Positions 1 through 64,000 of a stretch of 64,000 bases of DNA are shown one piece after another. The notes under the pieces were generated by a model. It saw only the letters and a program-made list of their open reading frames with translations. It had not been told where the DNA came from and ran no database searches. Source of the DNA: a virus. Its lineage: Duplodnaviria; Caudoviricetes. Position numbers and translations under genes: made by a program. Numbering within the stretch: position 1 is the stretch's first letter; every line of letters begins with the position of its first letter. The stretch is taken from the IMG/VR virus record IMGVR_UViG_3300025437_000009, one strand, 5' to 3'.

Positions 1-2
1 CT

Positions 3-1400
3 TTCTACAATATCTTCAAAGTATTCGCCACCGGGACCTGAGCTACGCATCATAGCAGGATGTTCCCCAAGATCAAATCTACGATTAGCTTCTTGTACTG
101 CGGTTAAGTGTTGATAAACATTATGTCCCATCAATAGTGCATAACTGAAACTATCCCAACTGGTCTTACCCCATTTGCCATTCTTATTCATGTCAGGCAG
201 TACATCATACATGTCAGGGTCTTTAAAGTTTTCTTCGGTGAGTGTAACACCTGCTTTAGGAACACCTGGTTTATAGATACAGATGTCTTTCATAGTTAAT
301 AAATCACTAACAGGTGATTCTTGCCAAACATCATAGATTTTGTCTTGTATTACCCCATCTGACCATTTACGTGTGTCTGTAGCATACTTTTTATCATCTG
401 CTGATGGTGCCATGCGATACGACCATTTGCCGTTGTTAGGGAATGTATTTTCGTGATAAACCTGTCCGTTAGCAGTTGCTAAGAAAGGACTAGCACAGTC
501 AAAACTAATTGTAAAATTAGGATTGACATGACGGCGCACAGCACGTTGAATAACAGTAAGTAGTACTGCCCACTCTAATTTACTTGTACCTAGGAAGTGC
601 ATCCAATCGTGAACGCCTTCTTGTAGTAAGTTATCATAACGTAGGGACACTAAACGACGCAGGACCAAGTGTACATCACACATGTTCTGACCACCCATGG
701 CCCAACCATCAAAGTGCGTATCTGGATATTTCACAGGATCGCAGTAGTCCTTCATAATGTCATACCAGCGATCAGCGTCGGGATGATTACTGCCCTGTAG
801 AACATTTAAGAATCTTGTACCGCCATTCTTAACACCCTTACGATGTTTCATAAAGTATTCGTTATTGTATTTGGTAGCTTCAACTGCTTGCGTTAGTGTG
901 CGAATACCACACTTAGCACTGGCTTCTTTATCGTGGATTACCCAACTTGGGATATCCAAAATCATTCCATAGTCAGCAACACCATCTAACCATTTGAGTA
1001 CAGCATCGCGCTTGGCCTGTGCTTTGGGACAACCTGAGTTGGCTTTCCAATCACCTTCCCATAGGCCTTTACCAATTTGGAACCCACCAGAGTCACCTAA
1101 GATCAGTGTGTTAGGATCTCGATTACGAACCATGTCTTCGCACCAATCTTGTTTATTCAGGTCGAGGTTTGCGTGGCCACCGGAGTAAAGCGACCACTTA
1201 TAAGGAAACAAACCTTTATTAGCATCAAGCCAATTAAGTTGTTCCATATCTGTTAAGCCCTGCGGGAAACGTGCAGGATCTACATAAGGACCATTTATAG
1301 GGTCACGTTGCTTACCTATAAATGTAGCATAGAAACCACTAATAGCCGGAAGAAACACAGCATAGTCGTTTTGTTTAGCGGTTAAGTTGTCTTGCGTCAT
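3..1400 (-). CDS. dpdA: TGT/DpdA-like guanine transglycosylase (partial, runs off the window start; not in ORF track)
   Basis: Hand translation from ATG 1400 (MTQDNLTAKQNDYAVFLPAISG...) stays open to the window edge. TGT-fold motifs occur in order: GDSGGFQ, LNVLQG, GWAMGG, HFLG, SFDCASP, GHN. It sits in the replication operon. Confidence 0.75.
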   Translation of the reverse strand, partial: MTQDNLTAKQNDYAVFLPAISGFYATFIGKQRDPINGPYVDPARFPQGLTDMEQLNWLDANKGLFPYKWSLYSGGHANLDLNKQDWCEDMVRNRDPNTLILGDSGGFQIGKGLWEGDWKANSGCPKAQAKRDAVLKWLDGVADYGMILDIPSWVIHDKEASAKCGIRTLTQAVEATKYNNEYFMKHRKGVKNGGTRFLNVLQGSNHPDADRWYDIMKDYCDPVKYPDTHFDGWAMGGQNMCDVHLVLRRLVSLRYDNLLQEGVHDWMHFLGTSKLEWAVLLTVIQRAVRRHVNPNFTISFDCASPFLATANGQVYHENTFPNNGKWSYRMAPSADDKKYATDTRKWSDGVIQDKIYDVWQESPVSDLLTMKDICIYKPGVPKAGVTLTEENFKDPDMYDVLPDMNKNGKWGKTSWDSFSYALLMGHNVYQHLTAVQEANRRFDLGEHPAMMRSSGPGGEYFEDIVE

Positions 1401-1410
1401 ATTAATAATG

Positions 1411-2043
1411 TTATCCAGCAAAGAAGTTTACTGACTCAATAAGATCATAATCTTTAGTGTAATGCTGTTTGATCTTATTGAGGTATTTAGGGTTGTCTAA
1501 TAATGTAGAAAATATTTTTTTAAATGTTGCACGTCGGGTATCGCCATCTTCTCGATTTTCTGTAGTGTGCTGGTAATTATAACTGGCATATTTGTTTGGT
1601 ATTCCTTGATTTCTAAGGAACTGTTGAAAATATAATCTATAATCCAAATTACAGTAGAAAAAAGTTGTGCGAGTTGGATCAAGTCCTTCTATAAAATATA
1701 TCTGTTTTTCTGTATGGTCATCGAATGTCACTTGATCCATTATTAAATCAAAAAATGCTTGATTAAATTGCGTTGTGTCGATATCTCTATGATACAATGT
1801 AAAATATTCACATACGCCACTTAACCAACGTTCCACGGGATCTCGTAGCACCACCATGGCATGTTTATGATATAAATGATCCCAGTGGTAGTTGTAAAAC
1901 TCCCAGCCGAGATCTTTTAAGTTGGGCTTAGTCCATGAGCTAGCGCATTTGGGAATGTTAACATACATAAGGTCACTATCTGGCTTGCTCATGCAAGTAC
2001 CAAACGTATGACCTTTAGGTTCCCAATGTTGATGAAATAGCAT
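1411..2043 (-). CDS. sulfotransferase family protein (Sulfotransfer_2-like)
   Basis: PAPS-binding motifs IPKCASSW (5'-PSB) and LRDPVERWLSG (3'-PB). Confidence 0.75.
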   Translation of the reverse strand: MLFHQHWEPKGHTFGTCMSKPDSDLMYVNIPKCASSWTKPNLKDLGWEFYNYHWDHLYHKHAMVVLRDPVERWLSGVCEYFTLYHRDIDTTQFNQAFFDLIMDQVTFDDHTEKQIYFIEGLDPTRTTFFYCNLDYRLYFQQFLRNQGIPNKYASYNYQHTTENREDGDTRRATFKKIFSTLLDNPKYLNKIKQHYTKDYDLIESVNFFAG

Positions 2044-2777
2044 TACTTAGTTTGTGCTGGTAACATATAGTGATATACAGCTAGACCAGAGTCTACAGTA
2101 ATACAAGCAACACCTTCATCACTGATCTTAAATGTTTTATCTCCAGGTAAACTCAAAATGCTGTTAACAACTGACACAGGCCAATTTAACTGTTTAGTCA
2201 GTGTACCTGAAGTTGTGGCAAATGTAAATGATCCTGCATGTGACGAATGATCACCAAAGAAAAACTTTAGTTCGCCGTTTTCTGTGCGGCTAGAAAATAC
2301 AGTAGCATCTGAGTGTGCTTGGCTTTGGAATTTAAGTTTTTGAATACTTAGTGCAGTTGGCACTACTTCAACAGCCCACTTAACCTGTTTCATTTTAACA
2401 TTCTTAAGTTGGTCATTGATAACAGCAGTACTCATAAAACGATAATCGTTTTTAAAGTCACCAGATTCGTTTACAAAACTAATACCACTTGGCACATCTG
2501 TACCATCGCTGTCTTTTTGTGTGCTAACAGTAATTTTAGCATTATCCTTATACACTGGCAAGTTAAGAATTGTATTCAAACGATCTAAATTTGGCATACC
2601 AAATACACCGACAAATTCAGCAACAGGTGCTTTAAAGTCAGCATTTAGTACTACGGTTTTAGTAGCTTGGTCAAAGGCATTGATCGAAGTACTGGTTTTA
2701 TCGCCAGTGATCTTGATCATATTAATAACACCCAAGCCATAGGTGTGTTGTACAATATCTTTTAAATAGTCAATCAT
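2043..2777 (-). CDS. probable DNA sliding clamp (gp45/PCNA-like)
   Basis: 244 aa, typical clamp size. Located near PolB, with a clamp loader elsewhere in the window. FGMPNLDRLNTIL resembles the gp45 pattern, and the C-terminal strand is YHYMLP. Confidence 0.55.
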   Translation of the reverse strand: MIDYLKDIVQHTYGLGVINMIKITGDKTSTSINAFDQATKTVVLNADFKAPVAEFVGVFGMPNLDRLNTILNLPVYKDNAKITVSTQKDSDGTDVPSGISFVNESGDFKNDYRFMSTAVINDQLKNVKMKQVKWAVEVVPTALSIQKLKFQSQAHSDATVFSSRTENGELKFFFGDHSSHAGSFTFATTSGTLTKQLNWPVSVVNSILSLPGDKTFKISDEGVACITVDSGLAVYHYMLPAQTK

Positions 2778-2825
2778 TTATATTCTCCATAAGTGTAGTA
2801 AGTTTAAAGTAATATTTAGAAAAAG

Positions 2826-3761
2826 TCAAACGGTAATTCTTTTTATTTCGCCCAATACCTGATGGGCTTTAACTGTTTCAAGTGTGCCGGGTTTGGCAAT
2901 CTCAATCCAGGTAATAGTTTCAAAATCAAATTCTTTAGTGATATTGTAGCCCAGACTTTCGCACAGGGGAATCAATAAAGATTTTGGCATATAGCTTTGA
3001 GCAAAGTTTTCGGCCATACCTGCACCAACGGGCGTATCACCATCATTATAGCTGAACATAAATGTACCACCCGGTCTCAATAGATCAAATACTTGACGCA
3101 GATACAATTTCATAGTATCAAGACTTACATAGTTAAAATAACCCCAACTAAAAATAAAAGCCATTTGACCCTGGGGAAGTGCTGATAGAATATGATTATT
3201 CAGGGGATACTTGCGTAAACGATTTTGATAAGATTCAGGAAATCTATTATTGGTACTGTCTAAAAACTCTGCGTGACGATCTACAATATATAGTGGATCA
3301 GCAGCAACCATGTGTTGTGTCCATTCACCGTCACGGCATCCGATTTCTAATGCAGGATATTTCCAATTGCTGTATAAAAGAATACGTTGCTTGACAATTT
3401 CTTCTACATCGGAACGCACAAAAATTCTGCGACTATTTCTCACATAATCAACAGTACCATAGCGTTCTTCTAGTTCGTAATTGTTAGCAAAAAGAGTGCG
3501 TGTTATACTAGTGATCTCTTGATCGATATCAGCTAGTCGAGCTGTTGCATCATCCACTGGTGCATTGACTTGATCAATTAACTGATCATAAGTGTCTACT
3601 AAACTATCAATATAGTTACTATATTCTTCGCTTAGGACAGGAACCTGAAGTTTGATGTTAGATAGTCGAGATCTTAGGCTAAACAGTTCGTTGACAACTG
3701 AATCTGTTGTTAGATTCTGTTTTAGTGCTTTTCGAAGTAGTACAAGATCGTGTAGATGCAT
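2826..3761 (-). CDS. class I SAM-dependent methyltransferase with N-terminal coiled coil
   Basis: Motifs ALEIGCRDG and LLRPGG. Likely start ATG 3761, just after the PolB stop. Confidence 0.75.
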   Translation of the reverse strand: MHLHDLVLLRKALKQNLTTDSVVNELFSLRSRLSNIKLQVPVLSEEYSNYIDSLVDTYDQLIDQVNAPVDDATARLADIDQEITSITRTLFANNYELEERYGTVDYVRNSRRIFVRSDVEEIVKQRILLYSNWKYPALEIGCRDGEWTQHMVAADPLYIVDRHAEFLDSTNNRFPESYQNRLRKYPLNNHILSALPQGQMAFIFSWGYFNYVSLDTMKLYLRQVFDLLRPGGTFMFSYNDGDTPVGAGMAENFAQSYMPKSLLIPLCESLGYNITKEFDFETITWIEIAKPGTLETVKAHQVLGEIKRITV

Positions 3762-3762
3762 T

Positions 3763-6423
3763 TTATTCGAACGTAAACAAATCGTCAAAGGTTGTTTTAA
3801 TATCTGTACTTTCAGCAATACGCCACTCTAGTACACCCAACAAGTTTTCTACCTTTTGATCTACAATAGTTGATTCCATAGTTGAATCATCAAATGGTAA
3901 CTCTTTAAACCACGCAGGAATATGTGTTTCATCTGTGGGATAGCCTACACTAGTAAGTCCCAGTGGATTATCCTTTAGCTTACATACAATAGTTTTCATA
4001 CCATCAACAATGGCAGTACTATAGTTGTCGCCATGCATCTTTTTAAGACGATTCCAGTTCATTGCAGCACGAACGTGTCCTGGCATGTTAGCTTTGCCTA
4101 GACGTTCTTCTTCTGCCGTATATTTTGTTAAGTTATTAACACGTTTAGGTGTGCCTTTTTCCCAAGCTGGTCGATCAGCAAATTTAAGTTTAAACTCGCG
4201 AACCTTTTCAATAACACTTTCCTGCGTTGCGCCGGTTAATACGTCCATTAACAAATCACTTAAGAAGTCCTGCACTACCTTAGGAGTATCTGAACGCTTA
4301 AGGTCTAAGCCCATGGCCTTCATCTTACCTGGCTTGCCGTGTGTGTCTAAGCGCACACCTTCCATGTCGTAGATTAGTACACCATAGCGTTTCTTCTTGA
4401 TGAATAGTCCCTTTGATGCAACCATTTCACGACCGCCTTTGATGATTGAACCCATCTCTCTAGGGCAATGGCAAGCACGTTCCATAAACCCTGGGAAGCT
4501 ATCATTTACTGAATCGGCAATGGTATCATATAACTGTACACAGATTTCTCTGTTCCACTCCATGCGTCCTGATTCTACTTCCTCTTTGATTTGCGGCCAG
4601 GCTGAGAAATAGACCGAGTCCGTGTCTCCGTATATGACCGCTTTACCCACGTGGTCGTACTCACCGGTGATAGCTTCGTTGACATGCGAGTCCATGTGTT
4701 TGGCAATGATACGACCCGTAAGTGTCGTACTTTGGCCAATGCGCTGGTCAAAGAAGCGACAGCCCGGATTGAGGATCGCCCCGTAAAGCGAGTTGAGGTT
4801 AATTTTTTTGACAAGTTGCCTTTTGTCCCAGAACGCTGTGTCTTCCGGAGTTTCTGCGGCTTTCTTTTTAGCTTGCATTTCTTTTCGTTCAGCATACCAT
4901 CTCTCCAATAATCCAGGAATAATACCTTTCATATCATATTTAAATATTGTTCCGTTAGCACTGAATGTCCAAGGTTGATTACTATCAAATACCAATCGCC
5001 ACACATCTGCGGCTGACATTACATCACTGGAACCATCTTCCCAGTCTATGGTAATCTCTGTGCCTTGGTCCATGTTCATCACTGCTTGATACTCTAAGCT
5101 ACCAAACATGTTTTCCCAAGCATCAGCAAAACTACTACCACTGGCCATCTTTTCCTTGATGTAGTGATCAGTCATTACCGGACGTAACTGTCCTACGATT
5201 GTTTCTGGACCCATGTTAAGAGCACGGATCGCTGATGGGTAGAGCGAGTTGATGTCAATGGCGCCGATGTATTCGTGCATACCTTTTTTGGGATAAGCAA
5301 CATAGGCACCTGCGGCTTGCGTGTTTCCTTGGTCATCTCTAGATCTCCTGTTAGGCACAACCATGTTACGGCTGTGTGCTTCATTAATAATAGCTTGTTC
5401 GGTTACGGCTACAGCACCCATAGTTGTTTGTAGCAATACTGTATTATCATGTGCAAGTTCATTGGCCAAGTCTAAGAAACGTAATTTCTTATCTAGTTTG
5501 GCCAACAACATAGTATCTTGACGATTATAGTCAATGAACTTAGGAAAATCTCGATTGTATAGTTGATCTAGGGTACCATCGTATGCAACCTTAGATCCAA
5601 CTTCTTCATATTCGCCAATAGCGTCTAATGAATAGCTATGGCGTTCTTCATAGGTATACTTACGATACAGTTGCATGTAATCTAAGTGTACCCGACCCAA
5701 CAAATCAAATGTTAAGTTTTCTGCTCCAAAACGTTCGAATGTACGTTGCTTGGGCATCTGTCCCCATAGGCATAGTCTACGTGTGTCATCTTTTGATAGC
5801 ACACGAGTAATACGCATAACGGTATATGGGATATCAAAACCTTCACTATTCCAACCTGACAAAATATCTGCGTCTTGGATTAAGTCTAGGAACGTGTTGA
5901 GCATGTCTTCTTCACGTTCAAACAAGTAACAGTCTGTGAACTGATTGCAAATTTCTTGTGCGGTTTCCCATGAATAGCTCTTAGGCGGAACTACTAAGGT
6001 AACTAACTTATCCATCCAGTCTAGATAAACTGATATGCTAGTAATAGGATTAAATGGATCTTCAGGTTTAGAGTAGCCACGTACTGGATCAAAGTCGACC
6101 TCAATGTCGAAAAAGGCTGTTTGTAGTTTGGGGGAATCTACACCTAAGTAATTTTCTTCTAGACAACGGAAAATGGGATTAATATCTGATTCCCAAAGGC
6201 CTTTACCAGAATTAATACGTAGTTCTTTGTGGAATTCTTTTGAGTTGCGTGTAGCAAAACGTGTTACAGGCGTGTCAAAAATAGTGCGGAACTTACCGCG
6301 AGGGTCATCGTAATAGAATACATAGTTAGCTGGATATTCGCGATATACACGTTCTCCATTTACACGTTCTACTACATGAATGCGATCTTTGTCGCGATCA
6401 AATAATGCGTCAATATAACTCAT
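3763..6423 (-). CDS. polB: family B DNA polymerase (gp43-like)
   Basis: Exo motifs DIEVD, WNSEGFDIPY, YNRQD. Pol motifs DINSLYPS, KINLNSLYG, YGDTDS. Confidence 0.97.
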   Translation of the reverse strand: MSYIDALFDRDKDRIHVVERVNGERVYREYPANYVFYYDDPRGKFRTIFDTPVTRFATRNSKEFHKELRINSGKGLWESDINPIFRCLEENYLGVDSPKLQTAFFDIEVDFDPVRGYSKPEDPFNPITSISVYLDWMDKLVTLVVPPKSYSWETAQEICNQFTDCYLFEREEDMLNTFLDLIQDADILSGWNSEGFDIPYTVMRITRVLSKDDTRRLCLWGQMPKQRTFERFGAENLTFDLLGRVHLDYMQLYRKYTYEERHSYSLDAIGEYEEVGSKVAYDGTLDQLYNRDFPKFIDYNRQDTMLLAKLDKKLRFLDLANELAHDNTVLLQTTMGAVAVTEQAIINEAHSRNMVVPNRRSRDDQGNTQAAGAYVAYPKKGMHEYIGAIDINSLYPSAIRALNMGPETIVGQLRPVMTDHYIKEKMASGSSFADAWENMFGSLEYQAVMNMDQGTEITIDWEDGSSDVMSAADVWRLVFDSNQPWTFSANGTIFKYDMKGIIPGLLERWYAERKEMQAKKKAAETPEDTAFWDKRQLVKKINLNSLYGAILNPGCRFFDQRIGQSTTLTGRIIAKHMDSHVNEAITGEYDHVGKAVIYGDTDSVYFSAWPQIKEEVESGRMEWNREICVQLYDTIADSVNDSFPGFMERACHCPREMGSIIKGGREMVASKGLFIKKKRYGVLIYDMEGVRLDTHGKPGKMKAMGLDLKRSDTPKVVQDFLSDLLMDVLTGATQESVIEKVREFKLKFADRPAWEKGTPKRVNNLTKYTAEEERLGKANMPGHVRAAMNWNRLKKMHGDNYSTAIVDGMKTIVCKLKDNPLGLTSVGYPTDETHIPAWFKELPFDDSTMESTIVDQKVENLLGVLEWRIAESTDIKTTFDDLFTFE

Positions 6424-6427
6424 AAAT

Positions 6428-6497
6428 CTCCAATGTGTAATTTCGAGCTTACACTCACTCTACATGCTGATTAAGTCAGCGACTCTATTAATATTTA
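6428..6497 (-). promoter_or_regulatory. polB leader: TAAATA promoter, two hairpins and GGAG SD
   Basis: TAAATA at 6492-6497. Stems 6466-6470/6476-6480 and 6435-6440/6449-6454 (8-nt loop), the latter 3 nt from the SD at 6428-6431. Confidence 0.55.
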
Positions 6498-6527
6498 CTC
6501 CTAACAGTATAGCAGTTAAATATTAGT

Positions 6528-7184
6528 ATGTCAAACATTTCACGACTCATTTCTTTTGGTTCTAGTCCTATAGCTGGCTTTGATCTTCCTGTGGCAAATT
6601 CATCATTTGCAAATATTATAGCACAACGATTGGGTTTAAGCTACCTTTGTCTTGCTAAAGCAATAGCATCAAATACCAAAATTGTTCGCAAGATTGTAAC
6701 CTATGATGGCTATGCCAACGATGCTGTAATAGTCATGTGGACCAGCGTAAATCGATATGAGTTTAAAACCATGCAAGGCTGGCGCAACTATGCACAAATG
6801 GACGCTGACAAGTCTGGGTCAAATTTTATAAAAGAATGGTTTGCGGGACCAGCTAGTTTAGAATACACAGAACTGTTTACTAGTCTTAAAGAGATTCTGT
6901 TGGCACAACAATTTTTAGAATCTCGATCGATACCTTATGTATTTTTAATTGACAATGATCAAATACCTGCGAGTCGTACTTTTAATTCCGATGATTTGTA
7001 CATCAATAATTTAAAAGGTATGATTAACTGGGATAAGTTTTTGACCTTCGACAATCAAGGATTCATGCCCTGGGCGAGATCTAAAGGATTTGAATTTACA
7101 TCAACCTCAAGTCCCCACCCAAGCACAGATGCACATCAGGCCGCGGCTGAATATGTTCTTGCTAGTGGGAAAGTAACATTCTAG
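6528..7184 (+). CDS. SGNH/GDSL-like hydrolase-fold protein
   Basis: N-terminal LISFGSS and C-terminal HPSTDAH. TAAATA at 6517-6522 lies 5 nt before the ATG (near-leaderless). Confidence 0.5.
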   Translation: MSNISRLISFGSSPIAGFDLPVANSSFANIIAQRLGLSYLCLAKAIASNTKIVRKIVTYDGYANDAVIVMWTSVNRYEFKTMQGWRNYAQMDADKSGSNFIKEWFAGPASLEYTELFTSLKEILLAQQFLESRSIPYVFLIDNDQIPASRTFNSDDLYINNLKGMINWDKFLTFDNQGFMPWARSKGFEFTSTSSPHPSTDAHQAAAEYVLASGKVTF

Positions 7185-7455
7185 CTAGGCCCACGCTGTC
7201 TATAGTTACTAAGAAAGCATAGTTAGCCAGTAGGCCAAAGCTACCGCGTGTATAACAGGTCCAGGCCGCGGCACAACACCCACTGATAAAAATTGAGTAT
7301 AACGGAATAACTGGAACTGTGGGAACAGTAGCAGCAAAAATAATAGCACTGATAACGCTACAGGCCCAGCTGAATAACTCAGCGCAGAAACGCAGGGGAT
7401 ATTCCCGAAAGTCTCTGCGTATATATTCAATAGTTCCGTTAAAGATTTCTATCAA
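7162..7455 (-). CDS. small membrane protein
   Basis: Three hydrophobic segments; coupled to the upstream gene. Confidence 0.6.
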   Translation of the reverse strand: MIEIFNGTIEYIRRDFREYPLRFCAELFSWACSVISAIIFAATVPTVPVIPLYSIFISGCCAAAWTCYTRGSFGLLANYAFLVTIDSVGLARMLLSH

Positions 7456-7712
7456 AGTGTTTTACCTACTGTTTCGAGAATTGTATTCAATTCATCGTGG
7501 TCTTGATTAGTTTCACCTAGCTTAGATTTTTGTGCAATCTTAATAGCTTTTTTAAGAATAGCTGGTTTGATTTCCATTTCTTCAGCAATGGCTTTTACTG
7601 TATCGTTAAGTCCTGCATTAAGGTCTTCAATTTCTTGAAGTACTGCCATACCTTCGTTGATAATTTGAGTTAGTTTTAGTTTTTGCTCATTGCTAAACAT
7701 ACGTGCTGACAT
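7452..7712 (-). CDS. dsDNA-binding protein (T4 DsbA/GapR-like)
   Basis: 86 aa helical protein with AIAEEMEIKPAILKKAIKIA; preceded by an SD and promoter-like elements. Confidence 0.6.
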   Translation of the reverse strand: MSARMFSNEQKLKLTQIINEGMAVLQEIEDLNAGLNDTVKAIAEEMEIKPAILKKAIKIAQKSKLGETNQDHDELNTILETVGKTL

Positions 7713-7785
7713 TGGAATCTCCTTGTTAATTGAATTATTATACAGTATTTAATTGTGTAGAGCAAGAGACTTTTAGAAAAATTGC

Positions 7786-7878
7786 TCACTTTAGAAAGTT
7801 TCGGGCACGACTCCGAAATGGTTCCAGGCCAGCAGCCGGCCACACCGCCGTTACAAGTAACGGGTCCTAAGGGTGTTT
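7786..7878 (-). ncRNA. candidate structured RNA downstream of the nuclease gene
   Basis: GC-rich intergenic tract with stems ACACC/GGTGT, CCGTTAC/GTAACGG, GGCC/GGCC, TTTCGG/CCGAAA. Strand uncertain. Confidence 0.45.
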
Positions 7879-7882
7879 GGTT

Positions 7883-8845
7883 TTATTTTGGTCTTCTTTG
7901 TGTGTAGTCATCCAATGACGAATAAAATTGTGGATCTTTTGCTGTTTGCGGCCAGGTGTTGGTTTTTTGTAAATTACGGTGAGCTGCGTATGAATAAACA
8001 TCCTTTGCAATATTGACATACTGTTGTAAAGTTAAATTGCTTTTTCCTTTGTTAATAATCCAAAGAACCCAAACAACATTTCCTGGTTTATATCCGCCGC
8101 CTGGGTTGATTTGATCAGGACTAGGGCTAGTCCACTCGCCGGCAGCTTTCAAAAACCCTTTTCCTATACTGGCACCAAACGGCAAACCACTGTAAGCACA
8201 ACGTTCCTGCTGTAAGTCGTGAAAAATATACCAGGCTTGCTCGATATCAAATTCTATTCCAGCTTTTTGACGTCCTAACATTCCTTGAATACTTTGTGCC
8301 CAATACTGATGCACGGTACTGTTTGGGTTAAACCCTTTACTTACAATTGATGTAATTTGCTGGTCCCATACCTGTGATGTTGGAATCCTAACAGGTTCCG
8401 TTGCTCCAGGTAACAAACTAGCTACATTTGAAGGGGGCACTTTAGTTGACGCCAACAAAACTTTTTTTAATGTTGAAATATTTCCTAAGACATGTTCGCA
8501 AAGACTTATAAAACTTGCCTGCGGCATATTCATTTTTACTGAATTTACACACCAACGAACAAACTGCACATTGTTGGCGGTATATCCAGCTGCAGGATTG
8601 ATTTGATCGGCACTGATCATGTCCCAGTTGCCGGCTCTCTCAAAACTAAATGGTTTACCTGTTAGAGCACACACTTGGCCTTGTCTTTGGAATATTGCCC
8701 AGGCTTCTTCTAACGACATTTGTGCTTTTTTGCGAAGGGTTGATCGCCAGAAATTTACAAACTGCACGTGTATAGGGTTGTTTGCATCGTACCCAGCAGT
8801 TCTGGCGGTATATGGATTGGCTTCGACAATTTCAAACGTTTTCAT
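7883..8845 (-). CDS. protein with two tandem His-Me/HNH-like nuclease domains
   Basis: Two repeats of CAxxGxPF...SxDQINPxxGYxxxNVxxVxWxxNxxK. N-terminus MKTFEIVEA. Confidence 0.6.
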   Translation of the reverse strand: MKTFEIVEANPYTARTAGYDANNPIHVQFVNFWRSTLRKKAQMSLEEAWAIFQRQGQVCALTGKPFSFERAGNWDMISADQINPAAGYTANNVQFVRWCVNSVKMNMPQASFISLCEHVLGNISTLKKVLLASTKVPPSNVASLLPGATEPVRIPTSQVWDQQITSIVSKGFNPNSTVHQYWAQSIQGMLGRQKAGIEFDIEQAWYIFHDLQQERCAYSGLPFGASIGKGFLKAAGEWTSPSPDQINPGGGYKPGNVVWVLWIINKGKSNLTLQQYVNIAKDVYSYAAHRNLQKTNTWPQTAKDPQFYSSLDDYTQRRPK

Positions 8846-8867
8846 ACTGGTTTCTTATAAATACCTA

Positions 8868-8988
8868 GTGCGGTAACAGTACAGCGTGATGCATCAAAGA
8901 ACCCGAGGATTTCCTGTACTTCCCCTCTGGGCAACAACGAATTGGCAGACGAGCTTTGTAGTGCATCGCCGCACACTTATTTTTTTTT
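8868..8988 (+). ncRNA. candidate pseudoknotted small RNA with its own late promoter
   Basis: TATAAATA at 8856-8863. Stems GTGCGG/CCGCAC, GATGCA/TGCATC, CAAAG/CTTTG, CCC-GAGG/CCTC-GGG, and a 7-bp pseudoknot AGTACAG/CTGTACT. A T-run follows. Confidence 0.55.
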
Positions 8989-9720
8989 ACGCCCTTGGCA
9001 ATGGGCACGTTGACTAAATCCTTTTGGGTGTGAACAATCAATACTGCGTTTGTATTTTTTAGACCATTTTTCATCTAAGACTGATTCATTTTTAGAACGA
9101 CCAGATTTCATATTAGCACACCAATGATACATCTTGGCACGTTCGCCTGAGGCACGTTTGGCTTTGGCACGTAGACTGGTCACACTACCTTTACAGCTGG
9201 CGCCTGCACGTTTGACACGCCCTGGACGACTTTTGCCTTTGACCTTGCCGTCGTGAAAGTTTTCTTTTAAGAATGTATCAGCTAGTCGTTTGCACAATTC
9301 TCGTAGTTTTGCGTTGTCTGTTTCTATGCTATCGTCGTGATCTTGTGTAGGATCTTTATATCCGCAATAGACGTGCTCTATGCCTGCATCAGCAATTATA
9401 TCTTCACAACTTTCGCCAGACCGGTCATTCATTGGACGATTACAAGGACTTAAGGTAGTAACAATTATACATTCTGGAGTAATATCACCGTAAGCATCAA
9501 TGGCTGCACGTTCAGCATGTACATATTTGTCATCAATTTTATAACTAGTACGGCAAACTTTTTGACCTTCGGGACCTAATACACAAGCACCAACCATGCC
9601 ATAATGGTCATTGTCTTTTTCTTGATTGTCAAGAACTAACTCGCATAATTCAGCAAGTATAGCATCTAATTCTTCTCGGGGATCACTAGACGGGGCTGTA
9701 AGGATTTCTTGGATAATCAC
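8977..9720 (-). CDS. zinc-dependent deaminase (RibD/cytidine deaminase fold) fused to basic Cys-containing modules
   Basis: Motifs HAERAA and TTLSPC...C. C-terminal basic modules are separated by ...ESVLDE. Confidence 0.75.
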   Translation of the reverse strand: MIIQEILTAPSSDPREELDAILAELCELVLDNQEKDNDHYGMVGACVLGPEGQKVCRTSYKIDDKYVHAERAAIDAYGDITPECIIVTTLSPCNRPMNDRSGESCEDIIADAGIEHVYCGYKDPTQDHDDSIETDNAKLRELCKRLADTFLKENFHDGKVKGKSRPGRVKRAGASCKGSVTSLRAKAKRASGERAKMYHWCANMKSGRSKNESVLDEKWSKKYKRSIDCSHPKGFSQRAHCQGRKKK

Positions 9721-9766
9721 TATTGTCGCCCTCGGCTTGTTCGGGATAAACTGGATATTCGTTCAT
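9686..9766 (-). CDS. putative 26-aa peptide MNEYPVYPEQAEGDNSDYPRNPYSPV
   Basis: ATG overlaps the upstream stop (ATGA coupling). The 3' part overlaps the deaminase start in another frame. Confidence 0.35.
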   Translation of the reverse strand: MNEYPVYPEQAEGDNSDYPRNPYSPV

Positions 9767-10125
9767 TCTGGATTTTCTTCGCTGTAGTTACGCATGATAA
9801 CACCAGCAGTAGCATTAGCATCATTTTCTTCGTCACTGCCAGTGACTCCAGAATCTGGACCTAATTTGTTTTCTTGATCTTGTTTATAGTGTACTAGTTC
9901 GTGTGCTAGTGTACGGAATACATCTTTTGGGTGACGACCTTTTGACACTAGATAAATTGTTTTTTCTTCTGGTTTGTAAGCACCAAATGTTAGGCCTTCT
10001 GCATCAGGAACCTTAGTAACTACATCAATACGTGGGTGCTCGTCAATACCCAAATGGTCACAGGCAAACTTAACAAAGTTTGGCAATTGACTGTGTATTG
10101 GATCAACTACTTCGAAGATTTTCAT
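9763..10125 (-). CDS. zinc metallopeptidase-like protein
   Basis: RTLAHELVH (HExxH). N-terminus MKIFEV. Confidence 0.65.
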   Translation of the reverse strand: MKIFEVVDPIHSQLPNFVKFACDHLGIDEHPRIDVVTKVPDAEGLTFGAYKPEEKTIYLVSKGRHPKDVFRTLAHELVHYKQDQENKLGPDSGVTGSDEENDANATAGVIMRNYSEENPE

Positions 10126-10526
10126 TTTTTCGTTTTAAGTTGTATAGCACCAACTCGACGTGTTGGACTTGTTTTGTTTACTGTGTCTACTTCATCTGAG
10201 CCGTCTGGTGTAAGTTGTGTGTGATTAGCTTCCCAACCAAATGCTTTAGCAGCTTGATCTAAAATCTTACGCTCGCCTTCACTGTAGGCCACAGCAACAA
10301 GACTTTGTCCATTTGGACCATCTTTTTTTGGCTCGTGTTCATATTTGCCATCTGGTGCACCAGCACCACCTAAGAAGTAAGCAGCAAAACGCCAGGGGTG
10401 ATATGGACTAGAGTTATCTAGCTTATGGTGACTACGCATACCCGGTGTAGCACTTTGATGGCTATCTGGAATACCGTCGTTGTCCTGATCCTTTATATCT
10501 TCGGTGATAATTTCGTTTATTTTCAT
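10122..10526 (-). CDS. hypothetical protein, probable internal head protein
   Basis: Likely start MKINEIITED at ATG 10526. Confidence 0.55.
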   Translation of the reverse strand: MKINEIITEDIKDQDNDGIPDSHQSATPGMRSHHKLDNSSPYHPWRFAAYFLGGAGAPDGKYEHEPKKDGPNGQSLVAVAYSEGERKILDQAAKAFGWEANHTQLTPDGSDEVDTVNKTSPTRRVGAIQLKTKK

Positions 10527-10957
10527 TTTGTAGTAGCCCTTAACATCCATGCATGTTTTTGGAACGCATCCATACGTTCTGCTAGGAAGTTTGAGAAGCC
10601 ATGCTGTCCTTCTGCTTCAGCTAGATCATAAACACGTTTAAGAATTTTAACCATGTTTTCTGCATCTGCTAGCAATTCATCAACCATTGCTATGCCAGGC
10701 ATAACTTCAGTTTCATCTTCAATACGTGTTAGTACACTAAAGCGACTATTGCTACCGGGAGCATAACCGCCTAAGCTACGAATCTTTTCTGCAAATTCAT
10801 CTACTGTACCGTAAACTTCTGAATAGATAGTTTCAAATAGACTATGTAGTTCTTGGAAGTTGATGCCTTCTACGTTCCAATGAAAGAAATGTGCTTTCAA
10901 ATAGAAAGTATATTGACTAGCAAATCCAATCTTAGCGGCTTTGATTAACTGTTCCAT
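10523..10957 (-). CDS. dps: Dps family ferritin-like DNA protection protein
   Basis: HFFHWNVEG, FQELHSLFE, DEFAEKIR ferroxidase signature; C-terminal KHAWML. Confidence 0.93.
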   Translation of the reverse strand: MEQLIKAAKIGFASQYTFYLKAHFFHWNVEGINFQELHSLFETIYSEVYGTVDEFAEKIRSLGGYAPGSNSRFSVLTRIEDETEVMPGIAMVDELLADAENMVKILKRVYDLAEAEGQHGFSNFLAERMDAFQKHAWMLRATTK

Positions 10958-10958
10958 G

Positions 10959-11444
10959 TTATTCCTTGTTTGGTACGCAGTTATTTACACGCACTCCACC
11001 TTTGACTTTGGTCTTAGGTGTGCCAATGTGTTTGCCTGACCAGCACTTAGGATCTAATCGTGTTTTAGTTGCTTTCGCTTCAGTTAATACTTGATTGTAC
11101 CATGTCATGGCATTTTCTAACATAACCATTAGATCCTGCACCGATTCGCAATGCCACTTGCGTAGAGCTTTGTTGATACGGCTGTTTGGATCACGTTTAG
11201 TTTTTGCACCAGCACGATGTTTCTTCATGCCCTTCATTCGAGCACAAAAACTCTTACGACGCTTAGAGGCTTTTGACCCCTTCTTTAACTTGCTAGGTTT
11301 TGTAGTAACGGCAGTCTGTAGTTTAGAGCCAGGATGACTACGGCGATAAGACGCAACACCCTTTTTATTTAGGCCGCCATTTTTGTTTTTGCCTTTACTG
11401 GTTTGCCAGGCTTCAGCTTCTACAACAAAATCTGAACTTTTCAT
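10959..11444 (-). CDS. basic modular protein, probable internal head protein
   Basis: Lys-rich module GGLNKKG...RRKSFCARM and terminal CW...NNCVP module, of a kind seen in T4-like phages. Confidence 0.6.
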   Translation of the reverse strand: MKSSDFVVEAEAWQTSKGKNKNGGLNKKGVASYRRSHPGSKLQTAVTTKPSKLKKGSKASKRRKSFCARMKGMKKHRAGAKTKRDPNSRINKALRKWHCESVQDLMVMLENAMTWYNQVLTEAKATKTRLDPKCWSGKHIGTPKTKVKGGVRVNNCVPNKE

Positions 11445-11445
11445 A

Positions 11446-13500
11446 TTACTTGATGCTTTCTTTTAATTCGTCAACTAAACTATTTAGTTTTTTGCTTTTT
11501 TCGTTCTGTAGCTTAGTCCAGTAGTCGGTGGATTCATCTACATGTTTAGGTTTCTTATGTGCCTTCTTCATAGCAATAGCAATAGCGGCCTGCTGTGCTG
11601 GGCTACCAGCTTCTTTCATAATAGGCATAAGTGTAATTTTATCCGCTTTGGTTTTGTCGCCCTGATTATATAACTTCTTCTTCCAGTTATCGTGGAATTG
11701 ACGAGCTTGTTCATAGTAGTCAAATTGTTTAACAGGTTTACCAGCTAGACAAACAGCATATGGTTCTACTTTTTTAAAGTCTTGATATCCCTCTGCTACA
11801 CCCTGTTTTAATTTGCGTTCATAATCAGCTATAATCTCATTGCGATATTGTGGACTTTGTGCAATAGCACGATTGATATGATCAGGATATACAGGAGTCT
11901 TGGCTTGTCGGTTTACTACTGCATGGTGACGTGGATCTGGATCATCTTCCCATTCGCCATCATCAAAATCATTTTCAAATTTCATATTACCACCAATTGG
12001 ACTTGCGCTATCGTTAGCCATAAAGTCATTACTGTCTTCATCAACACCTGTTAATGCTATCACAGGATCTGCACTTTCTTTAGCCCATTGATCGTGCTCG
12101 CTTGACCAGTCGTTTGTACCATCATACCAACTGTCTTCTTCAAGTCCAACCATTGTATACTTGTTAGCAGGATCTCTAACACCAATCTGCATGCCAGGAT
12201 ATTTGTTTTTGATAGCCTGTGCGTGACGCTGTGCCAACTCTTGTGACTCATGCGACTTAATAGGTACCCAATCTGCTCCTACACGTTTGCATACAGTATG
12301 ATACCCTGCCGCATTAGGTACTGTAAGTCCTCGAATAGCTAGGTCTTTCATGCCGCCTTCTTCTAATTCACCTTGATTGGGATCGGATACAGGTTTAACA
12401 TAAGCGCCTTTGTTGGTAAGATATTCGTGAATAAACTGTAACAAATAACTAGGATTACCAAATAGATTTAACACTAGAGTCTTTTTAGTTTCTGAATCAG
12501 GCATTGCAGATAGGATGTCCATGACACCTTTAATCTGTTTGCGTTTGATTTTGATTGGAATCAAACTGCCCGGAGCTTCAATATCTACTGTATCGTGATT
12601 CGCTACATACGCATTGACAAATTTTTGTAAATTATCATCTGCTACTTGTTTAACAAAAGGAGTTGGGTTAACAGCTTCTGCTACCTTTTGTCCACCCACT
12701 AGACTTAATAAACTAGCCGCTTTTTGTTGTCTTGCTGTACCTAGGTCTTTTACTTTACCTGCACCAGTAGTGGGCTTTGGTTGAACAGTGGGTTGATTAG
12801 CAGCCCAATTAGTAGCTGGTTGTGTTTGATACTGAGCCAATTGTTGTTTTGGACTTACTACTCGTCCTGGTGTTTGTGTCAATTGACTAGCCATCTGACC
12901 TAGTGCAGGACTTGCAGTAGGTTCTTGAGTTGTTTGAGCAGTAGGCTCTTGTGCCGTTTGTTGAGTCTGTTGAGGCTCGGCGGCAGTTGATGATGTTCTT
13001 GGAACAATAAATGTAGGAGCTGTTCTTGTTTGTGCAGGCTTAGTTGAAGCCTTAGGAGTTCCAGTAACTGGATTAAATAAGTCTTTGGGTTTTTGTGTTA
13101 CCTTAGGTTCTTCTCCACGCTCAATATCCTGTGCAGCACGTGCTTGCTCGGGCGGTGTAAGATCCATACCGGCAACTTTTTGTGTAAAGTCTTGGAAACG
13201 ACGTTCTTTGTCTTGTACAAACTTGTTAGTAGAATCGATCTGTTTATATAAATCTTTTTCTTGTTTTTGCAGTTGATCAATTTGTTGTTGCTGTTGTTGA
13301 TTTAACTGATCAGTTTTCCAACTGTGCGCCGCCAGGGCTTCTACATCATTAGCACCGGGATATTCTTTACGTGCAGCATCAATGGCCTTGCGAGTATCTG
13401 CATACTTAGTAGTTTTATAAAGATCTTTATCCTGAGATTTCTTTGCGCTAGCTTTTGCTTCTGCAAAGGTCAATGGATTAACTAAGTCGTACAAATTCAT
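11446..13500 (-). CDS. large modular low-complexity protein, probable internal head polyprotein
   Basis: Coiled coil, Q/T/P-rich linker, and modules separated by VAEA, LEEG, LEED, QGVAEG, KEAG, VDES. Confidence 0.65.
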   Translation of the reverse strand: MNLYDLVNPLTFAEAKASAKKSQDKDLYKTTKYADTRKAIDAARKEYPGANDVEALAAHSWKTDQLNQQQQQQIDQLQKQEKDLYKQIDSTNKFVQDKERRFQDFTQKVAGMDLTPPEQARAAQDIERGEEPKVTQKPKDLFNPVTGTPKASTKPAQTRTAPTFIVPRTSSTAAEPQQTQQTAQEPTAQTTQEPTASPALGQMASQLTQTPGRVVSPKQQLAQYQTQPATNWAANQPTVQPKPTTGAGKVKDLGTARQQKAASLLSLVGGQKVAEAVNPTPFVKQVADDNLQKFVNAYVANHDTVDIEAPGSLIPIKIKRKQIKGVMDILSAMPDSETKKTLVLNLFGNPSYLLQFIHEYLTNKGAYVKPVSDPNQGELEEGGMKDLAIRGLTVPNAAGYHTVCKRVGADWVPIKSHESQELAQRHAQAIKNKYPGMQIGVRDPANKYTMVGLEEDSWYDGTNDWSSEHDQWAKESADPVIALTGVDEDSNDFMANDSASPIGGNMKFENDFDDGEWEDDPDPRHHAVVNRQAKTPVYPDHINRAIAQSPQYRNEIIADYERKLKQGVAEGYQDFKKVEPYAVCLAGKPVKQFDYYEQARQFHDNWKKKLYNQGDKTKADKITLMPIMKEAGSPAQQAAIAIAMKKAHKKPKHVDESTDYWTKLQNEKSKKLNSLVDELKESIK

Positions 13501-14258
13501 TATAGTGTTCCTGCTGATTTCTGTTTAATTTGTTGTAGGTTTTGAATTAACTTGTTAGCATCGGCTGGATTGGCATTTACTAGAGCATCTTCAACACCCT
13601 TGCCAAGAGCACCAACAATCTTCTTACCAGTCTGATCCATACCAGCTCCAGTAGTTGGGTTGACATTAGGATTCTGTGCGTTAGCTACAGCAGTCTTGGC
13701 AGCTTGACTTGCACCAACTCCAGTTTTAATTCCAACTAAATTTTGTAACTTTTGGAATGCTTGACCAGTCTGTGCTGTTTGCTGAGCCAGTTGTCTTTGT
13801 TTAATAGGGTCTTGACCCTGAGGAGGATTATTTGCACCAGCTTCTTTTACTGTTTCTTGTTCTTTTACAAATTGTTCCCATGCGGCCATTAGTTCTTCTT
13901 CTAAGTCACCGTTTATTGGACTGCGACTATCATCAGGACCTGCACCCTGTACATAGTTCATCTCTAGGCCACTTTCTTCCATACCGCCTACACCCATACC
14001 TGGCTTAGGTGGGTTAGGATCAGTACCTTTCCAATAGCCACCAAACTTTGCACCCGATGGATGCTTTTCAGCATCAGCCATAGAACCTTCATCCATGTCG
14101 CCCATGATGTTGTCCCAAAATTCTGCGTGCTCATGTCCCCATTTTTCACAGAACTGATCACGTGTCATGCGCTCGGCATCACGCCACATGGCTTCTTTGG
14201 TCATGCCTTCATCTAAGCGTTTGAATGTCTGCAGAATGTTGTAAAAATTATTATCCAT
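13500..14258 (-). CDS. modular protein, probable internal head protein
   Basis: Linkers LDEG, MDEG, MEES, LEEE, VKEA. Confidence 0.6.
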   Translation of the reverse strand: MDNNFYNILQTFKRLDEGMTKEAMWRDAERMTRDQFCEKWGHEHAEFWDNIMGDMDEGSMADAEKHPSGAKFGGYWKGTDPNPPKPGMGVGGMEESGLEMNYVQGAGPDDSRSPINGDLEEELMAAWEQFVKEQETVKEAGANNPPQGQDPIKQRQLAQQTAQTGQAFQKLQNLVGIKTGVGASQAAKTAVANAQNPNVNPTTGAGMDQTGKKIVGALGKGVEDALVNANPADANKLIQNLQQIKQKSAGTL

Positions 14259-14713
14259 TACTTAGGAGCCTTAATTTTAACAGGACCGCCTTTGGTCATT
14301 TGATTAGTATAGGTCTTTTGACGCTTGATCATTTCGGTAGGCATATTACCCTGCTGAGAAAAACTTACGGCAACACTAGGGCTACCAGTAGCACCAGCAG
14401 TGGCATTTTCATTCAGACTTTCAGTGAACATACGTTCTGCATCTCTAGCATCAAATCCTGGAACTTCTGGTTGATGTCCCATTTCGTGCTGACTTTTTAA
14501 ATAATCAGTAACAGCATCAATCATACCTTTGGCAACAGCAATTTTTTCCTGGCACCATTCTGGGATATCTTCGTTATTTTTTAAACTTTTGGCTAGTTCA
14601 ACTGCATCGCGAACCATAGTATGTAGGTTATTTTTGACCATACCCACTTCGTCACTATACTCGTACTTTTCTGCTGATTCTGCGTATTTGTTAATAAAGT
14701 CTGTAGTTTTCAT
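14258..14713 (-). CDS. hypothetical protein, probable internal head protein
   Basis: N-terminus MKTTDFINKYAES; late TAAATA box at 14735-14740. Confidence 0.6.
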   Translation of the reverse strand: MKTTDFINKYAESAEKYEYSDEVGMVKNNLHTMVRDAVELAKSLKNNEDIPEWCQEKIAVAKGMIDAVTDYLKSQHEMGHQPEVPGFDARDAERMFTESLNENATAGATGSPSVAVSFSQQGNMPTEMIKRQKTYTNQMTKGGPVKIKAPK

Positions 14714-14737
14714 AATATAATTCCGTTGTTAGTGTAT

Positions 14738-15010
14738 TTATTCTGTTGTTGTAAACTCGTTTGCGGAAACAACATCATCTACTGTTATGTTCTTAGTCTG
14801 TATGCTTCCGCTTGAATTTATCTGCTCTACTCGTAACACATGTGATCCGGGCAGTAAATTTACTATAATATTTTCACGCACAAATACTTCGTGAGCTGAC
14901 CAAATAAAATCTCGTTCAGTTAATAAATCACGGTCTACATATATGCGATATGTGGGATTAGATTCTCCTCGACGTGCATATACATCTACGGTGATTTTAT
15001 GTTCGGTCAT
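14738..15010 (-). CDS. hypothetical beta-rich protein
   Basis: ORF track; coupled to the upstream gene; resembles 16045-16500. Confidence 0.55.
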   Translation of the reverse strand: MTEHKITVDVYARRGESNPTYRIYVDRDLLTERDFIWSAHEVFVRENIIVNLLPGSHVLRVEQINSSGSIQTKNITVDDVVSANEFTTTE

Positions 15011-16014
15011 GGGTTAAATGCTAACTTAGCACGTTCTGCTTTAAGTTGCTCAATTCGTTGTTTGAGCTTTTCTTTATATTCTGCAGGTAATTGTTCTGTA
15101 GTAATACGTTGTTTAATTTCGTCAATTAAATTTCCTAAATGCTCGATCTCTCGCATAGTTAAACGATCAACAGCACTGGGCTCTGTTTCTGCTAAATCAA
15201 ATGCTTTAAGGCTTTTTTTAATCTGTCCGGGACGCACATCTTTAGTCAAACTCATTGAATAGCGTGGATCATTGGCCTGTGCTTTACTAGCAACAACACC
15301 TACACCCGCGGCTTCACCAACTGGTTCGGGTTTTCCTACCTTTTGTAGCTGGGCTTTATTTTTTAACTGTGGTGGTTCTACAGATTTTGCTGGCAACAGT
15401 TTATTATCCATAATCTGTTGAGCTTCGTGAGTATAACGTCCGTACAAATCTTTGATTATTTGTTGACGTTGAGCATTATCGGCTTTTGCGTATAAATTTC
15501 TAATGCTAGTAGCACCAGTAATTTTTTGTCCTAGTATTTCAAATTCTTGTACTTTGACAGTTTGAACGTATGCGTGTTTATCTGCACTTTCAACTGAGGT
15601 TTGATCATTGGGTAAGGGTTGTAATTTTTTTGGAGTACCGTCTGATTTTGTTCCGCCATTGAATAAGCCTGGTTTTTCATCTACGTCTTTTTGGCTTACA
15701 GGGAAGATCATAACAGTATGGCTAAGATCATTGATTCCCAGTGCTTTGGCAGCAACATCGGGGTTATAGTTGTTTGATAACTGTAGTATGCGATCAGATG
15801 GAATTCCCAACAAGTTCATGAAATAAACTCGTTCGGAAAGTGTAAAAGGACTGTCTGGGAGTTCTACTTTACCGCTGGTGCCAATATAGACATTTTCACG
15901 TCCGTATGTACCAACTAGGTTGTTGTAGACTGCAGCATGTCCGCGATGGAAGGGCTGGAATCTACCACAAAAAATAACAACAACACGCCGTTCGGCTAAT
16001 TCATTAATAAACAT
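15007..16014 (-). CDS. HxGH nucleotidyltransferase (cytidylyl/NMN adenylyltransferase-like)
   Basis: GRFQPFHRGH motif. N-terminus MFINELAE; TAAATA at 16036-16041. Confidence 0.7.
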   Translation of the reverse strand: MFINELAERRVVVIFCGRFQPFHRGHAAVYNNLVGTYGRENVYIGTSGKVELPDSPFTLSERVYFMNLLGIPSDRILQLSNNYNPDVAAKALGINDLSHTVMIFPVSQKDVDEKPGLFNGGTKSDGTPKKLQPLPNDQTSVESADKHAYVQTVKVQEFEILGQKITGATSIRNLYAKADNAQRQQIIKDLYGRYTHEAQQIMDNKLLPAKSVEPPQLKNKAQLQKVGKPEPVGEAAGVGVVASKAQANDPRYSMSLTKDVRPGQIKKSLKAFDLAETEPSAVDRLTMREIEHLGNLIDEIKQRITTEQLPAEYKEKLKQRIEQLKAERAKLAFNP

Positions 16015-16044
16015 AGTAACAGTTCTCTATTACTATATTTATCT

Positions 16045-16500
16045 TTAAATGTTTTCAAGCAACCATATGTAAAAGGGTGATTCGACCGGTAAGGTCCACG
16101 AGCCGTTCCATCCTAGATCTACACAGTTATCAAGCACAGGCCTGGAGGGATCGTCCCCAACAAATGTGCTTTTTCTCCACGTTAATTCACCTATATCAAT
16201 ATCGTCAATCTCAACGCTATCAATATGTAATAACATGTCTTTGACAATCACAAAATCTTCTTTGGTTTCGTCATCTTTGACCACTTGATCATTGGTTTTA
16301 TTTTCAAATCGAATCGTAAGTTTACAGGGACCTTCATCAACTGAAACATCAAATTCAACAAATTCAACTATGCCCGACTCTTGGGAGATAATACCTTCGG
16401 AGTATTTTGTGTCATTTACTAAGACAGTATACTGGGGTTTTTTATCCCAGTATACGCCCGAAAGACCAATTTTAAAATGAAGATTTTCTGTACTAGACAT
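16045..16500 (-). CDS. hypothetical beta-rich protein
   Basis: ORF track; operon context. Confidence 0.6.
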   Translation of the reverse strand: MSSTENLHFKIGLSGVYWDKKPQYTVLVNDTKYSEGIISQESGIVEFVEFDVSVDEGPCKLTIRFENKTNDQVVKDDETKEDFVIVKDMLLHIDSVEIDDIDIGELTWRKSTFVGDDPSRPVLDNCVDLGWNGSWTLPVESPFYIWLLENI

Positions 16501-16502
16501 TG

Positions 16503-17387
16503 TTATGGTGTTGGTGTTGCTTGTAGTGCTTTTTCCATTTGAGCACCCTGTGCTTTTAGTGTATCTTCAATGATACCCATGCTACCACGCTGACCGATAG
16601 CAATCTTATCTAAGTCACCAGCATATTCGTAATGTCCAACGTGGTTCAACAATACTTTACTGTGTGCCCAAATTTCGCCACCTAGTTCTTGCCAACGACG
16701 GCAGAATAGCCAATCTTCTGACAAATAGTGACCACGTTCGTCGATCTTGCAATCGAAGATTGAGTACATCATTGGCTCGTACTGCTTACCTAGACCTACA
16801 TCGTCTACATATTTGCACTCTGGATGTGCAGCAATTAACTTTTCATATACTGAACGTTTGAATAGTAAGAAGCCTGTGCCCATTGTATCTACTGTAAAGA
16901 TATCGCCTTGAATCTTAGTCTGTGGCATCAAGTTAATAACATAACTTACAGGTAGGGCCTTCTTAGGATACAAGCCACCGATGACTTCTTTATCGTAAGC
17001 CAACATACTTAGAATTGATTCTGGTTGGAAACGAATATCAGCATCAATAAACATGAAGTGAGTGGCCTGTGTGTTAGTCATCATCTTAGCCATTAAATTG
17101 TTACGAGCACGTGTTACTAATGATTCGTTAACCATTGTGTCTAATGACCAATTTAGACCAGCTTGTGCGGCTAGTAATGTAAACCGTAGGAAGCTGGTCA
17201 TTGTTGGTTCTGAAACCATACCACCATAGCATGGGATACCAATGTGCAAGTGAATTTTGCTAAAGTCAAACGGTTGACCTTGACCTTGTGGTTGTGCCAC
17301 TGGAGCAGCGGCTGCTTGTTTTTGTTTTGCGGCTGCTGCTTTGATTAAATTCACAGCATCGGCTTGACTGATTTTCTTATCGCTCAT
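16503..17387 (-). CDS. GT-A fold glycosyltransferase-like protein
   Basis: IGIPCYGG, SLVTRARN, FMFIDADI (DxD), SEDWLFCRRW. Confidence 0.75.
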   Translation of the reverse strand: MSDKKISQADAVNLIKAAAAKQKQAAAAPVAQPQGQGQPFDFSKIHLHIGIPCYGGMVSEPTMTSFLRFTLLAAQAGLNWSLDTMVNESLVTRARNNLMAKMMTNTQATHFMFIDADIRFQPESILSMLAYDKEVIGGLYPKKALPVSYVINLMPQTKIQGDIFTVDTMGTGFLLFKRSVYEKLIAAHPECKYVDDVGLGKQYEPMMYSIFDCKIDERGHYLSEDWLFCRRWQELGGEIWAHSKVLLNHVGHYEYAGDLDKIAIGQRGSMGIIEDTLKAQGAQMEKALQATPTP

Positions 17388-17411
17388 TGATATCTCTCTT
17401 TAGTTAATTGA

Positions 17412-17576
17412 TTAGGCTGATGTTACTTCAACAAGTGTGCCTGCACCTGCTAATTCTTGTACTACTGCTTCTAAACTAGTAATTAGGTCTTCATTTACGG
17501 CTGTACCAGCGGTGTCTGAATCTTTAATTAATTTACTGATTTTAATAACCAGCACATCTTCTTGTAATTTTGCCAT
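17412..17576 (-). CDS. 54-aa hypothetical protein (not in ORF track)
   Basis: MAKLQEDVLVIKISKLIKDS...; GGAG SD and TAAATA at 17603-17608. Confidence 0.7.
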   Translation of the reverse strand: MAKLQEDVLVIKISKLIKDSDTAGTAVNEDLITSLEAVVQELAGAGTLVEVTSA

Positions 17577-17601
17577 CACAGGCTCCTTGAATAATATGCT
17601 A

Positions 17602-18336
17602 TTATTTATCGGCCACTACAACCAGCTCGTGAATATTTGAAACCAAACCTGGAGAAATTAATGCAATAAAAGTAGTGACACTAGGATCATTTGTGTAAAA
17701 ATATCCATTCCACATGTAGCTACTAGATTTGGTTAGCATGGTCAAAAATCCATTGGGTATTTTAACCATTTCTGGCCCAAGAGAATTAAGATAGTTTAGT
17801 ATGCTGTCCTTAACGTCTTTCGAATACTTACCATCACGGAGCACAACTTTATGGCTATAGCCAAGATTCTTTTTGCGTATAATAGCACCAGAATCTAATA
17901 AATTCTTTGAAGTATCATCTTCTGGGCCAGTGATATTTTCAATATAGACGTGGTCTTTGGGACTAAAATATGTATCAATTATAGTTGTTAATTCTTCTTC
18001 GGAATTAGCGTATAGTTGTAGTCGAGGCTCTTCAATTCGCATTTTAATATTAGGTAATCGCTGATGCCTTAAGGCTTTCATACGCTCAAGGAATTCAGGA
18101 TCAGCCTTGTCTATATTTTTTGCTAGTCTTTCTCCCCACCATCCTTTGATATTTACGGATAAGACTCTGCGATGTTCTAATTCATCAACCACTGACCTTT
18201 TACTGTCTACAGCACGACCAGCTGGACAAAATACGATTAATCTATATAGATACCGCCCATAAAACTTTTTAGAAGTATGATCCCGTACAATCTTAGGATT
18301 GTACAGAATCCATTTTGATATATCCATTAGCATCAA
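17602..18336 (-). CDS. hypothetical protein
   Basis: 244-aa ORF overlapping the clpA end; exact start uncertain. Confidence 0.65.
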   Translation of the reverse strand: MMLMDISKWILYNPKIVRDHTSKKFYGRYLYRLIVFCPAGRAVDSKRSVVDELEHRRVLSVNIKGWWGERLAKNIDKADPEFLERMKALRHQRLPNIKMRIEEPRLQLYANSEEELTTIIDTYFSPKDHVYIENITGPEDDTSKNLLDSGAIIRKKNLGYSHKVVLRDGKYSKDVKDSILNYLNSLGPEMVKIPNGFLTMLTKSSSYMWNGYFYTNDPSVTTFIALISPGLVSNIHELVVVADK

Positions 18337-20581
18337 TCATAGGAGTTGCTGGGATAAATTGACCCAGAGCAGTAAATTCAAAAGCATCATCCCGCCAATC
18401 GACTTCAATTACGGTGTGTGCAGGAATAGTGTCGAACAAAATCTTTTTACTTAGTGGTACTTTAATCAAATCGTTAATCTTACGACCTAAAGGACGAGCA
18501 CCCATTTTACTATCGTAGCCAACTTCAGCTAAATGATCTGTTGCTGCTTCAGTTAACCGAATCTTCAGTGATTTTTCACTTAGTAGATCATTCATTTCGT
18601 TAATAAACTTAGCAACAATCTTCTTAATACTGATAGTATCTAACTTATTAAACTTACAAACACCATCTAAACGATTGCGGAACTCTGGTTTAAAGAAGTC
18701 TTTAACTGCTTTGTCATCTTCACCAGACTTTTGTAATTCACGACCAAAGCCAATGTTATTACGTTCGTTATCTGCAGCACCAAGGTTACTGGTAAGAATA
18801 ATAATGGCGTTACGTGCATCTGCTTTTTTACCGTTACTACTTGTAATAGTACCTTCGTCCATTAACTGTAGTAAGATATTCATTACATCCGGGTGTGCTT
18901 TTTCGACTTCGTCAAATAGAACAACACAGTTAGGATTCTTTTCAATGTCGCTGATTAATAATCCGCCACCAAGATTTGAGTCATCATATCCAACATAACC
19001 TGGAGGAGCACCAATTAATTTAGCGGCTGCATGCTTTTCTTGATATTCACTCATATCGTAACGTAGCATCTTCATGCCCATACCTTCGGCCAACAATTTA
19101 GCAAGTTCTGTTTTACCAGTACCAGTTGGTCCCAGGAATAAGAAATTACCAATTGGTTTGTTCATTGATTTTAGTCCAGCACGTGCTACATAAATTTTAT
19201 CCAGGACTGTATCTACTACAGAATCTTGTCCGTATAGTTTAGTTTTGATTGTTTCTTCCAGCCCCACAAGACTTTTAGTTGATTCAGATCCAATTTGTTC
19301 TGCGGGAATCTTAGTAAACTTACTGATAATGTCAACGATATGACTCTTACGCACAGTCCATGCTATGGCATTAATTTTTAATTTAGCTGCGGCTGTGTCA
19401 ATTAAGTCAATGGCTTTGTCTGGTAACTTCTTGTCTGGTTGATAACGAACACTCAAATCAACAGCGGCATCAATAGCTTCATCACTGATTGACCCTTCGT
19501 GGAATGCTTCAAAATATTCTTTAAGGCCATGTAAGATTTCTTTAGCTACTGCGGGAGTTGGTTCCTCGATGGTCATACGTACAAAGCGACGCATAAGGGC
19601 ACGATCTTTTTCAAATGATTGTGTGTATTCTTCCCAAGTGGTTGATGCAATAACTTTAATTTGTCCTTTGGCCAGTGCAGGTTTAATCATATTAGCAAAG
19701 TCTACTGAACTGTTACTAGCTGAACCAGCTCCACGCATTTGATGTGCTTCATCAATAAACAAGATGCACTTGCCTTTGGCCTGTAGTGCACCAATGACAT
19801 CTTTAAACTTTTCTTCAAACTCACCACGATATTTAGATCCAGCAAGCAATGACCCAATATCTAAATTCCATACTGTGTAGTCGCGTAAGTATTCGGGAAC
19901 ACTACCCTCAACAATATTGCGGGCAAGTCCTTCGGCAATAGCTGTTTTACCCACACCGGCATCACCAACCATTAAGATATTACACTTGTTACGTTTGGCC
20001 AAGACCTGTGCTATTTCATCTAGTTCAAATTCACGTCCGACTACTGGATCAATTTTACCGTCTTTGGCCTGCACATTTAAATTTTCACAGTATTCACGTA
20101 GAATATCATCGGCACGTGCATTGGCCGGCAAACGTTTGGCTTTACTTTCTACATAATTTTGATTATAGAATTCAACCAATTGACTGCGTTCTAATCCATA
20201 TTTGATAAAGAAATAACTTGCGTGGCTATTTGCTTCGCTGGCTATACTTAAAAAGATATCAATGACTTGTACATGATTACGTCCACTAAACAGGACCTGT
20301 GTAAATGCACGATTAAAAATTCTTTCAAGACTGTGAGTTTTCTTTGGAATATGATCTGCGTCAGGGGAAACTAGATATGTTTGTTTATTTAAATAATCCT
20401 CGAGGTCTTTAACTAGAGCATCAGCATCTATACCATAGGCCACAAGTAAATCATTAAATGGTTTAAATGTTACAAGTCCGTGTGTTAAGTGTTCTATGGT
20501 AACATATTCGTGGTTATAATTTTTTGCTAGATCAGTTGCACTAGCAATAATAACTTCAATTTCTGGATTGTGTTGGATCAT
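18293..20581 (-). CDS. clpA: ClpA-like AAA+ unfoldase
   Basis: Clp N-domain; two Walker A motifs (GDAGVGKT, GPTGTGKT); FIDEAH; LFDEVEKAHPDV; GARPL. Confidence 0.93.
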   Translation of the reverse strand: MIQHNPEIEVIIASATDLAKNYNHEYVTIEHLTHGLVTFKPFNDLLVAYGIDADALVKDLEDYLNKQTYLVSPDADHIPKKTHSLERIFNRAFTQVLFSGRNHVQVIDIFLSIASEANSHASYFFIKYGLERSQLVEFYNQNYVESKAKRLPANARADDILREYCENLNVQAKDGKIDPVVGREFELDEIAQVLAKRNKCNILMVGDAGVGKTAIAEGLARNIVEGSVPEYLRDYTVWNLDIGSLLAGSKYRGEFEEKFKDVIGALQAKGKCILFIDEAHQMRGAGSASNSSVDFANMIKPALAKGQIKVIASTTWEEYTQSFEKDRALMRRFVRMTIEEPTPAVAKEILHGLKEYFEAFHEGSISDEAIDAAVDLSVRYQPDKKLPDKAIDLIDTAAAKLKINAIAWTVRKSHIVDIISKFTKIPAEQIGSESTKSLVGLEETIKTKLYGQDSVVDTVLDKIYVARAGLKSMNKPIGNFLFLGPTGTGKTELAKLLAEGMGMKMLRYDMSEYQEKHAAAKLIGAPPGYVGYDDSNLGGGLLISDIEKNPNCVVLFDEVEKAHPDVMNILLQLMDEGTITSSNGKKADARNAIIILTSNLGAADNERNNIGFGRELQKSGEDDKAVKDFFKPEFRNRLDGVCKFNKLDTISIKKIVAKFINEMNDLLSEKSLKIRLTEAATDHLAEVGYDSKMGARPLGRKINDLIKVPLSKKILFDTIPAHTVIEVDWRDDAFEFTALGQFIPATPMIDANGYIKMDSVQS

Positions 20582-20589
20582 AAAAATAT

Positions 20590-21450
20590 TTATTGTGGAT
20601 TAGTTAATGAACGAACTATTTCTAATTGTTCTGTAGTAAGGTTTTGTGGTACAGTCAATGCTACTTCAACGTATAAATCTCCTCGACGATCTGAATTTAA
20701 TTCGTATAAACCTTGTTCTGGTAATCTAAATTTTATACCAGGTTGAGTTCCGGCAGGTAAAGTTAATATAAATGTTTTGCTATCTAATCCCACTATGGTA
20801 ATATCACCACCTGCTGTTGCTAGTAAACAGTTTACACTAGCTCGGTGGTATAAGTCAATGCCATTGGTAATAAATCCGTCGGCATTATGTACTTTAAAAT
20901 GAACATAAAGGTCACCTCGAGGTAAAGTATTGAATAAATTATCTCCAAGTCCGGAATATTTAATTTGTGTACCATTGGTCACACCCCTTGGTATTTTAAC
21001 TTCTACTGTTTCACGATGACCGTTAGTAGTCTGTACACTGATAGTTTTTGATTGTTCTTCTAAGGTTGTAACTAGGGGTAATGCAATTTCAATACGCAGG
21101 TCTTTGTTGCGTCTTTGTTGTTGTCTAGCTTGTGCAAAAGGATCTCCGCCAAACCCAAAACCAAAATTTCTAAATATTTCGTCAATGTTGGGATGATTCA
21201 CGCCACCACTGTGCCAACGGAATATCACATTCTCATCACCGACACCACCACCAAAGCCATTACGTTGCATGTCATAGTGTTGACGTTTATTTGGGTCACT
21301 GAGTGTGTCGTATGCTTGTTGTATTTCTTGAAACTTGGCCTTGTCTCCACCCTTGTCAGGATGATGCTGACTAGCTAGTTTTCGATAAGCTCGTTTGATT
21401 TCGTCGGGAGAAGATTTGTCCCCAACCCCTAAAATTTCGTAATAATTCAT
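20590..21450 (-). CDS. dnaJ: DnaJ/CbpA-like co-chaperone
   Basis: J-domain with HPD, G/F-rich region and C-terminal domain; no zinc finger. Confidence 0.92.
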   Translation of the reverse strand: MNYYEILGVGDKSSPDEIKRAYRKLASQHHPDKGGDKAKFQEIQQAYDTLSDPNKRQHYDMQRNGFGGGVGDENVIFRWHSGGVNHPNIDEIFRNFGFGFGGDPFAQARQQQRRNKDLRIEIALPLVTTLEEQSKTISVQTTNGHRETVEVKIPRGVTNGTQIKYSGLGDNLFNTLPRGDLYVHFKVHNADGFITNGIDLYHRASVNCLLATAGGDITIVGLDSKTFILTLPAGTQPGIKFRLPEQGLYELNSDRRGDLYVEVALTVPQNLTTEQLEIVRSLTNPQ

Positions 21451-21456
21451 AGTGCT

Positions 21457-21485
21457 ATTATAAATGAAAAAGCCGGCAGAGTCAA
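21457..21485 (-). promoter_or_regulatory. sigma70-like promoter of dnaJ-clpA
   Basis: TTGACT-17 bp-TATAAT. Confidence 0.75.
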
Positions 21486-21497
21486 CTTACCGGCTAT
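21466..21497 (-). terminator. intrinsic terminator overlapping the promoter -35
   Basis: AGCCGG/CCGGCT stem followed by a T-run on the minus strand. Confidence 0.65.
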
Positions 21498-21515
21498 CAA
21501 ATTGTAGAAAATGGA

Positions 21516-21671
21516 TTATTTCTTTTTCTTGGCAGGTGCAGTTGGTTTATCGTCTGCAACCTTGATTGATGCTTCTGCTTTTTTATGCTTTTTAATTTCT
21601 TTTTTTGGAGTAGCGGCAACTGCTGTAGTAGCGATCATCGCCATGATTAAGATTGATAATAGTTTTTTCAT
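21516..21671 (-). CDS. 51-aa secreted Lys-rich peptide (not in ORF track)
   Basis: MKKLLSILIMAMIATTAVA signal peptide then ATPKKEIKKHKK...; AAGGA SD. Confidence 0.7.
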   Translation of the reverse strand: MKKLLSILIMAMIATTAVAATPKKEIKKHKKAEASIKVADDKPTAPAKKKK

Positions 21672-21682
21672 TTTTAAATTCC

Positions 21683-22357
21683 TTACATTAAAGGTTGTGT
21701 TGTTTGAGGTACAACTTTTTGTCCGCTTGCGTTTAAAGTTGGGGTTGTTGGTGTGGTTGAACCGAAGCCACCTGTAGTCGGTGTAGTTGCGGTACTACCA
21801 AATCCACCTGCACTAGCGCCGCCAAATGAACCTGTGGCTGGTGTTGAACCAAAACCACCTGCGGATGCGCCACCAAAACCACCACTGCTTGCTCCGCCAA
21901 AGCTACCTGAGCTTGCGCCGCCGAAGCCCCCGGTTGATTGGCCGCCAAATCCACCACCCATACCTGAGTTCATACCTCCGCCAAATCCACCACCCATACC
22001 GCCACCCATACCACCACCCATACCACCGGCCATGCCAGCTGGTACACCACTCATGTTAGTAGTGTTAACAGAAATTTGTTCTGTAGCTGTTGGATTAGCT
22101 GCTGTGCCTGCTAGTTTTTCTTGTGTTCGACCAAATGCTGAAATACCTAATACAGCACCCATAGCAATGTGAAATAAGCCAGCACCTTGAAGTGTTAACG
22201 GGTTCCACTGTGTAATAGGTACATGGTTCATACCTTGCCATAAGGCCCATAGTACTGGAAACACCATCATGTCTGCGACGCATATTAACATATACATCCA
22301 GCCCATCATTGGACGCCATAGAGTCTGCATCCAATCTTCTCTTTTATTCTTTGACAT
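21683..22357 (-). CDS. holin-like membrane protein (GTA 3TM type) with Gly/Phe-rich tail
   Basis: WRPMMGWMY and AVLGISAFGRTQEK motifs; GGFGG/GSFGG repeats. Confidence 0.6.
   Translation of the reverse strand: MSKNKREDWMQTLWRPMMGWMYMLICVADMMVFPVLWALWQGMNHVPITQWNPLTLQGAGLFHIAMGAVLGISAFGRTQEKLAGTAANPTATEQISVNTTNMSGVPAGMAGGMGGGMGGGMGGGFGGGMNSGMGGGFGGQSTGGFGGASSGSFGGASSGGFGGASAGGFGSTPATGSFGGASAGGFGSTATTPTTGGFGSTTPTTPTLNASGQKVVPQTTQPLM
21940..22030 (-). repeat. short tandem repeats encoding GGMG/GGFG
   Basis: Repeated CCACCCATACC units on the + strand. Confidence 0.8.
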
Positions 22358-22391
22358 ACCTAGCTCCTTATAATTGATTTTATAAGTGTAT

Positions 22392-22589
22392 TTATGCGTA
22401 AGTGTTAGTATTTTGTGGGGTTAGCTCGTGTGTTACTTGATCTTGGGCATTGTATACTTTAACAGAATGTGCATCAGTTTGATCTTTAGCAAATCCTAAT
22501 GCTTCTTCAAGTTCCTCAAATAAATGATCTGTAAAATGTAGGATGCCATTGATCCAACTGTGTTTTCTTACTTTGTGTGACATACTCAA
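22392..22589 (-). CDS. 65-aa protein, tandem paralog A
   Basis: HKVRKHSWING...TYA; similar to the next ORF. Confidence 0.7.
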   Translation of the reverse strand: MSMSHKVRKHSWINGILHFTDHLFEELEEALGFAKDQTDAHSVKVYNAQDQVTHELTPQNTNTYA

Positions 22590-22592
22590 TCC

Positions 22593-22790
22593 TTAAGCGT
22601 ATGTGTCAGGCGTTTGTCCTGATAAATTGTGTGTAATATTATGTTCGTGATCAAAAACTTTAATACTATCTGCCATTTCGACGCTGTTGGCAAATGTCAG
22701 TGCTTCGGCTTCTGAACCAAAAAATGCATCTTTGACTTCTAAACGACCATTGCGCCAGTGATGTGTTCTCACTCTGTGTACTCGGCTCAT
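22593..22790 (-). CDS. 65-aa protein, tandem paralog B
   Basis: HRVRTHHWRNG...TYA. Confidence 0.7.
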   Translation of the reverse strand: MSRVHRVRTHHWRNGRLEVKDAFFGSEAEALTFANSVEMADSIKVFDHEHNITHNLSGQTPDTYA

Positions 22791-22791
22791 A

Positions 22792-23850
22792 TTATTTTTC
22801 CTTAAATTGCGTAGTCCATATACGCTTTGTTTTATCTGTGTATTTAGTTAAATTACGCTGATTAAACCATACGTTAGTTTGTGGACGTCGATAAGTTCTT
22901 AGTAGGACGTTGGCTATTTGACTGCTTTCTGTGGGGTCGGCCCAACAAAAACGTGTTGCCCAAGGAATTTCATTGCAACCTACAATAGGTACACCTTGAC
23001 TAATCAAATCTGCTGACACAATGTTAAACGTTTCTGAAAAATTACATTGCATACCGATATCCATACTAGCACAGGTTTTTAAGAATTCTTCACGTGGAGC
23101 CCATTCGTGCCCAATTAGCTGATGTCCAGTGTCGGCCAATTGCTGGAAAAATCCACGTAGATTATGTAGCACAGGACTGCCCTGCATTTCAACACGGCCC
23201 GCATTGATATGAAAACGCAACTGTTTACCAATTTTGTTAGCAAACTTTAGTGCCGCTACTGCTTGCACCATATGATTTTTTAAGGGACGTACTGCACCAA
23301 AGCACGCAATGTCTACCCAATACTTGTTGCGATCAAATTCTTTAGTTACATAGTCTTGTGGATAGTAATTTGGAAGATAGAAAATACGACTATCGGTTTC
23401 TGTTTGACCCCATCCTTTTTTAGTACTCAGGTATGTTCTAACTTCGTCAAGCATACGTGGAGCATTTACACCAATATCAATCTGTGGGAAATTGATATAA
23501 TCCCCTAACCAGTCCATGGCCATACCTTCACCAGCCATAAAGGGCATTTCTGAATGCAGTCGAATGATCCATCGAACACCAGGATGTAGTTTGGTTAAGA
23601 CACTAAACTTACTAGGAACTACCCATAGTGCTTCAACAATAACATGTGTTGGTTGATGCTTGGTTACTAGCCTATCAATACAGTTATTATCAATAGCAAC
23701 TTCAATAGTAGTGTCAATACCTAGGTCATTCAACATTTCAACCATAAAGTTGGCAGAATTAAATAGGCCAGTTGACAGGCCTAGGGGAGAATGTTTGACA
23801 GGATTGAAGTCTTCTCGTCTCTTGAGAATAAACAGTATTTTTGTTTTCAT
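22792..23850 (-). CDS. probable GT-B glycosyltransferase-like protein
   Basis: FGAVRPLKNH and SETFNIVSADLISQGVPIV patterns. Likely start MKTKILF; TAAATA at 23872-23877. Confidence 0.55.
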   Translation of the reverse strand: MKTKILFILKRREDFNPVKHSPLGLSTGLFNSANFMVEMLNDLGIDTTIEVAIDNNCIDRLVTKHQPTHVIVEALWVVPSKFSVLTKLHPGVRWIIRLHSEMPFMAGEGMAMDWLGDYINFPQIDIGVNAPRMLDEVRTYLSTKKGWGQTETDSRIFYLPNYYPQDYVTKEFDRNKYWVDIACFGAVRPLKNHMVQAVAALKFANKIGKQLRFHINAGRVEMQGSPVLHNLRGFFQQLADTGHQLIGHEWAPREEFLKTCASMDIGMQCNFSETFNIVSADLISQGVPIVGCNEIPWATRFCWADPTESSQIANVLLRTYRRPQTNVWFNQRNLTKYTDKTKRIWTTQFKEK

Positions 23851-23914
23851 TGAAAATCCACAGTATAACACTATTTATGTTTTACTGTGGATTTAAATGT
23901 TACAGATTGATTTA

Positions 23915-24304
23915 TTATTGTGCTGGAGCGTCAACTACTGGAGCTGGTGCTGGAGAAACAATTTGACTCTGTTGTGTAGCTAAGTCAGCGGCATGAGCAG
24001 CAGCTAATGTCTTATATTTCTCAACGTCAGCTTCGGCAGCGGCACGTGCGGCATTGGCGGCATCAACTGCCGTTTGATGCAGTTCAGCGGCCTTGGTCAA
24101 TGCGTCTTGCAAATCTGCTTTTAGTTTGTTGACTAAATCGTTTGCGGCTAGCGCATCTTCGCGAGCTTGATCAAAAACTGTTTTGACTTCACCCAAAATT
24201 GCGTGTTCGATTTTTTGTACTTCGTTGATAACTGCCGTCTCAACAGTCTTGGCTTTGCTAAATGCTCCTAATAGTGCATCTGCAATTTTCTTTTCAATAC
24301 TCAT
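23915..24304 (-). CDS. Ala-rich coiled-coil protein
   Basis: ORF track; GGAG SD. Confidence 0.65.
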   Translation of the reverse strand: MSIEKKIADALLGAFSKAKTVETAVINEVQKIEHAILGEVKTVFDQAREDALAANDLVNKLKADLQDALTKAAELHQTAVDAANAARAAAEADVEKYKTLAAAHAADLATQQSQIVSPAPAPVVDAPAQ

Positions 24305-24314
24305 TTGATTCTCC

Positions 24315-24572
24315 TTAGATTGCTCCAGCGATCAGTAACAGACCGTTGATGCAAGTATTTAATGTTTCTTTAAACTGCAACTGGCTCATATCCTGGATAA
24401 TTTCCAATTGTCGTTGCACGTCTTTTAGCGTTTCCGCTAGCTCTTGTGGACTTAACTGTCCAGATTGTGCTGCTTGTGTTGCTTGTGCTACATAATTTGC
24501 GGCATTGGCAAAGGTAGGATCACCTGAGTTTACCAGTGCTGCTAATTGGTTGTTGATATCATCTAATGTCAT
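24315..24572 (-). CDS. hypothetical protein
   Basis: ORF track; coupled to neighbours. Confidence 0.6.
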   Translation of the reverse strand: MTLDDINNQLAALVNSGDPTFANAANYVAQATQAAQSGQLSPQELAETLKDVQRQLEIIQDMSQLQFKETLNTCINGLLLIAGAI

Positions 24573-24973
24573 CTTGGTCTATTCCCTAGAACGTGTTGTA
24601 TTGTATCGGCACTATGCTCGATTCCTTCAAACTTCAATTTGCAAAAAAATGGGCTGACTGGCGTACCTGTGTTGTATTGTGTAACTAACCCCTGAGCTAT
24701 TTCGTTTAAGGCTTTAGCAGCTTTAGTACCATCGCCGTTACTAGGTAAGTTTTCACTGTAGGCTTCGAATAACTCAGTCTTTTGTGCCATAGCTACAGCA
24801 TTAGGTTGGCTCATAACAGGATTACCGCATGCTTGAGCATAGTGTCGAGCATCAACACGTATTTCAGATATTAGCAGATATTCGTTAGGATCATACTTGG
24901 TCATAGTCACTGCATCATATACAGCACAACCAGATAAATTCAATACAAATAGGGCTAATATGAGTCTGCGCAT
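24569..24973 (-). CDS. lipoprotein
   Basis: Signal peptide with lipobox LSGC. Confidence 0.7.
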   Translation of the reverse strand: MRRLILALFVLNLSGCAVYDAVTMTKYDPNEYLLISEIRVDARHYAQACGNPVMSQPNAVAMAQKTELFEAYSENLPSNGDGTKAAKALNEIAQGLVTQYNTGTPVSPFFCKLKFEGIEHSADTIQHVLGNRPR

Positions 24974-24974
24974 A

Positions 24975-25532
24975 TCAAAACCAAAGCCAGAGGCCTTGAC
25001 TCATTAATAGTAGGCCTGTGCCGGCAACTAAGAAGCTGGCCCAGAACAGTTCCATACGTACTGCCAAGATACTGGCAGATAGTAGCACGATTGCTAACTG
25101 ATATGCAGTTGACGCATAGCCAATCCAGGGTGATTTCTTTTTAGCTAGGTCGCGTTCTGCTTCTAGTCGTTTAGCGTGTGCATACAAGGCCTTCTTGCCT
25201 TCTTCACCTTCTTCGTAGCTAGCGGCTTTGTCACTAAACTTTTTAGCCAACACAGGATCTTTAACTGTTAATGCAGTTAGTTCATATTGTGTTTGCTTGA
25301 TCGATTTAGCTTGATAAAAGTTCCAAAGATCGTTTGCTTTAATAGTGTTGTTCATTACTGTTGAACTAAGACCGCCACCGATAACTGTGTTGAATGCCAA
25401 CAATGCGGCAAACACGTTGATGACCATACCTGCTTTGTCTTTGATCTTTGCTTCACGTTCTGAACGTGAGCCTGTTAAAGGTTCTTTGCGACCTTTACTA
25501 ATCATGTTTAATACTGAATCAATTAATGCCAT
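24975..25532 (-). CDS. DUF4337-like membrane protein
   Basis: W.FYQAKSIKQ motif and flanking TM helices; likely start MALIDSV. Confidence 0.6.
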   Translation of the reverse strand: MALIDSVLNMISKGRKEPLTGSRSEREAKIKDKAGMVINVFAALLAFNTVIGGGLSSTVMNNTIKANDLWNFYQAKSIKQTQYELTALTVKDPVLAKKFSDKAASYEEGEEGKKALYAHAKRLEAERDLAKKKSPWIGYASTAYQLAIVLLSASILAVRMELFWASFLVAGTGLLLMSQGLWLWF

Positions 25533-25546
25533 CTTCCGCTCCTTTA

Positions 25547-25819
25547 TTATTGTAGGCCTTGCCAAATTTTTTGTTGGGTATTATACCAGTTTTGCCAACC
25601 TTCATACTTTTCTTTGAGTATGTAGTATTGTGTATAGTTTTCGTTTGAATTTTCAATCAAATCGCTTAGGTTTCTCTGCTCAGGCGCTAAGGGAGTTAGC
25701 TCCGGTGCTGGTTGTTGTAAATCTGTAGGTGCTGTAGGCCACTTTGGAATAATCTGTGCTTGATTACTAGCACAGGCCGTGAGTGCAAACATTATACATA
25801 CCAAAATTAATCTTTTCAT
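25547..25819 (-). CDS. o-spanin (Rz1-like lipoprotein)
   Basis: Lipobox LTAC, Pro-rich, follows the i-spanin and endolysin. Confidence 0.65.
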   Translation of the reverse strand: MKRLILVCIMFALTACASNQAQIIPKWPTAPTDLQQPAPELTPLAPEQRNLSDLIENSNENYTQYYILKEKYEGWQNWYNTQQKIWQGLQ

Positions 25820-26289
25820 TTCTTAGTATCCAATATTTTGCTGCCCGAATTTTTTACAGCACGGTTATAATCTTCCCATGCATCGTCGTTAAGTTTTGCA
25901 CAGTCACGATCAATCTTAGCCTTATCTTTTGTGATAATCTGCTTAACACCATATGCTCGTCCGTTCACCAGATGTTCATTTGCAGCTAATGCATCTGCTA
26001 GTTGTTTGCTAGCATCTGCACTTGCTTGTTCGGCTAGCTGAGTTTTCTGTTGAGCTTCTTGCAGGGCCTGCTGTTGAACAGCAATTACTCCAGCACCGCC
26101 ATAAAAGAACACACCCAGAACAAATACTATAAAAGCAACGGGACGTGCTATTAAGGCATACAGTCTAACAGGTGGAATATGGCTAGCAATACCAGCAATG
26201 ATGTAGGTAGCTACACCACCACCGGCCATAACGGGAAATACCCAGGTGGGTATGTTACCTAAGAAGTGATTGACTATTAGTTCAAACAT
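25816..26289 (-). CDS. i-spanin (Rz-like)
   Basis: N-terminal TM helices then a coiled coil; lies between the endolysin and the lipoprotein. Confidence 0.6.
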   Translation of the reverse strand: MFELIVNHFLGNIPTWVFPVMAGGGVATYIIAGIASHIPPVRLYALIARPVAFIVFVLGVFFYGGAGVIAVQQQALQEAQQKTQLAEQASADASKQLADALAANEHLVNGRAYGVKQIITKDKAKIDRDCAKLNDDAWEDYNRAVKNSGSKILDTKK

Positions 26290-26924
26290 TATGATTGTAG
26301 TATCTGTAGGGCTCGTTGGTAGTGAGCAATACGCTCATCTAATCCAAGGAATCCACCGTTAATTTTGTGTGTCATGGTTTTCATGTCACCGGCATCAGCA
26401 ACATCATTTAAACTGTTTGCTTCCCAGAACCAACAAGCTGACTGTACACAACCTTCAAAGGTCAACAAAAACTCGCTGACCTGTTCTGGTGTACTATCGA
26501 TACTTTGTCCAAATGCTGTATAGTTGGCACGACCAGTGAGCTGAATCAAGCCACGACCACAAAAGCGCCATCCGTCTCCACTAGCTTCGTCACCGTTACC
26601 CATGCGATTAGCGTAGATGCGATTAGCAATAGCTTCTTGTTTGTTAGGTTGCGAACAGTATTGTTGAATTTCATCCATACCGCTAAAATGATGACCAAAT
26701 AACTTCATTAGAGTCTCTGGACGATAGTTTAGATTTTCTTGGATTGCTGTATAGCCAGCAGATTCTACTGCTGTCTGACCTAAAAAGGCCGCAACACGTG
26801 CTACAGTACTGATGTCATAGTCAGGTAATACTTTGCATAATGCCTCGTACCAATGAGGTACGTGCTGATTTTGTGGCAAAAATTGCTGTAACTGGTCCTG
26901 AGTAAAATTGAATTGAAACGCCAT
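26289..26924 (-). CDS. glycoside hydrolase family 19 endolysin
   Basis: AAFLGQTAVES, ENLNY, GRGLIQLTGRANY, SACWFW, INGG..GLDER. Confidence 0.9.
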   Translation of the reverse strand: MAFQFNFTQDQLQQFLPQNQHVPHWYEALCKVLPDYDISTVARVAAFLGQTAVESAGYTAIQENLNYRPETLMKLFGHHFSGMDEIQQYCSQPNKQEAIANRIYANRMGNGDEASGDGWRFCGRGLIQLTGRANYTAFGQSIDSTPEQVSEFLLTFEGCVQSACWFWEANSLNDVADAGDMKTMTHKINGGFLGLDERIAHYQRALQILQS

Positions 26925-26987
26925 AGCTAACTCCTTACTTGATGTAAGTATTTAGCAATTTATACTATTTGAGATATTACAACTGTG

Positions 26988-27536
26988 TTAGCGTATGATT
27001 CCAGCCAGATTTCTTAGAGATTCTGTGTAATCATTTTTGGGTGCTTTGGTAGTAACTTCTACACCTGCTACAGCTTTTAGTTTGTCAATGGCTTCTTGAC
27101 CGTATTCTCTCTCGTAGGCTTCTGGAGTTAGGGGAATTAAGTCTTGTAGGGATTCTAGGCTTAAAGCAGTTTCTTTGTGAGCTTTATAGTAACGTACACG
27201 CCAATCTTCAATTTGTTGATCAGTTACATTCATTAGGTCATTCATCAAGCTCATGATATTTTCGGGAGCAGATTTGTCACGATCAAGTTCAACAAACACG
27301 ATATAACTACCGTCTTCCATTTCACCTGAACTGAGGTCGGCATCTAAAACCCAGTCGTAGCCTTTTTCAACAAAACTAACCAGATCAGCAGCTGATTCTT
27401 TGGCACTGAGTTTAAAACTTAGTACAATAACGTCTGAGTCGTCGCCCAGTTTGCTTTTAAATTCATCAACGTGTAATTCAGGGTGAACCAAACGCTTTAG
27501 ATCGCCTAGTTCTAGGCCTTCAAATAACTTATGCAT
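26988..27536 (-). CDS. hypothetical protein
   Basis: Likely start MHKLFEGLE (ATG 27536). Confidence 0.65.
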   Translation of the reverse strand: MHKLFEGLELGDLKRLVHPELHVDEFKSKLGDDSDVIVLSFKLSAKESAADLVSFVEKGYDWVLDADLSSGEMEDGSYIVFVELDRDKSAPENIMSLMNDLMNVTDQQIEDWRVRYYKAHKETALSLESLQDLIPLTPEAYEREYGQEAIDKLKAVAGVEVTTKAPKNDYTESLRNLAGIIR

Positions 27537-28056
27537 TTTGAACATTTTCCTCAGGACCTGACACGTTAGAATTTTCATCTTCACCAGTTTCATATGCTTG
27601 GTCAATATCTTCTAGGTCAACTGTACCACTAGCTAATTCTAAAGCACCCTGCTCAATGTCTTTCATCAGCTTTTTAGGCATAACAATAGTAACTAACCAA
27701 ACTGGTGTTTGAACCATTTTAGGTACTTTAGTTCCTGGTTTAAAATCCTTGGGATCTTTTACTTTTTTTGTGTGCTCAAAAAAGTCTTGTTTGTACTCAA
27801 CATTACAGTCGTATTCGGCTAATCGTGCTGCACCCTTGGGGTTTGGCATTTTTTTGTAGGGCCACATAAATGTGCAGGTCACAAAGTATTTTTCGTAGAT
27901 AGGACCCTCTACAAGTTCACCTTGCTTCCAATGTTCAAAAGCATAAAGATCGAGTTCATCTAAGACACGTTCAAAATCCAGCAGGGTTGAGACTGCTGAA
28001 TCCGTCATGAATATTTCTTTTGTATTGTTTAGTAGGTCTCTAATATTAGCCGGCAT
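27529..28056 (-). CDS. hypothetical protein
   Basis: ORF track; TAAATA at 28065-28070. Confidence 0.7.
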   Translation of the reverse strand: MPANIRDLLNNTKEIFMTDSAVSTLLDFERVLDELDLYAFEHWKQGELVEGPIYEKYFVTCTFMWPYKKMPNPKGAARLAEYDCNVEYKQDFFEHTKKVKDPKDFKPGTKVPKMVQTPVWLVTIVMPKKLMKDIEQGALELASGTVDLEDIDQAYETGEDENSNVSGPEENVQNA

Positions 28057-28077
28057 AGTACAGTTATTTATCTGATA

Positions 28078-29262
28078 TTAGAACTTATAGAATTCGTTAG
28101 CACCGGTACTTTGGTAATTTGCTGTGCCAATTTTATAAAATGGACTTAAAAACCCTACAAATCCCACAGGTTTTCCTAATTCCTTGTTGAAATATTTAAG
28201 GTCTATGTTATCAACTAAGAACGCAAGTCCTGCCTTCCATACATTGTATGCATGGGTATCTTGAAAGTTTGTATAGAACCAGTAGTCCATTTCGTTGTAA
28301 AAACTATTGGTAGGTTTGCTAGTCTGAAATGTAGTATGATCGTAGTCAGGGTATATCAAGGGTTTAATAATTTGTTCAAATGTAGTGCGCTGACTAAAAC
28401 TGTAATTTGGCCAACGTACTAGATGTTGAAGATATTGATTAGACTGTAAATTAAACCAATTTTTAATTAAATGTGCTTGTTTAGCCAGTAGCTCGGGCAG
28501 ATCTGGACTCCAATAAAAATATTCATTGGTAACATTGGTATAATCTCCTACATTGGGATTGGCACTATTGGCCTGTATATCCATGAAATACAAATACCAA
28601 TGGCCATCCTTGATACATATCTTGGGTTTATCAATGCCCCATAATAGACAAATACTTTTGCCTTGATTTAATGTTTCTTTGTGATCGTCTACAGCATCAA
28701 CTGTAAATTTAAAAGGATGTCCGGGCTGGAAATAATCTCTAGTATCATACACCCAACTTTCATCGTGTTTACTATTGAGCATGTCAATGCTGTAATCATG
28801 TACTGTTATTTTTGTACTTGGACTGTGTACAGCAATCCAGTCTAACAAGGGTTTGGCAGCATAGCGCCATTCGCTTAGTGTATTTTCGGGTTTGGTATTA
28901 AAGGGATCATCAGTGACATTCTTTTCACCAGCCTTGGGATAACGAAATACAACTTCATCGAGATGTATGTTGTTCTTGATAAAACTATAAACTACAGTAC
29001 TGCTATCACCACCGCCACTGACCTCGAGACGGATATAATCGTAACGTTCTCTAATCTGTTGAGCACGTATTCGATATAATTCTTGTAGCGGGGTAGACGG
29101 TTCAACAAGCCAGTCGACCTGATCAAACTCTTCTTTATTATAATTCCACTCAGGGAAGATATTTTGTTTAGTAGCTTCAATAAGTGCATCTACTTTATTA
29201 AAATATCTCTGTTCCCCTACTTGATAAAAACCTAACCTGGGATTTTGTTCACGTATAGCCAT
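28078..29262 (-). CDS. PP-loop (adenine nucleotide alpha-hydrolase) family protein
   Basis: LEVSGGGDS, matching the SGGxDS motif near the N-terminus. Confidence 0.65.
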   Translation of the reverse strand: MAIREQNPRLGFYQVGEQRYFNKVDALIEATKQNIFPEWNYNKEEFDQVDWLVEPSTPLQELYRIRAQQIRERYDYIRLEVSGGGDSSTVVYSFIKNNIHLDEVVFRYPKAGEKNVTDDPFNTKPENTLSEWRYAAKPLLDWIAVHSPSTKITVHDYSIDMLNSKHDESWVYDTRDYFQPGHPFKFTVDAVDDHKETLNQGKSICLLWGIDKPKICIKDGHWYLYFMDIQANSANPNVGDYTNVTNEYFYWSPDLPELLAKQAHLIKNWFNLQSNQYLQHLVRWPNYSFSQRTTFEQIIKPLIYPDYDHTTFQTSKPTNSFYNEMDYWFYTNFQDTHAYNVWKAGLAFLVDNIDLKYFNKELGKPVGFVGFLSPFYKIGTANYQSTGANEFYKF

Positions 29263-30173
29263 TACTTGACTGATATCCCGTCGGTCATCTTTTTCCAGAA
29301 ATACTTTGATTCGTTGTAGTATGCAACTGGATTTTCATTTAGCATTTCTCTTGTAGGACTACAAAAATCATCTGCTATAGCTTTTTTAACTAAAGGAGTT
29401 TTTGCGGCTTCCACTAATACTTTGCGCCAGGCTGAATATTTTTCTTCTGATACATTGGTAGGGACAATTAACTGTGCTGGACTTCCCATACGGGCCATAG
29501 CCGGCCCAAACCCTTGATCAAGCAGTAGTGGTTTGTTGTTGATAGAAACAGAACCACCTATGCCTAACACATACATGCGTGACTTGGTACTATTTTCTTT
29601 TTCGTACTGTGTGGTATCGCCAAGAAGGTTAACTGCAAAATCAGTTTGCCCACTCAGTGCAGACATAACTGCTTCACTGGTACTCTTAAATGCAAGAATA
29701 TCTAAATTGGGATATCGTTTGGCAATTTGAATAGCAGTCAAGTGTGTAGTTGTGCCCATACCACTCATACCAATGGTCAATCTTTTGTCGGTGGGTACTT
29801 CTTTCCAGGACTTGTATTTGGATGAACTAATACCGAATGGTCCAAAACACACAGGCATAAGTTCTTGGAAGTTGTCTTGATTGTAACCTGACTCTGGATA
29901 CAAGTTAGAACGAATAAAGAAAGCCGAACTGGTTGCTAAAATAGTATTAGGGGTTTTTGCCACATGAGCTGCTGCAATAGCACCTCCAGCCCCAGGCTTG
30001 TAATCAACAATAAAGTTGTATTTTGACTGTAGCTTGTTAGCCGATTCGGCCAAAGCACGATAGTAGTTAGCGGCAGTATCGCCTGCGGTCCAAGAATAAA
30101 TGATTGTTACGTTTTCAGCCGATGCCGCAGTCAGTGCAAAGGTAGATAGCAAAATTGCTATAATTTTTTTCAT
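29262..30173 (-). CDS. tctC: tripartite tricarboxylate transporter binding protein (Bug/TctC-like)
   Basis: Signal peptide; KPGAGGAIA, G.SGMGTTTHL and ALSGQTD motifs. Confidence 0.8.
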   Translation of the reverse strand: MKKIIAILLSTFALTAASAENVTIIYSWTAGDTAANYYRALAESANKLQSKYNFIVDYKPGAGGAIAAAHVAKTPNTILATSSAFFIRSNLYPESGYNQDNFQELMPVCFGPFGISSSKYKSWKEVPTDKRLTIGMSGMGTTTHLTAIQIAKRYPNLDILAFKSTSEAVMSALSGQTDFAVNLLGDTTQYEKENSTKSRMYVLGIGGSVSINNKPLLLDQGFGPAMARMGSPAQLIVPTNVSEEKYSAWRKVLVEAAKTPLVKKAIADDFCSPTREMLNENPVAYYNESKYFWKKMTDGISVK

Positions 30174-30184
30174 AAAGATTCCTA

Positions 30185-30240
30185 ATTTAGATTATGTAAT
30201 TGTATAAGAAATGTAAGTGTATGTCAACCACACACTTACA
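30185..30240 (-). promoter_or_regulatory. sigma70-like promoter overlapped by a hairpin
   Basis: TTGACA upstream of an AT-rich -10 region; ATGTAAGTGT/ACACTTACAT inverted repeat. Confidence 0.45.
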
Positions 30241-30245
30241 TCAAT

Positions 30246-30734
30246 TTAACTACGTTTGATTTGGTCAATCAAGCCTGGGGTAAAAGTCGGCTCAAACTTT
30301 TCATACACTGACTGGGTTTTGGCTTTCCAATCTGCTCGTTCTTCGGGGGTTAGGTCATGGATATTAACGCCCTCGGCTAATAAACGTTCGCGAGCTTCTT
30401 CACCATCGGCAATAGTTGCTTCGCGTTCTTTACGTCCGGCTTTGATAGCAGCATCTTTGATTACAGCACGTACTTCTGGGCTTAACTGTTGCCAAAAGTC
30501 ATTACGCATAATCATAGTGGTTAAGAATAAACTATGCTTGCTATCAATTACACTTTTAGTAACTTCGTTTTGTCCCAACGGGTAAACACGGCTGTATACA
30601 CCTTCGCCTGCATCACAATCACCTGCTTTGATATGTTCAGCTAGGTCTTCGATTTCACAAACATAAGGTTCATCAACACCCAATGCTTTAAATGTTTCTT
30701 GTGCTACAGGATTACGGTTAGTTCTGATCTTCAT
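30246..30734 (-). CDS. dctP: TRAP solute-binding protein DctP, C-terminal half
   Basis: KIRT, EVTK....H.L, FWQQLSPE.RAVI.DAA motifs. Confidence 0.75.
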   Translation of the reverse strand: MKIRTNRNPVAQETFKALGVDEPYVCEIEDLAEHIKAGDCDAGEGVYSRVYPLGQNEVTKSVIDSKHSLFLTTMIMRNDFWQQLSPEVRAVIKDAAIKAGRKEREATIADGEEARERLLAEGVNIHDLTPEERADWKAKTQSVYEKFEPTFTPGLIDQIKRS

Positions 30735-31197
30735 CAGTTAACCCTTTTAGTGTACTTACTTGTTTGTTGCTCAACACATTGCGGAAACCGCCCGAGTATG
30801 TAAATGCCATGCCACGTACATTTGATTTTTCTGTAATCTTGTCTAACAAGAATTCGCCAACTTCGCCTTCTAACACACGAGTAGCGTGATCATGATCTTC
30901 AAAAATAAATGGCATTTCTAATGCCAACATATCTTGTTCATACTTTTCAGCTAACCAAGTTGTGTACATTTGGCTCATTTCAATCTTACCTTGTTCCATT
31001 AGGTCAAGTAAGTCATGTTTAGTAACTACAACACCATCATTATACTTTTGTGAATACTCAGCCAATGTCATAACTTCTACTTCAATCTTTTCAGCTGTTT
31101 GAGCGGCATTAACAAAGTCTTGGAAATCTTTGGCAGCACGCACAAATAGACTCAATGGTTCGTGAGCAATAACCCAACGAATTTTAGTTGTTTTCAT
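30718..31197 (-). CDS. dctP: TRAP solute-binding protein DctP, N-terminal half (no signal peptide)
   Basis: LEMPFIFEDHDHA and GGFRNV motifs. Likely start ATG 31197; out of frame with the C-terminal half. Confidence 0.75.
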   Translation of the reverse strand: MKTTKIRWVIAHEPLSLFVRAAKDFQDFVNAAQTAEKIEVEVMTLAEYSQKYNDGVVVTKHDLLDLMEQGKIEMSQMYTTWLAEKYEQDMLALEMPFIFEDHDHATRVLEGEVGEFLLDKITEKSNVRGMAFTYSGGFRNVLSNKQVSTLKGLTDEDQN

Positions 31198-31214
31198 TTT
31201 TAATTCCTTTATGT

Positions 31215-31317
31215 ATATGTATTTTGGCTGGCGTTCTACGTGTATCACAGTAGTAAAAGGGTACTTACCCCAGGCGTCTGACGTCAACAAGAGTGTCGGC
31301 GTTGCTACTATTATTTA
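31215..31317 (-). promoter_or_regulatory. late promoter plus structured ~110-nt leader (riboswitch-like candidate)
   Basis: TAAATA at 31312-31317; stems AGTAG/CTACT, CGACA/TGTTG, GGGT/ACCC; three ACGCC copies. Confidence 0.4.
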
Positions 31318-31353
31318 TCCGTGATTAAAATCTATTGTGGATATTGATCCGAC

Positions 31354-31686
31354 TTGCAGTTAAGTCTCGAAGACTATGCCAAACAAAACAATGTCATTAG
31401 ATTCGATGCGGCCTTTTGTCTAGGATCAATCAACTTTGGATCTGTAGAAGATATCGAACATCAAATTGGTCTAGTGGTGCAATTACTAAAAACAAAAAAT
31501 TCGAGAATTTATTGGCGTTGTAATCCCGGCCGTAAAGATCATAAAAATCCAGACTGTGAATCAATTGACTTTTATCCGTGGTCGTTTGACGATCACCATA
31601 GGCTCGCTGAAAAATTTGGTTTTACTGTTAATGAACTTGATTGGGACTCTAATAATAGGATTTATGCAGAATGGGTAAAGAAATAA
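31354..31686 (+). CDS. methyltransferase-like fragment, probably N-terminally truncated
   Basis: FDAAFCLGSINF and YWRCNPG resemble the second half of a class I MTase. No motif I; in-frame TGA just upstream. Confidence 0.4.
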   Translation: MQLSLEDYAKQNNVIRFDAAFCLGSINFGSVEDIEHQIGLVVQLLKTKNSRIYWRCNPGRKDHKNPDCESIDFYPWSFDDHHRLAEKFGFTVNELDWDSNNRIYAEWVKK

Positions 31687-31805
31687 CAACTCAGCATAAT
31701 ATTTAATCCAAATGAGTTGTATATAAACACGCTGTTTATCATCAGGAAACCAGAGCCTAAATACTTGTGTAGGTAGCACGACACTACTACTTCAAGGAGA
31801 CAAGA

Positions 31806-32573
31806 TTGTCTAGACGTCAAAAGAGAGCTTCCGCTCTATTAGTAAACGATAGCAGTATCAGCAGTTTCAGCAGTAACAATACAGTAAGAATGGACTTGTA
31901 TCAAAAAAATTCAAAACCTCAACAACGTCCAATAACACTTCTACCAAAAAGCCTAACACAAGAAACATATATTGATCTATTAACTGATCCTAGCCGCCTG
32001 ATAGTTTTTGCAACAGGTCCAGCAGGTACCGGTAAAACTATGTTGGCCGTACTAGCAGCACTCAAGGCCTTTAGATCGGGTGCATGTGATCGCATTGTGG
32101 TTACCAGACCAGCGGTAGGTGTTGATGACGAAGAGCATGGATTCTTACCTGGTGATTTGAATGAAAAGATGGCTCCGTGGACCCGTCCTATATTTGACAT
32201 CATTGGAGAATACTATCGCCAAAGCGAAATTGTACGTATGCTAGATGAACAACAGATTGAGATATCTCCCCTGGCATATATGAGAGGAAGAACATTTAAA
32301 AACTCGTGGATTATTGCAGACGAAATGCAAAACGCGACACCAAGTCAGATGAAAATGTTACTCACACGATTAGGCGAAGGCTCAAAGATGATTGTTACTG
32401 GCGATACACGTCAGGCAGATCGTAGCGAAGGCGAAAACGGATTATTGGATTTCCAAAATCTAGTAGAAAGCTATAAAAAGTGTAACTACGTTAGTGGTGT
32501 AGAATTTGAACACCGAGACATTCAACGCCATCCTGCGGTACTTGAAATACTTAAGATTTACGGGGAGGTTTGA
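31806..32573 (+). CDS. phoH: PhoH family ATPase
   Basis: GPAGTGKT, GFLPG, AYMRGRTF, DEMQN, RLGEGSKMIVTGD. TTG start with AAGGAG SD; TAAATA at 31758-31763. Confidence 0.95.
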   Translation: MSRRQKRASALLVNDSSISSFSSNNTVRMDLYQKNSKPQQRPITLLPKSLTQETYIDLLTDPSRLIVFATGPAGTGKTMLAVLAALKAFRSGACDRIVVTRPAVGVDDEEHGFLPGDLNEKMAPWTRPIFDIIGEYYRQSEIVRMLDEQQIEISPLAYMRGRTFKNSWIIADEMQNATPSQMKMLLTRLGEGSKMIVTGDTRQADRSEGENGLLDFQNLVESYKKCNYVSGVEFEHRDIQRHPAVLEILKIYGEV

Positions 32574-33154
32574 CCTACGATTATTTCGTAAACTTCCCGC
32601 CAGTTTTTAACTGTACGTACATGGTCATGATAGTGATTCATATTATGACCATGTTCCATGAGTAAGCTATTAAGACCTAGGTCAGCACCTAGTTCAGCAT
32701 TTTCAACTTTATCTTCAATCCACCAACAGCCTGTGTCCCTGTACTGGTATAGTGCAGAGTCTTTTGGTGCACCGGTATCTAAACAAATAATTTTTTGAAA
32801 TACCGTCTTTCCAAACAACTTGCGTAGATTCATTTCACGCAGTTTGACAGCATTAGGTTCTACGCTTACTGATGTGATACAATGGAATACATATCCATGC
32901 TCTTTGTGTAGTTTTTCAACATAGTGCATACTATCACGCAGAGGCGGTAGGAATCCAATGGCAGCACTTTCATTAAACATTTTGATTAACTTAACAATCT
33001 GCGGTCTTGATATACCGTAACGCACACTCATGTCGTAGTTTAGTTCTCCACCTGGAATCAATTCAAAGCCGTGTTGCTCCATCCAAATTTCAAACGCATA
33101 TTCCCAATTAAGCAGGACGCCGTCGGCATCTACTAGTATAACTGATTCTTTCAT
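32558..33154 (-). CDS. HAD-superfamily 5'(3')-nucleotidase-like protein
   Basis: VDADGVL (DxDG) and WIEDK motifs. Confidence 0.75.
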   Translation of the reverse strand: MKESVILVDADGVLLNWEYAFEIWMEQHGFELIPGGELNYDMSVRYGISRPQIVKLIKMFNESAAIGFLPPLRDSMHYVEKLHKEHGYVFHCITSVSVEPNAVKLREMNLRKLFGKTVFQKIICLDTGAPKDSALYQYRDTGCWWIEDKVENAELGADLGLNSLLMEHGHNMNHYHDHVRTVKNWREVYEIIVGQTSP

Positions 33155-33810
33155 AGGACCTTTACATAGTTAAGCACAGTAACACGAGCATTATTTTTAT
33201 ACTCGTCCTCACGGTGATCTTTAATACGAGCTGATATCTTACCTACCTCACAGATCTTGTCTAAGCTACGAGCCCAGTAAAACAACAAATTACCTGCACC
33301 GTCATAGCCATATACTGCCCAGCAATCTAAACTTTTAATATAACGCTTTTCAAGCAAGGTAAAGTCAGTGGTGATTCGATCTCGAGTGTGGCCAACATAG
33401 CGACTGTGGTGTTCATAGCGAGCACTGATTTCTCTGACATGATCTTTGCGTTGATAGTCGTCAGCTAATTTTGGTACCCAAGCAACAATACCAAAATCTC
33501 GTGTTGCAATAGTTTGATTAGAGATTAGATCAACTGCTTGTCCTAAAAAACGATCTGGTGTGCCTTTGAGGCTTTGCATGATTACCGTTTGTTGCAGATA
33601 TTGAACGATGCCTTCGGCTTCTTTGCGATGAAAATCATTTACCACAAACGGAGCTCCGTTACCTTCCAAATAGTTGGTGATCAGCTGACGATTTGGATCC
33701 TGAACCAAATCTCCTCTAACGGGATTACGCAGTATATTGCGACCATTTGACTCATAGGCTGCTATAGAAGCAGACAGTACGTCTAAGGTTGGGTAAGATT
33801 TTGTTTTCAT
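33151..33810 (-). CDS. hypothetical early protein
   Basis: Directly downstream of a sigma70-like promoter; possible OB-fold C-terminus. Confidence 0.65.
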   Translation of the reverse strand: MKTKSYPTLDVLSASIAAYESNGRNILRNPVRGDLVQDPNRQLITNYLEGNGAPFVVNDFHRKEAEGIVQYLQQTVIMQSLKGTPDRFLGQAVDLISNQTIATRDFGIVAWVPKLADDYQRKDHVREISARYEHHSRYVGHTRDRITTDFTLLEKRYIKSLDCWAVYGYDGAGNLLFYWARSLDKICEVGKISARIKDHREDEYKNNARVTVLNYVKVL

Positions 33811-33815
33811 AATAC

Positions 33816-33844
33816 ATTATAGCATTTTGGCAATTTGGGGTCAA
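33816..33844 (-). promoter_or_regulatory. sigma70-like early promoter
   Basis: TTGACC-17 bp-TATAAT. Confidence 0.8.
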
Positions 33845-33862
33845 CCACCCCATAAATACTAG

Positions 33863-34756
33863 ATGATTAATGTATATCAACGTGGTGGGCATACTATGGG
33901 AGATACCCTTATAGCTATGAGCCTTTTCAACAGTTTAAACCAACCAGTAAATTTAACCACTTCACCAGAATCCCTATACAATCGGTGGAAAGATATACTT
34001 AACATCAACGAACAAATTACAATAACTATTGACAACTACTGCCCATTATATCAAAATCCACCTCACCCAAGATTTTTAGAAAGTTTTAAAGTCTTTAATC
34101 AATATATAAAGCCTGATTCGGTTCAGCTATTTGGACAACAGTTTACTACAGGACGTCGTGGCAAACGTGGTGTTGCTGTGCTAATCAACAATGGTGACCA
34201 AATAAAAAATAGTGACTATTTTGAACTAGTAACTACTACTAGAGAATATCCTTATATTAAATTTCATCCTTGGGAATTATACGAAAAAATTTTATTATTA
34301 GTTCAAGCCGCAGGATACGATCCTTACATCATCGACAATAAAAATACATCTGTTGAAAATAAAATTTTTATCCTTAACGAACTTTGCGATTTTGTAATTG
34401 GTTATGAGGGTGGCTTGTGTCACTTAGCACATACTCTACGATTGCCGACTATAATATTGCCTTGGCGTACACGTTTGGATGAAATTAATGTTACAGATTT
34501 TTTGCATCTCGATAAACAAACATATTTTGTTCGAGACACTAGTGAAATTTTTGGATGGTCCCCCGAATACCTAACAAATTTAGTTGACGGGTTATACCAT
34601 GAAGAGGGTTTTAATAATCAATGGATGACGGTTGATTCATTTCCAGATTCTGGACCATTTATTGACTATTATTATACCGGGTCAAGCGACCAATTCAGAC
34701 AACAGTATGAGTGGGTTATACAATACATGGATAAAAAAACACTAGGCGGTTATTAG
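33863..34756 (+). CDS. GT9/heptosyltransferase-like protein
   Basis: GDTLIA start and FVIGYEGGLCHLAHTL pattern; TAAATA at 33853-33858. Confidence 0.45.
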   Translation: MINVYQRGGHTMGDTLIAMSLFNSLNQPVNLTTSPESLYNRWKDILNINEQITITIDNYCPLYQNPPHPRFLESFKVFNQYIKPDSVQLFGQQFTTGRRGKRGVAVLINNGDQIKNSDYFELVTTTREYPYIKFHPWELYEKILLLVQAAGYDPYIIDNKNTSVENKIFILNELCDFVIGYEGGLCHLAHTLRLPTIILPWRTRLDEINVTDFLHLDKQTYFVRDTSEIFGWSPEYLTNLVDGLYHEEGFNNQWMTVDSFPDSGPFIDYYYTGSSDQFRQQYEWVIQYMDKKTLGGY

Positions 34757-34995
34757 CCTTTGAGTTTGGTGTGTACGTATTGATGTAGGGTGTTTAAATA
34801 GGAGGTTTGATTGGCCAATTTAGACTCTACGGCTTCTAAACGGCTACGCAACTGTTGATTTTCTGTTTGAAGTTGCTCTAGTGTTACTTTAGTGTCTTTA
34901 AGAACTTTTTCGTGACTCAAGAGATTGGGACGTGGCGGAGCATTGGGATCCACAGCCCTTTTCTTTTTAGTGCGATACATGTCAAACATACTCAT
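34753..34995 (-). CDS. small coiled-coil protein
   Basis: ORF track. Confidence 0.6.
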   Translation of the reverse strand: MSMFDMYRTKKKRAVDPNAPPRPNLLSHEKVLKDTKVTLEQLQTENQQLRSRLEAVESKLANQTSYLNTLHQYVHTKLKG

Positions 34996-35315
34996 ACGTA
35001 ATATTTATCCTGCGGTAAACTAGGCCATTTAACACATACTGTATCGGTGTCTTCAGTATAGTAACCTTCAGCCCAATCGCCAGGTTCTACTACGCAAACA
35101 TCTCCTGTGCGATATTCTTCACCATTTAAGATCATGCACCCACGAGTGATCAACTGCATTTCAGTGACTATCTTGTGATAGTGTCGAGGATAGATTGTGC
35201 CTGCGGGGTTGGTTTGAAAACACACTTCATAGTCCGGGGTGCGATGTAGAGCTTCGGGAAAGTCGCCTACAAACCAACCGCGAGCACCACTATCACTCAG
35301 CCGGTGTCGCTTCAA
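34992..35315 (-). CDS. cupin-domain protein
   Basis: RHYHKIVTEM...G.M.LNGE cupin motif. Confidence 0.7.
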   Translation of the reverse strand: MKRHRLSDSGARGWFVGDFPEALHRTPDYEVCFQTNPAGTIYPRHYHKIVTEMQLITRGCMILNGEEYRTGDVCVVEPGDWAEGYYTEDTDTVCVKWPSLPQDKYYV

Positions 35316-35667
35316 CTTTAACTTCCTCTGTGGCTTCTTCTTGGGGAATAAACTGCTCTAAGTACGCCATATCCAACTGCGCCATTGTTTGAATAACATA
35401 CTGTGGATAACCTTCTAAGAAATACTTAAACAAGTCATCAAATGTTTTTTCTGTACCGAACTTGTTGTAAACAACTTTCTTTTCGTTGAGGTTTAGAATA
35501 ACACCAGCGTATTGGCGGTCCTTGCTACTCAAACCTTTGGTAAATTCGATACGTTCGTCGTACTGATAGTTATCAGGATTCTTGTTCCATCCTGCTACTT
35601 GTGTTTGTACTCCAGCACGTGGCTTTTGTACATAAAATGCGATAAGATGTATGTCTTTAATTTTCAT
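35293..35667 (-). CDS. hypothetical protein
   Basis: ORF track. Confidence 0.65.
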   Translation of the reverse strand: MKIKDIHLIAFYVQKPRAGVQTQVAGWNKNPDNYQYDERIEFTKGLSSKDRQYAGVILNLNEKKVVYNKFGTEKTFDDLFKYFLEGYPQYVIQTMAQLDMAYLEQFIPQEEATEEVKVEATPAE

Positions 35668-36349
35668 AAATTTCCTTATATTTTTTAATTAAAAATTCTG
35701 AGTATGCTTTATTTCCTTCCGGACCGTGATGCCCGTCCCATCCATATTGACTATAATCTGCTGGCCTGATGTTCAATTTTTGATTGTATGTACCGTAGGT
35801 ATTGTCAAACAAATTGACGATTTCTTTGTGATTGCTAACTTCTAAATAAAAATCATTTACTAAAGGAAGTGGATTATGTTCTAATGGTTTAGAGCAAAAG
35901 TGAAACATAAATTTGCAGTTTGCATATTTAAAAAATCCATACAGGTTTAAAAGGTTAGAAAGAAATTGCGTTTCTTCAAATTCTCTACTGTAGGTTATGA
36001 TGTTTTCTTTAGGTGAATCAATTCCAGAGTGTTTTTTACTTCTCACCCCACGTTCTTTTGGATTGGGATTTTTTTTGTCAGGTGCATTACCTGTTCTAAA
36101 CTCCGAAGCAAAGAAATCACGGCGTTCAAGATGTGTAAATCCCAGCAGGAAAAAAACTTCTGTATTTTTATTTTCAATAGCAAATCGTGTGGCATTACGC
36201 ATAATACCTTCGTTTGATTTTCCAATGTATGCATAATTAACAACAGATGATGCATTTACATGGTCACCGAATAGAGACCAGTAACTGTCTTGAGCTTCTA
36301 CATAATACCAAGGAGTAGTGTAACTGTCCCCGTCAACATACAGAATCAT
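35657..36349 (-). CDS. SGNH/GDSL-like hydrolase-fold protein
   Basis: YVDGDSYT, GKSNEGI and DGHHG motifs. Confidence 0.55.
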   Translation of the reverse strand: MILYVDGDSYTTPWYYVEAQDSYWSLFGDHVNASSVVNYAYIGKSNEGIMRNATRFAIENKNTEVFFLLGFTHLERRDFFASEFRTGNAPDKKNPNPKERGVRSKKHSGIDSPKENIITYSREFEETQFLSNLLNLYGFFKYANCKFMFHFCSKPLEHNPLPLVNDFYLEVSNHKEIVNLFDNTYGTYNQKLNIRPADYSQYGWDGHHGPEGNKAYSEFLIKKYKEIYEN

Positions 36350-37272
36350 TATTGTTCAATCTGTGTTAGTTCTACTAGTGTTGCTGAAAGATTAATTTCT
36401 TGATCTGCTACTAAGGGAATGTTCACAAGGCCCTTGCGTATGGCTAGAATTGCGGCGTCTTGACCTTCTTGTGTTTTTGACCATAGCTCTAAGTTATCAT
36501 ACATCCAGCGGAATACATCATCTGTGGCATCTGTATTTGATTGAGCACAAATTACCTTGCGTGCTTCAACAATCTTACCTGCTTTAAACAAAGCTACAGC
36601 ATCAAGTTTCCAATCCTTGACACCGCGATCATTTTCTCCAGGTTGACTTAACGTTCCTGTGGTTGAGTTTGCTTGTAGCAAGTTCAAACATTTGCGTAGA
36701 TCTGGATATGTTGCTTTGACATACGAGTCTAAAGTATCGAGATCAAACTCTACTGTTTCGGTCACTAAGATAGTTGCTGCACGTGCAGTAAACTCTGTTA
36801 CGTCACTTTTATCAATGTGGAAACCTTGACAACGACTGTGTAGTGCATCCATGATCTTGTGTGGCAGATTACAGGTCAGGATAAAACGTGCAGACTCTTG
36901 ATATGTTTCCATTAGGCCACGCATGATAGCCTGTGCGTTGTGTGTCAGGTAGTCCGCTTCGTCTAGGAGCACCACTTTAAATTTGCCCCACGGCATAGTA
37001 CTAACAAATCCTTCTACACGACTTTTAATAAAATCCACGCCGTTATCACGTGATGCATTGATGTGTAATACATCATATTCTTCAATGGCCAGTTCGTTGA
37101 TTAAGACCTTAGCTAGTGTGGTCTTACCTGTACCCGGTGATCCGCTTAATAAGATATGGGGGATAGCACCATCCCGAATCCAAGCATCTACCTGTTCACG
37201 TTGATTATTATCAGTAAACACATAATCTGCTACTGTCTTAGGGCGATATTTCTCTGTCCAAAGTTCTTTCAT
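36349..37272 (-). CDS. clamp loader ATPase subunit (RFC small/gp44-like)
   Basis: LWTEKYRP, GSPGTGKTT, LDEAD, SRC, DLRK. Confidence 0.93.
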   Translation of the reverse strand: MKELWTEKYRPKTVADYVFTDNNQREQVDAWIRDGAIPHILLSGSPGTGKTTLAKVLINELAIEEYDVLHINASRDNGVDFIKSRVEGFVSTMPWGKFKVVLLDEADYLTHNAQAIMRGLMETYQESARFILTCNLPHKIMDALHSRCQGFHIDKSDVTEFTARAATILVTETVEFDLDTLDSYVKATYPDLRKCLNLLQANSTTGTLSQPGENDRGVKDWKLDAVALFKAGKIVEARKVICAQSNTDATDDVFRWMYDNLELWSKTQEGQDAAILAIRKGLVNIPLVADQEINLSATLVELTQIEQ

Positions 37273-37460
37273 TCTTTTACCTGTTGTATAATTGATTGTG
37301 CTATTGTATTGGCTTTGTCGTCTTGAATCGAGTATTGATGTAACCGATCTGCATCATAACGGATACTTTGACTTAATTCGCATTCTCCAACTTCGGCTTC
37401 GACTAAACGAGCAATGTCATGCAGTTGAATTACTGCATCAACTAGTTTAAGATTTCTCAT
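37269..37460 (-). CDS. hypothetical protein
   Basis: ORF track; coupled to neighbours. Confidence 0.6.
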   Translation of the reverse strand: MRNLKLVDAVIQLHDIARLVEAEVGECELSQSIRYDADRLHQYSIQDDKANTIAQSIIQQVKE

Positions 37461-37597
37461 ACTAGTTCTTCGGCAATACCCAATAACTCTGCACCGGCTA
37501 ATAGGCCAGCTGCCATTTGGAAATCACAGTATGCTAAAAAATAACAAGCGGCAATACGTACTAGACTTTTAATAAGACTAACTTTGAGATGGTTCAT
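37457..37597 (-). CDS. 46-aa hydrophobic protein (not in ORF track)
   Basis: MNHLKVSLIKSLVRIAA...LLGIAEELV; ATGA overlaps on both sides. Confidence 0.65.
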   Translation of the reverse strand: MNHLKVSLIKSLVRIAACYFLAYCDFQMAAGLLAGAELLGIAEELV

Positions 37598-37797
37598 TTT
37601 GTACCTTTGAAAAATTTAATAATATTATTGAAACGTGTTTTGAATGTTGTTGATGATATCGTTGCTGGCACATGCGGACAACGTCCTTGGCGCCAAGTAC
37701 AGGAGTCTGTAATGACCTGGCGACAAATACTGCATTTTGGTGGTTGTTTGATTTTTCCTACTGCTTGAGTAGCTGTACGACTCTGTCCTGTTCCCAT
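37594..37797 (-). CDS. small Cys-containing protein
   Basis: CSIC...C..RQGRCPH. Confidence 0.5.
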   Translation of the reverse strand: MGTGQSRTATQAVGKIKQPPKCSICRQVITDSCTWRQGRCPHVPATISSTTFKTRFNNIIKFFKGTK

Positions 37798-37979
37798 TGT
37801 TCTTCCCCAGTGAATGTTGGCAAACGATTATATTCATCTTCTAGCCAACATTTTAACATATATAATTCTTGTTTACAAGAAGAACTGGTAAAACCGTCAT
37901 TGTATGGGGATTTTATTTCTGCCAAACTTTTCATTATGGCAAATTTGGCAGGATGTAGATTGGGTTTTTCAAATCCCAT
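37758..37979 (-). CDS. hypothetical protein
   Basis: Likely start MGFEKPNL, right after the groES stop. Confidence 0.55.
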   Translation of the reverse strand: MGFEKPNLHPAKFAIMKSLAEIKSPYNDGFTSSSCKQELYMLKCWLEDEYNRLPTFTGEEQWEQDRVVQLLKQ

Positions 37980-37980
37980 A

Positions 37981-38355
37981 TTACCAGCGGTCTTTGGAAT
38001 CGATTTGGGTAGCGTCCGAAACAGTATCATCGCCTGCGGGCTCAACATCAGATACTAGTAGGATATCATTTGGGTCAATACGGCGTAGTGTAAGTTCACC
38101 GGTATCGTCCTCAACTTTGACACCGCGTGTCCAACGACCGTGTGCTACTAGGATCCATTGTCCAACTTGGACATCTTGTTGATCTGGACCAACAGAATAT
38201 ACGTTAGCCCAACGTGGACGGATACCAGCACCACGTCCATCATCGTTTAACAAATAGATACCACTACTTAGTTTACGTTCTTTAAAATTCATGTCTCGTA
38301 CCAGCACATGATCGTTTAGTGCCCGTATAGTTTTGATTTTAATTGAGTCAAGCAT
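37981..38355 (-). CDS. groES: GroES-like co-chaperonin
   Basis: IRALNDHVLV, SSGIYL, V.SVGP...V.VG..IL pattern. Confidence 0.8.
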   Translation of the reverse strand: MLDSIKIKTIRALNDHVLVRDMNFKERKLSSGIYLLNDDGRGAGIRPRWANVYSVGPDQQDVQVGQWILVAHGRWTRGVKVEDDTGELTLRRIDPNDILLVSDVEPAGDDTVSDATQIDSKDRW

Positions 38356-38356
38356 G

Positions 38357-38800
38357 TTAGATTCTTCCTGGACCGTTTGATTTCTTTTGTTCTTTTGGTG
38401 AAGGCATAGGTTCTTGAGTAACTGTAGTGGGTTTAGCCACTGAACTTGCTAGACTACCACGTGCAGCAGGCGTAGCTGGTTCGGTGTCTGTTGCTGTTGG
38501 TGTAACTGGAACTGTTAAATTATTGGATAACTCTGCTAATTTTTGAGCATTACTAGCTTCAATTAAGGCCTGGCGGCGTGCTGTGTTTTCTGGGCTGTTT
38601 GGACTATAACCAGCGTCTGGAACAGAGTAAAGTTGATCCATAATAGCGTTACGGCCTGTAACAACTTGTTTACCTGAACCTAACAAATCGCCTCTAGCAT
38701 TTACTCGCATGTTTCCCACAGCTACCGCGGCTTCGTTGGTCAATTTGACCTTGTCCATATCAATGGCTTTGCCCCGGGCGGTTTTGTATATCTTTGTCAT
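38357..38800 (-). CDS. hypothetical protein
   Basis: ORF track; GGAG SD. Confidence 0.7.
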   Translation of the reverse strand: MTKIYKTARGKAIDMDKVKLTNEAAVAVGNMRVNARGDLLGSGKQVVTGRNAIMDQLYSVPDAGYSPNSPENTARRQALIEASNAQKLAELSNNLTVPVTPTATDTEPATPAARGSLASSVAKPTTVTQEPMPSPKEQKKSNGPGRI

Positions 38801-38812
38801 TTACTTCTCCTG

Positions 38813-39337
38813 TTATTTTAAAAATTCTTCAATTGGAAGATCGTAGTACAATGAATTAATTTTATGTACGCCTAACAAGTATAATACATAACTTGCAACA
38901 CTTGATCCACGGCCTAATCCCCATACTACATTATTTAATCTCATTGTATCTACAAAATATTTTAAATATTTCAAAAGATTAAACAGATCTCGTTCTTGAT
39001 ACAATAGTAGCTCTTTACCAACTCTTTGTAATTCCTCTTCAGTTTTGCACTGATCCAAAATATATTGGGCAATATCTAAAGTTTTGTATTCCTCGGGCAT
39101 GTACCAATCAGCCTGCTGTGCTTGATCAAATAATTCAAGGGATATTTCTTCTTTAGCATCTAAAGGAAGATATTTCTTTAATTTTGGTAAATCAGAAAAC
39201 ATTTTGCCGTGGCTAGCATTATATTCTTCTGGATCATCTACATAAAATAAATTTAGATCCAAGTTGGGATTTTTATACAGTAGGTCGCACAGTTCATCAG
39301 TGTTGCAATGAGCTTGTCCGTATTTGTCGTAATTCAT
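38813..39337 (-). CDS. stand-alone DnaE (Pol III alpha) fragment
   Basis: WGLGRGSSVASYVLYLLGVHKI...EEFL; ends before the catalytic PDxD motif. Confidence 0.75.
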   Translation of the reverse strand: MNYDKYGQAHCNTDELCDLLYKNPNLDLNLFYVDDPEEYNASHGKMFSDLPKLKKYLPLDAKEEISLELFDQAQQADWYMPEEYKTLDIAQYILDQCKTEEELQRVGKELLLYQERDLFNLLKYLKYFVDTMRLNNVVWGLGRGSSVASYVLYLLGVHKINSLYYDLPIEEFLK

Positions 39338-39585
39338 TGAATGTCAATAATGTTCTTAAAGTTCTTAGAATTTTTTTCTATGGTCTGTTGCATGTCCGCC
39401 ATGGCCTTTTGATTACGATTGCTGATTTCTTCCTGATAATCTTGCAATAACATTTGTATTTGACCAACAACGTCTGATCGTCCAAACCGATGAGCTGCAT
39501 TTAACTGCGAGACCAATTTACCATAATTGGTATTGAGTTCGTCTTGTGTTAGTTTAGTTAAGTCTGGCGCTAAAGGATGTCCCAT
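39334..39585 (-). CDS. hypothetical coiled-coil protein
   Basis: ORF track; GGAG SD. Confidence 0.65.
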   Translation of the reverse strand: MGHPLAPDLTKLTQDELNTNYGKLVSQLNAAHRFGRSDVVGQIQMLLQDYQEEISNRNQKAMADMQQTIEKNSKNFKNIIDIQ

Positions 39586-39599
39586 ACATTCTCCAAAAT

Positions 39600-39643
39600 A
39601 AAACTCCTTACATAATTATATAGCAATTTGTGTAAGGAGTCAA
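39600..39643 (-). terminator. hairpin terminator overlapping a sigma70-like promoter
   Basis: ACTCCTTACA/TGTAAGGAGT inverted repeat then T-rich tract; TTGACT and TATAAT-like boxes inside. Confidence 0.55.
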
Positions 39644-39661
39644 TGAGTTTATGGTTTATTA

Positions 39662-40915
39662 TTACCAAGTGGCTATATTTGCCCGTTTCCAATTATTTGG
39701 TCCTAAACAAATATAGATATAATTAGCATCATATGAAATTTGTCCAGTTACACCGCCGGCTGTATGGCTAGATGGCACATAGGTGTTTGCAGTGATTACG
39801 TTGCTGAAAAACTTAACACTTTGGTCATTTTCAATACCAATTGCTTGATTAATTTTATTGGCGCTTTGACCACCGTCATCGGCAGTAAAGAATGCAATGT
39901 TACCGCCCAATCCATAGGCTACATTAGAACCTGTAGCAAAAAAATCAATACTTGCTACCTGTTGGAATACATTACCAGTTCCTGCAGAACCTGTGTAGGC
40001 CAGGCCATTTACATATCCTAGTAAATCACCGGAATGAACTGGTTGTATATAACTAGGAGTAATCAAATTACCACGTGCACCTGTTACAGAGTAACCACCA
40101 ATACTGCCTGTGTCAAACTGTGTATAGGCCACGTTGGCCAATTGAATATTACCAACAGCAACAGAGTTAAAACTACCTAGTGAGCTAACGCTGTCTTGTC
40201 CTTGCTCCAAAGCCATTGCTGTTTGGAATCCTGTACCATAGTTGATCATTAGAGTTGAATTGACTTGATCGTTGTAGTACAGTTTGGGATCACGAAGACT
40301 TGCACGATTACGTGTAACGTCAAAGATTAAATAGTCAGCACCACTATTGATTGAACTTATATCAAAAATGTAATTTCCTGGCGCATCAAAAGTAATTTGT
40401 TGTGTTGCAACATTGTAGCCAGCAATATCAGCAACCGCAATGTCAACGTTTGATGGTAGAGTAATAGTATGGGTTACATTGGTTACAACAATCCACACAC
40501 GCATGACACCGTAACCAACTGCTCCAGTACCTACAGTGGTTGGCCAGTTAATAAAATTTAGTGTAACAGGTCCAGCAGTTGTGATCTTTTGAAAGTTTGC
40601 ACCAGTATTAGATGCAGTACTACCAAAGTCTAAGGTTGCAGTACCATTTACTGCTCCTAAATCCAAATAGCTTTGAGTCCAAGCACTTAACTGTGGACGA
40701 CGGATCTGTGTACCCGCCATATCGTTATTCAAAGTTTGACCGTTAAGCGCAGTAGTTACCAGAGCTTTAGTCTGCAGATCTGAGATTTCATTTTCTGCTG
40801 CTATAAAGTTGTTTTGTATGTTAGTAAAGTTATCACGAAAACCCTGACTGGAATTGTCTTGGCCTGCAATCGGGAATGTTCCGTCTACTGAGTATGGGTT
40901 AATATTTGATGCCAT
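39662..40915 (-). CDS. virion structural protein (tail/baseplate-associated)
   Basis: Beta-rich; N-terminal PIAGQDN..QGFR.NF domain shared with the next gene. Confidence 0.6.
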   Translation of the reverse strand: MASNINPYSVDGTFPIAGQDNSSQGFRDNFTNIQNNFIAAENEISDLQTKALVTTALNGQTLNNDMAGTQIRRPQLSAWTQSYLDLGAVNGTATLDFGSTASNTGANFQKITTAGPVTLNFINWPTTVGTGAVGYGVMRVWIVVTNVTHTITLPSNVDIAVADIAGYNVATQQITFDAPGNYIFDISSINSGADYLIFDVTRNRASLRDPKLYYNDQVNSTLMINYGTGFQTAMALEQGQDSVSSLGSFNSVAVGNIQLANVAYTQFDTGSIGGYSVTGARGNLITPSYIQPVHSGDLLGYVNGLAYTGSAGTGNVFQQVASIDFFATGSNVAYGLGGNIAFFTADDGGQSANKINQAIGIENDQSVKFFSNVITANTYVPSSHTAGGVTGQISYDANYIYICLGPNNWKRANIATW

Positions 40916-40926
40916 TTTTTATCCTG

Positions 40927-41256
40927 TTAACTTATTACCACATTGCCCCAGCGACCTAGGTGTGAAGTATATGCTTGTACGTTGCCGTAGGTAGTATTAT
41001 AAACTAACATACCATTGCCTGGTGATGCAATAGATGATACCTGAGACTGTGTTAGACTAGCTAACTGCACGACAGTTGCAAATACTCCAGTTTGAAGAGT
41101 TGCAACATTGGCCTGAAGGGCTGTGATTTCCGAAGCAGCCTGTGTTAGATTATTTTTTATGTTAGTAAAATTTGTTCTAAAACCCTGTGTGTCATTATCC
41201 TGACCTGCGATTGGGTAGGTAATATCAATGTTTGTTGGATTGATCAGCGATGTCAT
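40927..41256 (-). CDS. small virion protein sharing the N-terminal domain of 39662-40915
   Basis: YPIAGQDNDTQGFRTNFTNIKNN. Confidence 0.6.
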   Translation of the reverse strand: MTSLINPTNIDITYPIAGQDNDTQGFRTNFTNIKNNLTQAASEITALQANVATLQTGVFATVVQLASLTQSQVSSIASPGNGMLVYNTTYGNVQAYTSHLGRWGNVVIS

Positions 41257-44200
41257 TAATTAAATACTCCATATTGTGGGAATTTAACATATTTATCCTC
41301 TGTTCCTGGAGCATAGTAAGTATCTCTATTACTAAAGAATTTAGTAGTGCCGCCATTAAACGTAGTTTTAGCAGATCTTGCAACACTAGAATACTGTAGT
41401 TTATAAACAGTATACGCAGGAACAGTTTGTCCAATAACCAATATTGAATTATAGTATAAAATAGCACTTGCATAGGTACCACCAAACAGCACACGAACAC
41501 GCTGATTGGGTTGTATTTCTTGAACAAAAACTAAATTTATAATATCATTAATAATATCAACTCGCCACACTCCACCTCGTTCATTGACTGCACTAGTACC
41601 CTGAGCCTTTTCTAAATATCCTGGTATAACGGTATATTCATCGAATCCTTCACCATCAAAACCTGCATTGTGTCCAGTGTTTATATTTCCTCCACTGTAG
41701 GCGTCAATATAATTTACCCAACCGTCATATGGGCCACCGTTAATAAAATTTTCTTGTTGTACAAATATCAGAGTATCACCAGACTGGAAATTAGTAATTC
41801 CATCTAAACCGCCATTGGCAATGACATATTCAACAGAACGGCCATTGATTTGATCAAATGGTACTCCGAATATACCGTAGTCAACAGTGGCAGTTATGGT
41901 TCCAATATTTTGATTTGGTAGTGCATCAAATGTAGTTTCTCTACCTAAGATATATCTGTCAGTTGCAGTATCGAAGTTAGTGGTGTAGAAATCATCTAAC
42001 AAGTATCGGTCAACGGTAAATTCAATATTATTAAAATTAATACCAGCGTTACGTAGTCTATAAGCAATCAAATTACTTGCACCTGGATTAGTATAGGCCA
42101 AGACCACTGCTCGAGTATAACCCAGTGGATTGTTAAATGTATTTGCAGTTGATCCAAGTTGGTTACTGGTCATCCATTCTGGTAAACTACTTTGATCATA
42201 ATATCCCACACCTTCAGCTAATCGATCGATCATATTTTGGCTACTGTTGGGGTAAACAATCTTAAAGGTATTACCGGCAGCGTCAACGTAAGGATTAGCA
42301 ATAGTATTAGTTAAATTAATTTCTAGTGCTGGACCATTGCCAGCACTATTCAATTCAGGATCAATGACATCAATGTAGATAACTTCATACTTTACCTGAT
42401 AGTTTTCATCTAGGACCACGGCTGTTTTTATGTCACCAAAATTATAAGTTTTAGTCCAATGATTTTCTACGATTGCGTTAGCATAGGTAGCTAAATCACT
42501 AGGTTTTAATCCTGGTAAGAACAACATGTCAATGCTTTGTTGTATACCAAACCATGGATCTTCAGGTCTGTAAATTAAGCTAGGAACAAAAATTTCTGTA
42601 TTTGATACCACACTATTGAATATTTGTCTTTGATCAAAAGCTGGCATTGCACGTAGATATAAATTGTCGTAGGGTTCTATATCAACAACATCCAGTGTAA
42701 CTTTAAATTCTTTAGTGGAGCTAACAGAACCGTCAGTAGCAGCAACCTGCACAGTAAAATTGTACACACGGTCAATGGTTAATGTATTGTTGTCAAATGT
42801 TGTTGCATAGTCGTCAACACTAAATGCTTCAAAACTTACACGACCTGAAATATCACCGCTAGGCAATAATTCTAATCCCTGTGGTAATCTAATAGGAACA
42901 TAGGCTTTGTCTAATAGTGTGTAGACTAATTCTTTTCCAGCAACGCTAACCGCCTCTACAGCTAATTCGCTTACACTACCATTGACAATAGTACCAAGAT
43001 CACTTGGAGTTATCCAGTTAATTATATTATTAACATCTCCAAGAACGGGTAGGGTGACAAAGTCTGGTGTGCTATAATATGTTTGTCCGTTAACAGTTTT
43101 GCTAACTAACACCCCAAATTGATAGGTTTTATATGCTTCAGTCTGAGTAGACAATTGACCATATATCCAACCTGTGCTAGAATCTAAAGCTAGTCCGGGC
43201 AAGTTTGAAATGGCCACGTTTGCGCTGTTATAACTGTCAAAGCCAACACCACCACGATTTTGATCAATCGGAGTTAAATCTTCAGTCGGGGATCCGTTGG
43301 TACCAGTACCGCCATAATCAAAACCGTTGTCGTAGCCTACAACCTGTGTATCAAAAGTTCCTATACTGTTAAACACTGAATAGGTAAGTGTGGCATTTTG
43401 AAAATCGTAACCATCAAATTTAAACGCATAGTAACTACCAGCACGTCCTGTTGGTAATGTACTGACGTTGGCATTAAGTATTACTGGCAGATAAACGTTA
43501 CCACTGTCAGCAGTTAGATAAGAATTATCAACTGTAGTTTGACTATTGTCTGCACTAAAACTATTACGAGCGGTTACGTTAAGAATGTAATTTTGTAAAT
43601 TATAGTTAACGCCGTCAAACGCTCGAATAGTAAAATTGTAACTAGCAGATTGATTTACCTCAGTGAAATCATATGGTGCTAGGCTGTTGTAATCATATTC
43701 TTGTAACTCAGTACCGGATGCTATGTATTGACTAGCTGTTCCAGTACCAGTACCGGCGCCTGTGGCTGTAAAGATTGTACCTAGATTATTATTTGTCGCA
43801 CCAATTAGAGTAAAATCTGTTGTTCCTACAGTTTGTATCTGATAGTTTATTCCAGTAACAAATTTACCAGCAGGTATCACTATGTTGTATAGAGCTACTG
43901 TACCAGTGCCGGTTCCAGCACCTGTGGCATAAAAAATTTGACCCACTTTATTAATACTTGCACCTACCAAAGTAAAATCTGTAGATCCAAGACTGGTAAT
44001 TTGATATACTACATTGGCAGTTAATGCACCAGCAGTGATAACGCTGACCTGTGCTGAACCATCATAGCCAGCTGGCCCAAATTGCCCAACCAATTGATTT
44101 GGCTGTATGTATCCACTGAGTAAACCTGTAGAACTTAGGGTAATTCCTGGAGGTAAAGATCCAACGTTTGACCAAGTTATACTTACGTTAGGATTTAGTT

Positions 44201-44894
44201 CGTTAACCACTAACTGTTGTTGATAGTAACTTCCATCAAAGAAACTGCCAAGATAACTATTCTTAGGTTGGATGGTTGGTCCATATACGTTTGTGATTGT
44301 TAGACTAAATGCACGATCGCGAACATGTCCTAGGCTGTTTGTAGCACGAATGGTAAATCGAAATGTTTCGGATGTATCAACTGCAATGGAATTTAATAGC
44401 GTCGGAACACCCTGTAGGTATCCTTTGCTAACAACCTGCATACCAGGTGGCAGTTGTCCAGAAATAAAACTAAAGGAAGTTGTGACATTAGCAGAAGTTT
44501 CTGTGACTTCTAGTGGCAATTGATAAAATTCGCCGTTGGGTACTGTTCCTAAAGTTCCGGCCGGAGTCACCCATGCAAAGTCACTATTGACATTGTTGGT
44601 AATAATTATTGAAAATTGTTGATCGGCCGGAGTAGCTCCTGCGGCACTGGTTGCACGCACAACAAAAGTATATGTTTGTGTGGTAAAATATGTATTAGTG
44701 GTTGTTGGAGTTCCGCCGAGTCTACCTTGACTAGATAGTGTTAACCCAGTAGGTAATGATCCGCCGATAACCTGGTAGGTTATAGTGTCACTGGAGTTAT
44801 CTGGGTTATAGGCCAGCAACGCTTCGGTAAACGCGAATCCAACGAATAAATTTGCAAGATTACCCGGTGGAGTTACCCAACTTAATTGTGCCAT
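41256..44894 (-). CDS. large baseplate/tail protein with Ig-like repeats
   Basis: Repeated W.TP.G.LG and LP.GL.L...G...G.P Ig-like units; two GTTDFTLIGA...ATGAGTGTGT repeats. Confidence 0.7.
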   Translation of the reverse strand: MAQLSWVTPPGNLANLFVGFAFTEALLAYNPDNSSDTITYQVIGGSLPTGLTLSSQGRLGGTPTTTNTYFTTQTYTFVVRATSAAGATPADQQFSIIITNNVNSDFAWVTPAGTLGTVPNGEFYQLPLEVTETSANVTTSFSFISGQLPPGMQVVSKGYLQGVPTLLNSIAVDTSETFRFTIRATNSLGHVRDRAFSLTITNVYGPTIQPKNSYLGSFFDGSYYQQQLVVNELNPNVSITWSNVGSLPPGITLSSTGLLSGYIQPNQLVGQFGPAGYDGSAQVSVITAGALTANVVYQITSLGSTDFTLVGASINKVGQIFYATGAGTGTGTVALYNIVIPAGKFVTGINYQIQTVGTTDFTLIGATNNNLGTIFTATGAGTGTGTASQYIASGTELQEYDYNSLAPYDFTEVNQSASYNFTIRAFDGVNYNLQNYILNVTARNSFSADNSQTTVDNSYLTADSGNVYLPVILNANVSTLPTGRAGSYYAFKFDGYDFQNATLTYSVFNSIGTFDTQVVGYDNGFDYGGTGTNGSPTEDLTPIDQNRGGVGFDSYNSANVAISNLPGLALDSSTGWIYGQLSTQTEAYKTYQFGVLVSKTVNGQTYYSTPDFVTLPVLGDVNNIINWITPSDLGTIVNGSVSELAVEAVSVAGKELVYTLLDKAYVPIRLPQGLELLPSGDISGRVSFEAFSVDDYATTFDNNTLTIDRVYNFTVQVAATDGSVSSTKEFKVTLDVVDIEPYDNLYLRAMPAFDQRQIFNSVVSNTEIFVPSLIYRPEDPWFGIQQSIDMLFLPGLKPSDLATYANAIVENHWTKTYNFGDIKTAVVLDENYQVKYEVIYIDVIDPELNSAGNGPALEINLTNTIANPYVDAAGNTFKIVYPNSSQNMIDRLAEGVGYYDQSSLPEWMTSNQLGSTANTFNNPLGYTRAVVLAYTNPGASNLIAYRLRNAGINFNNIEFTVDRYLLDDFYTTNFDTATDRYILGRETTFDALPNQNIGTITATVDYGIFGVPFDQINGRSVEYVIANGGLDGITNFQSGDTLIFVQQENFINGGPYDGWVNYIDAYSGGNINTGHNAGFDGEGFDEYTVIPGYLEKAQGTSAVNERGGVWRVDIINDIINLVFVQEIQPNQRVRVLFGGTYASAILYYNSILVIGQTVPAYTVYKLQYSSVARSAKTTFNGGTTKFFSNRDTYYAPGTEDKYVKFPQYGVFN

Positions 44895-44895
44895 G

Positions 44896-47328
44896 TTATA
44901 GTATTACCGCTTCAATAGTTTTTAGACCATCTGTTAAATCTGTTTCAAGTGCTTTAGCAAACACCGCTGGTCCATAAGTACGATCATTACCTACGCTAGC
45001 AGCATATCCTGGAGCAGTTGATGTAACCAGTAAATCGCCTTTAGTAACTGGTCCAATAACTTGACATGGAACACGTCCGCGTAAAGCCAATGGTAAACCA
45101 CCGTTAGCACCATTCATTAAGTATGCAGGATTTGTAGATATTGCACCAGCTACACGTGTATCGGCAAATGTTGTGGTTACAGTAATTTCTTTGTTGCCGC
45201 CAAATACCACAACAGTACCCGGTGCATATTCTTCGTCACCTAAATAGTTTTCTGCCAAGTCCGCATATTGTGCGTGAACTGCTGTACCATAAATGCTGTT
45301 AAACCAACTTGTACTAGAACCAATATTTTGTGTTACATTTCCAGCTGGGGTAATATTACCAACAGTAATATTTGCTAGAGTCAATGGAGTTGTAGTTGAT
45401 GCGCCACGACCTGTTACTGTAGCTAGGTTACTTGTGGTATTAACTGTAACAGTCTGCCCACTTGCTGTAGTACTGATGTCAGTACCACCAGCTATAGCCA
45501 AAGATTGTGTTAGTAATGCAACACTACCAGTACCCGATGTTCCCGATATACCTAATGATGTAGCAACAGCAACATTAGAAGCACTAAGGATACGACCTTT
45601 ACTGTCAGTAGTAAATGTAGCGATAGATGAGGCATTACCATAAGTTCCAGCAGTAACCCCGGTTGTAACTAAGTTTAATCCAACTGTTCCGCCATTGGGA
45701 ACGTTGGCTGAAATTTCTGTTGTGTTGGCAATACTAGTTGAAACATAAGCAGTTCCATTTGCAAATCTGTAGTTATTGGTATAAACAGATGCCACTGCTA
45801 AGTTGGCTGATGCGCTAACACCTGTAATATTTGGTTGATTGGCAGTTAATATAGTACCCTGTAGATTGGCATTGACCTGGCTGACTGTTAAGTTACCAGC
45901 TGTAATGTTACCAGTAGCATTTAACGTATTAACTGTAACAACACCGGGGGTAGAAATATTACCAGCTGAGATATTTCCTGAACTAGAAATACCACTGTTA
46001 ATTTCCATGCCAGCAGCAATGATATTAGCTGAAGTATAGATATTACCTGTAGTGGTAATGCCAGTATTAATTACTGTACCAGCCGTGACTACAAACGAAG
46101 CATTAACGTTGCCTTGAGTAACGATACCTGAAGTATTAGTGATATAACCAGTACTGTTTAAATTGCCTGCAATGTTTGCACCACCTGAAGTAACGATCAG
46201 TGGAGCACCAGTTACACCGGATCCACTGATAAACACAGCCGCAGCACCAACAGATGTTGAAACCTGTAGTTGATTTAGTGTACCAACTGAAGTAATATTT
46301 GGTTGAGCCGCAGTTTGAACAGTTCCGTATAGAGGACCGACTAAAGCACCTGCGGTTACGTTACCGGCAATACCTGCTCCACCGTAGGATAAGATCAGTG
46401 CACCAGTTGATGTACTTGTACTTACAGTACCGTTGGTAATAATTACCGGAACGTTGAATACGTTACCACCACCGTAGATATTTGAAGCACCTGGAGTATT
46501 AGTTGTTAAGACCTGATAACCACCAGTGTATATTGTTCCTGATACTACAGCATTACCACCAGTATATAAGTCACCTGCAATACCTGTACCACCAGCAACA
46601 GTTAATGCACCAGTTGAAGGACTAGTTGCAGGAGTGGTATTGCTTAAGAAAGCACTACCAAACTGCACATTACCATAAACACCACCAGCAACAATATTGT
46701 TGCCTTTGGTAGCATCGATCGGAGTTATTTTATAGATAAAGTTATTAGTTGTGTATTGGTGACCAAAGAATGTGTAGGTATTGCTGGTATAATCGTTGGT
46801 AATATTTCCAAAAATACCAACGTCTTGTGTATCACCGCCTGGATTAATGTTAGCGTGAATTTCGAATAGTCCAGCTGATGTTGAACTAGTAACCTGTGTA
46901 GTACTAACAGTGGTTTGAACATACAAATTAGCGAAAGGAAATGCTTGGCTACCAAGATTATATACACCACCCACAGTAGGAATAATGCTACCAGCAATGT
47001 ATAAATTGCCATTTAGATTGGTGGTGCCATTGCTGTATAATCCTGTGGCCGCAATCACGTTACCGGCGGTTGAGTTGCCTGTAAAGTTAGATACTGTACC
47101 TGTTGCATTAGCAACAAATAAATTAGCAATATTAGCAAAATTAAGGTTAGTATTGATGCTGACATTGGCGTTTAACCAATCTTGATTGGGGTTTCCTAAC
47201 TGTGTTGAAATGTTAGCAAAATTGCTGTCAACTTTGATAAAAGCAGTACGAATAACGTCGCCTGTGCCATCGTTGGGATTTGTACCAACACCAACCGGGT
47301 TATATTCTGAATTGTTCCAAAATGCCAT
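44896..47328 (-). CDS. tail fiber/baseplate protein
   Basis: N-terminal NDGTGD..R.AF.K (T4 gp9/gp10-like), G/N/T-rich beta repeats, C-terminal YADLAENY...GRVPC domain. Confidence 0.7.
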   Translation of the reverse strand: MAFWNNSEYNPVGVGTNPNDGTGDVIRTAFIKVDSNFANISTQLGNPNQDWLNANVSINTNLNFANIANLFVANATGTVSNFTGNSTAGNVIAATGLYSNGTTNLNGNLYIAGSIIPTVGGVYNLGSQAFPFANLYVQTTVSTTQVTSSTSAGLFEIHANINPGGDTQDVGIFGNITNDYTSNTYTFFGHQYTTNNFIYKITPIDATKGNNIVAGGVYGNVQFGSAFLSNTTPATSPSTGALTVAGGTGIAGDLYTGGNAVVSGTIYTGGYQVLTTNTPGASNIYGGGNVFNVPVIITNGTVSTSTSTGALILSYGGAGIAGNVTAGALVGPLYGTVQTAAQPNITSVGTLNQLQVSTSVGAAAVFISGSGVTGAPLIVTSGGANIAGNLNSTGYITNTSGIVTQGNVNASFVVTAGTVINTGITTTGNIYTSANIIAAGMEINSGISSSGNISAGNISTPGVVTVNTLNATGNITAGNLTVSQVNANLQGTILTANQPNITGVSASANLAVASVYTNNYRFANGTAYVSTSIANTTEISANVPNGGTVGLNLVTTGVTAGTYGNASSIATFTTDSKGRILSASNVAVATSLGISGTSGTGSVALLTQSLAIAGGTDISTTASGQTVTVNTTSNLATVTGRGASTTTPLTLANITVGNITPAGNVTQNIGSSTSWFNSIYGTAVHAQYADLAENYLGDEEYAPGTVVVFGGNKEITVTTTFADTRVAGAISTNPAYLMNGANGGLPLALRGRVPCQVIGPVTKGDLLVTSTAPGYAASVGNDRTYGPAVFAKALETDLTDGLKTIEAVIL

Positions 47329-47336
47329 AGCTTAAT

Positions 47337-47372
47337 AATCCTATATATACGTTATTTATCGTATATAGGATC
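47337..47372 (-). promoter_or_regulatory. late promoter inside an SD-sequestering hairpin
   Basis: ATCCTATATACG/CGTATATATAGGAT stem with TAAATA (47353-47358) in the loop and AGGA in the 3' arm. Confidence 0.65.
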
Positions 47373-47404
47373 TAGCCGGCTTTGTCGGGAATTAAGTGGG
47401 TATA

Positions 47405-47950
47405 TTATAAACGACGATTAACGGCGTCCCAGTCAATGATACGCCAAATGTTGTCTAAATATTTTTCTTTGTTTGCATGATAGTCTAGTGACCAAGCGTG
47501 TTCCCACCAGTCTACTAGTAAGGCTATATCAGTGCGTTTTGCATGATTACGAATTGTTTTAATCTGTCCGGATTTACTGAGATAAATCCAACCAGATCCT
47601 TGAATCTTCATTGCTTCTGTTTTGAAGTTCTTTTTAAAGTCTACAAAGTTTGTGTGATGTCGATTAATAATATCAAGTATAGTGCCACGAGGACGGCTTA
47701 CCCCCGGGTTCTTGAATTGACTAAAGTAGATGCCGTGCAAGTATGCACCTGCTTCGTTGAATCCACGATCACCTTCATGTTTGTTGAAACGATCAACATA
47801 CCCTTTATACAACTTGCCATAGTGATAGTCGATAGTTGCCGAGCTCATCACTGGACTTAAAGCAGTTTTAGAATAGGGCAGTTTAATTTGCTCTAGTGTG
47901 CCTTTTTCTTTTGCTTCTAGGAGGTCTAGTGTTTGTCTTATATCAGTCAT
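47405..47950 (-). CDS. sod: Fe/Mn superoxide dismutase
   Basis: LPY...L.P, YHYGK, LHG, GSGW, DWWEHAW; metal ligands appear intact. Confidence 0.9.
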   Translation of the reverse strand: MTDIRQTLDLLEAKEKGTLEQIKLPYSKTALSPVMSSATIDYHYGKLYKGYVDRFNKHEGDRGFNEAGAYLHGIYFSQFKNPGVSRPRGTILDIINRHHTNFVDFKKNFKTEAMKIQGSGWIYLSKSGQIKTIRNHAKRTDIALLVDWWEHAWSLDYHANKEKYLDNIWRIIDWDAVNRRL

Positions 47951-47954
47951 ACTA

Positions 47955-48173
47955 TTATTTATTGCGGTATACTACACGACCGCGGCTTAGATCATACGTC
48001 GACATTTCAACATCAACTCGATCACCTAATAATATGCGTATATTATTCTGTCTTAACCTACCGCCGATCGTGGCAGTAATTTTGTGTCCATTTTCTAGTA
48101 TTACACGAAACATAGCGTTTGGTAGAACTTCGTCTACTACTCCACTCATTTCAATTATATCGTCTTTAGCCAT
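47955..48173 (-). CDS. infA: translation initiation factor IF-1
   Basis: [29 protein letters not shown]...[18 protein letters not shown]. Confidence 0.95.
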
Positions 48174-48223
48174 CCCAACCTTCAAAATATTTCATATATT
48201 ATCTCCCTTACCGAGTATACTAT

Positions 48224-48958
48224 TTATTGGCGCTCGATGTCTTCTTCTGTACAATCATAACCCCACTGTATTTCTACAAGTTTACAAGGTTCACTAAAGG
48301 GATTAGTCAGTTGGTGCCATTCTTGGCGTGCTACAAAGTAACTACCGTGTACTCCTAAGGTAGTTGAGCCTGTGGGATTGATCACACGACACATGCCCTC
48401 GGTTACTTTCCAATATTCTGAACGATATTTGTGACGTTGCATACTCAGACTCTTGCCTGGTTCTACTACCAATTCTTTGACTTTGGTTCTCGGTAATTCA
48501 TATAACACTCGATAATATCCCCATGGTCTTTGAGTTTTTGGAGATTTCCATTCGTCCAGTATCCAACTGCTTGAATTGGCTTTATTTTCCCCACCAACAC
48601 CAAATGCAAACTCTACACCATCAATTGACATTTCAGGAATATTATCTGGTGTACGATCACCCCCATTGGCAAATATGATGTCTGCTTGGGGGAATTTAGC
48701 CCTGGCTCGATTGATTGCGTCTATAGCAGTACCATCGTCGTCGTTGAACTCTAAGACCCAGTCAACCATTTTTAGATTTTTTACAATAGTCAATCGTTCA
48801 TTGAATGGCATAAACGCTCGGCCCTTTTTGCGTTCTAACCAAGCGTCTGAGTTTAGCCCAACAACTAGCTGATTGCCCAATCGTTTAGCAGCATCAAAGT
48901 ATGCTATATGCCCTGAATGTATGGGATCAAATCCGCCGGTTACTATTACAATTTTCAT
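48224..48958 (-). CDS. sugar nucleotidyltransferase (HxGH) fused to a mannose-6-P isomerase type II cupin
   Basis: TGGFDPIHSGH, FANGGDR, RPWG, LSMQRH.YRSEYW. Confidence 0.85.
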   Translation of the reverse strand: MKIVIVTGGFDPIHSGHIAYFDAAKRLGNQLVVGLNSDAWLERKKGRAFMPFNERLTIVKNLKMVDWVLEFNDDDGTAIDAINRARAKFPQADIIFANGGDRTPDNIPEMSIDGVEFAFGVGGENKANSSSWILDEWKSPKTQRPWGYYRVLYELPRTKVKELVVEPGKSLSMQRHKYRSEYWKVTEGMCRVINPTGSTTLGVHGSYFVARQEWHQLTNPFSEPCKLVEIQWGYDCTEEDIERQ

Positions 48959-49344
48959 CTACGCATTTTACTAATATCAACAGCTTCTTCGTCTGAGAAA
49001 ATAGGCACAGCATTTGACTTGTGCATGGTACCGATGCCTTTGACTTTAGTACCAGTATACTCTTGATTGGGTGCAGTAGTACAGGCTACCCAGCCAGTGT
49101 CTCTAGACTCAATATAAGGAGTTTCACGTCCTGCGGGTATCTTAACTGCGACAGTAAGTGGAGGAGCCTTCATCGCACGACTGCGTTTCTTAGTGTCTTG
49201 TTCTACACCCATTGCCTTGAGCTTTTCTCGCCACATAGTGTCTAGCATTTCAGCCTTGCGTTTGGCTTCTGAACTAGCCCATTTCTTAGGTCCACGTTTT
49301 TTGCCGGTGGTACTGAGCCACGGTCCTTCTAAGTGCATTGTCAT
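48955..49344 (-). CDS. hypothetical basic protein
   Basis: Ends GTMHKSNAVPIF; promoter at 49351-49379. Confidence 0.7.
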   Translation of the reverse strand: MTMHLEGPWLSTTGKKRGPKKWASSEAKRKAEMLDTMWREKLKAMGVEQDTKKRSRAMKAPPLTVAVKIPAGRETPYIESRDTGWVACTTAPNQEYTGTKVKGIGTMHKSNAVPIFSDEEAVDISKMRR

Positions 49345-49368
49345 AAGTGTATTATAGCTTATTTAGAA

Positions 49369-49719
49369 TTATTTGCCAACCTGTTTTGGTTGCCAGTCGG
49401 TTTTGGCACAAATAATGTGGTTAGTGGGAAGGAAAAACATATGGGTCGGGAATCGACTTTTTAAACTGTTGATAATCTCTTCGTCTGTACTACCTTGCCC
49501 GAGAAACTTGTTATTATCCATATCATACCAATAATACGTATCTCGATCTTTTTCTACACGCACACGGTGTATAATTGAATCAAGGTGTTTGGTTAGTTTA
49601 ATAGCAAGTTCATCATTGGTTTTTTTGAACGCCGCTTCTACAGCAGTAAAAACTGTAATAATGGCCCAAGTACAAATGACCCAACCTATTAACAAACCGG
49701 TATCTTCAAATAACATATT
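49369..49719 (-). CDS. membrane-anchored hypothetical protein
   Basis: Likely start MLFEDTG; one TM helix. Confidence 0.55.
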   Translation of the reverse strand, partial: NMLFEDTGLLIGWVICTWAIITVFTAVEAAFKKTNDELAIKLTKHLDSIIHRVRVEKDRDTYYWYDMDNNKFLGQGSTDEEIINSLKSRFPTHMFFLPTNHIICAKTDWQPKQVGK

Positions 49720-50374
49720 AATCCCAAAGTGTACGAAAATATTTACCAAAAAGACGCAATCCATTCTCGATGCGTTTATTATGCGCTTCTAAACCTGCTC
49801 GATCTACTTTTAACTTTTTAAAACCCTTCATAAAGTCTTTTTCTTTTTCACTTTCGGTGTGATCAAAGAACTGATCTTCTCCATCAGATTTGTCAGCTAG
49901 TTGCTCAAATGTCCATATTAATTCATTGAGTACCCAATTGAAACGCATTTCAGCATGGTTATCCCAATCCCATGAATTAGTTAGTCCTTTGCGAGCACCG
50001 GGAGCATAACTACGCATTTCTTTAGGTACATCCTTGTTGTCAATCCAACCATATCCGTGCTTTTGCTTTTGTAGCTTTTTAAGCATAGGCAAGATAATCA
50101 GTGCTAGTGTATGATCCATTGACCAAACATCATACGGATCAATGTGAACATACTCTATACGCTTCTTTTTACTTTGAATCCATTCGCAAACTCGGGTTAG
50201 CCAACTATCGTTACCATCCTTGTCGTTGGCCAACCATGTACCAAAGTCGTGTACCCATTCTGGCTTATCCTCGATGCCGTACTCATCCTTGACGGGCTTA
50301 ACCCAAAAGCAAAGTAATTCTGCTATTTGGTAAGGCCCAATCCAAGATGTGTATTTTCCTAGGTACACCTTCAT
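49718..50374 (-). CDS. hypothetical protein
   Basis: ORF track; ends GL.LFGKYF..LWD. Confidence 0.7.
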   Translation of the reverse strand: MKVYLGKYTSWIGPYQIAELLCFWVKPVKDEYGIEDKPEWVHDFGTWLANDKDGNDSWLTRVCEWIQSKKKRIEYVHIDPYDVWSMDHTLALIILPMLKKLQKQKHGYGWIDNKDVPKEMRSYAPGARKGLTNSWDWDNHAEMRFNWVLNELIWTFEQLADKSDGEDQFFDHTESEKEKDFMKGFKKLKVDRAGLEAHNKRIENGLRLFGKYFRTLWD

Positions 50375-50619
50375 TATTTTTTAACAGTTTCTTGTAACTT
50401 TTTGACGTAGCCTAATTGTGCTACACGAATGTCATACATTGTTTTGAGCAATAGTGCCATAAAACTTACAGCAATTACTGTACAAATACCCTCGACTACT
50501 TGTCGTTCACTGTAGATATTACTGAGATATTCTAATGTGAGACGCATTAAAGCGCCGATGGCTAGTGCTGATACTACAAAACCTGCTATTTCTAAACCTG
50601 CTTTTAATTTAACGTTCAT
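50374..50619 (-). CDS. small two-TM membrane protein
   Basis: Two hydrophobic segments; AAGGA SD. Confidence 0.65.
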   Translation of the reverse strand: MNVKLKAGLEIAGFVVSALAIGALMRLTLEYLSNIYSERQVVEGICTVIAVSFMALLLKTMYDIRVAQLGYVKKLQETVKK

Positions 50620-50665
50620 AATATATCCTTATTTTCCGAAGTTATTAATAATTTACTACAGTTAT

Positions 50666-50694
50666 ATTATAGCATTTTGGCAATTATTGGTCAA
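50666..50694 (-). promoter_or_regulatory. sigma70-like early promoter
   Basis: TTGACC-17 bp-TATAAT; spacer nearly identical to 33816-33844. Confidence 0.8.
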
Positions 50695-50929
50695 CCCATT
50701 GCTCGCACTTCATACGTGCTGTAGGCTCCCATTCTTCGTTAAACAATACATATTCACCTTGACTTCCCAGATCTCCATCTTCACGCATAATTCGGCTAAT
50801 TTCGGGAAAGTAGTTAAGGAACGCTTGACCAAATCGATAGTCTGGTGCCTTAAGCCGAACCCACATCAGGTGTTTAAGAAACTCTTCGTACTGCTCTTTA
50901 GAAATTTTATATTGGTTTGGATTTGTCAT
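50684..50929 (-). CDS. hypothetical protein
   Basis: Likely start MTNPNQY; YRFGQAFLN motif. Confidence 0.55.
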   Translation of the reverse strand: MTNPNQYKISKEQYEEFLKHLMWVRLKAPDYRFGQAFLNYFPEISRIMREDGDLGSQGEYVLFNEEWEPTARMKCEQWVDQ

Positions 50930-51144
50930 AGGTATGTTAGTTGGAACCAAGTGGCATCGGCTGGGTTTTTAAAAGCAAATATGGTTTTGTGATCGACGTG
51001 TTCATTCATTTCCCACTCAAATCCACCTTGTATAAACTTATAGGTAAAATCCTCGTGTATAGTTAAACGCTCACGCAGACTTTGAACTATTTCAAGAGTT
51101 TCAGTCACGGTAGTAGACTCTAATATAACTTCGGTCATAACCAA
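50926..51144 (-). CDS. small protein, F..E.DA..F.L family
   Basis: C-terminal FAFKNPADATWFQL. Confidence 0.65.
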   Translation of the reverse strand: MVMTEVILESTTVTETLEIVQSLRERLTIHEDFTYKFIQGGFEWEMNEHVDHKTIFAFKNPADATWFQLTYL

Positions 51145-51374
51145 CGTAATCTAAAATGTGTAGCATCTGACGGATTTCTAAATCTAAAGCTGAATCCTTC
51201 GGTGCTTTCGTAACCATGTATGTGATATTCTCCACCAGGTGCAGTTTCCAACCACTCTAAAATTTGGTTAATAGGAAGTCGGGACCCAACACGCATAATA
51301 TCTTCCCATAAGACTATGACTTCGGTCCAATCCTCTGGTGGAGGCCACATTTCTTCTGATGTGATGTGTCTCAT
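51135..51374 (-). CDS. small protein, F..E.DA..F.L family
   Basis: C-terminal FRFRNPSDATHFRLRW. Confidence 0.7.
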   Translation of the reverse strand: MRHITSEEMWPPPEDWTEVIVLWEDIMRVGSRLPINQILEWLETAPGGEYHIHGYESTEGFSFRFRNPSDATHFRLRWL

Positions 51375-51619
51375 TTAAACTTTAGGGTAAATGCTGTTGC
51401 ATCCGATTCTTCAATGAACCAAAATGCTGCTACATGATCATAATTGTAGTCAATATCCGATGTATCTACTAATTCTGACCATACTAAACTTAGATCATTG
51501 TTCCAGCACCATGTACGCATCTGTTTGAAATGAAAAGCAGGGTCACCTATGTGTACGCAATGACAACGTTCAAGTATCGAATCGGGTGGTCTTGGTATGG
51601 TATAGTTATTTACGTGCAT
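51371..51619 (-). CDS. small protein, F..E.DA..F.L family
   Basis: C-terminal FWFIEESDATAFTLKF. Confidence 0.7.
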   Translation of the reverse strand: MHVNNYTIPRPPDSILERCHCVHIGDPAFHFKQMRTWCWNNDLSLVWSELVDTSDIDYNYDHVAAFWFIEESDATAFTLKFK

Positions 51620-51837
51620 TATTCACGGCCATCTAATTTATCTATAGTTGATTTAGCATACCAACCTATATGTCCTTCTGGGTCCATGCGTTGTATATCA
51701 TCTAATGCTGTCCGCATAATTTCACGTTCATCTTCTAATTGATAAACACGATTGCGTAGATTACTAGCATCTACCCAAGATATTAACATAGATATAAACT
51801 TAGCAACAAGCACACTCCAGTTGATCACGGTTGCCAC
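51619..51837 (-). CDS. small membrane-anchored coiled-coil protein
   Basis: ORF track. Confidence 0.55.
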   Translation of the reverse strand: MATVINWSVLVAKFISMLISWVDASNLRNRVYQLEDEREIMRTALDDIQRMDPEGHIGWYAKSTIDKLDGRE

Positions 51838-52088
51838 TTCAAGTAGTCAAACTCATCACCGTAGACCCAGTACCCGCCACCCGGGCTGGGTACAAATCTA
51901 CGATACACCATATCGCCTGGTTTATACCAACGCTCGTTAATCTGTTTGGGAAATATCTTTAGACGATACGGTTCCCAGGGATTATTTTTAGGTAGGTCAT
52001 CAAACGCAACACTTTTGATTTTCCTGCCAGGATGACTGTTAGCCGCTACTTTAAACGCTGGTTTCATTTTAGGTAATACTGCGGCCAT
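51825..52088 (-). CDS. hypothetical protein
   Basis: ORF track. Confidence 0.6.
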   Translation of the reverse strand: MAAVLPKMKPAFKVAANSHPGRKIKSVAFDDLPKNNPWEPYRLKIFPKQINERWYKPGDMVYRRFVPSPGGGYWVYGDEFDYLKWQP

Positions 52089-52321
52089 TATTTAAACCTC
52101 AATCTAAACATTATAGCATCTTGTTCATTAGTAAACCAATAACAATCTTCATGTGGGCCTTCTACAACTACAGCCATAGCAATGTCTGGAAAGTCTCGCC
52201 ACCAAGCGGCTCCCCATTCACCTATATTTTGATTCAGCCAAGGTTCACACTCGGTATAGTGACTGTAGGTCTTTACTGGAACTGATAGTTGCGGTCCGCG
52301 TTCTACAGCCATTATCCCCAC
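52088..52321 (-). CDS. small protein, F..E.DA..F.L family
   Basis: C-terminal YWFTNEQDAIMFRLRF. Confidence 0.7.
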   Translation of the reverse strand: MGIMAVERGPQLSVPVKTYSHYTECEPWLNQNIGEWGAAWWRDFPDIAMAVVVEGPHEDCYWFTNEQDAIMFRLRFK

Positions 52322-52617
52322 CTCAACAAAAACATAGTACGATCTTCTTCAGTATTAAAATGTACCACCATACCCTTTTGTGTTATGGCGCCATTGCTGT
52401 CCTCAATCCATTGATCTATTTCTCGTTGATTTAAATGCCAAAAGGCATAGTCTTCGATGATCAACAATAAATCCTTGTCAATGGGAGATGTGGCTACAAT
52501 AAACCGACCACCTGTCTGCACTTGTATCACGCCGTTAAGAAATGTAAGTTCTTGACCATTATGTTCTACTGTAACTTGGTCAAGAGTTGGAGTTAGTTGC
52601 TTGCGGTTTTTTTTCAT
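52312..52617 (-). CDS. small protein, F..E.DA..F.L family
   Basis: C-terminal VHFNTEEDRTMFLLRW. Confidence 0.7.
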   Translation of the reverse strand: MKKNRKQLTPTLDQVTVEHNGQELTFLNGVIQVQTGGRFIVATSPIDKDLLLIIEDYAFWHLNQREIDQWIEDSNGAITQKGMVVHFNTEEDRTMFLLRWG

Positions 52618-52957
52618 AAATCACTGTTACACGGTTAAGTGCTTGTCTTTCGGTATTATGTCTAGTCTGTACATAGATTTGTCCATCGGGATAATCATAA
52701 GTCAGCATCCAGTTAAAATAACGTTGGTCGTACATTTGGCGCTCTTTATACATTACAGTTTCTACTAGGTTGGGTAGAGTTCGTTCTACGCTAGGATATG
52801 TACCTTCAGGACGTTTGATACGCTCGATTAAAATTTCTTCTTGCAATTCTCGATATGATAAAGGTTCTACTTCAATCTCTGTAAATAAAGGATTCTTACG
52901 CTCTTTATTCAAAAACGCAATCATATCTTTGTCCCGCATAATAACTGTACGCTTCAT
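52580..52957 (-). CDS. hypothetical protein
   Basis: Likely start MKRTVIM, coupled to the upstream stop. Confidence 0.6.
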   Translation of the reverse strand: MKRTVIMRDKDMIAFLNKERKNPLFTEIEVEPLSYRELQEEILIERIKRPEGTYPSVERTLPNLVETVMYKERQMYDQRYFNWMLTYDYPDGQIYVQTRHNTERQALNRVTVIYEKKPQATNSNS

Positions 52958-53232
52958 AGTGATTCTACATCCTTGCAAATTAATTTGAGCCATACCAGCT
53001 CTTGCTCGTCAACTCGACCCCACGAGGTATCGGTAACGGGTCCTTTAATTAATGTAACACCATTGGCATTTTCCAACCATACTCTAGTACTATTTTTAAC
53101 TGCTTCGTCGTGCCAGACCGGATTGAACATATCAGTCTTACCCGGATGCACGTCAAACTGTGCTAGGTACCGGCAGTTAGTACGTCCAAACATTTTAACA
53201 TCTCTATTAAGTTCGTAATAGTAGTTGATCAC
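52954..53232 (-). CDS. hypothetical protein
   Basis: ORF track; ends ELVWLKL. Confidence 0.6.
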   Translation of the reverse strand: MINYYYELNRDVKMFGRTNCRYLAQFDVHPGKTDMFNPVWHDEAVKNSTRVWLENANGVTLIKGPVTDTSWGRVDEQELVWLKLICKDVESL

Positions 53233-53483
53233 TCTTTAATACCTAAATACTTTAAGTTATAATATGTAAGTGCTTCGCCTTCTAGGGGTGCATAAATGCG
53301 TATCTTAAATCCCCAAGTGTTGGGATCTGAGTCACAGAAAAATACCAAATCATTACATTTAGATTTGAGCCATTTGGCTTCTTCTGACTGTTCCCATTCG
53401 TAGATGGGAAAGGCCGCATACAGGTACGGATCTTCGCAATCGCTCATGGCAATTTCTTTAACTAAAGTTCCTCTACTACCCAT
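53229..53483 (-). CDS. small protein, divergent member of the same family
   Basis: C-terminal IYAPLEGEALTYYNLKY. Confidence 0.6.
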   Translation of the reverse strand: MGSRGTLVKEIAMSDCEDPYLYAAFPIYEWEQSEEAKWLKSKCNDLVFFCDSDPNTWGFKIRIYAPLEGEALTYYNLKYLGIKE

Positions 53484-53730
53484 TGATCATTCTCCCAACA
53501 AACTCTACTGCATAGTCTTCATTGTAACGACGCACACCGCCAGTTTTTAATTGAAACATAAGCGCATCCTGTTCATCATTAAACGTAAAGTCCATCCAAT
53601 TTTCTGTAGGATGAAAACTTACCTTTTCTCCGGGCAAGCCATAGGTTTCCACAGTCCATGCAAGTAGTTCGTTCCAAGCATCGCCGTGATTGTATTCATC
53701 AGTCCAAGGTACTCTAATTGTTATCGTCAT
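53476..53730 (-). CDS. small protein, F..E.DA..F.L family
   Basis: DFTFNDEQDALMFQLK. Confidence 0.7.
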   Translation of the reverse strand: MTITIRVPWTDEYNHGDAWNELLAWTVETYGLPGEKVSFHPTENWMDFTFNDEQDALMFQLKTGGVRRYNEDYAVEFVGRMING

Positions 53731-53938
53731 TCTTTGCCTTTAACATGCGCCAAGCAAGTGGATCTCTACGTTCCCAACAACCAAAAAACTTTTTCTTTTT
53801 CTTACTATATCTAAGCCAGATGTACCAACGATCTAAACTTAATGTAAAGCCAATGCTACCAGTATCTTTATAATGATAAATGGATAGTCCAGGCTTAATG
53901 TTTTCGCCCTCGTTACGCCACTGTATCATTGTATCCAC
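53714..53938 (-). CDS. hypothetical protein
   Basis: ORF track. Confidence 0.55.
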   Translation of the reverse strand: MDTMIQWRNEGENIKPGLSIYHYKDTGSIGFTLSLDRWYIWLRYSKKKKKFFGCWERRDPLAWRMLKAKNDDNN

Positions 53939-54126
53939 CTTAGTCTGAATAGTGTTTCACTTTCTGCGTCGGGTAAATAGAACCTCCAATGATAACTGGG
54001 GAAGTCGGTCATGAAGTTCCATTTATCCGAGTCAAAATGTCTGTGACACCATCGTATAATTCGCTCAATCTGTGTTGGGGTTAGATTAGTTGTATTAAGT
54101 ACTACGCAATTTGATTTAGATTCCAT
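53926..54126 (-). CDS. small protein, F..E.DA..F.L family
   Basis: C-terminal RFYLPDAESETLFRLRW; first gene after the promoter at 54132-54160. Confidence 0.7.
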   Translation of the reverse strand: MESKSNCVVLNTTNLTPTQIERIIRWCHRHFDSDKWNFMTDFPSYHWRFYLPDAESETLFRLRWIQ

Positions 54127-54131
54127 ACACT

Positions 54132-54160
54132 ATTATAGCATATTGGCAATTATTTGTCAG
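54132..54160 (-). promoter_or_regulatory. sigma70-like early promoter
   Basis: CTGACA-17 bp-TATAAT with spacer AATAATTGCCAATATGC. Confidence 0.7.
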
Positions 54161-54557
54161 TATGTTTGAGTGTCGCCCACATTTGCTTTTGTTCCAAAAA
54201 TTTTAGTTCAAGTTCTCGGTAACGGTCAGCACAGGCCTTGAGTTCGTCAAACTCCTGCTCCAATACAGCGTTTCTTTTGATTCGTGTGGGGATCATTAGT
54301 TCGTCTCGGATGGTCTGCATGGTTTCTCGGAGACTTAGACCATCAAGTTCAATATCTTGTTCGGATATTTTGACTTTTGGTTGCTTGTCATAGTAAGGAG
54401 TTGCAGTGGTTGTCCAAATTGGGTTTGCTCCAGTTGCAGTAGTATAAACTAATCCGCTACCATTTCCTCCCGTTATGGTCACGTTACCGTAACTTGACCC
54501 GGCCAAGCCTGCAGCAGTGACCGGAATTGTAGTTTTGTATGTTGGTGTTTTGGCCAT
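54150..54557 (-). CDS. hypothetical protein
   Basis: T/G-rich N-terminus and coiled-coil C-terminus. Confidence 0.65.
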   Translation of the reverse strand: MAKTPTYKTTIPVTAAGLAGSSYGNVTITGGNGSGLVYTTATGANPIWTTTATPYYDKQPKVKISEQDIELDGLSLRETMQTIRDELMIPTRIKRNAVLEQEFDELKACADRYRELELKFLEQKQMWATLKHTDK

Positions 54558-54559
54558 AA

Positions 54560-54592
54560 AAAATCCTTATACGGTTAAGTATAAGGACTTTT
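54560..54592 (-). terminator. hairpin terminator overlapping a promoter
   Basis: TCCTTATAC/GTATAAGGA stem then TTTTT on the minus strand; TTGACA at 54601-54606. Confidence 0.55.
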
Positions 54593-54609
54593 CATGGTGT
54601 TGTCAATCG

Positions 54610-54715
54610 TTAGCTATTCAAAACTTTTGCCACACTATTCATTACTGATGCAATACGACCAATGTCACGCAAGTTTTCTACTGTGTAGCCTTCTTGCTTG
54701 AGTGTGTCAATGAGC
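54610..54715 (-). pseudogene. ahpD: orphaned duplicate of the ahpD 3' end
   Basis: Translates DTLKQEGYTVENLRDIGRIASVMNSVAKVLNS*, 26/32 identical to the intact AhpD C-terminus; no start codon. Confidence 0.9.
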
Positions 54716-55559
54716 CTTCCGCCACACCTTGCTCTACGCTTTCTTTCACTCCGAGTTTATCAATGATATACTTGCAACTTGATGCAGAAGTATTGATGAA
54801 ACCCATGAACATTGGCCTATCATCTTTCATCATTGGCATTATATTTTTAACAAAAGATCGTGCAGTTTCTTGGGTATAATTTGGAGGAAGTCCAACATAA
54901 TTGGCTAAAGCAGTCGATGCTTTGTATGATTTATTTGAATACTCCTCTAACATATTCATAAAACCATCATCTCTCGGTTGAGTATTTTTGAATACTCCTT
55001 TTGCCATTTCAAAAGTTCCAAAGCATTCCGCAGTAATTTTTGCCATTTCTCTGTAATCAGAATCGGCGACCGCTTGCTTAGCCGCACCTAATCCGATTGC
55101 GCCAACAGCCGCCGCACCCAAGCCTTTCAAAAATCCTCTACGGTCAATTTCATCTAACTGTGCTTCCGCCACACCTTGCTGTCCTTGGACAGGGCTGTCT
55201 CTAAGTGCATCTCGATAAAACTCTTTGAAATCTTGTGCCAATTCTCTTGCTGACCACGCCCAAGTTTGACTGTCCCAATCGTCTGTCATCTCAGCTTCAA
55301 GTTTAGTACTCGGGTCTCGACCACGACTAAACCCTATACGAACAGTATGTTCAATTTGTTTATTAACCAACTTTGCAAATAGTTTGCCATTGGGATTTGG
55401 ATTAATTGTTACTTTATATCCGTGTTTTTCAGCAAACTGTATCGTTGGCTGTAAGAACTGGATTTTAGGATCAACAACACCAGCTTGGGCTGGAATATCT
55501 TCCGCCACCGGAGTCTGTGCGGTTTCTATTAAGTTAATGTAATCTCTAAGTGTTTTCAT
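54678..55559 (-). CDS. modular probable internal head protein with an internal Tat signal peptide
   Basis: Start MKTLRDYINLIE after TAAATA (55567-55572); QGVAEAQLDEIDRRGFLKGLGAAAVGAIGLGAAKQAVA; ends QGVAEG plus a tail borrowed from the ahpD remnant. Confidence 0.8.
   Translation of the reverse strand: MKTLRDYINLIETAQTPVAEDIPAQAGVVDPKIQFLQPTIQFAEKHGYKVTINPNPNGKLFAKLVNKQIEHTVRIGFSRGRDPSTKLEAEMTDDWDSQTWAWSARELAQDFKEFYRDALRDSPVQGQQGVAEAQLDEIDRRGFLKGLGAAAVGAIGLGAAKQAVADSDYREMAKITAECFGTFEMAKGVFKNTQPRDDGFMNMLEEYSNKSYKASTALANYVGLPPNYTQETARSFVKNIMPMMKDDRPMFMGFINTSASSCKYIIDKLGVKESVEQGVAEGSLTHSSKKATQ
54716..55180. repeat. 18-bp perfect direct repeat CTTCCGCCACACCTTGCT
   Basis: Copies at 54716-54733 and 55163-55180; 10-bp core again at 55499-55508. 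Confidence 0.9.
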
Positions 55560-55633
55560 AATGTAGTATTTATTCCTTGTTCTTACAGTTATCGCCGTGC
55601 CAACATAAGATCGATCTCTCATAGAAATATTTA

Positions 55634-56149
55634 TCAACTATTCAACACCTTTGCTACACTATTCATTACTGCCGCTATTCTGCCGATGTCTCTCAACTGC
55701 TCAACAGTATACCCCATCTTTTTTAATCCATTATAATGGGCCGAGACACAGAACTTGCATTTTCCAACAATGCTTGCGGCAAGGCTATATGCCTCAAATC
55801 GTTCTTTAGTCGTACCACCGTGGGTTGTGATTGCGTTCATTCTGAGTTGAGCCGGAAGACCTTTAAGGTTAGCATCTTCTGCCATCTCTACATATGGATA
55901 CCAAGTGTTGTTCATCGACATCAAAGATGCGGCAGTGAGTGCGGCATCTCGCTCTTGTGAGTTTTCCATAGAACTTTGAATAAAGGTAACTAATTTCCCG
56001 TTACCTGTGCTCATTGCGGCGGCCAGCGCACAACCTTCTGCTTCCTCAACTGCTAGAGTACTACGCTTAATAACAGCGTCCAAGTTCAACTTAGTGTCCT
56101 TGGCGTACTCAGGCAGACCTTCTTTAAGTTGATCTACCCAGGCAGTCAT
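55634..56149 (-). CDS. ahpD: alkyl hydroperoxide reductase AhpD
   Basis: LPEYAKD.KLNL, MSMNN.WY, GKCKFCVSAH (CxxC); TAATG coupling to ahpC. Confidence 0.92.
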   Translation of the reverse strand: MTAWVDQLKEGLPEYAKDTKLNLDAVIKRSTLAVEEAEGCALAAAMSTGNGKLVTFIQSSMENSQERDAALTAASLMSMNNTWYPYVEMAEDANLKGLPAQLRMNAITTHGGTTKERFEAYSLAASIVGKCKFCVSAHYNGLKKMGYTVEQLRDIGRIAAVMNSVAKVLNS

Positions 56150-56688
56150 TATAAAGTCTCTCCGCCAACTGTACGGTTGCAAGCACATAGTTCGCCAGTT
56201 TGAAGTGCGTCAAGAATACGCAAAGTTTCTTCAGGGCTACGACCTACGTCCAAGTTGTTTACAGTAACGTGTTGGATTGTGTTGTCTGGATCAACAATGA
56301 ATGTAGCGCGAAGTGCCGCACCAGCTGGAGCATAGAATACGCCCAACTGCTCTGCCAAGCTCAACTCACCACGCTGTGTATCAGCAAATTGGTTGTGCTT
56401 GATGTTGATCAAGTCTGGATGGCTCTTCTGCCATGCGATCTTACAGAACTCATTGTCTGTTGAACCTGTTAGCAATACTGCGTCACGGTCTTCAAAGTCT
56501 TGATTCAATTTGTCGTATGCTACGATTTCTGTAGGACATACAAATGTAAAGTCCTTAGGGTAGAATACGATTACTTTCCATTTACCTTCAAAAGAAGTTT
56601 CATCAATGTTGAAGAAAGCATCTTCTGGTTGGCCTGGCTTAACGCCTGTTACTACAAAGTGTTCTAATTTATCACCGATTGTTTTCAT
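56149..56688 (-). CDS. ahpC: 2-Cys peroxiredoxin AhpC
   Basis: FYPKDFTFVCPTE, RATFIVDP, GRSPEETLRILDALQTGELCAC. Confidence 0.95.
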   Translation of the reverse strand: MKTIGDKLEHFVVTGVKPGQPEDAFFNIDETSFEGKWKVIVFYPKDFTFVCPTEIVAYDKLNQDFEDRDAVLLTGSTDNEFCKIAWQKSHPDLINIKHNQFADTQRGELSLAEQLGVFYAPAGAALRATFIVDPDNTIQHVTVNNLDVGRSPEETLRILDALQTGELCACNRTVGGETL

Positions 56689-56715
56689 TTTGATTTCCTT
56701 TAAGTTAATATGAAA

Positions 56716-57366
56716 TTACTTTTGTGAATTGCAGTTATAGCAAATCACTTCTAAATTGTCTTCTACGTTATTGTAGATGTCGTTGTCCCATTGTGTTACA
56801 GTTAACGGTGCTGGACGACCTTGCCATTCTGTAATACCGCAGGTTTCACATTTATGACCACGCTTTTGGATAATATAATCTTGGATATAGTCCGGAACAG
56901 TTTTCCAGTTATATACACTACAATCGCTCATCCATTCTTCAATTCTTTTTTCACTAAGTAATTTTTTTCTATGATTTTGCTGGCACTGATTGTTACAATA
57001 TTTGCTTTGATACGATCCGCCTCTTACAGGATTTTCTCTGTTACAGAATAAACAGTTGAATATAATTTGTCTAGAATTTAACATGTCAATTGCGTTATGA
57101 GATAATCCTTCTCCGCCTGGAGTTTTATTGTGTAATATTCCTGTATTGTTATTTTTTCTTCCATACTCGGCTATTAATTGTTTTTCTAAATTAAACGCTT
57201 CGTCTTCGCTTAAGTTATCTTTATAGAATACAATTCTATTTTTGTCCTCCGGTGGATGAACACTTCTTCCATAACATCTTGTAGCTCGACCGTTGCGACC
57301 TTTGCCGATATAGTACGGAGTACCATCTTCTCTTAAATACCCGTAAACGTAAAAATCATTAATCAT
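56716..57366 (-). CDS. free-standing homing-type endonuclease: GIY-YIG-like domain plus degenerate HNH
   Basis: FYVYGY...PYYIGKG...R; CLFC...CNNQC zinc motif; CETC...NN..DNLEVICYNCNS lacking the canonical His residues. Confidence 0.7.
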   Translation of the reverse strand: MINDFYVYGYLREDGTPYYIGKGRNGRATRCYGRSVHPPEDKNRIVFYKDNLSEDEAFNLEKQLIAEYGRKNNNTGILHNKTPGGEGLSHNAIDMLNSRQIIFNCLFCNRENPVRGGSYQSKYCNNQCQQNHRKKLLSEKRIEEWMSDCSVYNWKTVPDYIQDYIIQKRGHKCETCGITEWQGRPAPLTVTQWDNDIYNNVEDNLEVICYNCNSQK

Positions 57367-57506
57367 TTTGATTAGCCATTTAATATTTTAAAACCAACTC
57401 TTATTTTTTGTGATGCTTTTAAAGCACTCTTATTTTTACTTATTGCTTTATAGCAACCAATTATATACGTAGATAATGGTTTTGTCAAAGATTTTGGTAA
57501 AACTGA

Positions 57507-58340
57507 TTAAAGTTCTATGTTGAACTCATCGGCACGGAATTGATCAGCACGTTCTTCGTAGAGATAGTAGCCCCGTGGGTTACATATCACACGAGTGTTG
57601 CCAATCATATAGTCAAACATAGTATGAGTATGTCCGTGAGTCCATAATATGATCTGTGAGTGATCTAATATAAAATTGCTTAGGTCACTGGCATAAGCGC
57701 CATTGGTCAATCGGTCACTCTGATACTGAGGAGCGATACTAGCCATGCTCGGTGCATGATGAGTTACTACTACATATTTTTTAGTAGGATCGTTTTCTAC
57801 TACAGATCTAATATAAGACAATGAACGATAGTGTGTTTCCACAGTTTTCTCTGGAGTAAGTCTGTGATAGACATTCTTAACTTCATTAAACATAGTGATC
57901 TGACGATAGTCGTTCATCATTGAACGCATCTGGTACATAGTAAGATCATCCATCTTGTTCATGTCAGTCCATAAGGTAGCACCAACAAACACTACGTCAT
58001 CGATAGTGTGTGTTTGATCCTCGAGCAGGGTAACATTCTCAGGCAAGTTAGCGGCAATATGTGCATAGGTTTTTTGAAATTGAAAACCATAGTGTTCGTG
58101 ATTGCCCATGACCATAACAACTTCGCGATATTTTTTACACTCTTCATTAAAGAAACGTGCATAACGATCGGGACGTTTGAGTGGATCTTCTTTGGGTAGC
58201 AGGACCATGTCTGGGTTATACATGTCTTGTTTTAGATGACGTGCTTCGCAGATATCGCCAGACAGAATTAGTACGTCACCGCCGGGTAAGGTAAGGTCAG
58301 CAAAATCGAGGTGGAGGTCAGAAATGACATTAATTTTCAT
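57507..58340 (-). CDS. calcineurin-like metallophosphoesterase
   Basis: SDLH, GDI, GNHE, THHAP, HGHTH, NPRGY. Confidence 0.9.
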   Translation of the reverse strand: MKINVISDLHLDFADLTLPGGDVLILSGDICEARHLKQDMYNPDMVLLPKEDPLKRPDRYARFFNEECKKYREVVMVMGNHEHYGFQFQKTYAHIAANLPENVTLLEDQTHTIDDVVFVGATLWTDMNKMDDLTMYQMRSMMNDYRQITMFNEVKNVYHRLTPEKTVETHYRSLSYIRSVVENDPTKKYVVVTHHAPSMASIAPQYQSDRLTNGAYASDLSNFILDHSQIILWTHGHTHTMFDYMIGNTRVICNPRGYYLYEERADQFRADEFNIEL

Positions 58341-58364
58341 ATAGTAATTATACTACAGAATAAA

Positions 58365-58733
58365 TTACCAGTCAATGAATCTTTTTTGGCTGACTAGCCA
58401 ACCGATGCTATTTATGTCCGATTCAATTTCTTCGGTCACATAGCTTTCTTCTACAAATCCAGTGAAATCAGTACCAGAGAATCCAGTACCCGAACAATAC
58501 CAATCTATATAACTGTCATCTTCTCGAATTTCGGCAATCAAAGTAGCCGCATAACTCCAGGAACAGTCCCAATGAATATTTGATAAAATACCCCAAACAT
58601 CCTTGGGTTGGTATTGATTGTTGCATAATGCCGCATAGAAATTTTGAGCATAGATTTCTTGCTTGCGGATTTTGGTTATGATCCAATCCGTACTTCTAAC
58701 ATCACGTTCTAAGTTATAAACCTTGCGTGGCAT
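58365..58733 (-). CDS. hypothetical protein, paralog of 61038-61415
   Basis: YAQNFYAALCN...CSW...YIDWYCSG; likely start MPRKVY. Confidence 0.7.
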   Translation of the reverse strand: MPRKVYNLERDVRSTDWIITKIRKQEIYAQNFYAALCNNQYQPKDVWGILSNIHWDCSWSYAATLIAEIREDDSYIDWYCSGTGFSGTDFTGFVEESYVTEEIESDINSIGWLVSQKRFIDW

Positions 58734-58756
58734 TAATATATTTAATGCCCCCAAAG

Positions 58757-58783
58757 AAAAAGCACCGCGAACGGTGCTTTTTT
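58757..58783. terminator. bidirectional intrinsic terminator
   Basis: AAAAAGCACCG-CGAA-CGGTGCTTTTTT. Confidence 0.9.
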
Positions 58784-58804
58784 GACAGTTTTGTTACAGT
58801 AGTA

Positions 58805-59110
58805 TTACTCTACAGAAACTAAACCTTTAGCGATTGCAGCATAAGCAATCTGAACCATACGACGGCTAGCTTCACCATATGTATACTCAGTTACTTTAAC
58901 ACCGTTGCCAGCAAGGCGTTGGTTGCCGTAGATAGCAAAACCAGCATGACGAATTTCGCTGATAGTAGCAGTTGGGTTCTTGATACCAAAACGCTTGGCG
59001 ATTTGAGCAGCGCTCAATGTTTCACGTTCACGTACTAATGCGTTGAACAATTTACCCTGTTTAGTTTTTGGATCAAACTTCTTGAATTTTACTGAAATAG
59101 TTTTAGACAT
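58805..59110 (-). CDS. winged-helix/HTH DNA-binding protein
   Basis: LSAAQIAKRFGIKNPTATISEIR..G; GGAG SD; sigma70-like promoter at about 59158-59187. Confidence 0.6.
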   Translation of the reverse strand: MSKTISVKFKKFDPKTKQGKLFNALVRERETLSAAQIAKRFGIKNPTATISEIRHAGFAIYGNQRLAGNGVKVTEYTYGEASRRMVQIAYAAIAKGLVSVE

Positions 59111-59246
59111 TATGTCTCCTTTTTAAATTTAAAAGCTGTTTACTAACAGCGTGATGTTATTATGCACTAACATTCGGACATGTGCAAGTATTATTTTAGC
59201 CAAAAACTTATAAATAAGTATATCATTTATCCAAAAGGAAAATAGT

Positions 59247-59471
59247 ATGGCAAATAACATTTACAAACAAGGTGTACCAGCAGCTACTGGAGTACCTACA
59301 GCAGGTAGTTTAGGAACTCAAGGTGTAGCCGCTACTGCCGCTAGTTACCAAAATATCTATGGCCCAAACGGTGTACCAGCTACAACCGGTAAAGCAACAT
59401 ATTTAGGTGCAAACGGTGCTAATGGTACAACTGTAACTAAAGCCCCAGCTAAAAACACTCCACAGAGCTAA
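59247..59471 (+). CDS. A/T/G-rich small late protein
   Basis: TATAAATA at 59209-59216; AAGGA SD; NIYKQGVP and GVPATTGKATY. Confidence 0.7.
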   Translation: MANNIYKQGVPAATGVPTAGSLGTQGVAATAASYQNIYGPNGVPATTGKATYLGANGANGTTVTKAPAKNTPQS

Positions 59472-59474
59472 TGT

Positions 59475-59708
59475 ATGGCTACTAATACAACAGTTACAAA
59501 CACTATCTATAAAGCAGGTAGTGCAAAAGAAGTGGTTGTTCCCGCGGCAAAGGTTGTTGTTACAGCACCGGCAGTAGTTCCAGCTAGTACTGTTAGAGCC
59601 CTTCCCGGTTCTACAACTACTACACCAGCTCAGGTTGCAGTTACCGCAAACAAAGGTACTATCTATAAGATGGGTGTACCACCTGTTGCAGGTAAAGCAA
59701 AGTACTAG
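59475..59708 (+). CDS. T/V/A-rich small late protein
   Basis: TIYKAG and TIYKMGVPPVAGKAKY. Confidence 0.65.
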   Translation: MATNTTVTNTIYKAGSAKEVVVPAAKVVVTAPAVVPASTVRALPGSTTTTPAQVAVTANKGTIYKMGVPPVAGKAKY

Positions 59709-59711
59709 TAT

Positions 59712-60041
59712 ATGACATACCCTGGGCAAGGCACTCCCAGTCCTGCAATTGGTGTACCGAACCTAGTTCCTACACCAGTTGGCCCAGCGGTAGGTGTTGC
59801 TAATCGTACTCCACAGTATACACCACCACCCGTAGTTGCTCAAACTCATTCATCTGGACTACAGGCTTCTGTTCCAGCAGTGGGACAAGCAAAGCATAAT
59901 CCAAATCCCTACAACAACGCAGATCCAGCGATAGGTATTCCTAAGCATACACCAATACAAACTCCATTGGGTGTCAATCCGCATTTTGAAACACCTACAC
60001 AGGATTGGTCTTGGGACTATGGCAACGGTGGTGGTTATTAA
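59712..60041 (+). CDS. Pro-rich small late protein
   Basis: Same operon; AIGVP/AVGV/AIGIP repeats; aromatic C-terminus. Confidence 0.6.
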   Translation: MTYPGQGTPSPAIGVPNLVPTPVGPAVGVANRTPQYTPPPVVAQTHSSGLQASVPAVGQAKHNPNPYNNADPAIGIPKHTPIQTPLGVNPHFETPTQDWSWDYGNGGGY

Positions 60042-60628
60042 ACTCCACGACCCAGTATAGTTCCATACACCGGTTGTTCTTCAGTATACAGTACTTTAAA
60101 TCCTCGATCCAACAGATATGGCACAACTGCTCCACTCTTACCCGAGTAGTGTCCCCACCATTTGTTGAACCAGGTATCATCACAAACTACCAAACAGCGT
60201 TCAGCCATGTGTGGTAGGGCTAGAATCATCTGCGACAAATGAGCACGTTGGCTATTAACATTATTCATTTCTAATCCTAATGTTGCATAACGACTCTGTT
60301 GCTCTAAGATGAAATCTGGAGTTTTATCTGGATGCCAATCCCAATCGAAATTATCTAAATATAAAAAATCAATCGGTCGCATACTGTAGATACGTTGTCG
60401 TAGATAGTTTTCGCCAGTTGAGTTAATAATTTCAACATTGGGAAGGTCGAAACCTCGAACAAAATCGCAGTTAAGGGGATCTACATCAACGGTGATTAAA
60501 TGATCACACCAACCGGAAAGGATTTTGGTACTGCCGTCATCACCATTTCGGCTAGTACCAATTTCAACAAATTCACCGCGATTGATTTGATCTAGATACT
60601 GCTCAGCTTCTAGAAATACACGACCCAT
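60038..60628 (-). CDS. SAM methyltransferase-like protein
   Basis: FVEIGT, ITVDVD, IDFLYLD, VCDDT. Confidence 0.6.
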   Translation of the reverse strand: MGRVFLEAEQYLDQINRGEFVEIGTSRNGDDGSTKILSGWCDHLITVDVDPLNCDFVRGFDLPNVEIINSTGENYLRQRIYSMRPIDFLYLDNFDWDWHPDKTPDFILEQQSRYATLGLEMNNVNSQRAHLSQMILALPHMAERCLVVCDDTWFNKWWGHYSGKSGAVVPYLLDRGFKVLYTEEQPVYGTILGRGV

Positions 60629-60795
60629 TACTCTTTGTCACCACCGCGATTACGGCTGGTCTTCATACGACTATTGACCGCTTCAGCCAAGGCAAAACCA
60701 CGAATATATTCGCGACGTTGTTTTTTATCGGTCATTGTTGCAGCTACTCGTTTGACTGATTTTGATACTTTTACTGCACGTGGATCGTATGCCAT
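60628..60795 (-). CDS. small basic protein
   Basis: Likely start MAYDPRAVK with AAGGA SD. Confidence 0.6.
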   Translation of the reverse strand: MAYDPRAVKVSKSVKRVAATMTDKKQRREYIRGFALAEAVNSRMKTSRNRGGDKE

Positions 60796-60796
60796 T

Positions 60797-61033
60797 TTAT
60801 TTTCCTTTAAGTTGGTCCAACACCAATTGTTTACTGCGTTCAATATCTTCTTCGGCTTCGGCTTTGACTAACCTAGGCCCTAGAATGTTAATTATATCAA
60901 GTATAGCACGATTTCCTTCTTCGGTCAAATGACAATATTCATGTCCAATCGTTGAGTGATAAAAGTACTGTCTATCCTTAATAATTTCTTTAATACTACC
61001 AACAATCATTTTTTCAACATCGCGTCTTAACAT
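60797..61033 (-). CDS. hypothetical protein
   Basis: Likely start MLRRDVEK. Confidence 0.55.
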   Translation of the reverse strand: MLRRDVEKMIVGSIKEIIKDRQYFYHSTIGHEYCHLTEEGNRAILDIINILGPRLVKAEAEEDIERSKQLVLDQLKGK

Positions 61034-61037
61034 TCGA

Positions 61038-61415
61038 TTAATCCTTTTCTTTAGGCCATGGACTTGGATGCCAACCCAGAGTCGCAAAATCTTCACGTAT
61101 TTCATCTGTAACGGTCCCTTCCGGAACATATCCTTTATTTCTATCAGCGTCACCATTTCCTAATCCATCTCCTATACCACTACAATACCACGACATATAA
61201 TCGCCACCTTCCGCTTCAAAGTTGGCTACAATACCCCCGGCACTACGCCAACTACACGACCACCACTCATCTTTGAGTATGGGCATAACATCAAGTGGTT
61301 GCCAACGCATATTGCATAATGCTGAATAGACATTCTGTGCGTAGGTTTTACTTGCCCTTACCTTTTCCAAAAACCAAGGACAGTTAGAAAGCTCGTCTGC
61401 AAGATCACGATCCAT
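61038..61415 (-). CDS. hypothetical protein, paralog of 58365-58733
   Basis: YAQNVYSALCN...SCSWR...YMSWYCSG. Confidence 0.7.
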   Translation of the reverse strand: MDRDLADELSNCPWFLEKVRASKTYAQNVYSALCNMRWQPLDVMPILKDEWWSCSWRSAGGIVANFEAEGGDYMSWYCSGIGDGLGNGDADRNKGYVPEGTVTDEIREDFATLGWHPSPWPKEKD

Positions 61416-62726
61416 TTAAATCTTTTCGCCTGGCTCAAATCCACGGAATCCTTTGAAACGTGGGAATCTTAAACTGTACGATCCGTCTTGGTTTTGCGTA
61501 ACTGCGTCTGCACGTACTTCCACAATATTACCGATAAGGTTATCCCTACTGGCCCAATAAGTAATGCGATTATCATCTGTAAGTCCTGATCCGACATTAG
61601 TACGAATGAGTTTACCATCATCTGTTCCTTCTACAATTAATGCACCGAGACGTCCTAGATTTTTACCAGTACCTTCTTCGGTGCCTACTACGGTTAGTGA
61701 TACTTCAATATATGGCTTTTGCTTTAACCAAGCAGTGGTACGCTTACACTCGTATGGTGCTTCAGGATCTTTGATCATGATACCTTCGTAGCCGCCTGTG
61801 ATAGCGTCTGCATTGATACGACCAAAACGACGGCGTCCGCCCTGCGAATCTAAATCAACAAGCTCTTGTCCCAATACTGTGACATTGGGCATATGATCAG
61901 CTATGGGATCAAACCAAATTTTAAGTGCATTACTGCGTTCACGTTGTGGAATTGGACTGTACCCTGCTTGAAAATCTTTTAGTGTAAGAATATCGAATAA
62001 ATTAAGAACTGCATCTTTGGCCGCTACATCACTCTTACGATGTACTTGTTTCATTAAGTCTTGAAAACTACTTGACATTACTTCGCCATCAAATACCATT
62101 GGCTCACGTAGGAGTTTGGCATGTTTGACAAACTGCTGTTTGATGTGCTCGAAGTTTACTAGTTCCTTGCCATTACGACTATACTGATCAACATGCCCAC
62201 TTGGATAGACGATAGTAATAACACGTACTCCATCCAGTTTAACTTCAATAAGTTTCCGTCCGGAGACTTTGCTTTCATGATTAGCACCATCGTGAGCAAG
62301 TTGGCAACTAAAAACAGGTATAACATAAGTTCCATTAATTTTCTCCACTTGTTTATTGATAGTTTTTTCGCTGACACCACAGCGTAGATCTTTAATAAGA
62401 ATACGACGATACCATTGATTCCATTCTTGTTCTCGGGCATTCATACGCATATGGTTCACTGCGGTAAGTGCGGCATTACCAGTTAATTGACGACCGGATA
62501 ATTGTTCGGCAGTCCTCCAAAACGTATCAGGATTTAAACCTTTCCCATCGCCCGACTTTTCTTCAACCTGTCGAATGCCATAGGTAATCATTGGATCCAG
62601 TGCAGCACGACATCCACGAAAGAATTCAGCATTGCCAGCATCAGCTTCGCGTTTAACTACTGATTCTTTAAACAAGCGACTGTTATCGCTTTCAAGTTCA
62701 GCTATGACTTCCCAAGGTTTCAACAT
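61416..62726 (-). CDS. lig: ATP-dependent DNA ligase
   Basis: EVKLDGVR (KxDG), FDGE, EGIMIKD, WLKQK, RFPRF. Confidence 0.95.
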   Translation of the reverse strand: MLKPWEVIAELESDNSRLFKESVVKREADAGNAEFFRGCRAALDPMITYGIRQVEEKSGDGKGLNPDTFWRTAEQLSGRQLTGNAALTAVNHMRMNAREQEWNQWYRRILIKDLRCGVSEKTINKQVEKINGTYVIPVFSCQLAHDGANHESKVSGRKLIEVKLDGVRVITIVYPSGHVDQYSRNGKELVNFEHIKQQFVKHAKLLREPMVFDGEVMSSSFQDLMKQVHRKSDVAAKDAVLNLFDILTLKDFQAGYSPIPQRERSNALKIWFDPIADHMPNVTVLGQELVDLDSQGGRRRFGRINADAITGGYEGIMIKDPEAPYECKRTTAWLKQKPYIEVSLTVVGTEEGTGKNLGRLGALIVEGTDDGKLIRTNVGSGLTDDNRITYWASRDNLIGNIVEVRADAVTQNQDGSYSLRFPRFKGFRGFEPGEKI

Positions 62727-62749
62727 TCTGCTCCTATCTAATATTATAC

Positions 62750-62778
62750 ATTATAGCATTAACACAGTTTTGGGTCAA
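62750..62778 (-). promoter_or_regulatory. sigma70-like promoter of ligase
   Basis: TTGACC-17 bp-TATAAT. Confidence 0.75.
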
Positions 62779-63403
62779 CCTTATGGGGTTCTAGTCCTTG
62801 GTCTTCGACCCCTTCTTTATACCAGCTTGTTAATTCTTCTTCGTTTTCACGTTCATATTCAGCCATAGTTTCTGAAATACCATATGCGTCATCTAATTCC
62901 TGTGGCAACTGCTGTTGAACATCTCCAGAATCCAAGCCCGACAAATCATAGTAATCGTCATAGCCATCTTCAAAGATACCAGCAAAAGCACAGCCAGGTT
63001 CATAGTAGGTAGCATAGACAGTAAAGCCTAGATCAATGAGCTTTTCATAGGCCGCAATGGGTGGCGACCAAGCAGAGTCAAAGTAAACAACTAAATCATG
63101 ATCGGACCACGTGTTGATACCTTGACCGTTGCCTATGTCCCACTTTGTACCCCATTCATTAATGCACCAGTCATACCAAGATTCATATCCGTGCTTTTCT
63201 TTGTTAGCCTGTTTGAGTGCATCAACTGCTTGCTGTTTATCAGGATCACTGTAATGAGTAGTGGCTTCTTCGTTGAGCAAGTCTGGGGGCACCGGAATAA
63301 ACTCTTGTAGGAAATTACCGTCGGCAAAGGCGTCTTTAGCACGAGCAATCATAGTAGGATCTTCGTGTGTTATAGTTAATGTATTACCACACCAGTTAGG
63401 CAT
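62759..63403 (-). CDS. DUF1281/Api92-like protein
   Basis: MPNWC.N.L, WYDWC..EWGTKWD, FDSAWSPP. Confidence 0.75.
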   Translation of the reverse strand: MPNWCGNTLTITHEDPTMIARAKDAFADGNFLQEFIPVPPDLLNEEATTHYSDPDKQQAVDALKQANKEKHGYESWYDWCINEWGTKWDIGNGQGINTWSDHDLVVYFDSAWSPPIAAYEKLIDLGFTVYATYYEPGCAFAGIFEDGYDDYYDLSGLDSGDVQQQLPQELDDAYGISETMAEYERENEEELTSWYKEGVEDQGLEPHKVDPKLC

Positions 63404-63764
63404 AAGAGTTTCCTTTCAATTGATTCCACATATACTTCTGTTCGCATTCTTTGTAATAAGCACCGCGAGCCTCTTTGTTTACACACCAGTCAGCCACAGC
63501 TTTATAACTACCTTGACATTCACGTGGCGCACACTCACGAATCCACATGGCCAAACCCCAGAAACTTTGTTTATTAGCAGAGTCCGCATTGTATAAAGCA
63601 CGTTCAAAGTCATAGGCAAACATAGCCTCCAAGTGCCCGCCAGGCGGCAAGCCATCAAACAAGAAACGATTTAGTGCGTCGGTGGTTTGCTCAGAGAAAC
63701 GCATACCCATGTATCGGAGATTGTCGTATACTTCTCTTTCAATGTTAAGTCTAATACGTTCCAT
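63396..63764 (-). CDS. hypothetical protein
   Basis: GLPPGG...A..A.D...A...AD..N pattern. Confidence 0.65.
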   Translation of the reverse strand: MERIRLNIEREVYDNLRYMGMRFSEQTTDALNRFLFDGLPPGGHLEAMFAYDFERALYNADSANKQSFWGLAMWIRECAPRECQGSYKAVADWCVNKEARGAYYKECEQKYMWNQLKGNSYA

Positions 63765-64000
63765 TATGCCGGTACCTTTGCTAGTTCTTCGTGTAAAGGT
63801 TTAAACTCACCTTTTCGATCTGCAACATACCAAACACCGTAATCATACAAATAAAAGTATTCGCTGGCGCAACCTGCATAATGATCTACAAACTCCTCTT
63901 CGCTACCAAACGATTTAAACGGAGCATCTTCGCCTCGGTCACGTTGATAAAAAGTACATTGAGTAGCTGCACCATCGGGCAAGTATTCTGCACGAGCACC
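63764..64000 (-). CDS. hypothetical protein (partial, starts beyond the window)
   Basis: Frame is open to the window end (GARAEYLPDG...EYFYLYD..VWYV). Confidence 0.6.
   Translation of the reverse strand, partial: GARAEYLPDGAATQCTFYQRDRGEDAPFKSFGSEEEFVDHYAGCASEYFYLYDYGVWYVADRKGEFKPLHEELAKVPA

Follow-up and report, generated by a model that had tools for sequence, protein, structure and literature searches.

What leads a nucleotidyltransferase, a deaminase, a small metallopeptidase and several modular proteins of a giant phage to begin with one kind of short peptide? The question is raised by the genes between positions 7883 and 16014 of the window, the whole 64,000-nucleotide stretch analysed here (IMG/VR record IMGVR_UViG_3300025437_000009). 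Its source is an uncultured freshwater myovirus of the Rak2/Atu_ph07/Phosso-like jumbo group, with a genome of roughly 300-370 kb and a T4-type head module. The phage DNA polymerase is less than 60% identical to that of any cultured phage, no cultured phage carrying these cluster genes was found, and no virion RNA polymerase or nucleus genes (phiKZ-like traits) were seen here. Based on the T4-like leader tag and on the modules joined at head-protease sites, the phage probably packs enzymes and DNA-binding peptides in its capsid. We consider it rather likely that the cluster proteins are capsid-targeted, protease-processed cargo and polyproteins.

Between 7883 and 16014, 8 of 11 consecutive minus-strand genes start with M-x-x-x-[D/E]-hydrophobic-hydrophobic. 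In the form M...[DE][FILVM][FILVMA], the pattern matched 2 of the 90 other ORFs of the window, both of them false positives: one encodes an IF1-like protein and the other a DnaJ J-domain. As background, it matches at 1.2% of positions within proteins and at about 2% of T4 N-termini; the enrichment in the cluster is significant by hypergeometric (p = 3e-8) and binomial (p = 2e-11) statistics. The N-termini quoted in the preliminary description of this DNA (MKTFEIVEA, MIIQEIL, MKIFEV and the others) were all recovered where it had placed them on the minus strand, and the shared late-cluster leader that it had proposed stands. One start was corrected, that of ORF 10122-10550, to the inner Met of MKINEIITE (gene 10122-10526), a length on which outside gene callers agree. 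The eight leaders are varied: two show the exact T4 spacing Φ-Φ-x-E (Φ, hydrophobic), two have the Glu one residue earlier, two carry a ΦAE site at residues 12-14, and those of the deaminase and the zincin have no Glu. Leaders are 8-17 residues long, with a hydrophobic P3, and the bodies behind them in the window cluster belong to at least six unrelated families.

The comparison was extended to related IMG/VR phages (L001, L002, L003, L004, L065, L081, G001 and G004), in which the leader tightens to M-[K/R]-x-x-E-Φ-Φ-x-E, frequently in the form MRAQEF[I/L/V]xE. A second, Alt-like flavour, M-F/N-x-x-D-L-F/V, is found on large polyproteins. Several unrelated bodies carry the leader in L001, L002, L004, G001 and G004 as well, and the families involved include NTase, deaminase, zincin, HNH-like, DUF6321, GNAT, GH19 and amidoligase. 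In a set of 43 unique leaders, drawn from the window and four relatives, Glu occupies position 9 in 19 and position 8 in 8; both positions lay outside the rule by which the leaders were selected, and Glu at position 9 is seven-fold over background. MRAQEFxxE stands at gene starts in at least 120 IMG/VR contigs, where about 3 would be expected by our own estimate, and such genes often occur several in tandem. The leader is conserved as amino acids only; its codons vary at synonymous sites and the similarity does not extend into the upstream DNA, which indicates selection as a peptide and not as DNA. Phosso, whose DNA polymerase is the closest among cultured relatives, has one match only, to a loose leader pattern, so that the system is lineage-specific and not general to the Rak2/Atu_ph07/Phosso-like group. 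No publication on the M-[K/R]-x-x-E-Φ-Φ-x-E tag was found in the literature.

The capsid-targeting sequence (CTS) of T4 is MKTYQEFIAE (PMC8442874), in which targeting depends on residues 4 and 7 and processing on residues 8 and 10 (PMC9026906). The same grammar can be read in the T4 genome at the N-termini of gp24 (MAKINELLRE), gp22 (MLKEQLIAE), gp21 (..QLLIE) and Alt (MELITE). In a control with 273 T4 ORFs, the leader regular expression matched only ipII, ipIII, gp21, gp22, gp24, alt, gp2 and gp61.1, which are almost only known head-core proteins. The likeness to T4 capsid-targeting N-termini, put forward in the preliminary description, holds at the level of sequence: in T4 and in the consensus of the present lineage, unrelated bodies encoded by late genes stand behind a brief N-terminal E-Φ-Φ-x-E leader, whose last residue is the cut-site Glu of T4 and the candidate one here. 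Both sets of cargo, presumed in the present phage, contain an enzyme class, as Alt does for T4, and basic proteins, like the T4 IPs. In contrast to T4, the leader is one residue shorter ahead of the acidic position and more varied in the window, and about 15-20 genes per genome carry it, compared with about 5. The cargo here consists mostly of recognisable enzymes and small Cys-rich basic modules, and several of its proteins combine multiple modules in a polyprotein with candidate cut sites inside. The present phage, a jumbo phage of 300-370 kb, is also distant from T4, and its loading system is a putative one.

Read from its upstream end, the cluster begins with a 335-aa cytidylyltransferase-like nucleotidyltransferase (NTase; 15007..16014, minus strand, as are all genes below), matched by Pfam CTP_transf_like from residue 14. 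Its leader, MFINELAE/R (the slash marks the candidate cut), directly precedes the Rossmann strand with the GRFQPFHRGH motif, and is kept in orthologues. A 90-aa protein without leader (14738..15010) has orthologues in L001, L002, L003 and L004 and no Pfam or other family match. The 151-aa protein (14258..14713) consists of leader MKTTDFINKYAE/S, an inserted module, a leader remnant (MFTE/SLNE/) ahead of NATAGATGS..., and a basic tail. Its C-terminal third is the entire 61-aa leader protein of G001 and L004, and its residues 100-115 resemble the putative site at which the major capsid protein of G001 matures. The 252-aa protein (13500..14258) is a ninth leader gene, with a longer, 17-residue leader, MDNNFYNILQTFKRLDE/G, conserved in four relatives that diverge past it; in the L001 counterpart, another module comes straight after LDE/. 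The next gene encodes a 684-aa polyprotein (11446..13500) with Alt-like leader MNLYDLVNPLTFAE/A and no Pfam or PHROG domain. Its candidate junctions are E275 (KVAE/A), E381 and E455 (both LEE/), E570 (GVAE/G), E630 (IMKE/A) and E656 (HVDE/S), and the module of residues 571-630 is predicted to be a discrete domain with floppy ends.

Downstream lies a 161-aa basic protein (10959..11444; pI 10.6), in which leader MKSSDFVVE/AEA is followed by a Pfam DUF6321 module and a CW module. These two modules are fused elsewhere in relatives and also occur in T4-like cyanophage proteins encoded between gp15 and gp16; the cyanophage homologue with the same basic modules, PSSM2_123, has no such leader. The 144-aa Dps/ferritin-like protein (10523..10957; Pfam Ferritin, E = 1.5e-23) also lacks the leader, and its gene is present in all related clusters. 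Its stop codon is overlapped (ATGA) by the start of the 134-aa protein (10122..10526), whose leader, MKINEIITE/D, nearly equals the T4 gp24 propeptide MAKINELLRE/S. The 120-aa zincin-like metallopeptidase (9763..10125; HELVH; leader MKIFEVVDP), with weak Pfam and PHROG metalloprotease matches, is a conserved cluster member. It is a separate gene in the window, whereas its L004 and G001 counterparts form part of fusions with modules; in L004 it stands behind a DUF6321 module with an internal leader remnant, IAE/SKIFEIMYE. The cytidine/dCMP-type deaminase (8977..9720; 247 aa; GTG start; leader MIIQEILTA) matches Pfam dCMP_cyt_deam_1 at residues 29-120 and continues with a basic Cys module (aa 151-210) and, after VLDE/, a KWS module, both of which recur in other L002 and G001 proteins. 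The last gene (7883..8845; leader MKTFEIVE/A) encodes a 320-aa tandem His-Me/EndoVII-like protein with PHROG endonuclease, endonuclease VII and Srd-like matches in two stretches; it was not found in the related clusters. Both copies read DQIN where HNH enzymes have D-H, and since Gln replaces the catalytic His, the protein may be inactive. Of the enzymes named in the preliminary description, which also include a superoxide dismutase (SOD), the deaminase and the metallopeptidase have leaders without a Glu cut site.

Two minus-strand genes far from the cluster had been said to share its pattern, and they do. The Fe/Mn SOD (47405..47950) carries a 17-residue N-extension, MTDIRQTLDLLE/AKEKG, which ends LLE/A; the Pfam Sod_Fe_N match starts at residue 22, at profile position 5. 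SOD orthologues have similar extensions ending Φ(Φ/x)E, and a late promoter-like motif lies 5 nt ahead of the SOD ATG. The 54.7-kb gene (54678..55559) encodes a 293-aa modular protein that starts at an inner Met with leader MKTLRDYINLIE/T and contains a VAE-bounded module and an internal Tat-signal-like segment (weak TAT_signal match, residues 137-154). The module is 85% identical to one in an L004 polyprotein, where QGVAE flanks it on both sides, and the GVAE-LxE-DRRGFLKG arrangement recurs in L065 and L081.

Glu-ending linkers between modules had also been described, and comparison of relatives agrees with this, as the module breakpoints fall exactly at VAE/, LDE/ and MKE/. The motif [GKQ]VAE[AGS] occurs four times in the window, always in the 684-aa protein or the 54.7-kb gene. 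Φ-x-E stands ahead of the KWS module in 17 of 17 contexts, of DUF6321 in 10/10 and of DUF5872 in 9/9, irrespective of whether a leader or a further module comes first. The module of residues 571-630 of the 684-aa protein was found in more than 100 proteins; Glu lies ahead of it in 103 of 103, with an otherwise unrelated upstream part, and unrelated sequence also follows P[IVL]M[DK]E/. The Φ-x-E could in principle belong to each module's own fold.

A T4-type late promoter-like ATAAATA (16036..16042, minus strand) lies 21 nt ahead of the NTase start codon, and L001, L004 and G001 keep it at this spacing. A second one (14735..14741, minus strand), 21 nt ahead of the 151-aa gene, is kept in the same three phages. 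In G001, ATAAATA also precedes portal, baseplate and tail-fibre genes. Its strand bias in the window is 16:3, and no early-type TGnTATAAT was found on the cluster strand between 7 and 21 kb. With late or early class assigned by a crude nearest-motif rule, leader genes gave 31 late to 3 early motifs and other genes 550 to 286 (p = 0.0013), an enrichment behind the late type. Judging from these motifs, the leader genes are probably expressed late, together with the head genes.

The head module lies outside the 64-kb window, and the prohead protease is therefore documented in relatives: a Peptidase_S77 (gp21-type) gene, expected alongside the leader, is present in G001 and in all three leader-bearing records that are at least 90% complete. 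As in T4, the S77 protease gene of the relatives stands in the order portal, small core protein, protease, scaffold and capsid. A leader-bearing gene of 77 or 78 aa occupies the place between portal and protease, which is the slot of T4 genes 67/68. In the small leader proteins, the residues that follow the leader are similar to the putative site at which the major capsid protein itself matures.

Based on these features, the genes between 7883 and 16014 would form one or two late transcription units, whose products the leader would send to the prohead core. After shell assembly, a gp21-type serine protease would cut after the Glu of Φ-x-E, stripping the leader and parting the beads of the polyproteins. 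The NTase, the deaminase, the small zincin, the probably inactive tandem HNH-like protein and the SOD would stay in the head with the DNA, and the small, very basic Cys-containing modules (DUF6321, DUF5872, KWS and CW) may take the role of the T4 basic internal proteins. The head products would most likely be ejected into the host with the DNA. We infer core binding, cleavage, head retention and ejection from the genes, and likewise the takeover or anti-defence role put forward in the preliminary description, whose interpretation is supported in part.

The same grammar might instead mark prohead core or scaffold proteins only, which would enter the head and be cleaved there, most products, the polyproteins above all, then being degraded and expelled and not injected. 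T4 gp22, gp67, gp68 and gp21, core proteins with the same N-terminal grammar, are degraded (PMC5694885), the polyproteins here contain many candidate cut sites, and a leader gene takes the place of genes 67/68. Nevertheless, folded enzymes with intact catalytic motifs (HxGH, HAE..PC..C and HExxH) and strongly basic, DNA-binding-like modules (pI 10.6) are implausible as disposable scaffold, and T4 Alt and the IPs, which carry a leader of this kind, remain in the head and are injected; we regard a purely scaffolding role as quite unlikely. Machinery unconnected with the capsid could also read the leader and Φ-x-E, namely the cluster zincin (by self-processing, as in the polyvalent proteins of Iyer et al. 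2017), the ClpA-like unfoldase with DnaJ, or an enzyme that modifies the tag, such as a radical-SAM maturase. The HExxH peptidase is conserved in the cluster and in some cases joined to cargo modules in one protein, genes for a ClpA-like protein and DnaJ lie just upstream in the same late region (18293-21450), and a radical-SAM-like gene adjoins the G001 cluster. This alternative is made unlikely by the absence of any CxxxCxxC protein from the window, L002, L004 and the complete genome G004, all of which carry many leaders, by the leader at the start of a small gene within the head module, and by a leader and junction grammar that equals the documented gp21 specificity (cut after Glu, hydrophobic P3). 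The copy of the capsid maturation site behind the leader of the small proteins argues in the same direction.

A shared start without any addressing role, arising from codon preference after AUG, from a first helix of a common type or from shared ancestry of the genes, is very improbable. MK-rich starts are common in AT-rich phages, and the loose motif also matches T4 lysozyme and five other unpackaged T4 proteins; however, the unrelated bodies, the synonymous codon variation, the unselected excess of Glu at position 9, the tight clustering of the leader genes and the recurrence of Φ-x-E at internal junctions all speak against it.

Returning to capsid-targeted cargo, a bolder extension of this reading is tentative and, in our judgement, rather doubtful. 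The leader and Φ-x-E/ grammar would make the whole injected set of a large, uncultured jumbo-phage lineage readable from sequence, at about 15-20 genes per genome, including the deaminase, NTase, SOD, a GNAT, a GH19 lysozyme-like enzyme and the inactive HNH-like protein. Polyproteins would arise by fusion of leader-bearing genes, fossil leaders becoming cut sites. Cleavage by the head protease would expose hidden signals, among them the internal Tat-type leader in the product of the 54.7-kb gene, and some cargo might be re-exported to the periplasm. Small leader peptides copying the capsid maturation site, T4 gp61.1 included, would be a conserved, unrecognised head component. If the reading as capsid-targeted cargo is correct, the proteins that widespread uncultured giant phages deliver with their DNA could be listed from sequence alone, and the deaminase, NTase, SOD and pseudo-nuclease would be candidate enzymes of first-minute takeover or counter-defence. 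The T4 capsid-addressing code would be much older and used well beyond a few T-even internal proteins; it would hint at how head-packaged polyproteins evolve and offer natural tag variants for loading foreign proteins into heads.

Two other known systems invite comparison. In phiKZ, 201phi2-1 and SPN3US, ejection and inner-body proteins are processed by a gp21-related protease at S/A-x-E (PMC9026906, PMC5694885). As proposed here, these giant phages have many head-loaded proteins cleaved after Glu, commonly at several sites per protein. Their propeptides, however, are mostly 100 residues or more with no shared decapeptide, their P3 is small (S/A), and they belong to a different lineage; long propeptides cut at S/A-x-E are not what the leader genes encode, and we did not place their products among the phiKZ-like ejection proteins. 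Polyvalent proteins combine two to fifteen conflict-related domains and an embedded processing peptidase in one polypeptide (Iyer et al. 2017; PMC5512222). They resemble the present set in their unrelated conflict-type domains (peptidase, deaminase-like, nuclease-like and GNAT), which are believed to accompany the DNA and to be separated by cleavage once delivered. The junction grammar here suggests cutting by the head protease rather than by an embedded peptidase, and the polyproteins are made mainly of tiny uncharacterised modules. Most enzymes are instead encoded by separate, single-domain genes that share the leader, and the zincin is itself a separate 120-aa gene, which sets the cluster apart from the polyvalent proteins.

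The preliminary description held that consecutive genes of the minus-strand cluster at 7883-16014 share a common start, and our analysis bears this out: the pattern M-x-x-x-[D/E]-[FILVM]-[FILVMA] begins 8 of the 11 cluster genes compared with 2 of the 90 other ORFs in the window (hypergeometric p = 3e-8), the two outside matches being a DnaJ J-domain and an IF1-like protein. The background frequency of this pattern is 1.2% at positions within proteins and approximately 2% at T4 N-termini. A ninth cluster gene carries a longer leader, MDNNFYNILQTFKRLDE/G (the slash marks a candidate cut site after Glu), which is kept in four relatives and followed by modules that differ from one relative to another. 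The Fe/Mn superoxide dismutase (SOD) gene at 47405-47950 (minus strand), also said to share the Glu-ended pattern, does so: its product has a 17-residue extension ending in LLE/A, and its orthologues carry comparable extensions. Judged from sequence, the leaders and the Glu junctions are real, and they probably represent a variant of the capsid-targeting system of T4.

The window, with a G+C content of ~40%, covers part of the genome of an uncultured jumbo myovirus. The best match to its family-B DNA polymerase is the enzyme of Sinorhizobium phage Phosso, at 52% identity, with Atu_ph07 and the Rak2-like Serratia and Erwinia phages next. The eleven cluster genes, all on the minus strand, are in tight succession, and in many cases a stop codon overlaps the next start codon. 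They encode, in order, a cytidylyltransferase-like nucleotidyltransferase (NTase, 335 aa); a conserved 90-aa protein without the leader; a 151-aa protein (14258-14713); a 252-aa protein; a 684-aa protein with zero family matches; a basic DUF6321 protein (161 aa); a conserved Dps/ferritin-like protein without the leader (144 aa); a 134-aa protein, whose start was corrected to an inner Met, with which outside gene callers concur; a small zincin with HExxH (120 aa); a cytidine/dCMP-type deaminase with two extra basic modules (247 aa); and a tandem His-Me/EndoVII-like protein (7883-8845, 320 aa). In the latter, an HNH/EndoVII-like protein whose PHROG matches also include families with the labels Srd anti-sigma factor and sigma-70 decoy, the first catalytic His is replaced by Gln in both copies (DQIN); its gene is missing from the related clusters and therefore looks like a recent addition. 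Directly upstream, in the same late region, 18293-21450 (minus strand) encodes a 762-aa AAA+ unfoldase resembling ClpA and a full DnaJ, with both its J domain and its C-terminal domain, each kept in all related loci.

The exact 684-aa protein is present on at least 20 metagenomic contigs with sizes of up to ~290 kb. Cultured phages gave no match in a megablast search with the region or in tblastn searches with the 684-aa protein and the 61-aa and 121-aa leader proteins, and the NTase gave only distant tblastn matches, among them a Microcystis phage Mel-JY01 homologue that has no such leader. No such cluster lies in the DNA-polymerase neighbourhood of Phosso, whose whole 469 kb holds a single loose leader match.

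Syntenic clusters were identified in IMG/VR contigs (L001-L005), one of them located on a contig of 288.8 kb (G001) that we stitched together. Ten adjoining genes of L002 begin with MRAQEF[I/L/V]xE or a close variant. Based on 43 unique leaders, we obtained the consensus M-[K/R]-[I/A]-x-[E/D]-[I/F/L]-[I/L/V]-x-E, with Glu at residue 9 of 19 leaders and at residue 8 of 8 others, although the search rule had not asked for Glu. G001 has 15 leader-bearing ORFs by the loose rule once obvious false matches are removed, and the complete 372-kb genome of another related phage (G004) has ~20 convincing ones among 33 loose matches. The proteins that follow the leader show no relation to one another; among them are NTase, deaminase, zincin, HNH-like and DUF6321 proteins, an amidoligase, GNAT acetyltransferases and a lysozyme-like enzyme of the GH19 type. 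The leader codons vary synonymously across paralogues and the upstream DNA is unrelated, which speaks against explaining the leader as a promoter, ribosome-binding element or recombination motif; a PeSL-like DNA-level recombination motif was ruled out, as neither the leader DNA nor the upstream DNA is conserved.

The T4 capsid targeting sequence (CTS), MKTYQEFIAE (PMC8442874), has the core E-Φ-Φ-x-E (Φ, hydrophobic residue) in common with the consensus of this lineage. Within the CTS, residues 4 and 7 serve targeting and residues 8 and 10 processing; targeting is still possible with Asp at position 10, and the propeptides removed in T4 measure 7 residues in Alt and 65 in gp23 (PMC9026906). Strict T4 spacing fits only part of the window leaders. 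Reading the T4 genome directly, we found the same grammar on the documented substrates of the prohead protease gp21, namely, gp24 (MAKINELLRE), gp22 (MLKEQLIAE), gp21 itself (..QLLIE) and Alt (MELITE), the gp24 start being nearly identical to MKINEIITE in the window. As a positive control, the leader-grammar regular expression applied to all 273 T4 ORFs matched only ipII, ipIII, gp21, gp22, gp24, alt, gp2 and gp61.1. The last of these (NC_000866, 18966-19130) is annotated as hypothetical, yet it begins MKTFKEFIKE.

The small leader-bearing proteins consist of the leader, a Gly/Ser/Thr-rich stretch and a charged tail, and they are similar to the major capsid protein (MCP) of their own phage around its maturation site and N-arm, as seen in T4 gp61.1, in the 61-aa product of G001 126299-126484 and in residues 100-115 of the window protein at 14258-14713. 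The shuffle counts were 0/500 for gp61.1 against gp23 residues 56-88 and 2/500 for the G001 61-aa protein against residues 37-58 of the G001 MCP.

The Glu linkers that the preliminary description had placed between unrelated modules hold up in the counts. Modules shuffle freely among these proteins, with breakpoints at Φ-x-E. Taking all occurrences of four small modules across the loci that were fetched, we found Φ-x-E just ahead of KWS in 17/17 cases, of DUF6321 in 10/10 and of DUF5872 in 9/9, irrespective of whether a leader (as in MRAQEFVTE/KWS) or another module (as in ..VLDE/KWS and ..YVEE/KWS) lies upstream. Among 135 relatives of the 684-aa protein in a set of 5.8 billion proteins, residues 571-630 are the sole part common to most, coverage rising exactly after GVAE/G and dropping after IMKE/A. 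Glu precedes this module in 103 of 103 homologues, the remaining upstream sequence being unrelated, and 83 of the 103 have V, M, F, L, I or A at P3; the module terminates in P[IVL]M[DK]E/, followed by unrelated sequence. An AF2 model of these 60 residues (pLDDT 84.5) predicts a small β-β-α-α-β unit with disordered ends, for which a fold search gave zero significant PDB matches.

The N-terminal module of the 293-aa product of 54678-55559 (minus strand) is 85% identical to a module within the L004 polyprotein, where QGVAE flanks it on both sides; in the window, its flanks are TPVAE/ and QGVAE/. The motif [GKQ]VAE[AGS] is limited to two protein families, the 684-aa/L004-type polyproteins and the 54678-55559 gene. 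The leader at the head of the large polyproteins is Alt-like (MFALDLFN, MFVFDLFEK, MNLYDLVNP), and fossil leaders form internal junctions in fusions such as L004 ..MLMIAE/SKIFEIMYE/S.. and ..MFTE/SLNE/NATAG.. of the 151-aa window protein.

The T4 late promoter is TATAAATA, with the core ATAAATA. This core lies 21 nt upstream of both the NTase gene and the 151-aa gene, at identical distances in L001, L004 and G001, and its strand bias is 16:3 in the window and 57:14 in G001, where it stands ahead of genes for portal, baseplate and tail fibres. When each gene of the window, G001 and G004 was classed, crudely, by the nearest upstream motif on its own strand, the late:early ratio was 31:3 for leader genes versus 550:286 for other genes (p = 0.0013), so that the leader is not equally common in non-late genes. 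Scanning 7-17 kb for generic sigma-70 promoters and for terminators yielded no more than chance-level results. The core is just 5 nt ahead of the ATG of SOD (47951-47962), of the ClpA-like gene (20582-20593) and of several G001 genes, which implies late mRNAs that either are leaderless or have a 5′ UTR of very few nucleotides.

MRAQEFxxE heads genes in at least 120 IMG/VR contigs versus ~3 expected, the latter being our own estimate from the information content of the pattern and the collection size. Compared with the capsid-targeting reading, it is less likely that the tags are processed by the zincin of the cluster itself or used by the neighbouring ClpA and DnaJ genes, and a non-functional similarity of protein starts is unlikely. 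The head module is not within the window, and its protease and gene order are known from relatives: G001 encodes a gp21-type Peptidase_S77 protease, and this family is present in each of the three records with leaders whose completeness is 90% or more, G004 among them. A role of the leader-bearing proteins in the scaffold only is a further, less likely alternative. G001 and G004 have their head genes in the T4 order 20-67-68-21-22-23; in both, a leader-bearing gene of 77/78 aa (MIISELFDP.., MILRELFYIDP..) comes after the portal gene and ahead of those for an acidic protein, the protease, a scaffold-like protein and the capsid protein, in that order. Aligned with T4 gp23, the G001 MCP has a predicted maturation site, ..KMLAE/NATAGST.., and two putative upstream ALLE/G sites. 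A radical-SAM tag was ruled out, CxxxCxxC being absent from the window, L002, L004 and the complete G004; in G001, a CxxxCxxC of the radical-SAM type occurs in 13 encoded proteins (at 186-197 kb, at 238-240 kb and elsewhere), several of them in one block.

The T4 CTS, the CTS-like leaders that internal proteins carry in T-even relatives and the long propeptides of phiKZ-like ejection proteins are already established. In the literature, we found no report of the leader, modules or polyproteins in Rak2/Atu_ph07-like or metagenomic jumbo phages and no paper containing MRAQEF or DUF6321; the papers found that treat the capsid targeting sequence and jumbo phages together are about phiKZ-like phages. 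The present analysis adds the statistics on junctions, the control on T4 and the mimicry of the capsid protein.

Several cluster products are strongly basic (pI 10.6 for the 161-aa protein), the basic products being composed of Lys/Cys-rich mini-modules. The same mini-modules occur, without the leader, in a conserved T4-like cyanophage protein encoded between gp15 and gp16. In P-SSM2 (PSSM2_123) and Syn30, this protein consists of four basic Cys mini-modules (A, CW, DUF5872 and DUF6321) joined by Glu-rich linkers, with the N-terminal leader absent, and it is a candidate for an internal protein of the cyanophage head.

The 293-aa product of 54678-55559 also contains, at residues ~129-165 and right after QGVAE/AQLDE/, a textbook Tat-type signal (DRRGFLKGLGAAAVGAIGLGAAKQAVA) in mid-protein. 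Cleavage at Φ-x-E would turn this segment into an N-terminal export signal. The GVAE-LxE-DRRGFLKG arrangement is also found in two other contigs, L065 and L081.

Follow-up and report, generated by a model that had tools for sequence, protein, structure and literature searches.

The closest described relative of the RNA analysed here is At1 of Agrobacterium tumefaciens, catalogued from one RNA-seq study, in which it was detected as a 113-nt primary transcript by dRNA-seq and as a single full-length band of 115 nt by Northern blotting, strongest at high cell density (OD) (Wilms et al. 2012, PMC3384568). The corresponding Rfam entry, RF02496 (Atu_At1), is described as a Rhizobiales small RNA. Neither the core sequence of the family nor the name Atu_At1 occurs in any paper that we found, and At1 is not mentioned in the main text of a later ncRNA survey.

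EcfG-regulated small RNAs are widespread in alphaproteobacteria (PMC5869019). One of them, GsrN of Caulobacter crescentus, resembles bacterial At1 in its size (~100 nt) and in its link to the general-stress sigma factor EcfG/SigT; it acts by base pairing, katG mRNA being bound by a C-rich loop that lies exposed, and is cleaved into isoforms (Tien et al. 2018, PMC5869019). In At1, by contrast, the conserved nucleotides lie in the junctions of a closed pseudoknotted fold, a comparison made with the published description of GsrN.

The SAM-II and preQ1-II riboswitches are H-type pseudoknot aptamers with U-rich loops. As generally described, they share with At1 a pseudoknot that joins a 5' strand to the loop of a hairpin, conserved flanking U-tracts, a closing helix and, in bacteria, a frequent position in 5' leaders; At1 differs in being about twice as large, in its extra junction, in having no known ligand and in its phage copy, which has no gene to control. 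Phages also carry tRNAs and tmRNA, like At1 RNA families common to bacteria and their phages. The functions of tRNA and tmRNA are known, whereas At1 has no known partner and most of its phage copies are not close to tRNA genes.

Here we describe an At1-like RNA in a 64,000-nt stretch of DNA from an uncultured tailed phage (IMG/VR record IMGVR_UViG_3300025437_000009), referred to below as the window. The locus had been singled out in an earlier note, made from the DNA letters alone; its features are collected in Table 1.

Table 1. Features of the At1-like RNA locus and its surroundings, in window coordinates
Feature	Position	Strand	Remarks
Second conserved RNA element (E2)	7784-7872		rRNA-like segments; adjacent to the At1-like RNA
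HNH/EndoVII-like homing endonuclease ORF	7883-8845	-	phrog_3322, 1035, 3118; not part of the RNA
Promoter-like box TATAAATA	8856-8863	+	Matches the T4 late-promoter consensus; ends 4 nt before P1; read from the sequence
At1-family non-coding RNA	8866-8976	+	Full covariance-model match; helices within 8868-8974
P1	GUGCGG 8868-8873 / CCGCAC 8969-8974	+	6/6 pairs with compensatory changes
Pseudoknot	AGUACAG 8878-8884 / CUGUACU 8914-8920 (P3 loop)	+	Perfect 7 bp; 7/7 pairs covary
P2a	8888-8893 / 8962-8967	+	6/6 pairs covary
P2b	8895-8899 / 8954-8958	+	3/4 pairs covary; 99% paired
P3 hairpin	8902-8908 / 8924-8930	+	One C-U mismatch; 7/7 pairs covary
P4 hairpin	8931/8932/8935 with 8945-8947	+	Absent from the earlier note
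P4 hairpin and junction	8931-8954	+	Holds the invariant core of the family, CAACGAAnUGGCAGnCGAGC, at 8935-8954
Run of nine T, possible 3' end signal	8980-8988	+	Downstream of P1; read from the sequence
Convergent deaminase-domain ORF	8977-9720	-	PF00383, 33.8 bits; stop codon abuts the RNA 3' end

Assignment to the At1 Family

When the whole 64-kb window was scanned with Rfam at the gathering threshold, no match to RF02496 or any other family was obtained. A cmscan of positions 7300-9900 at E ≤ 10, on the other hand, returned RF02496 alone at the RNA site, with 37.0 bits over model positions 1-108 of 108. The E-value was 8.6e-4 when 2.6 kb were searched and 9.3e-5 when the search covered 281 nt, but the gathering score of the family is 60 bits and the 37 bits of the window fall below it. 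The helices of this alignment are colinear (closing stem, P2, P3 and P4) with a single non-canonical pair, in P3.

Two further models, the phage-only R1 and the covariance model R2, likewise align over their full length and colinearly with the consensus helices. R2, built from 67 phage and bacterial members with the window's clade excluded, gives 60.5 bits (E 4.7e-13), its sole match in the 64-kb window. R1 scores 54-103 bits on 74 of the 100 bacterial loci searched. Members that exceed the Rfam cut-off (79.9 bits for the viral locus L004, 95.4 bits for the viral locus L035 and 90-118 bits for the bacteria) fall into the same alignment.

We therefore cannot retain the word "uncharacterised" used in the earlier note: its author had named a hit to a known Rfam family as the result that removes the novelty, and such a hit was found, full length at E ~1e-4 although sub-gathering, so that novelty at the level of the class is gone. 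The RNA is a divergent, phage-specific lineage of the catalogued At1 family and not a new class. It has in common with Atu_At1 its length, the helix order P1-P2-P3-P4 and the invariant core; Atu_At1 is made as a separate transcript that begins at P1, and the phage RNA would be too. The differences are the score (37 bits against a 60-bit threshold), the phage-encoded location and the TATAAATA box that stands in place of the EcfG-type promoter of bacterial At1.

The family itself also departs from its Rfam description. Where the RF02496 consensus has a small 5' hairpin, covariation favours the 7-bp pseudoknot with the P3 loop, and the family extends beyond Rhizobiales to Sphingomonadales, Devosia, Rhodobacterales and phages.

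Fold of the RNA

The support for the structure is comparative, single-sequence thermodynamics contributing none: the minimum free energy did not set the region apart from shuffled sequences on either strand (z = -0.81 for the + strand, -0.44 for the - strand). Among 39 phage homologues, 89.2% of the alignment cells were paired, against 34-54% with slid partners, and 26 of the 33 pairs showed compensatory changes; none of 500 shuffles attained the observed value. With 100 phage and bacterial homologues the figures were 93.8% (34-48% in the slid controls) and 29/33. The pseudoknot was 94% paired in the same 100 sequences; the covariance model contained no pseudoknot. G-U pairs outnumbered A-C pairs by 148 to 44 on the + strand, which identifies this as the folded strand.

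Thus, the structured, pseudoknotted + strand RNA that had been drawn from one sequence is borne out by covariation and by the G-U excess. All of its stems, as well as the pseudoknot, are present in the window, with compensatory changes in the 100 homologues. A correction is needed only for P3, proposed as 8902-8908/8924-8931: the hairpin is real, but position 8931 belongs to the next hairpin, P4.

In this architecture, P1 is the closing helix around a junction formed by P2a/P2b, hairpin P3 and hairpin P4, with the strand linking P1 and P2 folding back onto the P3 loop to give the 7-bp pseudoknot. This loop holds, besides the 3' strand of the pseudoknot, a conserved UUU tract and UUC, and its U-tracts are kept in both bacterial and phage copies. 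About 60% of the nucleotides are paired, and nearly all the others are invariant from bacteria to phages, namely G.AAC, UUUU, UUC and CAACGAAnUGGCAGnCGAGC. The last of these, matched exactly in the window (chance expectation 0.01), does not vary among the 39 phage and 61 bacterial copies.

A compact core that holds a pseudoknot and whose unpaired positions are invariant, in a family whose distribution is patchy, multi-copy and phage-associated as with small ribozymes, might be expected of a self-cleaving or otherwise catalytic RNA, the alternative raised in the earlier note. We find this barely credible. The scan at E ≤ 10 gave no match to hammerhead, twister, twister-sister, pistol, hatchet or HDV-like RNAs at the site; the bacterial homologue runs as one full-length band (115 nt, vs 113 nt by sequencing; PMC3384568); and the promoters place the 5' end at P1, which leaves no upstream substrate. 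The same note could not match the RNA to tRNA or tmRNA, and neither was found in the window.

Promoter and Genomic Neighbourhood

In the window and in six clade relatives, P1 is preceded at a distance of 4 nt by a TATAAATA-type box. It is exact in four of these seven (the window, L005, L006 and L026) and occurs as the variants CACAAATA and TTTAAATA in L039, L044 and L057; in L045, TATAAATA is found 7 nt before P1. The 64-kb window contains TATAAATA twice, both times on the + strand, and the second copy is followed, 31 nt further on, by a + strand gene cassette, the only clear one. Other phages have TATACT or TACAAT ~6-7 nt before P1, and bacteria a promoter of their own (see below), so a promoter element ends just 5' of P1 in three settings. 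Very probably, then, the RNA has its own promoter, as had been proposed: the TATAAATA box would drive its transcription independently of, and opposite to, the flanking genes, and would set its 5' end at the first base of P1.

The run of nine T, a possible 3' end signal, does exist, but it overlaps the last three Lys codons (KKK) of the convergent ORF 8977-9720, is not conserved in the relatives and was not called by a terminator scan, which found no canonical terminator there.

The neighbours of the RNA are genes for DNA polymerase B, a Dps-like ferritin and the deaminase-domain protein, plus the inserted HNH endonuclease. This is a DNA-polymerase region and the next - strand gene carries a sigma-70-type promoter; the "late operon" to which the RNA had been said to be antisense is not supported. 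In every clade relative a - strand ORF stops at the same distance from the RNA, and no credible + strand ORF follows the RNA in the window. The nearest isolates show only ~50% DNA-polymerase identity. Next to the RNA, E2 forms a second conserved RNA element, with rRNA-like segments.

About 1 kb (7849-8848) is inserted between E2 and the promoter of the At1-like RNA. The HNH ORF in this insertion begins 11 nt away from the TATAAATA box and has a conserved RNA element on either side, and homing endonucleases do insert beside highly conserved sequence; one could therefore imagine a nuclease-RNA system in which the RNA is a guide or partner, or a mere conserved landing site with no function for the phage. 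Both ideas seem very unlikely to us, as the ORF is missing from relatives that have E2 beside the RNA (L006, L026) and has no homologue in the other 52 phage loci, and clades lacking a nuclease next to the RNA still conserve it, with compensatory changes.

The arrangement might also suit a regulator that acts by base pairing, either a trans-acting small RNA with a seed in a loop or junction or, in cis, antisense read-through onto the convergent deaminase-domain mRNA. Such an RNA would be a small independent transcript opposite the flanking genes, the stop codon of the convergent ORF touches or overlaps its 3' end, and GsrN provides an EcfG-dependent, base-pairing precedent (PMC5869019). Still, we regard this as improbable. 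Were a seed to stay unchanged all the way from Rhizobiales to several phage groups, its target would have to be just as constant; complementarity to, or mimicry of, 16S/23S rRNA was rejected, as At1 showed no recurrent match. The context changes with every phage group, so that a cis-antisense effect cannot be the general role. Moreover, the typical terminator hairpin with a U-tail is absent, and the A. tumefaciens study on Hfq does not name At1 in its main text.

Distribution in Phages and Bacteria

Many alphaproteobacteria carry the At1 family, and so do uncultured phages of at least four unrelated groups. The contexts of its copies are unrelated: upstream of terminase genes, downstream of an endolysin gene or of dps, amid tRNAs, or within an intergenic gap in antisense orientation. 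No protein partner is common to the loci of all phage groups, only a Dps-like gene recurring, in two of them. Linkage to tRNA clusters was rejected as a general context, being seen at 1 of 52 phage loci (L046, in a region with same-strand tRNA genes, the nearest ~1.4 kb off).

Among sequenced phages, a megablast search with positions 7800-9800 gave no match, and none of 50,697 records yielded a copy when three versions of the RNA were run with blastn. Sinorhizobium phage Phosso has the same polymerase-region synteny and no R1 match. Given Phosso and the blastn result, the RNA is dispensable in related phages.

In bacteria, the RNA occurs in Rhizobiales, Sphingomonadales, Devosia and Rhodobacterales and on one Bacteroidota MAG contig. 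In one family it was found in 13 of the 41 genomes sampled, at 1-4 copies each, and in none of 150 other genomes sampled at class level, a search that scored few candidates per genome; a universal housekeeping RNA was rejected on these counts. A prophage origin of the bacterial copies was also rejected, their neighbours being chromosomal (gltX, a CitMHS transporter, RecQ and similar).

The bacterial copies are free-standing RNAs or leaders of stress genes, behind an EcfG-type general-stress promoter (GGAAC-N15-18-nGTT) that ends 6-7 nt before P1. The strict form of the motif (GGAAC-N16/17-CGTT) precedes 39 of 84 copies, against 0.7% of control windows. This promoter is typical of the bacterial members and lies outside the definition of RF02496; it is not present at the RNA of the window, which has TATAAATA instead.

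Approximately 40% of the bacterial copies (~33/85) lie 8-60 nt upstream of a same-strand start codon with its Shine-Dalgarno sequence. The downstream genes encode PRC-barrel, DUF2934, DUF2171, DUF892 and SDR proteins and, judged by eye from the translations, KGG-repeat-like products. This position is as compatible with a cis-acting leader or riboswitch as with an RNA that acts in trans. In a riboswitch-type reading, the bacterial copies would respond to a stress-related ligand and use P1 to regulate the stress gene that follows, and the phage copy, which stands alone, would serve as a sensor or sponge for the ligand. Such a reading narrows the partner-binding idea discussed below, with a small molecule as the partner. 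The closed P1, the junction and pseudoknot architecture and the invariant unpaired nucleotides all agree with it, as do two motifs, one in the 3' extension of P1 (CUCC/CCUC) and one at its 5' end (GGAG/GAGG), each present in about one-third of the copies vs 10-11% of the background.

However, this anti-Shine-Dalgarno signal is only ~3-fold and comes largely from orthologous loci, the downstream genes suggest no obvious common metabolite and no ligand is known. Many copies are free-standing, including that of the window, where no same-strand gene with an expression platform has the RNA as its 5' leader; the site scan at E ≤ 10 matched no riboswitch family in Rfam. On balance, we think a riboswitch-type aptamer unlikely.

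Possible Role of the Phage Copy

Our best explanation, held as a whole with moderate confidence, is that positions 8868-8974 of the + strand are the gene for a compact non-coding RNA of ~107-115 nt and that this phage copy of At1 is a trans-acting structural mimic of a host stress RNA. By imitating the structure of the host RNA, it would use the invariant nucleotides of its junction and loop to bind the conserved partner of that RNA, either a protein or a small ligand, and the phage may thereby tune the output of the host stress response during infection. To our knowledge, no partner has been reported for any member of the family. We favor partner binding over seed pairing because the unpaired nucleotides are invariant across hosts and phages, because the RNA occurs in unrelated contexts and because the phage clades are deep and distinct on the tree.

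A more specific version, to which we give little credence for now, is that At1 RNAs are aptamer-like sensors or decoys for an alphaproteobacterial general-stress factor (a small molecule or a protein), and that several unrelated phage lineages acquired free-standing copies, placed them behind phage promoters and employ them as sponges or mimics that either blunt the host stress programme or co-opt it. If true, this would be an RNA counterpart of the protein "sponges" for host signals.

For the window alone, the significance is modest: the RNA is real and adds one further member to a known family. For the family, so far an orphan structured RNA filed as "Rhizobiales sRNA", the homologues assembled here add a well-supported pseudoknot absent from the Rfam consensus, the near-total invariance of the unpaired bases, EcfG-type general-stress promoters and stress-gene leaders in bacteria, and at least four unrelated phage lineages with their own copies and phage-type promoters. 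Since invariant junctions, a patchy multi-copy distribution and repeated capture by phages match what is seen in partner-binding RNAs, the At1 family is a concrete and testable candidate for a new kind of RNA that binds a ligand or a protein, and also a candidate phage route into host stress physiology.

A divergent At1-family RNA

The RNA lies in a 131-nt intergenic gap flanked by two minus-strand ORFs, and the promoter-like box, outer stem P1, three nested stems, pseudoknot and T-run described in the earlier note were all found where it had placed them (see table). Its folding energy was close to that of shuffled sequences (z = -0.81 on the plus strand, -0.44 on the minus strand), with no excess stability, so that the single sequence is no proof of structure.

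Features of the window around the At1-like RNA
Feature	Position	Strand	Remarks
DNA polymerase B	3763-6423		52% aa identity to Sinorhizobium phage Phosso, 48% to Agrobacterium phage Atu_ph07
E2, GC-rich structured element	7784-7872		covarying stems, invariant G-U pair on + strand
HNH/endonuclease-VII-like homing endonuclease ORF	7883-8845	-	320 aa
TATAAATA box	8856-8863	+	read from sequence
P1	8868-8873 with 8969-8974	+	read from sequence
Pseudoknot	8878-8884 with 8914-8920	+	perfect 7 bp, read from sequence
T-run	8980-8988	+	nine T, read from sequence
Deaminase-domain ORF	8977-9720	-	247 aa, cytidine/dCMP deaminase domain PF00383, 33.8 bits
Dps-like mini-ferritin	10523-10957	-	PF00210, 144 aa, 1.5 kb from RNA

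An Rfam scan of the whole window at the gathering threshold gave no match, and ARAGORN found neither tRNA nor tmRNA in it. A permissive scan gave one match at the site and on the strand of the RNA, to RF02496, Atu_At1 ("Rhizobiales sRNA"), at 8864-8974 (+). It scored 37 bits (cut-off 60; E 9e-4 to 9e-5), the alignment spanned all 108 model positions, and the block CAACGAAnUGGCAGnCGAGC was identical. The RNA, which the earlier note had called uncharacterised, thus has a full-length, sub-threshold match in a catalogued family.

Used as a search probe, CAACGAAnUGGCAGnCGAGC (18 specified bases) matched 59 IMG/VR contigs, 52 of which held the whole RNA, and at least 120 species genomes, with the whole RNA in about 85 among the matches listed. 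The bacterial matches listed came mostly from Rhizobiales, Devosia, Sphingomonadales and Rhodobacterales, plus one low-GC Bacteroidota MAG contig. The checked bacterial copies and two viral ones (L004 and L035) passed the Rfam cut-off, at 73-118 bits; the window RNA and its nearest relatives fell below it. Of the first 100 bacterial loci searched, 74 scored 54-103 bits with R1, a covariance model from phage copies only. R2, whose training set was 67 phage and bacterial copies with none from the window clade, recognized the window RNA at full length as its sole match in the 64 kb (60.5 bits, E 4.7e-13). Because of these cross-scores between phage and bacterial copies with the Rfam model, R1 and R2, we file the RNA as a divergent At1 family member, though formally under the curated threshold; identity and fold, taken jointly, are in our judgment very probably correct.

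Covariation of the fold

Among 39 distinct phage copies, 89.2% of the structure was paired, versus 34-54% with the partners slid, and compensatory changes occurred in 26 of the 33 pairs. Covariation in homologues had been proposed in the earlier note as a check, and the stems and pseudoknot did covary in a larger set of 100 copies, phage and bacterial, aligned to R1: pairing reached 93.8% of cells versus 34-48% after sliding, 29/33 pairs were compensatory, and 0 of 500 shuffles attained the observed value. The pseudoknot helix was 94% paired in this set and 7/7 of its pairs covaried, figures that are slightly conservative because in the window clade its 5′ strand is aligned one column out of register. 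Since the pseudoknot is absent from the covariance model, its signal is not a product of fitting. The excess of G-U over A-C pairs on the plus strand (148 vs 44) indicates that this is the folded strand. The RF02496 consensus has a small hairpin where the 5′ strand of the pseudoknot lies, whereas we find a 7-bp pseudoknot, which is therefore a refinement of the catalogued structure.

Nearly all unpaired positions were invariant across phages and bacteria: G.AAC, the U-tracts on either side of the pseudoknot, the AACGAAnU loop of P4 and the AGnCGAG junction. A closed, knotted fold whose unpaired bases are invariant in hosts and phages, in any genomic context, points to an RNA that would recognize a conserved partner by shape.

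Genomic context in phages

The neighborhood, which the earlier note had taken for a late operon, turned out to encode DNA polymerase B, a Dps-like ferritin, and cytidylyltransferase-like and deaminase-domain ORFs. Clade relatives share the order DNA polymerase, ~100-aa ORF, ~87-aa DNA-binding-type ORF, followed by the RNA on the other strand. A rival explanation is a base-pairing or cis-antisense small RNA; in other phage groups the RNA lies upstream of the terminase (small and large) and portal genes, follows an endolysin gene and faces ribonucleotide reductase, or comes directly after a dps gene. At one locus (L046) same-strand tRNA genes occur within a few kb, the nearest ~1.4 kb away.

In the dps group (L002, L027, L047, L053, L058), unrelated to the window, dps directly precedes the RNA on the same strand, and the dps stop codon falls within the 5′ end of the RNA. 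Two phage groups that are not related thus have a Dps-like gene near the RNA; dps was not found within 8 kb of bacterial At1 copies.

The RNA could also be associated with the adjacent HNH gene. However, this gene is an insertion of ~1 kb (7849-8848) unique to the window, exactly between E2, a second conserved RNA-like element, and the At1-like RNA; the ORF is missing from the relatives L006 and L026, and other phage loci have no homologue of it. HNH therefore does not serve the RNA as a functional partner, and its location is consistent with a free-standing homing endonuclease having landed beside highly conserved sequence.

The E2 core, GCACGACU...CCAGCAGCCGG...(G)UCCUAAGGUAG, is present in at least 120 viral contigs, mostly without At1, and has no Rfam match; besides the window, the contigs with E2 include L006, L026, L033, L040 and L181-L299. 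E2 lies ~10 nt upstream of the RNA's TATAAATA in six viral contigs (L006, L026, L033, L040, L245 and L253), the first four of which are without the HNH insertion. Two invariant segments match rRNA: GGUCCUAAGGUAG shares 13 identical nt with 23S rRNA, directly 3′ of helix 69 (checked against an Agrobacterium 23S gene), and CCAGCAGCCG shares 10 with the 16S 530 loop. Either rRNA mimicry or coincidence is possible. Next to E2, a sigma-70-type promoter at 7713-7783 (-) (TTGCTC, 17 nt, TATAAT, upstream TG), with an AAGGAG ribosome-binding site, precedes an 86-aa DNA-binding-type ORF (7452-7712, -); a matching CTCTTGC block adjoins E2 and is conserved in many viral contigs.

By blastn, no match to the RNA was found in 50,697 sequenced phage records, and Phosso gave no covariance-model match. 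A short-alignment tree grouped the window with L005, L006, L026, L039 and L045 (support 0.94). The remaining phage groups formed separate clades, which argues for an old and repeated residence in phages, not a recent pick-up.

Probable promoter and 3′ end

In each of three distinct settings a promoter element stops just upstream of P1. The window clade has TATAAATA, exact or with one or two bases changed, at a distance of 4 nt (7 nt in L045); the largest phage group has TATACT or TACAAT at ~6-7 nt; and in bacteria, where P1 is longer, GGAAC-N15-18-nGTT ends 6-7 nt ahead of it. TATAAATA is the T4 late-promoter consensus, and its use by the window phage is predicted. It is scarce in the window (2 sites vs 6.6 expected), and both sites are on the plus strand. 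The second lies 31 nt upstream of a ribosome-binding site and the sole clear plus-strand cassette (59247-60041), a candidate late-promoter unit; the region 59209-60041 (+), in otherwise minus-strand surroundings, holds three small ORFs (74, 77 and 109 aa) rich in Pro/Ala/Thr/Val/Gly. Elsewhere, CATAAATACTAG at 33845-33865 (+), which resembles the TATAAATACCTAG before the At1-like RNA, abuts the ATG of a plus-strand ORF (33863-34756); the late mRNA there could be leaderless, or the start codon could be wrongly set.

The T-run, which overlaps the C-terminal Lys-Lys-Lys codons of the convergent deaminase-domain ORF, lacks conservation among relatives, and a terminator scan called no canonical terminator there. 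From the promoter positions, the two TATAAATA sites and the transcript mapped for A. tumefaciens At1, the RNA is probably transcribed independently in the window phage. A ribozyme is a rival reading; A. tumefaciens At1 is a 113-nt primary transcript, giving a single 115-nt Northern band that is strongest at high optical density (PMC3384568).

Bacterial copies and a possible role

Bacterial copies are chromosomal, typically near gltX, a CitMHS transporter and RecQ. A prophage origin was rejected, the neighborhoods not being prophage-like. Copy number is 1-4 per genome; of 41 genomes sampled from one family, 13 had At1. A strict GGAA[CT]-N15-18-nGTT at fixed distance upstream was present in 39 of 84 distinct copies, versus 0.7% of control windows. 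This is the promoter consensus of EcfG, the general stress sigma factor, and such a promoter fits the stationary-phase expression of At1. RpoE2/EcfG-dependent small RNAs of unknown role are reported in S. meliloti (PMC6180224), and Caulobacter has the EcfG-dependent GsrN (PMC5869019).

A riboswitch-type aptamer or a sponge is a further rival explanation: in about 33 of 85 copies a Shine-Dalgarno sequence and start codon follow 8-60 nt downstream; the rest are free-standing, some with a terminator ~35 nt downstream. Genes after the leader-type copies encode PRC-barrel, DUF2934, DUF2171, DUF892 and SDR proteins (by Pfam) and, judged by eye from translations, KGG-repeat-like small proteins, all of them typical general-stress products. 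Outer P1 was enriched ~3-fold for GGAG/GAGG in the 5′ strand and CUCC/CCUC in the 3′ strand among copies that are not phylogenetically independent, a weak hint of Shine-Dalgarno control.

In Devosia and relatives (L078, L143, L149, L162, L170, L174, L179), a conserved small protein that begins MP(R/Q)GDKSAYTDKQ, without a Pfam match, is encoded on the same strand 17-23 nt after At1; Agrobacterium loci have a second small protein (start MEKTETRKLAEEY) downstream of At1.

The reading we prefer, though we give it somewhat less than even weight, is that the phage RNA may be a trans-acting mimic of host At1. Driven by its own promoter, probably late in infection, it would act in trans by imitating the host RNA and would take up the same protein or ligand as host At1.

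Follow-up and report, generated by a model that had tools for sequence, protein, structure and literature searches.

The window analyzed here, a stretch of 64,000 nucleotides of phage DNA, contains the 3' end of ahpD twice, once in an intact gene and once as a diverged copy at 54610–54708 with ~26/30 residues identical, and between the two lies a gene, referred to here as gene X, that carries an exact 18-bp direct repeat. The question raised by this arrangement is whether the ahpD duplication was made at the repeat, and whether the repeat acts as a joint at which protein modules are added. According to the original prediction it did both, serving as crossover site and as protease linker of an integron-style system. 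The analysis presented here points to two overlapping processes, the scar of an HNH homing-endonuclease gene in ahpD and the in-frame insertion of cassettes at a GVAE linker, and we place the probability of this reading at roughly 0.65.

Anatomy of the locus and the repeat

The anatomy of the locus was observed directly, and both the 18-bp repeat and a 10-bp core were confirmed at their predicted positions. The plus-strand sequence of the 18-mer is CTTCCGCCACACCTTGCT, and its two copies are spaced by 447 nt, corresponding to 149 codons. The core GTGGCGGAAG has three copies in the 64 kb, all at gene X, with one at 55499–55508 and the others within the two 18-mers; for a 14-mer, two matches were observed compared with 0.24 expected. 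The elements are as follows.

55499–55508, minus strand: linker core GTGGCGGAAG (..TPVAE/D), left edge of module 1
55163–55180, minus strand: 18-nt linker copy 1 (..QQGVAE/A)
54716–54733, minus strand: 18-nt linker copy 2 (..EQGVAE/G), right crossover site; identical 16–18-mer at the single linker of contig L170
55567–55574, minus strand: late-promoter-like box AATAAATA, read from sequence, 8–15 nt upstream of the gene X start codon

The stretch between the two ahpD ends had been described as a late promoter and one gene. The gene is present, as is the ATAAATA-like box AATAAATA, which is probably a late promoter and has counterparts upstream of the L170 and L179 genes. However, both ends of an HNH endonuclease gene are present as well, and the supposed promoter stretch is largely the stop-codon region of that deleted gene. 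A further QGVAEG peptide near 11800 is encoded, as had been noted, by codons unlike those of the 18-mer (GGT GTA GCA GAG). In the resident polyprotein of the window (11446–13500), the GVAE and KVAE linkers have drifted to the common codons GTA GCA, indicating that linkers do not need DNA identity to function.

The open reading frames between 53000 and 58500 comprise ahpC, ahpD, gene X, small unknowns, an endonuclease-like gene and a phosphoesterase, with no recombinase among them. The linker contains neither an inverted repeat nor a stem-loop, and its conservation is limited to ~18 nt, with no conserved partner; a patch of 18 nt is short for efficient homologous recombination. Among the INPHARED phages no match was obtained with the locus by megablast or with gene X by tblastn, and ahpD has a single match, at 49%, in one Ralstonia phage.

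Origin of the ahpD duplication

The ahpD duplication was left as a scar by an HNH homing-endonuclease gene and is not a product of the repeat at which it had been thought to arise. The features that bear on its origin are listed below.

56149–56688, minus strand: ahpC (peroxiredoxin), Pfam AhpC-TSA, E 6e-22
55634–56188, minus strand: intact ahpD with CxxC motif, Pfam CMD, E 1.5e-11
55605–55622, minus strand: HNH gene 5' stump (18 nt; first six codons, MRDRSY), collinear with the intact gene start in L012, L013 and L170
55570–55604, minus strand: HNH gene 3' stump (35 nt; WHGDNCKNKE-stop), from local alignment to the L013 HNH 3' end
54708–54716, minus strand: Gly-Ser-Leu codons of the ancestral terminal cassette (GSLEEYGD...), from comparison with L170
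54610–54708, minus strand: ahpD 3' remnant, 81–83% nt identity to the L012 and L170 remnants

The genes ahpC and ahpD are kept together in 34 viral contigs. The order ahpD, intact HNH gene, ahpD remnant is present in 10 related contigs (L012, L013, L015 and L170–L176), and L016 and L017 contain neither the HNH gene nor the remnant. In L012, L013 and L170 the intact HNH gene encodes 228–233 aa and matches Pfam HNH_3 above the cut-off (E 2e-10) and phrog_12324, annotated as 'intron-like DNA endonuclease' (E 8.5e-39). Intact ahpD aligns with L012, L013 and L016 at 86–92% nt identity up to 55605, the 3'-stump region is 93% identical to L170 13311–13416, and the deletion between the two stumps amounts to 634 nt. 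Over 77 nt, the two ahpD 3' copies of the window are 75% identical at the nucleotide level. The intact gene ends in the 3' type that accompanies the endonuclease gene, and uninterrupted ahpD with a remnant-type 3' end co-occurs in the same metagenomes (joints from 54702 to 55745); the remnant is the original ahpD 3' end of the recipient. The remnants in L013, L170 and L012 start at the codons for C-V-K-A-H-Y, suggesting that these codons form the HNH cut site, and the ahpD/remnant junctions in the same three contigs carry no linker.

An HNH homing endonuclease would have entered ahpD directly after the CxxC codons, supplying a replacement ahpD 3' end and stranding the original 3' end downstream. 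A later internal deletion of the endonuclease gene in the window phage would then have left only the two stumps, 18 nt at the start and 35 nt at the end. A duplicated target 3' end is the expected product of one-sided homology.

The last repeat copy does not abut the remnant exactly, as had been claimed. The two are separated by GCTCATTG, which, by comparison with L170, represents the Gly-Ser-Leu codons of the ancestral small gene, and the remnant begins at 54707/54708, 8–9 nt beyond the repeat, after a separate deletion that removed the remaining 186 nt of the terminal cassette and ~20 nt of the remnant. The remnant has its own stop codon (54610–54612) and is in a different frame from gene X, the stop codon of which lies inside the remnant at 54678. 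The Gly-Ser-Leu assignment is somewhat ambiguous, as GCTCATT also resembles ahpD codons. Reading GCTCAT after the third linker as Ala-His of ahpD, with the remnant abutting the repeat via AAGGC(T) microhomology, was considered, but L170 favors Gly-Ser-Leu. The remnant of L013 has an apparent extension, 'SIVG', which probably overlaps the HNH gene 3' end by chance.

Mosaic structure of gene X

Gene X is composed of a leader, two modules and a short tail, positioned as follows.

54678–55559, minus strand: gene X, ORF for a 293-aa mosaic mini-polyprotein in the order leader, module 1, Tat module 2, junk tail
55524–55559, minus strand: capsid-targeting-like leader MKTLRDYINLIE, DNA identical to the L170–L176 small gene
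55164–55499, minus strand: module 1, 112 aa, 90–97% nt identity to L001–L011 and L179, ending exactly at linkers
54717–55163, minus strand: module 2, 149 aa, predicted Tat signal (~55065–55151) followed by a four-helix-bundle domain, from profile match and model

The leader is followed by TPVAE and, by sequence resemblance, constitutes a leader of ~10–12 residues ending in hydrophobic-x-Glu. The homology of module 1 spans exactly 55508/9 to 55163, and the module is a mobile cassette found elsewhere in at least six left and at least eight right contexts. The Tat signal of module 2 matches Pfam TAT_signal at E 6e-4 and 20 bits, below the 22.7-bit cut-off. No relatives or donor of module 2 were found in IMG/VR, the JGI contigs or a word-indexed protein database, and an exhaustive HMMER search returned distant relatives, namely 121-aa proteins with a Sec signal and phage proteins in which a leader or GVAE is followed by RRGFLKG. 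In a single-sequence structure model, pLDDT values were 70–90 over residues 150–270 and <50 for module 1. The model of module 2 is a generic four-helix bundle; the best PDB match, copper storage protein Csp1 (Z 7.7), is below the meaningful level for helical bundles and was rejected as an identification. Neither gene X nor the 684-aa polyprotein contains a Pfam peptidase domain. An origin of the gene X start codon from the ahpD remnant (CATTATGAAACACT) with a target-site duplication was rejected because the start and the box upstream of it are shared by L170 and L179. The reads also contain, as a loose end, a different start, MTNKS-LRDY..., for which a search of IMG/VR gave no match.

Cassette insertion at the linker

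Empty, filled and donor alleles of gene X can be compared directly. The empty allele, present at the same spot in seven contigs (L170–L176), is a late gene for a 77-aa protein that has a T4-like capsid-targeting leader and a single QGVAE linker, and the filled allele of the window has two modules inserted in frame at this position. The donor type is represented by the stand-alone gene of L179, to which the module 1 region is 96.8% identical over 410 nt, ending at the linker. The left crossover falls in a 4-nt interval, CCGC, within the shared leader and a few nucleotides upstream of the 55499–55508 core, and the right crossover lies inside the identical 16–18-nt linker (alignment A2/A3). The comparison of L170–L176 with the window supports the predicted addition of cassettes in frame at the 18-mer joint, for which the codon statistics and breakpoint enrichment described below also speak. 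As a crossover site the repeat accounts for the right-hand end, but not for the left crossover or for the remnant junction, and the ahpD loci do fall into empty and filled alleles with a junction in the linker, but the ahpD junction is unrelated to the repeat.

The starting state would have been a late gene of the T4 'internal protein' type, situated directly after the endonuclease gene, in which a single QGVAE linker separates the leader from a small terminal cassette. In the lineage leading to the window, recombination with similar genes would have placed module 1 and the Tat-signal module 2 in frame. The original terminal cassette would then have been lost in a later small deletion, which joined the gene X frame to the ahpD remnant.

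Linker conservation across the clade

Within the clade, which consists of large freshwater T4-like phages, the linker reads GGT GTG GCG GAA in >120 viral contigs. Most of the linker sample (set B) was gathered using the DNA motif itself, which inflates its codon figures. Among the linkers ascertained from protein (n = 21), GTG is used in 18/21 compared with a background of 9.5% and GCG in 19/21 compared with 7.7%, consistent with the synonymous conservation of QGVAE codons that had been anticipated. Common codons are also part of the linker, with GGT at 98% (background 44–50%) and GAA at 89%. Ten of the 12 GVAE-G sites in three contigs of 230–340 kb are GGTGTGGCGGARG, all on the coding strand, and 175/182 exact 15-mer matches in 120 contigs are in-frame GVAE within ORFs of ≥100 aa. 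Third codon positions are ~85% identical in linkers, with cassette bodies down to 48–64%. The linker DNA is conserved beyond what protein selection alone explains.

Homology breakpoints are enriched at the linker, with 42% located ≤10 nt from it compared with 4.7% expected under the null, and 31% located ≤3 nt from it. This could in part reflect selection for intact domains and not an exchange site. Recombination is the likely cause of the DNA conservation: the linker DNA (AG CAA GGT GTG GCG GAA G) would provide an identical stretch through which ordinary recombination, homologous or microhomology-driven, swaps modules with the frame kept, and repeated exchange would keep the linker sequence uniform. 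Ordinary homology-driven recombination is sufficient for cassette exchange.

Alternative explanations

The conservation of the linker DNA could have a cause other than recombination, for example a pause in translation or a signal acting at the RNA level at domain boundaries, with domain-breaking recombinants being lost. The rarity of GTG and GCG in these genomes and the weak Shine-Dalgarno likeness of AAGGTG fit this explanation, and surviving junctions near linkers would be expected from intact-domain selection. However, the 18-mer mixes rare codons with the commonest ones (GGT, GAA), so that rare-codon pausing does not predict its conservation, and the resident linkers of the window presumably function with common codons. 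The junctions are also seamless and sharp and not spread over a flexible region, and the linker sequence is decoupled from the divergence of the flanking cassettes, making this explanation unlikely. A dedicated integron-like system, in which a site-specific recombinase or nuclease would read the 18-mer, insert the gene in ahpD and add cassettes, is less likely still. The HNH gene explains the ahpD duplication, and neither the linker-free junctions of L012, L013 and L170, nor the window remnant junction beyond the repeat, nor the left crossover in the leader conforms to such a system, despite a very uniform motif of 17–18 nt that is always on one strand in >115 contigs and the plentiful endonuclease genes around the locus. 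No recombinase gene adjoins the locus and the linker contains no palindromic site, which argues against the integron-style part of the original prediction, and the excised circles that it envisaged were absent from the contig data, although contigs are a weak test for them.

An assembly chimera, which had been raised as a possible source of the duplication, would require metagenomic contigs joined at short repeats. Module 1 and the ahpD 3' end each occur in several strains of the same lakes, and the unitig graph branches at 54638–54667, 55165–55194 and 55493–55522, as such joining might produce. Nevertheless, unitigs from five freshwater runs together span all of the junctions (X1 record 2, 54638–55194; X4 record 13, 54676–55522; X1 record 7, 55493–55900). 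Those of k = 31 from X4 and X5, runs not flagged as source, cross the remnant, linker, module 2, linker and module 1, and another crosses module 1, the leader, the HNH stumps and ahpD. The 18-nt repeat is moreover shorter than the assembly word, and independent contigs show related arrangements of HNH gene, remnant and small gene, leaving a chimera very improbable. An endonuclease scar combined with cassette insertion at the linker is the reading that we retain.

Proposed cleavage, packaging and export

The proposed role of the repeat as a protease linker is plausible. Peptidase_S77, the family of T4 gp21, is encoded in two related large contigs (G001 and G003, E 1e-25), N termini resembling capsid-targeting sequences (CTS) are common among GVAE-containing ORFs, and proteases of the gp21 type cleave after Glu (PMC5694885). 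Judged by sequence, the GVAE linker is probably a capsid-protease cutting site, where the peptide (K or E)-Q-G-V-A-E/G would be cut after Glu by a prohead protease of the gp21 family, freeing each module inside the capsid for injection. The T4 leader has 10 residues, of which residues 8 and 10 direct processing (PMC9026906), and the gene X leader resembles it.

Tat signals are recurrently placed right after predicted cut sites. This placement suggests that the injected proteins are destined for the periplasm, and we infer a path of cleavage, packaging and Tat export after injection. More tentatively, at somewhat less than even odds, the clade-wide GVAE linker may combine a capsid-protease cut site with a standardised 18-nt DNA joint at which any module could be swapped in frame from one injected polyprotein to another, giving rise to a shared library of injected effectors in which the Tat signals of some modules are exposed only by the protease. 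If the prohead protease does cut the linker, these phages would inject sets of small effectors re-assorted module by module, as a natural analogue of exon shuffling, and the linker could provide a rule for designing capsid cargo. Exposure of a Tat signal by the capsid protease alone would, if true, send an injected protein back out to the host periplasm. No description of a GVAE linker or of a Tat signal unmasked by a capsid protease was found in the literature.

Comparison with known systems

In the accepted view of T4, capsids can be loaded with arbitrary proteins by means of a short leader, and gene shuffling is guided by conserved motifs. The present locus adds a more modular version of this idea, in which whole protein modules share one standard coding linker, and the before-and-after allele pair together with the donor directly documents in-frame module gain at that linker. 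The T4 internal proteins IPI–III are encoded by late genes and have a leader of ~10 residues, at whose hydrophobic-x-Glu end the gp21 prohead protease cuts; the proteins are packaged and then injected, and their mature parts are highly diverse, with the leader alone in common (PMC3012670, PMC9026906, PMC12373910). The left crossover at gene X likewise lies in the conserved leader. In contrast to the single-module T4 proteins, several unrelated modules are strung in one ORF here, and an internal cleavage-type motif is repeated, conserved as DNA and used for the exchange of modules.

The PeSL cassettes and IP-locus elements of T4-type phages consist of variable ORFs flanked by short motifs that have been proposed as recombination guides, allowing shuffling into 'acceptable' sites, which the authors liken to integrons (Arbiol et al. 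2010, PMC2839356; PMC4122927). The logic of homology-guided shuffling alone is common to both. PeSLs are intergenic, comprise a promoter and stem-loop, and move whole genes, whereas the GVAE linker is intragenic, in frame, coding, ~18 nt long and without a stem-loop, and moves protein modules within ORFs. Integrons differ in that here no recombinase is encoded at 53000–58500 and the linker carries no attC-like imperfect palindrome.

The polyvalent proteins of phages and conjugative elements are mosaic multi-module proteins that enter the cell together with the invading DNA; their presumed processing into units has been proposed to depend on a zincin-like peptidase domain within the protein (Iyer et al. 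2017, PMC5512222). Multi-module mosaic proteins occur in both systems, but no zincin-like (MPTase) domain was found in gene X or the 684-aa polyprotein, and cutting would instead be by the capsid protease at the repeated linker. To our knowledge, no DNA-conserved linker has been described for polyvalent proteins.

The likeness to the freestanding HNH endonucleases of T4-like phages is limited to the ahpD duplication. Here too an HNH ORF is variably present beside or within a conserved gene, with an insertion point that adjoins the codons of a catalytic motif and a flanking tract belonging to another allele type; the difference is that a duplicated target 3' end was left and that the endonuclease gene subsequently decayed. 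In itself, the ahpD duplication belongs to ordinary homing-endonuclease biology.

The ahpCD locus and the ahpD duplication

All genes of the ahpCD locus are carried on the minus strand, and its features are as follows.

Features of the ahpCD locus in the window
56716–57366, minus strand: endonuclease-like gene (ORF call)
56149–56688, minus strand: ahpC (Pfam AhpC-TSA match)
55634–56188, minus strand: ahpD (Pfam CMD match)
54678–55559, minus strand: gene X, a 293-aa ORF (ORF call)
54610–54708, minus strand: copy of the ~30 last ahpD codons, in another frame (sequence comparison)
After 54610–54708, last in order, minus strand: unrelated 135-aa gene
55163–55180, minus strand: exact 18-mer, copy 1
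54716–54733, minus strand: exact 18-mer, copy 2
55499–55508, minus strand: 10-nt core GTGGCGGAAG of the 18-mer

The duplication of the ahpD 3' end was confirmed, with 75% DNA identity between the two copies, and the 18-mer (two sites) and its core (one site) have no further copies in the 64-kb window; the observation behind the original prediction therefore stands. The duplication itself, which had been ascribed to the repeat, is an ordinary homing-endonuclease scar. A search of IMG/VR gave 34 contigs with the ahpC-ahpD pair, and in L012, L013, L015, and L170–L176 ahpD is followed by a 228–233-aa ORF and then by the stranded 3' end, or remnant, of a diverged ahpD. This ORF overlaps the ahpD stop and matches Pfam HNH_3 (E 2e-10) and phrog_12324, "intron-like DNA endonuclease" (E 8.5e-39). 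In the HNH-bearing contigs the remnant opens by encoding C-V-K-A-H-Y, the residues immediately downstream of the catalytic CxxC. Both L016 and L017 lack the endonuclease gene and the remnant, and contigs from the same lakes as this phage carry an uninterrupted ahpD allele with a remnant-type 3' end, in which 54702 is joined to 55745 and the few intervening bases encode K-A-H-Y-E-T. These alleles form the pattern expected from one-sided repair of a cut ahpD from an endonuclease-bearing donor, which would have copied in the donor 3' end and the endonuclease gene and left the recipient's own 3' end downstream. Homology of the window to the HNH-bearing contigs runs from the ahpC start through the first six codons of the HNH gene, to 55605, and restarts at 55604–55570, the final 35 nt of that gene, so that 634 internal bases are missing from the window's HNH gene. 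The late promoter proposed between the two ahpD ends overlaps the old HNH stop codon; an ATAAATA box resembling a late promoter is present upstream of gene X.

The ahpCD neighborhood as a whole is hyperplastic. The cargo between the HNH gene and the remnant is different in L012 (7418–8739), where one ORF encodes a 373-aa protein of unknown function (phrog_2615) and another has 80 aa, with a TATAAATA box ahead; DNA capture at the HNH/remnant junction has therefore happened repeatedly. Upstream of ahpC, the 216-aa ORF (56716–57366, minus strand) is a second homing-endonuclease-like gene, absent from L012–L017; its N-terminus is GIY-YIG-like by eye, its N-terminal half matches only two PHROGs, both of unknown function, and in its C-terminal part the matches are to PHROGs of HNH endonucleases (E 4e-9). 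A GDSL/SGNH lipase-like ORF (L170 11695–12144; Pfam E 4e-8) sits between ahpC and ahpD in L170–L176, where the ahpD N-terminus is replaced, and many other contigs have inserts of 0.6–1.5 kb between the two genes. In the endonuclease-free phage contig L016, the gene directly downstream of ahpD (6698–7858) encodes a protein of 386 aa that has a signal peptide and resembles Gram-negative porins, its porin identity coming from sequence reading only.

Gene X is a filled allele

Gene X is a mosaic in which two modules have been added, in frame, to a small gene at its only linker, the linker being a GVAE peptide joint with its conserved DNA. The empty allele is present in seven IMG/VR contigs (L170–L176) as a 77-aa gene that immediately follows the intact HNH gene and shares its upstream box and start with gene X. 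Its leader, MKTLRDYINLIETAQ, is joined by a single QGVAE linker to a small terminal cassette (GSLEEYGD...), and the ahpD remnant comes next. A donor-type gene stands alone at another location in JGI contig L179. It opens with a related leader and TPVAE, continues with module 1 and QGVAE, ends in a tail of 16 residues, and is 96.8% identical to window 55573–55165. The window equals L170 throughout the leader and switches to the L179 type within the 4 nt CCGC at the 3' end of the leader (alignment A2); the right crossovers, at the module 1/module 2 and module 2/Gly-Ser-Leu junctions, both lie inside the identical 16–18-mer (alignment A3). The empty allele, the donor-type gene, and the crossover positions thus identify the window as the filled allele. 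Comparison of ahpD loci, with both empty (L170–L176) and filled (window) alleles found and the right junctions inside the linker, bears out the original prediction of in-frame cassette addition at the repeat.

Past the third linker, the old terminal cassette is reduced to Gly-Ser-Leu in the window, an assignment with slight ambiguity, since GCTCATT is similar to ahpD codons as well. The deletion took ~186 nt of the terminal cassette and ~20 nt of the remnant, and the join between the two lies at 54707/8. The remnant is therefore not flush with the repeat, as had been claimed, and the junction is an ordinary deletion. A 61-nt unitig of low depth at window 55524–55561, from the reads of two freshwater sequencing runs (X1 and X5), links the leader (...INLIET) via six other bases to EQGVA, and looks like a further one-linker (empty) allele of the small gene from the same lakes. 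The reads show a second loose end, a gene beginning MTNKS-LRDYINLIET.

Conservation of the linker DNA and proposed mechanism

Among 21 protein-ascertained linkers with distinct flanks, from L001–L011 and the window, Val is written GTG in 18 and Ala is written GCG in 19, compared with backgrounds of 9.5% of Val and 7.7% of Ala codons in the same ORFs. A 15-mer motif scan covering at least 120 contigs returned 182 listed matches, 175 of them in-frame GVAE in open frames of at least 100 aa, and a codon-degenerate pattern search of three contigs of 230–340 kb showed 10 of 12 GVAE-G sites to be GGTGTGGCGGARG, all on the coding strand. The conserved DNA is limited to AG CAA GGT GTG GCG GAA G, and its flanks are not conserved. 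Across 145 polyprotein ORFs, a linker lies no more than 10 nt from 42% of internal DNA-homology ends, whereas random positions give 4.7%. Third codon positions in linkers are ~85% identical regardless of flanking cassette divergence, whereas the matched cassette-body codons for Gly, Val, Ala, and Glu are down to 48–64%, in line with the proposed conservation at synonymous positions. Most of the large linker sample was gathered by using the DNA motif itself. The QGVAEG peptide does occur elsewhere in the window with other codons, as originally noted; the KQGVAEG and QKVAEA linkers of the resident polyprotein (11446–13500) are written GTA GCA, so the peptide can persist without the DNA consensus.

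A rare-codon pause is a less likely reason for the linker codons to be kept, and it leaves the fixation of the commonest Gly and Glu codons unexplained. Recombination is the cause that we infer for the DNA conservation: the phage's general recombination machinery would exchange modules on the short identical patch of the linker, with the leader as a second identity patch, and a dedicated recombination enzyme is unnecessary. The integron-style system first envisaged is not supported, as the left crossover of gene X lies outside any linker, no recombinase is found near the locus, and the linker contains no palindrome.

The linker-carrying proteins look like T4 internal proteins. Their leader resembles the 10-residue capsid targeting sequence, in which residues 8 and 10 direct processing (PMC9026906), their genes have an upstream ATAAATA box, and a gp21-family protease is encoded in related contigs (Peptidase_S77, E 1e-25). 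Proteases of the gp21 class cleave short hydrophobic or small-x-Glu motifs on the C-terminal side of the Glu (PMC5694885), and GVAE is probably such a cut site. Cleavage of gene X at GVAE would release module 1 and a module 2 beginning a few residues ahead of its Tat motif.

Comparison with known systems

T4 internal proteins have the leader alone in common and are otherwise highly diverse (PMC3012670, PMC12373910). PeSL and IP-locus elements are conserved intergenic motifs, proposed guides of modular shuffling, which their authors liken to integrons (PMC2839356), and polyvalent proteins are mosaic, delivered, and cut by an embedded peptidase (PMC5512222). The linker system has its logic in common with these. 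In contrast to all three, its joint is coding, in frame, and internal, is also a likely cut site, and moves protein modules, not genes. No published description of a GVAE-linker system was found in a literature search. Linker-mediated cassette gain is real at the window locus, widespread, and apparently new to the literature, and it fits best as a variant form of modular shuffling of the CTS/PeSL type.

Modules and their reuse

Homology of module 1 DNA to other contigs stops at linkers (55508/9 to 55163), and elsewhere the module occurs in at least six left contexts and with at least eight right neighbors, mostly within long polyproteins. For module 2, no donor was found in IMG/VR, JGI contigs, or the word-indexed protein database. 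Its distant relatives are 121-aa proteins with Sec signals, matching the mature part, and phage proteins in which a leader or GVAE linker is immediately followed by an RRGFLKG Tat-type signal. The mature part is modeled as a four-helix bundle, and a fold search gave no significant match. The Tat-type signal of gene X (55065–55151, minus strand) comprises RRGFLKG, a hydrophobic stretch, and AxA, and is slightly below the Pfam cut-off (E 6e-4). In gene X and at least six unrelated phage proteins, among them database proteins P0004, P0005, and P0007–P0010, a Tat-type signal comes immediately behind the site (leader ...TE/ or GVAE/) at which the protease is predicted to cut. This layout suggests that modules packaged in the capsid may be injected and re-exported to the periplasm after the capsid protease unmasks the Tat signal; packaging, cleavage, and export are all predictions.

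The resident 684-aa polyprotein (11446–13500, minus strand) has no Pfam or PHROG match, and several of its modules recur in polyproteins of other contigs, including YQDFKKVEPYAVCLAGKPVK... and the C-terminal tail. Small basic Cys-containing modules, among them DUF6321 (Pfam E 5e-16) and a KKYK.SI.CSHPKGFSQRAHC motif, are separate genes in the window (10959–11444 and 8977–9720, minus strand) and are joined in one ORF in L005 (5668–6771), which again points to module reuse.
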